Below, piece by piece: positions 1 through 23,863 of a DNA stretch of 23,863 nucleotides. Position numbers and translations under genes: made by a program. Source of the DNA: Promethearchaeota archaeon (GTDB taxonomy: Archaea > Asgardarchaeota > Lokiarchaeia > Sigyniarchaeales > SOKP01); assembly GCA_016930515.1 (NCBI GenBank), contig JAFGGO010000034.1, positions 1 to 23,863 on the forward strand, given 5' to 3'. How positions within the stretch are numbered: the first letter of the stretch is position 1; each line of letters begins with the position of its first letter. The notes beneath the pieces are model-generated. The model was not told where the DNA came from. It worked only from the letters and a program-made list of their open reading frames with translations, and did no database searches.

Positions 1-1
1 A

Positions 2-232
2 AAAATTGATTGTATAGGTGGGTTTAAATTAGAGGAGCCCGATTCAGGAATATCTTATAATCATATCTTTGATGATTTAATATCTAAAAACTCAACAATA
101 TTTCATATTGAGCTTTCTAAAGTCATTGAAGATAGTAAAATTGAACTAATAAAAAACAACTTCACTCAATTCATAGAAAAGCAGAGAATTGATCTTAAAT
201 TATTGGAGGAAGATATTAGTTATAATGAATGA
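2..232 (+). CDS. atpE: A/V-type ATP synthase subunit E, C-terminal part (5' truncated by window edge; not in ORF track)
   Basis: Frame 2 is open from base 2: KIDCIGGFKLEEPDSGISYNHIFDDLI...DISYNE*, ending in TGA at 230-232. The IGGF..i.y...d.l pattern fits the subunit E C-terminal domain, and the stop overlaps the ATG of subunit A. Confidence 0.75.
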   Translation, partial: KIDCIGGFKLEEPDSGISYNHIFDDLISKNSTIFHIELSKVIEDSKIELIKNNFTQFIEKQRIDLKLLEEDISYNE

Positions 233-3200
233 GCAGAAAAAACAAAAGCAACCAACAGGATATATTTCGGCAATCTATGGTTCTTTGATAGAGGTCAAAG
301 GAATTGAAAAAGATGTACAACTCCATAACATGATTGAAGTTGTCGAACATAAAATAATTGGGGAAGTAATTCAAATTTATTCAGATCATATTATTGCACA
401 GTGTTTTGAAAACACGAATCAATTAAGACTCAATAATAAAGTGATTGATTTAAGAGAACCAATATCCATGGAATTAGGTCCAGGCTTGTTATCAAATATT
501 TTCGATGGAATTCAAAGACCTTTAGAAAAGATTTACTCAAATTTAGACAAGAGTGGTTTTTTAGAACGAGGAACAAAAATACCCTCATTATCAAGAACTA
601 AAAAATGGCGTTTTGTTCCTACTAAATCAAAAAACGATAAAGTTAACGAAGGAGATATTATTGGCATTGTTCAAGAAACCACATTAATTCAACATAAAAT
701 AATGGTTCCTCCAGGAGTTTCAGGGACGCTTTCTTTCATAATAGAAGAAGGTGATTATACTGTTATTGATGATATTTACACGATTAAAAATTCAAAACAA
801 GAACTAACTTTTGGAATGCTTCAAAAATGGCCTATATACAAAAATAGACCTTTTAAAGAGTCTAAAAAATCAAAAGAACCTTTAATTACGGGTCTAAGAG
901 TAATAGACCTTTTATTTCCACTAGCAAAAGGAGGCACAGTGGCTGTTCCAGGAGGGTTTGGAACTGGTAAATGTGTATCTCCTGATACACCCATATTATT
1001 ATCAAATGGTTTAAGGAAAAACATTAAAGAGTTATTTGATAGCTACAAAAAAAAAAATGGAAAAATAGAATTTAAGACAAAAGAAGAATCTCTGATAAAA
1101 ATAGAGAGTAATTTAGAAGTTTTATCATTAAATTCAACAAGTTTTAAGAAAAAGAGTGCAACCCATATTTATAAGGGAAAAACTGACAAAATTATAACGA
1201 TTAAAACAAGGACAGGAAGATCATTAAAGCTGACGCCCATTCATAAATTACACATTTTTAACGGAATTGAAATTGTAAAAAAAACAGCAAATGAGATAGA
1301 AATAGGAGATTATATTATAGTTCCAAGAAAAATCACTATTCCAGGGGAAGATTTCTTTTTTAATGCTTATGATATAGATGACTCTCTTCTTATCGTAGAA
1401 GACAAACCCTTAAAAGAAGTGAAAAAAATTATAATTACTCTCCAAGAAAAATATGGGATTCAGGAGTTAGCTAAAGAGCTTAATGTGTCGGTTTCTGAAT
1501 TAAATAATTATAAAAATGGTTTAAAGGAACCTCCTCTGAAGTTTGTTAAAGACATAATAAATATTTCTAAATCACAAGAAATACCTATCAATCTTCTAAA
1601 AGCAGAGCATCAATCTGAACCTTTTTACCTTCCTAAAAAATTAACTAAAGAAATGGCGGAATGGTTAGGATTATTTATAGCTGATGGTCATATTAAAGGA
1701 AAATATGATGGTATATATTTTTATAATACATCAAATCAAATTTTAACCCGATTTAAAGAGCTAACACAAAAAGTCTTTGGTTTTAATACAAAATTCGGTC
1801 AAGATTCTGAAGATAGAACACCTTTTATGTTCTTAAGAAATACTGCATTCAAAAAATTTCTTTATTGGTTAGGTATTCCGAAAAAAAACAAAACACATGA
1901 AGTTAAAATTCCAGATTGTATTTTAAAATCATCAGAGAAAATCCTTATACATTTTTTAAATGGTTATTTTGCTGGTGATGGGTGGTTTTCCAAATATACA
2001 GTTGGTTTTTCTACTGCGAGTAAAAAATTACACTCAGATCTAACATATCTTCTTTCAAGACTTGGTATTCTTTATAGAGTATCTGAAAAGAAAAATTCCT
2101 TCTATATTGAACTTGAAGGTAAACTATCTGAAAATCTTGGAAATTTACTTAAAAAATCAAATGTCTATGTTTATGAGAAATTAATTCCCTTATTCAATTA
2201 TTGCGATCAAAATATTAAACATTTTGACGGACTTGAGGATATCCCCTTAGATATTAGTATTTTAAAGAATTTGAAAACTCAAGGAAAAGATCATCTTGGA
2301 CATGATATATTTAAAAAACATTTAGGGATAAGAATTGATAATTATATTAACCAGAAGCAAAAACCTTCATTAACAACACTTAGAAAAATTTATGATCTTA
2401 TTGAGGAATTTGGACAAAATAATGATATAAATCTAAGAAAACACTTACATCACATTATTTCACTTAATGAAAATCTTTTTTTTGATCAGGTGAGAGAAAA
2501 AGAAGAACAAACAAAAAAAACCAATGTTTACGATCTTACTATAGAAGATTATCATAATTTCATTGGAGGAGAACAACCCATAGTCCTACATAATACGGTT
2601 ATTCAACAGAGCTTAGCTAAATGGAGCGATGCTGACATCATAATATACTGTGGGGTCGGAGAACGAGGAAACGAAATTGCTGATGTACTTCATCAATTTA
2701 GAAAAATAATTGATCCAAAAAGTGGTCGACCTCTTTTAGAAAGAATTGTAATAATTGCAAACACATCAAATATGCCCGTTTCGGCGAGGGAAGCGAGCAT
2801 GTTCTCTGGTGTTACTATTGGAGAATATTACAGAGATATGGGATATAATGTCGCCGTTCTTGCTGATAGTACCTCACGATGGGCCGAAGCGTTAAGAGAA
2901 ATTTCAGGATTACTAGAAGAAATGCCCGCTGAGGAGGGATATCCCGCCTATTTACCATCAAAACTCTCGAGTTTTTACGAAAGAGCTGGTATCGTATTAA
3001 CCCTCGGAGATAGCGATGATGGAACTCATAATCGAATCGGATCTGTGTCAATTATTGGATCGGTTTCTCCTCCATCTGGAGATTTTAGCGAACCAGTTAC
3101 AGCAACAACCAAGCGTTTTGTTCAGGCGTTTTGGGCATTAGATGCATCGCTCGCTTATTCAAAGCATTATCCGGCGATAAACTGGCTAAATTCATATTCA

Positions 3201-3704
3201 AATTATCCCGATTATATTTTTGAATGGTGGAAGGAAAGGGATGTTTATTGGGAAGAATTAAAAGATATAACATGGAATAATTGTCGAATTCAGGTAAATC
3301 AGCTTTTATCAAAAGAGAGCGAATTAAAAAACATAACACAACTTATAGGCAAAGAAAATTTACCAGAAGATCAACAATTAATTATATTTATCGCAGAATT
3401 AATTAGAAATAGCTTTTTGATTCAAAGTGCTTTTGATAATATCGATTGTTTTACTCAAGTCGAGAAATTGATTTGTCACATCAAATTAATTTTGCTTCTC
3501 TATAAAGAAAGTATAGAACTTCTAAATAAAGGATTTATAATTGAAGATATTACGAAACTTAATGTTATAAACGATATATTAAGAATAAGTCAATCGATCG
3601 CTAACGACCAATATGAGAAAATAATCGATATCAAAAATAAACTATTAAAAGAAATTAATCAAATGAAATCAATGTTTGGGGGAAGCCGTGAGCGTCTTTT
3701 ATAA
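225..3704 (+). CDS. atpA: A/V-type ATP synthase catalytic subunit A, intein-containing precursor
   Basis: Motifs ELGPGLL..IFDGIQRPL, Walker A PGGFGTGK/T (split by the intein), GVGERGNE, ANTSNMPVSAREAS, ADSTSRWAEALREISG, EEGYPAYL, VSPPSGDFSEPVT. ATG at 225 preferred over TTG at 189 because it overlaps the atpE stop. Confidence 0.97.
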   Translation: MNEQKKQKQPTGYISAIYGSLIEVKGIEKDVQLHNMIEVVEHKIIGEVIQIYSDHIIAQCFENTNQLRLNNKVIDLREPISMELGPGLLSNIFDGIQRPLEKIYSNLDKSGFLERGTKIPSLSRTKKWRFVPTKSKNDKVNEGDIIGIVQETTLIQHKIMVPPGVSGTLSFIIEEGDYTVIDDIYTIKNSKQELTFGMLQKWPIYKNRPFKESKKSKEPLITGLRVIDLLFPLAKGGTVAVPGGFGTGKCVSPDTPILLSNGLRKNIKELFDSYKKKNGKIEFKTKEESLIKIESNLEVLSLNSTSFKKKSATHIYKGKTDKIITIKTRTGRSLKLTPIHKLHIFNGIEIVKKTANEIEIGDYIIVPRKITIPGEDFFFNAYDIDDSLLIVEDKPLKEVKKIIITLQEKYGIQELAKELNVSVSELNNYKNGLKEPPLKFVKDIINISKSQEIPINLLKAEHQSEPFYLPKKLTKEMAEWLGLFIADGHIKGKYDGIYFYNTSNQILTRFKELTQKVFGFNTKFGQDSEDRTPFMFLRNTAFKKFLYWLGIPKKNKTHEVKIPDCILKSSEKILIHFLNGYFAGDGWFSKYTVGFSTASKKLHSDLTYLLSRLGILYRVSEKKNSFYIELEGKLSENLGNLLKKSNVYVYEKLIPLFNYCDQNIKHFDGLEDIPLDISILKNLKTQGKDHLGHDIFKKHLGIRIDNYINQKQKPSLTTLRKIYDLIEEFGQNNDINLRKHLHHIISLNENLFFDQVREKEEQTKKTNVYDLTIEDYHNFIGGEQPIVLHNTVIQQSLAKWSDADIIIYCGVGERGNEIADVLHQFRKIIDPKSGRPLLERIVIIANTSNMPVSAREASMFSGVTIGEYYRDMGYNVAVLADSTSRWAEALREISGLLEEMPAEEGYPAYLPSKLSSFYERAGIVLTLGDSDDGTHNRIGSVSIIGSVSPPSGDFSEPVTATTKRFVQAFWALDASLAYSKHYPAINWLNSYSNYPDYIFEWWKERDVYWEELKDITWNNCRIQVNQLLSKESELKNITQLIGKENLPEDQQLIIFIAELIRNSFLIQSAFDNIDCFTQVEKLICHIKLILLLYKESIELLNKGFIIEDITKLNVINDILRISQSIANDQYEKIIDIKNKLLKEINQMKSMFGGSRERLL
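972..2594 (+). mobile_element. Intein with LAGLIDADG homing endonuclease at the VMA-b (P-loop) site of subunit A, 541 aa
   Basis: N-junction GTGK|CVSPDT (Cys1 at 972); block B LKLTPIHKL; LAGLIDADG motifs AEWLGLFIADG (1656-1688) and FLNGYFAGDG (1953-1982); blocks F/G VYDLTIEDYHNF...IVLHN|T with +1 Thr at 2595. Excision restores GFGTGKTVIQQ. Confidence 0.96.
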
Positions 3705-5085
3705 TAAAATTGACCAAATCATAGGTCCATTAATTTTTCTAAAAAATCATCACGATATATATTATGGTGAGCGTGTCGTGATTCAAACGAATAATGGTGA
3801 AATACGAAATGGACAGGTGATACGAATTAATCAGGATCTCGTTGTTATTGAAGTATTTGAAGATACATCGGGATTATCGTCTCAGAACTCTAAAGTAGTT
3901 TTTACGAAGGACATGTTTAAAATTGAAATCTCAAAGGACATGTTTGGAAAAACTTTTAATTCCTTTGGAAAACCGATGAATGTGAAAACGAAAGAAGTAT
4001 TAAATATGGATGTTATAACAGAGGTTGAGAGAGACATAAATGGTTCACCAATAAATCCCTTTGCTCGGGAATATCCATCTGATGTTATTCAAACGGGAAT
4101 TTCTGTAATAGACGGCTTGTTCACATTGATTAGAGGTCAAAAACTACCAATATTTAGCGGTCAAGGAATGCCCCATAACAAGTTAGCAGCCCAGATTGTA
4201 ACTCAATCAAAAGTACTCACGGAAGAGCCGTTTTTGATCATTTTTTGCGGAATTGGTATCATCAAAGACGAGTTCAGTTATTTTCTAGAACAATTTGAAA
4301 AAAGCGGTAATCGGGAAAACATCATTTCATTCATAAATTTTGCCGACGATAGCATCATGGAAAGGTTGATTGTCCCAAGGGTTGCTTTAACAACTGCAGA
4401 GTATTTTGCTTTTGAGAAGAACATGCATGTCTTGGTTATTTTAACCGACATGACAAATTACGCGGAAGCATTGAGAGAATTAAGCTCTGCCAAGGAAGAG
4501 ATTCCGAGTAGGAAAGGATATCCAGGATATCTCTATTCAGATTTTGCATCGCTTTTTGAAAGAACTGGAAAAATTAAAGGAAAACAGGGTACTATAACCC
4601 AGATCCCCATCCTCACGATGCCTAATGACGATATCTCTCACCCAATAGCCGATACTGCAGGATATATTACCGAAGGACAACTCGTTCTCGATAGGAACTT
4701 ATTTAAAAAAGGAATTTACCCTCCATTTGAAGTTTTAGCATCTATATCACGATTAATGAAAGATGCTATTGGGAAAAAAACAACTCGCGAAGATCACGCA
4801 GATGTGAGTTCTCAATTACTCGCCTCCTATTCAAGTGCTTTGGAGGTCAAGGATTTAATATCCATCGTTGGAGAAGATGGATTGAATCAAGAACAAAAAG
4901 CTTTAGTCAGGTTTGGGACCCTATTCGAAGAAGAGTTTTTAAATCAAGGAGAAAAAGAAAATCGCGATATTCAGACAACTTTAAATTACGCTTGGAAGAT
5001 ACTATCAGTTCTACCAGACACCCAACTCTTTAGAATTCATCAAAGATTCATAAACAAGTATTACAGAGAGGATATCCTTAAATGA
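3688..5085 (+). CDS. atpB: A/V-type ATP synthase subunit B
   Basis: Motifs QTGISVIDG..TLIRGQKLPIFSG.G.PHN.LAAQI, TDMTNYAEALRE, GYPGYLYSD, TMPNDDISHPI.D..GYITEGQ, SRLM. GTG at 3688 follows a GGGGGA Shine-Dalgarno-like tract; the track start is TTG at 3676. Confidence 0.96.
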   Translation: MSVFYNKIDQIIGPLIFLKNHHDIYYGERVVIQTNNGEIRNGQVIRINQDLVVIEVFEDTSGLSSQNSKVVFTKDMFKIEISKDMFGKTFNSFGKPMNVKTKEVLNMDVITEVERDINGSPINPFAREYPSDVIQTGISVIDGLFTLIRGQKLPIFSGQGMPHNKLAAQIVTQSKVLTEEPFLIIFCGIGIIKDEFSYFLEQFEKSGNRENIISFINFADDSIMERLIVPRVALTTAEYFAFEKNMHVLVILTDMTNYAEALRELSSAKEEIPSRKGYPGYLYSDFASLFERTGKIKGKQGTITQIPILTMPNDDISHPIADTAGYITEGQLVLDRNLFKKGIYPPFEVLASISRLMKDAIGKKTTREDHADVSSQLLASYSSALEVKDLISIVGEDGLNQEQKALVRFGTLFEEEFLNQGEKENRDIQTTLNYAWKILSVLPDTQLFRIHQRFINKYYREDILK

Positions 5086-5738
5086 GCTTTCGCGAGACAA
5101 AACCAACAAAAACTAACTTAATAAATCTCAAGAAAAAATTACAATTTGCCCTACGAGGTAAGAATTTCTTGGAATTTAAACGAGAGTTGTTAATATTACA
5201 AATTAAAAATAATTTTGAGAATTATAAAAACCTTAGAAAAGAATTTTTTTCCTTATTCAGAGAAACGATGTTAAAATTAAATCAAACCTATAAGGAAATG
5301 GGAAAAAATAATTTGAGTTTAATTAGCCAAATTAGCACGATACAATACAAACCTCGCGTGAGCATAGGTATAATAAAAGAATTTGGTATTTCTCTCTCAA
5401 AAATTAATTACGAATTGATAAAGGAAGAAAAGCTACCCGCTTACTCCTTTGATACGACTAGCCAATATTTAGATGAATTAATAGAACTCCTAAAAAAGTT
5501 TTTTGAGTTAATAATTTTTCTTGCTGAAAAAGAAGATTTGATGCTTAATTTTGCATTTGATTTTAAAAAAATTGATAGGAGAATAAATGGATTAGAAAAC
5601 ATTATCATACCAGAATTACAAACTGATGTAAAAAAGATAAAAAAAATATTAGAAGAGCTGGAAAGAGAAAGTTTCGTGCGGCTAAAAAAAACTAAATATT
5701 TAATTAACAAAAAAAAAATAAAAATAGGAGTTGATTGA
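5082..5738 (+). CDS. atpD: A/V-type ATP synthase subunit D (central stalk)
   Basis: N-terminal KPTKTNLINLKKKL..A.RG...L..KRE.L and C-terminal RRINGLENIIIP....I...LEELERESFVRLK. ATGA overlap with the atpB stop. Confidence 0.95.
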   Translation: MSFRETKPTKTNLINLKKKLQFALRGKNFLEFKRELLILQIKNNFENYKNLRKEFFSLFRETMLKLNQTYKEMGKNNLSLISQISTIQYKPRVSIGIIKEFGISLSKINYELIKEEKLPAYSFDTTSQYLDELIELLKKFFELIIFLAEKEDLMLNFAFDFKKIDRRINGLENIIIPELQTDVKKIKKILEELERESFVRLKKTKYLINKKKIKIGVD

Positions 5739-5741
5739 GTA

Positions 5742-7994
5742 ATGAAACACGCAAATCAAATGTGCCTGTTTAACATTACAATTGATAACAGTTACAAGGA
5801 AAACTTGTTAAATTATCTTTCGGATATTCACATGGTACATGTTAAAACTTCGAAAAAAACTCGTGTGGAGGAAAAACTTCAAGAAAAAAATTTATTGGTC
5901 GAAAGGACCAGAAGACTAAGAGATAATTTGGATTCTTTTTTTAATAATATAGATATCTCTGAATCTTCCTTTGAAGGGTTAAAACCAGAATCTTACGGGA
6001 AATTGAAATTTATTGTCAGCGATCTTAACGAATTGGTAAATCAAATCGCCGACGAGCTTGATTTTTATACGAATCGATATAGCGAATTAGAGCGATATAT
6101 TGCTAGAGCAAAAATTGAACTTGAAAATTTAACCTTAATTAAGAATAGTTATGTATTCTTAGAGAGATTTAATTTAAAAAGAGAAAGCACACAAGTATTC
6201 AAGCAACTCGATTTTAAAATATTTACTACCTTTAAAAAAAATATTGAGAACCTGAGAACGCTTTTAAGTTTTTCCGAATTTCCAAATGTATATCAAACAT
6301 CTGAGATTTCTTTAGATAGCATTGTATTTTACGTGATATATCCTAAAAAGTTGGAAGAAGAATTAAAAAAGCGTATAAACATTATTTTAGCAGAAGAAAT
6401 TCCCATACTCAAGAAATATCTTTATTCTAACGGCATTAATTTCACGCGTATTGTAAAAGAAATCGAAGTCATTGAAAACACGCTCGAAAAATACAAAAAA
6501 GAGAGAATGAGAATTAGAGATGATAATATTAAAAAATTTGCTGCTTTTAATGAAATTGTCGGAAACATTGAGAAATATATCTGGGCCGATAATCAATTCG
6601 AAGAAATGTCCACCCAACATTCTTTGTTCAAGTTTTACGCACCCTTAAGTATTAAACAAAAACTTTTAGAAGGACTTAAAGTAACATTCAAGGAAAACAT
6701 TGCAATCGATCCAGTCAAGATCATTAGACAAATTATAAGACCCGATAAAAATCAACAGAGTGTTAAATCGACGAATAAAGATAAGTTTGAAAAAAGTAGG
6801 AGCGAAGGGGAAGAAGCAGGAGAACAAAACGATGCGAATGAAAATAATGTTGGTAATGATGTTGACGAACCTCCAACGCTAATGAAAAAGCATTTTTTCC
6901 TTATCAGACCTTTTGAATCTTTAGTGAAAATGTACGGAACTCCATCTTATTCTGAGATCGATCCAACACCATTTTTAGCCATAACATTTCCTATTTTATT
7001 TGGTTTGATATTCGGAGATATTGGGCACGGGATCGTACTCGTAATTTCAGGTCTTCTTGGAGCATTAATCTTTAGAAACAAGGGGACTGATTTCCGAAAT
7101 TTTTGTTGGATAATATTTTACTGTGGATGGGGAGCAATAGGAGGAGGATTCCTGTACGGTGAGGCATTTGGAACGGAATCATTCTTAAATTGGCGTCTAA
7201 TACCCCTTTTGGAGAATCCTTTAGATAATTTAATCTATGTTTTTAAATTCGTTATTGTTATTGGTGTTATTCACATTAACCTTGGTTGGACAATTCAGGC
7301 CATAAATTATTGGAGACAAAAGAAAAAATACTTGGCTTTCTCGGATTCACTCATCAAAATTTCATTACTAACTGGTGGAGCAATTTTACTGTTCATATGG
7401 AGTTTTGATATTGCTAGTTGGTTCCAATATCCCTATCCAATATTACTTCCCTTGGTACCAGGAATATTGCTCATACTCTTAAAACCAATGGGGAAAATTT
7501 TTAGAATTTCTTACTTGAAAAAGGAATCGTACGGGAGCTTAATGGGTGAGGGAACAATGGAAGCTTTTGAAACGGTTTTATCTGTTCTAAGTAATGCAGC
7601 TTCTTATATTAGGTTGTTAGCGTTAGCACTTGCACATATTGCATTGATGATTGTATTTGAGGCCCTGGTTGGGCTTATTTCAGGGGAGGGCCCCTTGATC
7701 GAGGTCTTTAGAACAATAGGATTGGTATTTGGCAATGCCGTTGTAATCGTGTTAGAGGGGCTTCTAGCTTTCATTAACAATATTAGGCTCCACTTCTATG
7801 AGTTCTTTTTTAAATTTTACTCTGGGTCTGGTACGGAATTTGTTCCTTTCTATTTGGAGCACAAATTTTCTGATATAAATTTTAAGATTGAAAAAGATAT
7901 AATATCAGAAGAAATTGAAAAAGAAATGGTCTCAAAAACTGACGAAACTCGCGTTTCTGAGGCAATTAAATATATCAATAAGAAATTTTTTTAA
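5742..7994 (+). CDS. atpI: A/V-type ATP synthase subunit I (subunit a)
   Basis: Soluble N-terminal half, then PPTL...PFESLV.MYGTPSYSEIDPTP, FG.IFGDIGHG, SN.ASY.RL.AL.LAH (essential Arg present) and RLHFYEFF.KFY.G.G..F.PF. Confidence 0.95.
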   Translation: MKHANQMCLFNITIDNSYKENLLNYLSDIHMVHVKTSKKTRVEEKLQEKNLLVERTRRLRDNLDSFFNNIDISESSFEGLKPESYGKLKFIVSDLNELVNQIADELDFYTNRYSELERYIARAKIELENLTLIKNSYVFLERFNLKRESTQVFKQLDFKIFTTFKKNIENLRTLLSFSEFPNVYQTSEISLDSIVFYVIYPKKLEEELKKRINIILAEEIPILKKYLYSNGINFTRIVKEIEVIENTLEKYKKERMRIRDDNIKKFAAFNEIVGNIEKYIWADNQFEEMSTQHSLFKFYAPLSIKQKLLEGLKVTFKENIAIDPVKIIRQIIRPDKNQQSVKSTNKDKFEKSRSEGEEAGEQNDANENNVGNDVDEPPTLMKKHFFLIRPFESLVKMYGTPSYSEIDPTPFLAITFPILFGLIFGDIGHGIVLVISGLLGALIFRNKGTDFRNFCWIIFYCGWGAIGGGFLYGEAFGTESFLNWRLIPLLENPLDNLIYVFKFVIVIGVIHINLGWTIQAINYWRQKKKYLAFSDSLIKISLLTGGAILLFIWSFDIASWFQYPYPILLPLVPGILLILLKPMGKIFRISYLKKESYGSLMGEGTMEAFETVLSVLSNAASYIRLLALALAHIALMIVFEALVGLISGEGPLIEVFRTIGLVFGNAVVIVLEGLLAFINNIRLHFYEFFFKFYSGSGTEFVPFYLEHKFSDINFKIEKDIISEEIEKEMVSKTDETRVSEAIKYINKKFF

Positions 7995-8032
7995 ATAAAA
8001 CTTGCTATTAATTCATTAAATGTGAGAAACTA

Positions 8033-8446
8033 ATGAACGAAAAGGACGGAGAAATTAAAAAAATCACTAAAAAAGAAGCTCCAAAAATAATCTTTTTCGT
8101 GTTTTATTTGATCTTTTTATTATACTTATTTTTTTTGTTAACTGATTTTAGAGTACCGTTATTTATAATCGTCCTATTGTTACTGTTTTTATTATTACTC
8201 GTAATTGGACCGCTTTTGAACGGCTTAAGAAAATCCTATTATTCACGACTCTTTCCGAAGAAAGGGAAGCAATCAAGTGAAGAATTTAAGAAGACTCCAA
8301 TAAGAAAAAAACCCCCCGACATTCGTTCTCAAGATATTGAATTTGAATATCGAAAACCGCTCCTCAGAACCTGCAGGTATTGCGGAATGACAGTTGCGAA
8401 TTTTGCCGATAAATGTCCGCAATGTGGAAAGCCCATTATGAAATAA
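8033..8446 (+). CDS. Hypothetical 2-TM membrane protein with C-terminal C4 zinc ribbon
   Basis: Two hydrophobic stretches (about aa 19-36 and 41-62), a basic linker and CRYCG-x8-CPQCG at the C-terminus. Confidence 0.8.
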   Translation: MNEKDGEIKKITKKEAPKIIFFVFYLIFLLYLFFLLTDFRVPLFIIVLLLLFLLLLVIGPLLNGLRKSYYSRLFPKKGKQSSEEFKKTPIRKKPPDIRSQDIEFEYRKPLLRTCRYCGMTVANFADKCPQCGKPIMK

Positions 8447-8449
8447 AAA

Positions 8450-9043
8450 TTACGGCTTAAACCATTCAAAAAAGTAATAACTACTTGTTAACGGATTGGC
8501 AATCACGAATTTTTTTCTTACCGAAGTAGCTAACCTCCCGGCTCTTACCATGTCTATTGCTGAAATTTTTGAGTCAGACGGAAGCACGTGAACTATGAAA
8601 GACGAGTGTTCCAATCCAGGACCTTTCTTATACACTACGAAATCAGCTCCAAACTTTAGTCCAGGACGAGGCACATAACCTTTTTCTCTTAGATCATTGT
8701 AAATGATATATTTTTCTTCGAATTTGTGATGAACGCTTTTTGCAATCTCAAAAAATTCTCTAGGTGTTAATAATTTGTTATTTTTTACATCTTCAATCGT
8801 AATTTTTTCCTTGAGAAGTAAATAATACGCTTCTATCAAGGACAATTCGGAGGGGCGATTAAAAAACTCTAGCCTTGGTTTATTAATTCCAATAGGAGAA
8901 CCAAAAAAATTAAATTTAACATAAAGATACGAAGCGTGAAGGGAATTGAAAACAATTACCCTTGAATTGATAAATTTCGCAGGGATTTTATCGGGAATGT
9001 CCTCTTCGTTAATAGCTCCCAAAACATTTTCATTACTCATCAC
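8450..9043 (-). CDS. endA: tRNA-intron (splicing) endonuclease, catalytic subunit
   Basis: LSLIEAYYL, Y.DLR.KGY..RPGLKFGADF.VY..GPG.EHS (catalytic Tyr and His) and R.GRLA.SVRKK (catalytic Lys). The start may be ATG at 9040. Confidence 0.95.
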   Translation of the reverse strand: MMSNENVLGAINEEDIPDKIPAKFINSRVIVFNSLHASYLYVKFNFFGSPIGINKPRLEFFNRPSELSLIEAYYLLLKEKITIEDVKNNKLLTPREFFEIAKSVHHKFEEKYIIYNDLREKGYVPRPGLKFGADFVVYKKGPGLEHSSFIVHVLPSDSKISAIDMVRAGRLATSVRKKFVIANPLTSSYYFFEWFKP

Positions 9044-9063
9044 GATTAGAGTATTTAAGATGA

Positions 9064-9077
9064 TTTATTAATTTTTC
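9064..9077 (-). promoter_or_regulatory. Putative BRE-TATA promoter of endA (leaderless spacing)
   Basis: Minus strand reads GAAAAA-TTAATAAA, ending about 24 nt before ATG 9040, within the divergent endA/MEMO intergenic region. The AT-rich background lowers specificity. Confidence 0.4.
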
Positions 9078-9151
9078 AAATTTATCAAATTGTTTAAATT
9101 ATAGCACTGCAATTCGTATAATATAATAAAATTAGAAGAGTGGTTTTTAAA

Positions 9152-10072
9152 ATGGTAGTAAGGAAAGCAGTACTTGCCGGAAGCTGGTATTCTAGTTCAA
9201 GAGAACATTTAGAAAAAGAGATTAAAGAATGTTTTTTAAACGAAAAATTTGGTCCTGGAAAATTACCAACAACAACAAAAGCGAGCGAAAGAAAGGTCGT
9301 TGGGGCAGTTTCCCCTCACGCAGGTTATCGATTTTCTGGTCCTTGTGCGGCAAATTCGTTTTATAGTCTTTTTAATGGAAAGATCCCTGATATTGTTGTT
9401 GTTATTGGGTTTTATCATCGAGGTTTAGGACCAAATGCCGTGCTAAAAAAAGGCATGTGGGAAACACCTTTAGGAAATCTACATGTTGATGAGAATTTTA
9501 CAGAAGAATTGCTCAAAACAAGCGAAATAATCAAACCAAACGATAAGGTTTTTATCGATTCAGACGAGAACAGCATCGAATTACAGATGCCCTTTATTAA
9601 GTTTTGTTCTCAAGATAGCGATACGAAAATAGTTCCAATCAAAATTATTTCTCACGAAATAAAGATTTTAGGGGCCATTTCCTTGGATATTGCCAATACA
9701 ATAAAAAAAATCAATAAAGACATTGTAATAGTATCGTCGTCTGACATGTCTCATTACAATATTTACAATGAAGAGCAACTTAAAATTATGAAAGAAATCG
9801 ACAAGAAGGAAATTAATCAATTTATACACATTAAAGGCGAAGAATTTCTCAACCCTAAAGATTATATTGATAAAAGCATGTACCAGGCATTCGCGATGGG
9901 AGGAGGACCAACGGTTTGTGGTCGCCATACAATTGCGACATTGATGTTCACATGCAAGAATTTAGGTTTGACGAAATCAGAATGTTTAAAATATTATACG
10001 AGCAAGGATATCGAATTCAGCGCCAATCCATGGACAGTTGGGTATTTTTCAGGAATAATTAGTAAATCATAA
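9152..10072 (+). CDS. amrB: MEMO1 family protein (AmmeMemoRadiSam system protein B)
   Basis: R..V.AGSWY, SPHAGY.FSG, G..H, WETPLG, E.SIELQ.PF, SSDMSHY, TVCG, Y.TS, VGY. ATG at 9152 preferred over GTG at 9140. Confidence 0.9.
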   Translation: MVVRKAVLAGSWYSSSREHLEKEIKECFLNEKFGPGKLPTTTKASERKVVGAVSPHAGYRFSGPCAANSFYSLFNGKIPDIVVVIGFYHRGLGPNAVLKKGMWETPLGNLHVDENFTEELLKTSEIIKPNDKVFIDSDENSIELQMPFIKFCSQDSDTKIVPIKIISHEIKILGAISLDIANTIKKINKDIVIVSSSDMSHYNIYNEEQLKIMKEIDKKEINQFIHIKGEEFLNPKDYIDKSMYQAFAMGGGPTVCGRHTIATLMFTCKNLGLTKSECLKYYTSKDIEFSANPWTVGYFSGIISKS

Positions 10073-10264
10073 ATCGTATATTTAATAATCTTTAAATTCA
10101 CTTTTTTATTTCAAATTATTCTTCTCATTTTAATACTCATTATTCGATCCAAGGCAAATAAATTGAATAGAACATTCAAGGATTTTTGCTGTAACACGAC
10201 AAAAATAAGTATATGTTTATAAATTATCAAGGCTAAATATTTTTTAGAATCAAAAGAACCTTAA

Positions 10265-11326
10265 ATGGTAGAAACACATTTGATGCATGAAAAATTAAAA
10301 TCTTACGACATTAAAAATTGCACACACGAGGACATTACCAAAATCATAAAAGATGGATTAGAAAAATTATCATTTCACACGAGAACAGCTAAATTAGGGA
10401 AAAATATCATCAAAATAAATTATTACGACGAATTAATAGACGAGAATTTACAAAGGAATAATAAAATTCTAATCCTCCAAGATCCTTATAATGATTGTCA
10501 CATAAATTTTAAGGGAAAGCTGAACGATGTTCATATATCAGAATTATGGAGGGATCTTACCAGCACAATAAACAATACGGGACGGAAAGTTGTAGAAAAT
10601 ACTCAACAGTTATGCAGAGAAGACGCAACATACATGATAATTGACATGATCGAAAAACAAGGTTTTGAAATTGAAACATTGCGAGCTATTGAATTTATCG
10701 AAAATTTTCAAAATCGATATGGTAGACTACCTTACGAGAACGAAATCCTCCCAATCGTCAAGGGCTATATTCTTACTCAATCTGCTAAAAATGAGGAGGC
10801 GGCATTAACATCTCCAATTTTACCTCCCAAACTGCATTCATTTGCTATTTCATCACCTAGAACACCTCTAAAACCAATTCAATCCACTTCGATCGTTCCT
10901 AAACCTGGTATAGCCCCTGAAACTATTAGAACTCCAACGCTTATAAAAACTGCGGATTATATCAAACCGAACGAATTAACACCCCCAGTATCCCATCAAG
11001 AGCTAAATAACCCCCCACAATCAGCCAAAGAATCTATTTTAAGTTCCAAACCAATAAAAAGCACGCCAAATTATGGTTCAAATGGAAGAAAAGCCCCTAC
11101 TACTAATGCGAATATTAGTCCTGTAATTATAAACGAAAGTTCTTCAGGAATGCTTACCATTCAAAAACCAATTGGACGAAGAATCTGCCCCAATTGTGGA
11201 AATCGCGGTGAATATAAAATTCACGAGCTTATAGACAAGTCTGACTTGCTTTGTCTATTCCCACGCTTATACGGTAAGAAATATTCTTGCGATGGATGCA
11301 AGATCGAATGGAAAGAAAATTCTTAA
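10265..11326 (+). CDS. Hypothetical protein with globular N-terminus, Pro/Ser/Thr-rich linker and C-terminal CxxC...CxxC zinc ribbon
   Basis: 353-aa ORF with a low-complexity P/S/T region (about aa 180-295) and RRICPNCG...KKYSCDGC..EW. Confidence 0.8.
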   Translation: MVETHLMHEKLKSYDIKNCTHEDITKIIKDGLEKLSFHTRTAKLGKNIIKINYYDELIDENLQRNNKILILQDPYNDCHINFKGKLNDVHISELWRDLTSTINNTGRKVVENTQQLCREDATYMIIDMIEKQGFEIETLRAIEFIENFQNRYGRLPYENEILPIVKGYILTQSAKNEEAALTSPILPPKLHSFAISSPRTPLKPIQSTSIVPKPGIAPETIRTPTLIKTADYIKPNELTPPVSHQELNNPPQSAKESILSSKPIKSTPNYGSNGRKAPTTNANISPVIINESSSGMLTIQKPIGRRICPNCGNRGEYKIHELIDKSDLLCLFPRLYGKKYSCDGCKIEWKENS

Positions 11327-11495
11327 GTTTACAATCACATTATTTTTTTGATTTTTTTCTAATATTGCTATTAAATTTGAAATGTACTCGTGATAAAACT
11401 ATAAATATATTAAAACAAATTATGGTAATGATACGAAGTGAATTTTCTAATTTTTTTAATAAGAATTAAATTATACCAAGGATGTTTAAGATCTA

Positions 11496-12422
11496 ATGAA
11501 AAATGGAAACGATAAAATTAGGGATTTTGCCAACATGTGGGGCGATAAAAAGGAAACGCCAGATAATGTATCAATAATCAGAGATTTTATGAAGCGAATC
11601 GAACAATTAGAAGAAGAAAACATTAACCTCCGGAATAGGATAACTCAGAACGAGAGTTTGATTGCAAAAACGGAAGACATTGTAAACCAAGCTAAAAAGA
11701 ACAAGAACGAGTTAGAAAATGAAGTCTCAACCTTAAAAACAAGTTCTCCTCCCCCAACCCTCACACCACCCCCAGGATATTCTCAAGCAGATCTTGCCGT
11801 CAATCAGTCTCTAATTAAGGATTTACAATCGGAATTAACAAAAAAAAAGAACCAAATTAACGAATTTAAAGATCTTCTCGAAAAAAACGAATCGATGATA
11901 AGAAACTTACAGCAAGCAAATGAAAACTTAACCAGTCAATTGTTAGAAAAAGAAAAAGGTAAGGAAAAAAATAAAAAAGAAAAACCTGGAGCTAAATCTC
12001 CTTTAGACGCATTAGTTCAAGACCTTCAAGCCGATCTTAATAGATATAAAAAACAGGTAGGAGAACTAAAGGACGAGAATCAAAATTTAAGAAATGCCAT
12101 CGAGAGTAAAGGTGGTATCGTCGAAACTGATCTCGTGAAATCACTAAATGACGAAATTAATACTTTGAAGAGCCAATTAGAAGAACTTACGGATAAAAAG
12201 TCAAAAAAAAATAAAGTTCAGGAACTAAAAGAACTCTTACAAGAAAAAGATCAGTTAATTGAACAATTGCAAAAAAAACCTCATTTTATCTCCGAGCAAC
12301 CCTCCACTCAAACGACTATTTCAATGCCCTCTTTAGTCGAAGAGCTTCAAAGTAAAATTAATAAGTTAAAAATTATAATTAAGGAGAAAGACGAACTAAT
12401 TCAAAACATTCGAGGACACTAA
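11496..12422 (+). CDS. Hypothetical segmented coiled-coil protein
   Basis: 308 aa rich in E/K/Q/L/N heptads, broken by short Pro/Gly/Ser linkers including PPPTLTPPPG. Confidence 0.82.
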   Translation: MKNGNDKIRDFANMWGDKKETPDNVSIIRDFMKRIEQLEEENINLRNRITQNESLIAKTEDIVNQAKKNKNELENEVSTLKTSSPPPTLTPPPGYSQADLAVNQSLIKDLQSELTKKKNQINEFKDLLEKNESMIRNLQQANENLTSQLLEKEKGKEKNKKEKPGAKSPLDALVQDLQADLNRYKKQVGELKDENQNLRNAIESKGGIVETDLVKSLNDEINTLKSQLEELTDKKSKKNKVQELKELLQEKDQLIEQLQKKPHFISEQPSTQTTISMPSLVEELQSKINKLKIIIKEKDELIQNIRGH

Positions 12423-12535
12423 ACTCCATATTTAGTTCTTCCTTTATCTTTAGTTTTAAATATTAAAAATTGCTAAAGTCTAAGGTTTCGAAAGTTCATA
12501 AAAGTTAAAACTATTCACACCTTAAAGAAACTAAA

Positions 12536-13540
12536 ATGAGAGAAAATGGAACTCAATATCCTTATTTTCTATTTATGGGGCACATATCAATCGATACAAT
12601 TATTAAAAATGGAATAACTCATCCCTCCACTTTAGGTGGAAGCGTTTCTTTTGGATCGATTGGATTAAAAACTTATTCAAGAGATGTGAAAATAAGAATT
12701 ATTTCAAAATGTGGCTCAAATAATCTTAAAAAACATCTATTGGAACAGATAAACAAACAACAAATCGATCTATCTGGTGTGCAATGGAAAGAGATGGACA
12801 ATACACACTTTATTTTAGAATATTATGATCATGCCAGATCCTTAATTTTGAAATCGAAAAGTCCAAATTTAGAATTTAAAGACATTCCGATAGATATAAT
12901 CAAAAATCCTCCAGATATTATTGTATTAGCACCAATATGTAGCGAAATTTCTATTGAATTCATATCGTCTGTTTTGGAACACTTCCCTAATGCACTAATT
13001 GGAATGGATTTGCAAGGTTTTGTAAGAGAAATTAGTGAAAATGGATCGGTCTCGTATACAAAGAATATTAAAAATTTAGAAAATTTGAAGAATATCGTTA
13101 TAAAATGCGGAGAGCGATTGGTGCTGAAGGGCTCAGAGGAAGAAATGAAACTTGTTGCGGGTGGGAGCGAAGATTTATCAAAGATAATGTCTGAATTTGA
13201 TAAATTCGACTTAAAGGGGATATACATCATGACTCTGGGGGAAGCTGGATCGATGTTGATACGACACGGATGTGATCTGTTATATATTCCCGCTTATCGG
13301 TCTGATGGAGTTAAAGACGAAACGGGTGCAGGCGATATTTATTTATCAGTTTTCTTATACGAATATTTTCTTTCTAATAAATCTTGGAACTCGGTAAAAA
13401 AAGCCGCAAGTTTAGCTTCTGCTTCCGCCTCTTTTCTTGTAGAAAAAATTGGACCAAAGGGATTTAAATCGAGAAAAAAGATTATTAAACGCGTTAAAAG
13501 AGCAAATTATATCCAAATAGGTGAGGGTAAGTTCACTTAA
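12536..13540 (+). CDS. PfkB/ribokinase family carbohydrate kinase
   Basis: N-terminal GHISID and LGGS, D.QG, K.S.EE, TLGEAGS and the C-terminal signature DETGAGD. Confidence 0.9.
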   Translation: MRENGTQYPYFLFMGHISIDTIIKNGITHPSTLGGSVSFGSIGLKTYSRDVKIRIISKCGSNNLKKHLLEQINKQQIDLSGVQWKEMDNTHFILEYYDHARSLILKSKSPNLEFKDIPIDIIKNPPDIIVLAPICSEISIEFISSVLEHFPNALIGMDLQGFVREISENGSVSYTKNIKNLENLKNIVIKCGERLVLKGSEEEMKLVAGGSEDLSKIMSEFDKFDLKGIYIMTLGEAGSMLIRHGCDLLYIPAYRSDGVKDETGAGDIYLSVFLYEYFLSNKSWNSVKKAASLASASASFLVEKIGPKGFKSRKKIIKRVKRANYIQIGEGKFT

Positions 13541-14121
13541 CAGCTCATATAGCCCTTGGAATTTTAATTGCTTCAATATTCAATTTTTTTATTCCACTTT
13601 CTATTTTAGATTTTTTTTTGATACTGATGTTTTCTATTCTCGCAGATTTTGATTTACTCTTTCAAAAACAGGCTAGACTCGGTAATCATAGAATGTTTAT
13701 TACCCATTCAACGATTCCATTTTTAATACTGGTTATATTTTCAATTCTTTTAGGGAATTTACTGATTTTTGCGTGCTCTTTATCTTATTTATCCCATATT
13801 TTTATAGATACAATTGATTGGGGTACAAATCTGTTATATACCCCAAAAAAACTTGTAGGGCTTAAAATATTAATACCCAAAAATGAAAATGATGAATTTA
13901 GTAAAATTTTAAAAAATTATAACAATCCTTATTCTTTTTTTAATTTTCGATACTATAAAAGTAAAACAATTTTATCTTTAGAATTGTTTGTTTTTGTTCT
14001 AATGATTATATCAATAATTTATTTAGCATTAGAATTCATATATTTCATAACATTCTATATATTGGCTATATTTTTTCATGTTTTTTTTCACTCTAGACTT
14101 AAAAAGCTAGAATCACACTAA
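13531..14121 (+). CDS. Membrane-bound metal-dependent hydrolase (YdjM-like); frame extended upstream of the track start at 13618
   Basis: Motifs (V)HLTAHIALG, SILADFD, HRMFITHS, LSHIFID and several TM segments. The frame is open from 13531 (in-frame TAA at 13528). Confidence 0.78.
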   Translation, partial: VHLTAHIALGILIASIFNFFIPLSILDFFLILMFSILADFDLLFQKQARLGNHRMFITHSTIPFLILVIFSILLGNLLIFACSLSYLSHIFIDTIDWGTNLLYTPKKLVGLKILIPKNENDEFSKILKNYNNPYSFFNFRYYKSKTILSLELFVFVLMIISIIYLALEFIYFITFYILAIFFHVFFHSRLKKLESH

Positions 14122-15092
14122 TCCTTGATACCTTCTTCCGTTATTGAAAATATTGCTTCTTCCTCGGGTAGGTGAGGTGCGTCAACGACTCTTGCTACAC
14201 GTTGTTCTCCCTTACCTTTTCTTAGATAGATTCTTATAGTAGCCCCATGTGCAACAATATTTCCACCAGTATGAATTAATGGATTCCCGTAAAAAACATC
14301 GGGTTTTGCTGATACTTGATTAGTGATTACTACAGCTAATTCATCATAAGATTCGGTTAATCTGAGTAAATCGTGAATGTGACTATTTAAAACCTGTTGC
14401 CTGTTTGCAAGCGTCCCCCTACCTACATATTCGCTTCGAAAATGAGTTATTATTGAATCAACAATCACAAGCTTTATGTTTTTTTCTTCGATTATTTTAG
14501 GTGCTTCAGAGATTAATAATACCTGATGATTACTATTATATGCCCTGCCAATCGTGATGTTACGTAAAACTTGATTGTAGTCCATGTCAATACTGTCTGC
14601 CATTTGTATTATTCTTTCAGGTCGAAAGGTCCCCTCCGTGTCAATATAAAGCGCATTTCCTTCAAGACCTCCGTTTTCATATGGTAATTGAACATTTACG
14701 GATAATTGGTGAGTTAATTGGGTCTTTCCAGTCCTATATTCTCCAAATAGTTCCGTTAAAGCCCCCGGTTCGAATCCGCCCCCAAGAAGCTCGTCAAGAT
14801 TAAAACTTCCAGAGTGGATCTTTTTCATGTTCTTTCTTTTTTCCCAGATAATCTCAGCAGATTTAAACCCAAGATTCTCCATTTCTTGAGCAACTTTCAC
14901 GATTTTAACTGCTGTTTTTTCTCCAATTCCCGATTCAATCAATTTTGAAATAGGATATAAGGCCAGAGTTTTAATGTTAATTATACCTTCGTCTTTTAGC
15001 TTCTTTAATGTTACTTCACCAATACCAGGTATGTCATTTAATTCAAAGGAGTTTTCAGAACCTCTTTTTTCGTTATTATTTTTTTTTGCCAT
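14118..15092 (-). CDS. radA: DNA repair and recombination protein RadA
   Basis: N-terminal HhH (IPGIGE), FKSA polymerisation motif, Walker A GEYRTGKTQ, YIDTEGTFRPERI, Walker B VIVDS, RGTLANRQQ, TNQV, YLRKGKG..RVARVVDAPHLPE. Confidence 0.96.
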   Translation of the reverse strand: MAKKNNNEKRGSENSFELNDIPGIGEVTLKKLKDEGIINIKTLALYPISKLIESGIGEKTAVKIVKVAQEMENLGFKSAEIIWEKRKNMKKIHSGSFNLDELLGGGFEPGALTELFGEYRTGKTQLTHQLSVNVQLPYENGGLEGNALYIDTEGTFRPERIIQMADSIDMDYNQVLRNITIGRAYNSNHQVLLISEAPKIIEEKNIKLVIVDSIITHFRSEYVGRGTLANRQQVLNSHIHDLLRLTESYDELAVVITNQVSAKPDVFYGNPLIHTGGNIVAHGATIRIYLRKGKGEQRVARVVDAPHLPEEEAIFSITEEGIKD

Positions 15093-15202
15093 TTTTCTTC
15101 CTTTTCCTCTTCTTGCTACTATCTATTTATTCATACGGTAATTTAAAAATAGAGATAAAATAAAAAAATTAGTGTTGCTCTTGCGGAATTATTGTTTTCT
15201 AA

Positions 15203-15874
15203 TTACTTTTTTGTAATGAACAATAAAAAGATGAATAATACGACACATAATAAAACAGCCGTGACCCACATCGCTTCGATATCAGCCCAAATAAATCCTA
15301 AATATAGAAAAGGCAAGAAAAAGATAACAGTGATGAGAACTATTACTGGTAGAGATATTTCTTCGTCTTTTATATCTAGGATCATTGGTGCAATGGCTAG
15401 CAACACCATAATAGTCGCTACGAGCTGAAAAGCAATTTGAAGACCCAATGGAAAGGTAGGATCGTGTACATTAGGGACGTAGAAAAATCCTACCTGCATT
15501 GTATCAGTTTTTAAAGCTCCAACAGAATTTGGTAAGATTCCTGTTATAATGACTTGGATAATAAGCCCTAAAATAAGAAAAAGAATGATATCGTCGAAAT
15601 CCTTGGTTTCCCGATAAACAAATAGAAAGTCTCGCGCCAAACAAATGTCAATTAAAATGAAAAGCACTAAGAACACTGTTAGAGAATCAACGCCATAAAA
15701 TATAGATTCGGGAACAGTTGTGAGATACCAAAGATAATTCACTGGAACTAAAACCATTATGTAGGCAAAATATCCGTATTTCTCGTTCCTTTCTAATAGG
15801 TCAAAACATAAAAAAACACCAAAAAGAACGAGAAAAGTAATGAACAGTATGATACTGGTTATGTCGGTTTCCAT
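15203..15874 (-). CDS. Hypothetical integral membrane protein (about 7 TM helices)
   Basis: 223 aa with seven hydrophobic segments separated by short charged loops; no recognised family motif. Confidence 0.8.
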   Translation of the reverse strand: METDITSIILFITFLVLFGVFLCFDLLERNEKYGYFAYIMVLVPVNYLWYLTTVPESIFYGVDSLTVFLVLFILIDICLARDFLFVYRETKDFDDIILFLILGLIIQVIITGILPNSVGALKTDTMQVGFFYVPNVHDPTFPLGLQIAFQLVATIMVLLAIAPMILDIKDEEISLPVIVLITVIFFLPFLYLGFIWADIEAMWVTAVLLCVVLFIFLLFITKK

Positions 15875-16036
15875 ATTCTTTCATCAAGTTAGTATTTTTT
15901 TTTTAATATTAGTATCATTATATTTTTTATTAAACTTATGGTAATATGACAATCAATTGTATTATGTATAATATAATTCTTATCTTTTTTAGCTCAGGTT
16001 AATCTGTATAATTTTCTTTAATTCATTTTCAATTGT

Positions 16037-17404
16037 TTAAAATTCACTTATGAGCTTTTCGAGGTGAGATATCATCTCTTTTGCTTTATTCGTATCATCA
16101 GATTCCCCCGAAAGGAGGAGAGCCGTTCTATATAGTGCGACTTTCAGCGAAACGCTAGTACCATCCTCTGAGATTATTTTTACTTCGTTCAATATATCGT
16201 GATACTTATATCCGTTTTTGAGAACAACTCTCCTTATTTCATCATGGATGTTGTCGATTACTTCTTGGGAAACCGTAATTGATTTATTGATCTTTTTTCC
16301 TTTTGGAAAACCTCTTGTGAGAGAACTAATTAAATCCTCTTGAAGGCTCATGATTTCGAGAATTTTAAGCAATATGAAGTTTCCATCGCTAATGGGAGCT
16401 AATTGTGGAAAATAATACTTTAAAGTATCTGCTGCGGCAAAACAAGCTCTCTCTTCCCTGATTTGCCTTGAAATTTCCCCTGGTTCGTTTTTCACTTGTT
16501 TAGTGACGAAACCACTCTCTTCGATAAACCTTTTTGCAACGGGAGATATCGAAGGCGTGGTAATGATGCAACCAGGCTTAGATTTTTGGATTCTTTCGTC
16601 GCAACACACGAATAGCATCAATAAATCTTCGAAGCTTATTTCTAATCCATTCTCATCAATGACTAATATTCGAGAACCATCAATATCAAAACAAACACCC
16701 AGATGACTATTGGAAGCCTTAACAATATCAGCAACATTTCTAATAGTACTAATATTTGGAATTGGTGTCCCGCTTCTTTGTCTATAGTGCGTGTTTAACG
16801 CAATCGTTTCAACACCAAGGTCGTTGAATAAAATCGGTGAGACTCGCCCCGTAGGAGAATAGGAACAATCCACTACTATCTTGAGGTTGGCTTTTCCAAT
16901 TTTTTTCTTGTTGACGAATTGTTCTAAAGACTTAATATATACATCTAAAGTTTGTGGAATTGCGTTTATCTGACCAATCTCGTTAGGGTCTACTCTTCTG
17001 ACACCCGTAGCTTGAACATTCACGATTTTTTGGATTTCTGAGCGTCCTAATTCAATACCACCAGCATCAACAAATCGTAGATAAATTCCTTCTGCAGTGT
17101 GTCCACCAGAAAAAAAAACACCTCCGCTTGCACCAAATCTTCTTATGGTGAATTGAAGCATGGGAAATGTACAATCGGATAGGTTTAAAAGATTCACTCC
17201 CGTAGACATAACACCCGCTGTAAACGCTCTTTTTAACATCCTACTATCGTTGTGATAATCCCTACCCATAACTATAGATTCTCCTGGGTTAAAGGTGGTA
17301 CCAAACATTGAACCCAACGAAGCTGAGATTTCGGGAGTAAAAACAAAATTAGCTTTTCCTTTAAATCGACCGTCCTGTATCAAATTATTAAATTCTTGAA
17401 CCAT
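16037..17404 (-). CDS. Alpha-D-phosphohexomutase (PMM/PGM) family protein with degenerate active site
   Basis: Family landmarks TPE...LG..FG, GRD....SRML..A..AG..S.G, KIVVDC, CFDIDGSR and DG. The catalytic TASHNP loop reads SGGHTA. Confidence 0.88.
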   Translation of the reverse strand: MVQEFNNLIQDGRFKGKANFVFTPEISASLGSMFGTTFNPGESIVMGRDYHNDSRMLKRAFTAGVMSTGVNLLNLSDCTFPMLQFTIRRFGASGGVFFSGGHTAEGIYLRFVDAGGIELGRSEIQKIVNVQATGVRRVDPNEIGQINAIPQTLDVYIKSLEQFVNKKKIGKANLKIVVDCSYSPTGRVSPILFNDLGVETIALNTHYRQRSGTPIPNISTIRNVADIVKASNSHLGVCFDIDGSRILVIDENGLEISFEDLLMLFVCCDERIQKSKPGCIITTPSISPVAKRFIEESGFVTKQVKNEPGEISRQIREERACFAAADTLKYYFPQLAPISDGNFILLKILEIMSLQEDLISSLTRGFPKGKKINKSITVSQEVIDNIHDEIRRVVLKNGYKYHDILNEVKIISEDGTSVSLKVALYRTALLLSGESDDTNKAKEMISHLEKLISEF

Positions 17405-17573
17405 TTTAACTTATGAATAAATGCATGATATTAAGTAGATATCTTATATTAATTACCATAGAGACGATAATATATATTTCTTCTCATAATATCTCTTATA
17501 ATTTTGAATTGATGGATAGTAAAATAAGCATGGTAGAGTTTAAATCTCAAAAAGTAATATTAGTTATATTAAA

Positions 17574-19292
17574 ATGAACGAAAAAATATTAGGTAAATTT
17601 GCAATTGTTCTCCATTCTCACTTGCCCTGGGTAATAAATCATGGTGTTTGGCCGCATGGTACTTCATGGGTTTACGAAGCCGCTGCAGAGACGTATTTAC
17701 CATTGTTGATGGAATTATATAAGCTAGTAGACGATGGTTATCACCCAAGATTGACGATTGGTCTTACACCTGTTCTTTGCGAGATGCTGCGGCATCCCTC
17801 GTTCGTTCAAGGGTTTTTAGGATATATGGACGAAAAAGTCGGTGCCGCTTTAAACGATTACGACAATTTCACGGAAAATAATTACGAAGAAGGCAGGATA
17901 AATTTAACGAAATGGTGGGAAGAGTTTTACGAACGAATGAGAGATATATTCCTCCATCGATTTAATAGGGATATTGTAGGTGCATTTAAATCGTTACAAG
18001 ATCAGGGTCTTATAGACATCATTACTTGCGGAGCGACTCACGGATATAGTCCCTTGCTTTCCAAGGATACTTCAATAGACGCACAATTTAAAACAGCAGT
18101 TGATAACTATAAAAAACATTTTGGTATGGCTCCAACAGGTGTCTGGCTCCCCGAATGTGCTTATCGACCCGGATATAGGTGGAAAAATCCCATTACTAAG
18201 GAAGAGTACGACAGACCTGGAATAGAATATTTTCTCGCAAAAAACGGTTTGAAATATTTCTTTATCGACACTTCAATGTTGTTAGGGGGTAAATCTCAAG
18301 GAGTATACGCTGCGAGATTTCCACTCTTAAAGGAGTTATGGAAACAATTCGAATCACAATACGAAGAAATTCCCACCTCTTTTGAGAAATCACAATACGA
18401 ATCCTACTTAACTAGTACAGCACCTTCTACTCCGGCTCCAGTCGGTTTTTTTACTCGAGATGAAAAGACGGGTATTGTAGTCTGGAGCGGAGAACACGGA
18501 TATCCTGGCTGCTCGGAATACTTAGATTTTCACAAAAAGCACTATCCAGGAGGACTTCGTTATTGGAAAGTAACCGGTCCGAAAGTAGACCTAGGCGCTA
18601 AAATGTTATACTGGCCAGATGATATACCCCGAAAATTAGACGAAAATGCCGGACATTATGTTAACCTCATAAAAGACATTTTAAGGGATTACAAGAACAA
18701 GTTTGGAACCTCCGGAATAATCGTAGCTCCTTACGATTGCGAACTTTTCGGTCATTGGTGGTTCGAAGGAACTTGGTGGCTGGCGAGGGTATTTAGATGG
18801 TTAGAAGACGATCCTGAAGTGGAGCTCACAAACACGAGAATCTATATGGAGCACAATCCCCCTAATAAGGTTGTTTCTCCTATAGAGGGTTCTTGGGGAC
18901 AAGGAAGCGGGCATTGGGTTTGGTTGAACGAATGGACTACTTGGACTTGGAAAAATATTTATGAATGCGAGGCAAAAAGCGAAGAAATTGTTGCACGACA
19001 TAAAAATTCTTCTGATCAAAACATGCAAAAGATTTTAAGACAACTGGTGAGGGAATTATTACTCTTGGAGAGTTCAGACTGGCAATTTTTAATATCTACT
19101 TGGTCTGCTAGAGATTACGCAGAGAATCGAGTTACCTTGCACTACGAAAACTTTAACCGCTTATACGATATGGCACAGAAGTATGGAAATGGACAATATG
19201 TTGATGAAGGTGAATGGCACTTCCTTGGCGTACTGGAAGCAAATGAGGGATTATTTGCTGATATTGATTTAGAACCGTTTGCGAAAAAATAA
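17574..19292 (+). CDS. GH57 1,4-alpha-glucan branching enzyme (with DUF1957-type C-terminal domain)
   Basis: LHSHLPWV, EAAAETYLPLL, CGATHGY.PLL, WLPEC (nucleophile Glu), PYDCELFGHWWFEG (acid/base Asp), SWG.G, RELLLLESSDWQF. Confidence 0.94.
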   Translation: MNEKILGKFAIVLHSHLPWVINHGVWPHGTSWVYEAAAETYLPLLMELYKLVDDGYHPRLTIGLTPVLCEMLRHPSFVQGFLGYMDEKVGAALNDYDNFTENNYEEGRINLTKWWEEFYERMRDIFLHRFNRDIVGAFKSLQDQGLIDIITCGATHGYSPLLSKDTSIDAQFKTAVDNYKKHFGMAPTGVWLPECAYRPGYRWKNPITKEEYDRPGIEYFLAKNGLKYFFIDTSMLLGGKSQGVYAARFPLLKELWKQFESQYEEIPTSFEKSQYESYLTSTAPSTPAPVGFFTRDEKTGIVVWSGEHGYPGCSEYLDFHKKHYPGGLRYWKVTGPKVDLGAKMLYWPDDIPRKLDENAGHYVNLIKDILRDYKNKFGTSGIIVAPYDCELFGHWWFEGTWWLARVFRWLEDDPEVELTNTRIYMEHNPPNKVVSPIEGSWGQGSGHWVWLNEWTTWTWKNIYECEAKSEEIVARHKNSSDQNMQKILRQLVRELLLLESSDWQFLISTWSARDYAENRVTLHYENFNRLYDMAQKYGNGQYVDEGEWHFLGVLEANEGLFADIDLEPFAKK

Positions 19293-19360
19293 TTTCTTTT
19301 TCATTTATTATATAGTAAAACTTTGAAAAATAATTCCTTAAATTAATTAGGAAAACACTT
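19293..19360. terminator. Putative bidirectional terminator region between convergent genes
   Basis: T-rich tract right after the GH57 stop, plus an imperfect dyad TTCCT-TAAATTAATT-AGGAA. Confidence 0.3.
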
Positions 19361-20512
19361 TTAGAGTGAGATTCCTAGATCTATGGTTTTATCTATTATT
19401 TGCGAATTATCGTTAATCTTAGAAAAAGGTGCTACAATTGCTTTCTTAAGCACTACATTAGCTCCAATTTGGCAGTTATTACAAATTATGGATTCTTCTA
19501 TGCGACATCCGGGTCCAATCGAAACCTCGTCCCATATTACGCTCCTATCTATAATACTATCTTCCCCAACAGATACATTACTACCTATGGATGTTAAATT
19601 TTTGATCTTAATCCTGTTGCTTAATCTTACATTTTCTCCAAAACAAGTTGGTCTATCTATGATAATATTTTGTCCCGAATCAATAATACCCATTACAAAT
19701 ATATCGTCGTAATTAGTACCATTAGGCGTGACAGGCCACGAGTGCAACCTTAAGAGGTCCCAATTAGCCCATAAATAGGTTTGCGCGTTTCCACAGTCCA
19801 TCCAATAATAATTCTTAACAAATCCATACAAGTCGTATTCGTTATCCAATAAAAAAGGAAAGACTTCTCCTCCAAAATCCATAAGGTTCTGATTTTCTTC
19901 GAGGATACTCGTAATTTTGTTATTAAAAGTATATATACCCGTGTTAATAATATTCGTATGGAGGAAAAGATCAGCCCTTTGAGCCATGCTGCTTAAATAT
20001 AATTCCATAGGTGCAGGTTTTTCTAAAAAAAGGTAAATCTTTCTCTTATCGTCCAATAACACGACACCGTATTGAGAAGTGTGGCTTTCCACAGTTTTCA
20101 TTGATATTGTTGCAATTCCACGCTTTTTCAAGTGAAAATTCATAAATTTTTTCATCGGTAAGTTGGTCACGATGTCCGCCATTGACACGACCACATTCTT
20201 CGAATCAATATGATCTTTTAATAACCAAAATGCTTCAGCAGTTCCCTTGCTGTCGTGAATGCGCCATTCCAATTCCACATCTCCTAGCTTATCTTGCGTC
20301 CAAGTTTTTTTTAAATGCTCTTCAATTTTATCACCCATATAAGCAAGTGCGAGGGTAATATGTTTGATGTCAGCATAAATTAGATGCGCAATCGAATAAT
20401 CAACCATCGGTTTGTTTGTAACTTTTACTAAAGGTTTTGGAATCGTAGCTGTAAGCGGCATGAGCCGAGATCCTTTTCCTCCCGCTAAGATTATGGCACT
20501 CCATTCACGCAT
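19361..20512 (-). CDS. Sugar-1-phosphate nucleotidyltransferase (NDP-sugar synthase; GlgC/mannose-1-P guanylyltransferase-like) with left-handed beta-helix
   Basis: ILAGGKGSRLMPLT..IPKPL, GTA, YGVV, FLEKP, NTGIY, DFGGEVFP, YWMDCG and C-terminal hexapeptide repeats. Confidence 0.92.
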   Translation of the reverse strand: MREWSAIILAGGKGSRLMPLTATIPKPLVKVTNKPMVDYSIAHLIYADIKHITLALAYMGDKIEEHLKKTWTQDKLGDVELEWRIHDSKGTAEAFWLLKDHIDSKNVVVSMADIVTNLPMKKFMNFHLKKRGIATISMKTVESHTSQYGVVLLDDKRKIYLFLEKPAPMELYLSSMAQRADLFLHTNIINTGIYTFNNKITSILEENQNLMDFGGEVFPFLLDNEYDLYGFVKNYYWMDCGNAQTYLWANWDLLRLHSWPVTPNGTNYDDIFVMGIIDSGQNIIIDRPTCFGENVRLSNRIKIKNLTSIGSNVSVGEDSIIDRSVIWDEVSIGPGCRIEESIICNNCQIGANVVLKKAIVAPFSKINDNSQIIDKTIDLGISL

Positions 20513-20694
20513 TGTTAGTAAAATCCGTTGATTATTTCTTCCGTGTATTGACTAAAATTCAAATTGAATAATAATGGTAAGTAAATTACCTTAAAATAAT
20601 ATTGTTTTAAAAATTTTTAGTGTAAATGTTTTGAAAACATATTTTAAATTTCATTAAGACAGTTTTTTAAAAAAAGCAATTAATTAAGAAGGTA

Positions 20695-21954
20695 TTATTT
20701 GTTCAATAAATTTCGAATTTCGATTGCTGTATGTTCAGGTAACTTTCTTGCAACCCGCATATCATCTGCCATTTCAGCACCACCGATTATTTCGTGGGGA
20801 ATTATATCTCCAAAAAGGTGAAAATCCGCATCGTATCCGTATGGACAGCAATTAAAGATGATATTTCGATTTCTTTCAACTCCTAATTCGTCCAAAGCAC
20901 TAAAAATGAGTTTTAGGGTTTTTGCCAAGTCCTGAATTTGATTAGGTTTTAAATTGGCAAACCTTCTTATGTGTTCGTGAGGGTAAAAACGCAGATGATA
21001 GTTCCTAACTGGGCTTCCCGTGGCGTAATATGTCCAGTATTTAGTTTTCAAAACGATGCGGTTGTCCTCGTCGTGAGATGTATGACATAATCGGCATTCT
21101 TTCATTTCTTCAAAAGCCTGTAAATAGCCTCCAAGCCGAGATCCATGTCCATCTCCGTTTAAATCGATGTAAACCTGACTATGGATACGAGGTTGACTTC
21201 CTCCTACTTTTCGACCTATATTAAAAAATGGTGAAATTAATATATCGTAATAATCGTTATTAATAGCCTCCTCTACTGAATAAAGTATTGCTGCCTTCAT
21301 TGAAAGAAAGATCCCTGCTAAAACATCCTCGGGAATAAGATCAAAACATAAGGCGGGATAAAAATTTCTTGAGATCGTCAATAAATTTATTCCTAATGAT
21401 AATTTAGAATTGAAAGGAAGTTCTTTTTCAAGCGTGTTTTTTAACTCTGGATCAATAACACGAATCATGGAAGGATATCGATTGATTAAGGTTACTGCTT
21501 TGACAGAAGGATCTAGAACGTCTATCTTTCGAGGTGTTGAAGTAAATGGATTATCTCTCCTAATCTCATCTTCGGTTATTATGATCGTGGAACCGTCCCT
21601 CAGAAGAGATCCATCTTTATTGTAAATTGGCTTACCCTCCGTTATTGATGTAAAGATATCTGAAATTCCCATAATTTTTGAACAATCTTGATCTTCTTTT
21701 AAATCATCTCCGTAATCATGTGGACGTTCACTTCGAATGGGGGATATATACGAAAATCTTCCCGAATATCGAATCTCCTTTCGAAGTCCAAACCCCTTTT
21801 TTTTTATCACAACGGTAGATAATGGATCCCAGCGTTTGATAGGTACTTCATTAATTGATTTAAAATTTTCCTTATTTATTATCCCCCATTCCATGAATTT
21901 AGGAAATGGTTCTTCAGGGTTCTTATCAATATATTCATTCGTAATTTTTATCAC
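20695..21954 (-). CDS. GalT-like / HIT-superfamily nucleotidyltransferase (Gal-1-P uridylyltransferase or ADP-glucose phosphorylase-like)
   Basis: S..RSERP, NRYP, F.N.G...GGSQPRIHSQ (equivalent to HxHxQ), CRLC, a second HIT-like half (P..H...F..L, FHL, GG.EM). GTG start. Confidence 0.8.
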   Translation of the reverse strand: MIKITNEYIDKNPEEPFPKFMEWGIINKENFKSINEVPIKRWDPLSTVVIKKKGFGLRKEIRYSGRFSYISPIRSERPHDYGDDLKEDQDCSKIMGISDIFTSITEGKPIYNKDGSLLRDGSTIIITEDEIRRDNPFTSTPRKIDVLDPSVKAVTLINRYPSMIRVIDPELKNTLEKELPFNSKLSLGINLLTISRNFYPALCFDLIPEDVLAGIFLSMKAAILYSVEEAINNDYYDILISPFFNIGRKVGGSQPRIHSQVYIDLNGDGHGSRLGGYLQAFEEMKECRLCHTSHDEDNRIVLKTKYWTYYATGSPVRNYHLRFYPHEHIRRFANLKPNQIQDLAKTLKLIFSALDELGVERNRNIIFNCCPYGYDADFHLFGDIIPHEIIGGAEMADDMRVARKLPEHTAIEIRNLLNK

Positions 21955-21971
21955 ATATTGTTTTATTTTAA

Positions 21972-22862
21972 CTAATTTTTTTGAATAGTTATCAGTTCCA
22001 AAACAATTTCAAAAATACCGCTAATATTTGCTATGGAATTCATGACATGTTCGAGAACTTTTTTTGAAGTGTTAATATAGGCTTCGTAAATGCATTTTGA
22101 ACCTTCTTGACAAATACCAGTGGTAAAAATTAAAGTGAGGTTCTTACTTTCGTGTTTCGACAAGATTTCAGAAATTTGTTGAATTATTGGTAATGTCATT
22201 TTTTCCCCAAAAATTACCCTTAAGCTAAACACCTCGTCGGCGTTTATTGGGATCATGTCAATTTTAACTACGTTTCCCCGAGTTCTATAAACCAAAAAAT
22301 AATTTTTCTTGGAAACGTCACCAATTTGTTGGATGAGTCCTGTTGGCAAGTCTATTTGGTGATTCTTAGATATATTAAATGAGTTAACGAGTTGTCCATG
22401 TGTTTCAATTGGTTTTATCGAGAGTGACTTGTCTACATTTTTAAGCTCATTTTTCAAGAATCGATAATAGGTTTTAATATCGTCTGCTTCATCTTCTCGT
22501 GATATTGATCCCCTATAAAAAGCTTTGTAAATATCCGTTATTGCAGATATTTTTTCTTTAAACGCCGTGAGCACACTTTCGTAGACAAAATAATCTGGTT
22601 CTTCTTCGGAACATATAGCAGATATCATGATAGTCTCTTGCCGACCTCGAGCCCATTTGGAAAAGATGTTAAAAACCAAGTTGGCCGTTTTCAGTTCTGG
22701 TGAAAAATTATGGATGAAAAAACCCTCGTCGTCTCTATCTAATAAGTTTTTGATATTATCGATGTTTTCGGATGCTGAACCAGATCTACTAATTAAATCT
22801 AAAGGAATTGTTAAAAATACTCGAGGACCTAATCTCGTGTCAAAATAGCTAAGAACCAACAT
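21972..22862 (-). CDS. Hypothetical protein: putative NPRL2/uDENN-type longin domain fused to AbrB-like and ACT-like domains
   Basis: 296-aa ORF. N-terminal LVLSYFDTRLGPRVFLTIP; central NISKNHQIDLPTGLIQQIG followed by two beta-like strands; C-terminal beta-alpha-beta-beta-alpha-beta hydrophobic pattern. The ORF is secure, the domain calls are inferred. Confidence 0.6.
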   Translation of the reverse strand: MLVLSYFDTRLGPRVFLTIPLDLISRSGSASENIDNIKNLLDRDDEGFFIHNFSPELKTANLVFNIFSKWARGRQETIMISAICSEEEPDYFVYESVLTAFKEKISAITDIYKAFYRGSISREDEADDIKTYYRFLKNELKNVDKSLSIKPIETHGQLVNSFNISKNHQIDLPTGLIQQIGDVSKKNYFLVYRTRGNVVKIDMIPINADEVFSLRVIFGEKMTLPIIQQISEILSKHESKNLTLIFTTGICQEGSKCIYEAYINTSKKVLEHVMNSIANISGIFEIVLELITIQKN

Positions 22863-22948
22863 TTAAGGCATATATTCTCGTAGATATTACACTATAAAGA
22901 TTAATAAGGTAGTTTGCTAATAAATAATTATTCATTAAAATTTATAAT

Positions 22949-22961
22949 AAAAAAAAAGGGG
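22949..22961 (-). terminator. Putative oligo-T terminator of the RHH gene
   Basis: Minus strand reads CCCC followed by T9, about 40 nt after the stop at 23002. Confidence 0.45.
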
Positions 22962-23001
22962 AATTACTCTTAATTTGTTTACCAACTTTGGGATGATAGA
23001 C

Positions 23002-23292
23002 TTAAGCTTCCCTTAAAATTTTAAAGGTTCTTAATTCCGTTATTGGCTCGTCCCCATCTCCCTTGCTTTCAATCGGAATTTTTACGAAATTTTTATCGTC
23101 AAAATCTTCGAATCCTTGTTCTTCAAGGGTGTATTTAGACATTTTATGGACGGATTTAAACTCTCTTAAGAGAAAATCCCGGACTGCACATCGAATAAGC
23201 TCAGATCTGGAAGGATAGAGGCCGTCTTCTCCTACCAACTTCTTGATTGCTTCGATGTACGATTCTGGTACATTTACTGTTACAATTTTCAT
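23002..23292 (-). CDS. Ribbon-helix-helix (CopG/MetJ/Arc-type) DNA-binding protein
   Basis: MKIVTVNVPESYIEAIKKLV...GLYPSRSELIR.AVRDFL is a classic RHH pattern. ATG at 23292 preferred over the track start at 23379. Confidence 0.88.
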   Translation of the reverse strand: MKIVTVNVPESYIEAIKKLVGEDGLYPSRSELIRCAVRDFLLREFKSVHKMSKYTLEEQGFEDFDDKNFVKIPIESKGDGDEPITELRTFKILREA

Positions 23293-23863
23293 GAGTATTA
23301 CACTTCTTTTTTTTGATGATTTCAATTGATCATTGATTATAATTGATATAAAGCTTCTGGCACGACCATTCTTAACCAATTAGCAGAGATCTTCCTTAAG
23401 TAATCTAGCTTTTAGTTAATTGACAATGCTGTAAGACTTAACCTTATCAATGAAATTTTTGGTGCAAAATTTTATGATCAATAATAAATTCGTATTACAT
23501 ATAAATGTTATTTTTTATCGGATTAATAGACTAGCAACTTGTCAAAATTAACGCGCTAATAAAACAGGTTTAAATAGAAAAGAAATAATAGTCGGATCTT
23601 CAACCAATTTAAACTTATTCATTCGTTCAAAATCGTCGTTATTTATAAATAACTGAAATTCATGCATTTATCTTTATATTTTATCTGATAATTTTTTTAA
23701 CAATTTTATCTTGAATTTCAAATTTCGTTCAAAAAACAATACAAATTTATATACAAAATAAAAAGAATTTCGATAATTATTCGAAAATTGAACAATAATC
23801 TATATAATAATTGATAGTAATATACTTTAAATTGATTAGGAATCTGATTTTCTTGATTACTAT

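What the first reader, a model, noticed from the sequence alone, without database searches (positions are those of the whole stretch)
21972..22862. Putative longin (NPRL2/uDENN-like)-AbrB-ACT fusion: candidate archaeal nutrient sensor
Seen: aa 1-20 LVLSYFDTRLGPRVFLTIP fit the hydrophobic-strand-F[DH]xxxGPxxxxxxP start of NPRL2/uDENN longin domains; aa 162-205 (NISKNHQIDLPTGLIQQIG...FLVYRTRGNVVKIDMIP) resemble an AbrB swapped hairpin; aa 210-292 show an ACT-like pattern with a CQEGSKC hairpin. Known: longin/DENN modules regulate small GTPases (GATOR1, folliculin), ACT domains bind amino acids (including CASTOR1 upstream of GATOR), and Asgard archaea encode longin proteins. Inference: one polypeptide linking metabolite sensing, possible DNA binding and GTPase-type signalling.
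Basis: inference. Interest (0 to 1): 0.78.

Follow-up and report, generated by a model that had tools for sequence, protein, structure and literature searches.

The report
Asgard longin fused to AbrB-ACT sensor module
This conserved Lokiarchaeial gene joins a folliculin/NPRL2-type longin domain, which in eukaryotes switches off small GTPases, to a reworked copy of a small archaeal AbrB-plus-ACT regulator carrying an invariant cysteine pair. That gives a testable candidate for a signal-gated GTPase regulator, but every line of evidence is computational.

Summary
The ORF at 21972-22862 (-) is real. About 50 full-length homologues (40-88% identity) exist, all in Loki-type Asgard MAGs.

- **aa 1-150:** a longin fold. 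Its best structural matches are chains of the folliculin-FNIP2 complex, NPRL2 and a Lokiarchaeal longin crystal structure (Z 12.3-13.3). The Gly12-Pro13 motif and Arg72-Gly73 are invariant across 56 paralogous domains.
- **aa ~153-207:** a divergent AbrB/MazE-like domain.
- **aa 208-296:** an ACT/NikR-like ferredoxin fold.

The C-terminal half is homologous (hhalign E 9e-24) to a stand-alone ~140-aa protein family found in 238 of 301 Asgard genomes. That family in turn resembles archaeal MazE+ACT small proteins in profile and structure. Both share an invariant TGxCx5CxYExY hairpin.

The fused form occurs only in part of one order. It keeps company with small GTPase genes of three different kinds. 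In this lineage it sits 17 nt upstream of a GalT-like gene in a glycogen/NDP-sugar cluster.

Likeliest function: a signal-gated regulator (GAP-type) of an Arf/Rag/Rab-like GTPase. The ligand, the client GTPase and DNA binding are all unknown. NPRL2-like Asgard longins are published. This fusion was not found in the literature I searched, but this scan has already seen it in other genomes.

The parts
21972..22862 (-). Whole gene: 296 codons plus TAG stop, ATG start at 22862
   Evidence: family of ~50 colinear homologues
22413..22862 (-). aa 1-150: longin domain of the FLCN/NPRL2 (GAP) type
   Evidence: AF2 topology bb-a-bbb-aa. VIA-align Z 13.3 (6nzd_H), 12.5 (9o5a_H, NPRL2), 12.3 (8yqg_B, Loki longin). 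The domain recurs in 275 proteins fused to PAS, Arf GTPase, histidine kinase or TPR.
22824..22829 (-). Gly12-Pro13, the 'GP motif' at the start of strand 2
   Evidence: Invariant in 56 paralogous domains. Aligned to NPRL2 G20-P21 in the weak PDB profile hit. The motif is described in PMC12290439.
22647..22649 (-). Arg72 (WARG loop between strands 4 and 5), candidate arginine finger
   Evidence: R72 and G73 are invariant in 56 domains. Linear mapping of the VIA alignment (model 1-151 to NPRL2 9-143) puts it within about 2 residues of NPRL2 Arg78. Structural equivalence was not checked residue by residue.
22242..22409 (-). aa ~152-207: divergent AbrB/MazE/SpoVT-like domain (b-b-a-b-b), with a family-specific basic RTRG hairpin and a Lys-rich b1-b2 loop
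   Evidence: hhalign against the own genome's AbrB domains: alone 14.65 (1 of 100 shuffles reach it); merged with the stand-alone family 24.6 (0 of 150 shuffles, max 12.2). Atlas structural match to a MazE+ACT cluster. Residue counts.
21975..22241 (-). aa 208-296: ACT/NikR-C-like ferredoxin fold (b-a-bb-a-b)
   Evidence: Model of aa 141-296: pLDDT 88, pTM 0.79. Z 12.2 to NikR 2ca9_A (81 aa, 2.0 A), and Z 10-11.6 to MgtC-C and to the ACT domains of homoserine dehydrogenase, AHAS, RelA and aspartokinase.
22092..22112 (-). Cys251-x5-Cys257 on the b2-b3 hairpin, inside the signature TGxCx5CxYExY
   Evidence: Both Cys are >=90% conserved in the fused family and invariant in the 141-296 set and in the stand-alone family.
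22863..23001 (-). 139-nt AT-rich spacer upstream of the gene: an oligo-T run after the RHH gene, then a TTTATA-like box about 35 nt before the ATG
   Evidence: Read from the sequence. That it is a promoter or terminator is inference only.
23002..23292 (-). Upstream neighbour: 96-aa ribbon-helix-helix protein, conserved next to the gene in either orientation
   Evidence: PF01402 E 1.9e-7. Present in 13 of 20 loci.
20695..21954 (-). Downstream neighbour 17 nt away, probably co-transcribed: 419-aa GalT/HIT-like protein
   Evidence: HIT E 2.6e-4. Weak GalT NF008724. Spacer has no T-run. Directly downstream in 11 of 20 loci.
16037..20512 (.). Rest of the conserved cluster: NDP-sugar pyrophosphorylase (19361-20512 -), GH57 branching enzyme (17574-19292 +), phosphoglucomutase-like (16037-17404 -)

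Best explanation
The gene encodes a three-module signalling protein restricted to part of one Lokiarchaeial order.

Module 1 (aa 1-150) is a longin domain of the folliculin/NPRL2/SMCR8 class. It carries that class's Gly-Pro motif and a strictly conserved arginine on the strand 4-5 loop.

Modules 2 and 3 (aa ~153-296) were acquired as one piece. They derive from an Asgard-wide stand-alone ~140-aa protein that is itself a divergent AbrB/MazE + ACT small regulator.

Proposed mechanism (inferred, not shown):
- The AbrB-ACT tail dimerises the protein and acts as the input. It senses a small molecule, a metal or the redox state, probably through the invariant Cys251/Cys257 hairpin rather than the classical ACT glycine loop.
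- This sets the geometry or availability of the paired longin domains.
- The longin domains act on an Arf/Rag/Rab-like small GTPase, most likely as a GAP that uses Arg72.

In this lineage the protein is probably co-transcribed with a GalT-like enzyme inside a glycogen/NDP-sugar cluster. The signal may therefore concern carbon storage.
For: **Shown**
- Real, conserved gene.
- Longin fold whose best matches are GAP-complex longins and a Loki longin.
- GP and R72-G73 invariant across 56 paralogous domains. The GP motif plus arginine finger is the published hallmark of FLCN, NPRL2, SMCR8 and C9orf72 and of one class of Asgard longins (PMC12290439; Liu et al. bioRxiv 10.1101/2020.10.19.343400).
- The same longin domain is fused directly to Arf-like GTPase domains elsewhere (P0087). 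Two of six paralogues in this genome are such fusions. It is also fused to PAS and histidine-kinase modules, so it behaves as an output module of signalling proteins.
- The C-terminal half is homologous to the stand-alone family (E 9e-24) and shares its invariant Cys pair.
- AbrB and ACT assignments.

**Neighbourhood**
- 12 of 20 loci carry a divergent V4R / Arf-like GTPase / 470-aa protein unit upstream.
- Genus g4 (4 loci) has a Rab/Ras-like GTPase 270-620 nt downstream.
- Family f2 has a different Rab-like GTPase, only 33% identical, 73 nt downstream in L050.
- These are three different GTPase associations.
- The genome holds about 44 small-GTPase matches in 4.0 Mb, so about 13% of random 12-kb windows would contain one.
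Against: - No biochemical evidence of any kind.
- By sequence the longin is not a significant match to any eukaryotic family: no Pfam hit, NPRL2 at E 0.59.
- The equivalence of Arg72 to NPRL2 Arg78 or FLCN Arg164 rests on linear mapping and a published pattern, not on a residue-level superposition.
- Eukaryotic GAP longins work as heterodimers with a second longin and carry DENN or NPRL2-type C-terminal domains. No such partner or domain is seen here.
- In the window's own genome the conserved upstream GTPase lies on another contig behind a receiver-domain gene. Adjacency therefore does not hold for this organism.
- The upstream GTPase family is Asgard-wide, whereas the fused protein is confined to one order. 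That GTPase does not depend on it.
- Synteny is inherited, so the 20 loci are not independent observations.
- The ACT glycine loop is not strictly conserved, and nothing identifies a ligand.
Confidence: 0.5

Rival explanations
1. It is mainly a one-component transcription regulator. The AbrB-like dimer binds DNA, the ACT-like domain senses the effector, and together they control the adjacent GalT-like, NDP-sugar and glycogen genes. The longin domain serves as a docking site through which a GTPase or another partner modulates transcription.
For: - AbrB+ACT (PRK08577-like) and RHH+ACT (NikR) are classical small-regulator layouts.
- The gene lies with an RHH regulator at the head of a conserved metabolic cluster.
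- The fused family has its own conserved basic residues in the AbrB-like part: R193 38/39, R195 33/39, K200 37/39, plus a Lys-rich b1-b2 loop.
Against: - Canonical AbrB DNA-contact positions are not kept. The residue after the conserved Pro is K in 8/12 genomic AbrB domains but in only 7/39 fused proteins. The Arg four residues on (7/12) is always hydrophobic here.
- The Pro itself is Ser in 25/39.
- In genus g4 and family f2 the metabolic genes are absent and a GTPase gene follows instead.
Confidence: 0.25
2. It is a regulatory or scaffolding subunit of the downstream GalT-like nucleotidyltransferase or the glycogen machinery, with no GTPase involved. Longin and ACT would both act as protein- or metabolite-binding modules.
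For: A 17-nt spacer without a T-run to the GalT-like gene. The same order is seen in 11 of 20 loci, followed by NDP-sugar pyrophosphorylase, GH57 branching enzyme and PGM.
Against: The link is missing in genus g4 and family f2, where the family is otherwise intact. GP and Arg are invariant across paralogues with quite different partners, which argues for a shared GTPase-directed role for the longin.
Confidence: 0.1
3. The tail is only a dimerisation device. The cysteine pair is structural (a zinc site or a disulphide staple), and the protein is a constitutive longin adaptor with no sensing role.
For: Both AbrB and ACT folds are obligate dimer formers in known proteins (established knowledge). 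The classical ACT ligand loop is not strictly conserved.
Against: The TGxCx5CxYExY hairpin stays invariant over the whole Asgard phylum in both stand-alone and fused forms. That is more constraint than a plain dimer interface usually shows. This does not exclude a structural metal.
Confidence: 0.15

Closest known systems
Eukaryotic GAP-type longin subunits: NPRL2 (GATOR1), FLCN (with FNIP), SMCR8/C9orf72
   Same: Longin fold with the best structural scores (Z 12.5-13.3). GP motif at the start of strand 2 and a conserved Arg on the strand 4-5 loop (PMC12290439).
   Different: No significant sequence similarity. No DENN or NPRL2-type C-terminal domain; the tail is AbrB-ACT instead. No second longin partner identified. 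No TOR pathway in the host. GAP activity untested.
Asgard 'NPRL2-like' / 'FLCN-SMCR8-type' longin proteins (Liu et al. 2020/2021; Traffic 2025, PMC12290439; PDB 8yqg Lokiarchaeal Roadblock-Longin)
   Same: Same domain class and same phylum. The same habit of fusing the longin to prokaryotic signalling modules (PAS, kinase, REC, GTPase).
   Different: The partner module here is an AbrB-ACT unit with a Cys pair. I did not find this described: 0 papers hold longin + ACT domain + Asgard. Distribution is limited to part of one order.
Archaeal AbrB/MazE + ACT small proteins (NCBIfam NF006352 / PRK08577; Pfam PF04014 + PF01842); this genome's own copy at G000:C148
   Same: Same two-domain order and size as the C-terminal half. 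Structural match TM 0.59/0.65 over 128 residues. The stand-alone Asgard relatives hit NF006352 end to end (E 5e-7).
   Different: Neither Pfam model sees the window protein. The AbrB K/R contact positions are lost. An invariant Cys pair has been gained. Function of PRK08577 proteins is itself unknown.
NikR (RHH + ACT-like nickel-binding domain)
   Same: Best solved-structure match to aa 210-292 (Z 12.2-12.3, rmsd 1.6-2.0 A, 14-15% identity). A small DNA-binding-type domain followed by a ferredoxin-like sensor. The conserved Cys pair lies on the b2-b3 hairpin with the same 6-residue spacing as NikR's His89/Cys95 nickel ligands (the NikR numbering is from my own knowledge).
   Different: NikR's other His ligands are not present. 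An AbrB-like domain replaces the RHH. No evidence for metal binding.
CASTOR1 (tandem ACT, arginine sensor upstream of GATOR)
   Same: An ACT-type fold functionally tied to a longin GAP system. This is an analogy only.
   Different: CASTOR1 is a separate protein that acts on GATOR2. No homology beyond the fold, and no sign of amino-acid binding here.

Membership tests
GAP-type longin (FLCN / NPRL2 / SMCR8 class) | Longin fold (b-b-a-b-b-b-a-a) | tested here: met
   AF2 topology. Z 13.3, 12.5 and 12.3 to FLCN-FNIP2 complex chain, NPRL2 and Loki longin, with 130-145 residues aligned at 2.7-3.4 A.
GAP-type longin (FLCN / NPRL2 / SMCR8 class) | Gly-Pro motif at the b1-b2 junction | tested here: met
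   G12-P13 invariant in 56 domains. Aligned with NPRL2 G20-P21. Motif defined in PMC12290439.
GAP-type longin (FLCN / NPRL2 / SMCR8 class) | Catalytic arginine finger at the structurally equivalent position | tested here: inconclusive
   R72 is invariant and sits on the b4-b5 loop within about 2 residues of NPRL2 R78 by linear mapping. No residue-level superposition was available.
GAP-type longin (FLCN / NPRL2 / SMCR8 class) | Significant sequence match to the family models | tested here: not met
   No Pfam or NCBIfam hit. NPRL2 is the only PDB hit, but at E 0.59.
GAP-type longin (FLCN / NPRL2 / SMCR8 class) | C-terminal DENN or NPRL2-specific domain, and heterodimer with a second longin subunit | tested here: not met
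   The C-terminal half is AbrB-ACT. NPRL2 and FLCN are absent from the top matches of the 141-296 model. No partner longin was found in the neighbourhood: the N-domain of the neighbouring GTPase against the longin profile gives E 0.1.
GAP-type longin (FLCN / NPRL2 / SMCR8 class) | GAP activity on a Rag/Arf-type GTPase | not testable with these tools
   Needs biochemistry.
AbrB / MazE / SpoVT swapped-hairpin domain | Match to Pfam PF04014 | tested here: not met
   Not listed for the protein at E<=1. A six-frame PF04014 search of the genome finds 16 sites but not this gene.
AbrB / MazE / SpoVT swapped-hairpin domain | Profile-profile and structural similarity over the whole ~50-aa domain | tested here: met
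   Stand-alone relatives score 29.7 (P 4e-6, 51 of 53 columns). Merged with the window family the score is 24.6, against column shuffles of mean 7.9, sd 1.5, max 12.2. The window family alone is weak at 14.65 (1 of 100 shuffles). Atlas cluster with PF04014 in 56% of members: TM 0.59/0.65.
AbrB / MazE / SpoVT swapped-hairpin domain | Conserved basic DNA-contact residues around the I-P-K-x-x-R helix | tested here: not met
   Pro is kept in 10/39 (Ser in 25/39). Lys after Pro in 7/39. The Arg position is hydrophobic in all.
AbrB / MazE / SpoVT swapped-hairpin domain | Interleaved homodimer | not tested
ACT domain | b-a-b-b-a-b ferredoxin-like fold of about 80 aa | tested here: met
   Z 9.5-12.1 to the ACT domains of PGDH, homoserine dehydrogenase, AHAS small subunit, RelA and aspartokinase. 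Foldseek E 1e-4 to 1e-3. Ribosomal protein S6 scores equally well, so the fold alone is generic.
ACT domain | Match to Pfam ACT models; glycine in the b1-a1 ligand loop | tested here: inconclusive
   No Pfam ACT hit. F218 is invariant, but the following Gly is replaced in several members. Relatives of relatives do carry PF01842.
NikR C-terminal metal-binding domain | His/His/Cys/His' nickel site | tested here: inconclusive
   Fold match Z 12.2-12.3. Two conserved Cys have NikR-like spacing on the same hairpin, but the His ligands are not conserved. No residue-level alignment was available.
NF006352 / PRK08577 (archaeal AbrB+ACT small protein) | Score over the curated cut-off (140 bits) | tested here: not met
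   The window protein has no hit. The stand-alone relatives reach 30 bits, E 5e-7, colinear over 130 residues. This is related, not a member.

The most novel reading that the evidence does not exclude
A single polypeptide in which a redox-, metal- or Fe-S-sensing Cys-pair ACT module, or a metabolite-sensing one, directly gates an NPRL2/folliculin-type GTPase-activating longin. This would be an archaeal one-protein counterpart of the sensor-plus-GATOR1 or folliculin logic, wired in this lineage to carbon-storage genes. It would mean signal-gated longin GAPs predate eukaryotes.
Probability: 0.2. Interest if true: 0.8.

Novelty: new variant of a known kind. Interest (0 to 1): 0.55.

Why it matters
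Rag/Arf GTPases and their longin GAPs (GATOR1, folliculin, C9orf72-SMCR8) sit at the centre of eukaryotic nutrient signalling. Where their regulation came from is an open question. Asgard longins with the GAP motifs are published, but none has a known input or client.

This family offers:
- a defined input-like module (AbrB-ACT with an invariant Cys pair);
- a short list of candidate client GTPases from conserved neighbourhoods;
- point mutants to test (R72, G12/P13, C251/C257).

It also uncovers an uncharacterised ~140-aa AbrB-ACT-like protein family present in most Asgard genomes.

Tried and rejected
- **Complex prediction.** Longin domain (aa 1-150, alignment A1) with the genome's orthologue of the conserved neighbour GTPase (P0203, alignment A6), with GTP and Mg. 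Score 0.18 and 0.16 against a mark of 0.32. The tool's verdict was 'no answer', so controls were not run. This counts neither for nor against binding.
- **Is the neighbour GTPase's N-terminal ~160 aa a second, non-catalytic longin (FNIP/NPRL3-like)?** hhalign against the longin profile gave E 0.1 over 31 columns. Not supported, and no fold was available.
- **Does the C-terminal half resemble NPRL2's own C-terminal domain?** Foldseek aligned the whole protein to NPRL2 (296 columns, TM 0.35, rmsd 20 A). The isolated 141-296 model gives no NPRL2 or FLCN match in the top 50. Rejected.
- **Sequence searches without a hit.** Pfam and NCBIfam on the protein. PDB profile searches with A1, A2 and A7 gave only chance-level hits apart from NPRL2.
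- **CCCH zinc-finger resemblance of the Cys hairpin** (2cqe, E 0.36). Treated as chance.
- The ESM Atlas feature search on the conserved 470-aa neighbour gave nothing.
- **Literature.** No paper held 'AbrB + ACT domain + archaea' or 'longin + ACT domain + Asgard'.
Full report
**The gene**

The window is a whole 23.9-kb contig (C83) of a 4.0-Mb, 94%-complete Asgard MAG. The ORF at 21972-22862 (-) encodes 296 aa. A word-indexed search found 51 proteins at E<=1e-43. Most are 276-303 aa and colinear, at 40-88% identity. Every named one comes from Promethearchaeota/Lokiarchaeota-type MAGs. The alignment (A1) has 58% mean column identity. Neither Pfam nor NCBIfam sees anything significant.

**N-terminal domain**

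- The AF2 model (pLDDT 82) gives b-b-a-b-b-b-a-a for aa 1-150, which is the longin topology.
- VIA-align ranks chains of the folliculin-FNIP2 complex first: 6nzd_H Z 13.3, 8dhb_J 13.3, 6ulg_L 13.2.
- Next come NPRL2 of GATOR1 (9o5a_H Z 12.5, 130 aa, 2.8 A) and the crystal structure of a Lokiarchaeal longin (8yqg_B, Z 12.3).
- Foldseek's top hit for the whole protein is also NPRL2.
- An exhaustive phmmer search found 275 proteins sharing aa 2-140. Many are long multidomain proteins in which this domain precedes PAS arrays, histidine-kinase ATPase domains, TPRs or an Arf-like GTPase.
- Across 56 such domains only F7, G12, P13, R72 and G73 are invariant.
- A profile of the first ~90 residues retrieves just two PDB sequences out of 177,635. 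Both are NPRL2, aligned 'LsyFdtiiGPkiflkaP' to 'FSEFHPTLGPKITYQVP'. At E 0.59 this is suggestive, not significant.
- The GP motif next to an arginine finger has been published as the hallmark that sets FLCN, NPRL2, SMCR8 and C9orf72 apart from other longins. The same paper reports it for a class of Asgard longins (PMC12290439).
- Liu et al. had already described 'NPRL2-like longin' domains fused to two-component modules in Asgard archaea.
- This domain is therefore a member of a known Asgard class.
- That Arg72 equals NPRL2 Arg78 follows from linear mapping of the alignments (offset 6-8). I could not confirm it residue by residue.

**C-terminal half**

- Modelled alone, aa 141-296 folds into one compact unit (pLDDT 88, pTM 0.79).
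- Residues 210-295 are a b-a-b-b-a-b ferredoxin fold. The best matches are NikR's C-terminal domain (2ca9_A Z 12.2, 81 aa, 2.0 A), the MgtC C-domain, and many ACT domains: PGDH, homoserine dehydrogenase, AHAS small subunit, RelA and aspartokinase. Ribosomal protein S6 scores alongside them.
- A six-frame survey of 301 Asgard genomes with the 141-296 profile was decisive. 238 genomes have a match. Only 19 matches (E<=1e-37), in ORFs mostly of 290-320 aa, are the fused form. They fall in part of the window's own family and in one sister family of the same order.
- All other matches are stand-alone ORFs of about 140-155 aa covering profile positions ~17-154.
- These stand-alone proteins (alignment A7; Heimdall-, Hod-, Thor- and Loki-labelled; no Pfam domain) are clearly homologous to the window's C-terminal half: hhalign probability 99.6%, E 9e-24, 128 columns.
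- Both share the signature [ST]TGxCx5CxYExY with both cysteines invariant.

**The AbrB question**

- Pfam PF04014 does not detect the window protein.
- The window family alone scores weakly against a profile of twelve AbrB/MazE domains from the same genome: 14.65, reached by 1 of 100 column shuffles.
- The stand-alone family's N-terminal 55 residues align over 51 of 53 AbrB columns with score 29.7 (P 4e-6).
- The two families merged score 24.6, against shuffles of 7.9+-1.5 with maximum 12.2 (0 of 150).
- The stand-alone proteins also hit NCBIfam NF006352 (PRK08577) end to end at E 5e-7.
- The genome's own PRK08577-like protein (G000:C148, 138 aa) carries PF04014 above its cut-off, plus PF01842 ACT at E 3.7e-5.
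- A shape search of the ESM Atlas with the 141-296 model returns, in order: the protein's own cluster; two stand-alone Asgard clusters (TM 0.68-0.75); an archaeal ACT cluster (TM 0.62/0.69); and an archaeal cluster in which 56% of members carry MazE_antitoxin and 33% carry ACT (TM 0.59/0.65 over 128 residues).
- The tail is therefore a diverged AbrB+ACT unit taken up whole.
- The canonical AbrB basic positions (Lys after the conserved Pro, Arg four residues on) are not kept. The fused family has its own conserved R193, R195 and K200 and a Lys-rich b1-b2 loop. DNA binding therefore stays open.

**Neighbourhood**

I compared the window and 19 related loci by phmmer with the window's and L003's genes.

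- In family f1 the usual order is V4R< Arf-like GTPase< 470-aa protein< RHH(either way) TARGET>. The V4R/GTPase/470-aa unit is present in 12 loci.
- Downstream follow GalT-like> NDP-sugar pyrophosphorylase> with a GH57 branching enzyme and PGM. The GalT-like gene is directly downstream in 11 loci, including the window. There the spacer is 17 nt without a T-run.
- In genus g4 the downstream gene is instead a 181-aa Ras/Rab-like GTPase.
- In family f2 it is another Rab-like GTPase, 73 nt away in L050. It is only 33% identical to the g4 one, so it is probably a separate association.
- The upstream GTPase has an intact P-loop, DxPGQ and NKxD motifs and an extra ~160-aa N-domain. Its family spans Asgard phyla.
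- In the window's own genome the 470-aa gene ends 15 nt from the end of contig C119. That fits a join with the window's end. The GTPase-V4R pair, however, sits on contig C167 behind a receiver-domain gene. Here, as in its closest relative L001, the GTPase is not adjacent.
- The genome has six GP-longin paralogues. Two of them are fused to GTPase domains.

**Reading**

The function is not established. I favour a signal-gated regulator of a small GTPase, probably a GAP. The reasons are the invariant GP/Arg signature, the direct longin-GTPase fusions of paralogues, the use of this longin as an output of PAS, kinase and REC proteins, and three different GTPase neighbourhoods. The input is more likely the invariant Cys hairpin (metal, Fe-S or redox) than a classical ACT amino-acid site. 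'Nutrient sensor' is unsupported except by the link to the glycogen/NDP-sugar cluster in this lineage. Rivals are a DNA-binding regulator, an enzyme partner, and a plain dimerisation tail.

**Novelty**

NPRL2/FLCN-type Asgard longins and their fusion to signalling modules are published. I found no paper with this AbrB-ACT fusion. This scan has already met the same family on other genomes and reached very similar conclusions (e1-5608237, e1-5565336, e1-5415123, e1-5636911). My tests were run independently and agree with them.

Noticed in passing
L024:1414-1875 (G000:C70), L025-L029, L032, L033; alignment A7: An uncharacterised stand-alone ~140-aa protein family: an AbrB-like N-domain plus an ACT-like C-domain with an invariant TGxCx5CxYExY. 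It matched in 238 of 301 Asgard genomes, with up to 5 copies per genome in one family (f9). No Pfam domain and no name. It is the evident donor of the window protein's tail.
   Followed up: partly
window 189-3704 (+): The A-type ATP synthase catalytic subunit A is interrupted by an intein with a LAGLIDADG homing-endonuclease domain (Pfam Intein_splicing, LAGLIDADG_3).
   Followed up: no
window 20695-21954 (-): The 419-aa GalT/HIT-like protein is seen only weakly by the HIT and GalT models. It has a CxxC and a RIHSQ motif. It is conserved directly downstream of the longin gene in 11 of 20 loci and duplicated in tandem in L003 (6906-8189 and 8412-9626).
   Followed up: partly
L054 / G000:C119:18860-20224 (-); L003:3423-4826: A conserved 462-485-aa protein with no family match lies between the Arf-like GTPase and the RHH gene in 13 loci. 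In this genome it ends 15 nt from a contig end, which suggests contigs C119 and C83 (the window) are neighbours.
   Followed up: partly
L007 (G000:C167:1283-2296 and 2473-3069): This genome's orthologue of the conserved neighbour GTPase (N-domain + Arf-like G domain, 337 aa) sits with a V4R protein. It is preceded by a 128-aa receiver-domain gene instead of the usual 470-aa gene.
   Followed up: partly
L023:5032-6012: In one MAG labelled Hermodarchaeota the longin-AbrB-ACT gene is split into two ORFs (187 and 103 aa called). This is a frameshift, a pseudogene or an assembly error.
   Followed up: no
G000:C74:2843-2971, C168:89340-89477, C68:14773-14898, C111:58340-58471, C33:2535-2660: Five AbrB/MazE domains in this genome lie in ORFs of 300-358 aa, so AbrB is fused to other unexamined modules as well.
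   Followed up: no
G000:C101:9420-10307 (994-aa ORF) and G000:C40:17461-18264 (652-aa ORF): Two paralogues carry the same GP/Arg longin domain fused directly to an Arf-like GTPase domain.
   Followed up: partly
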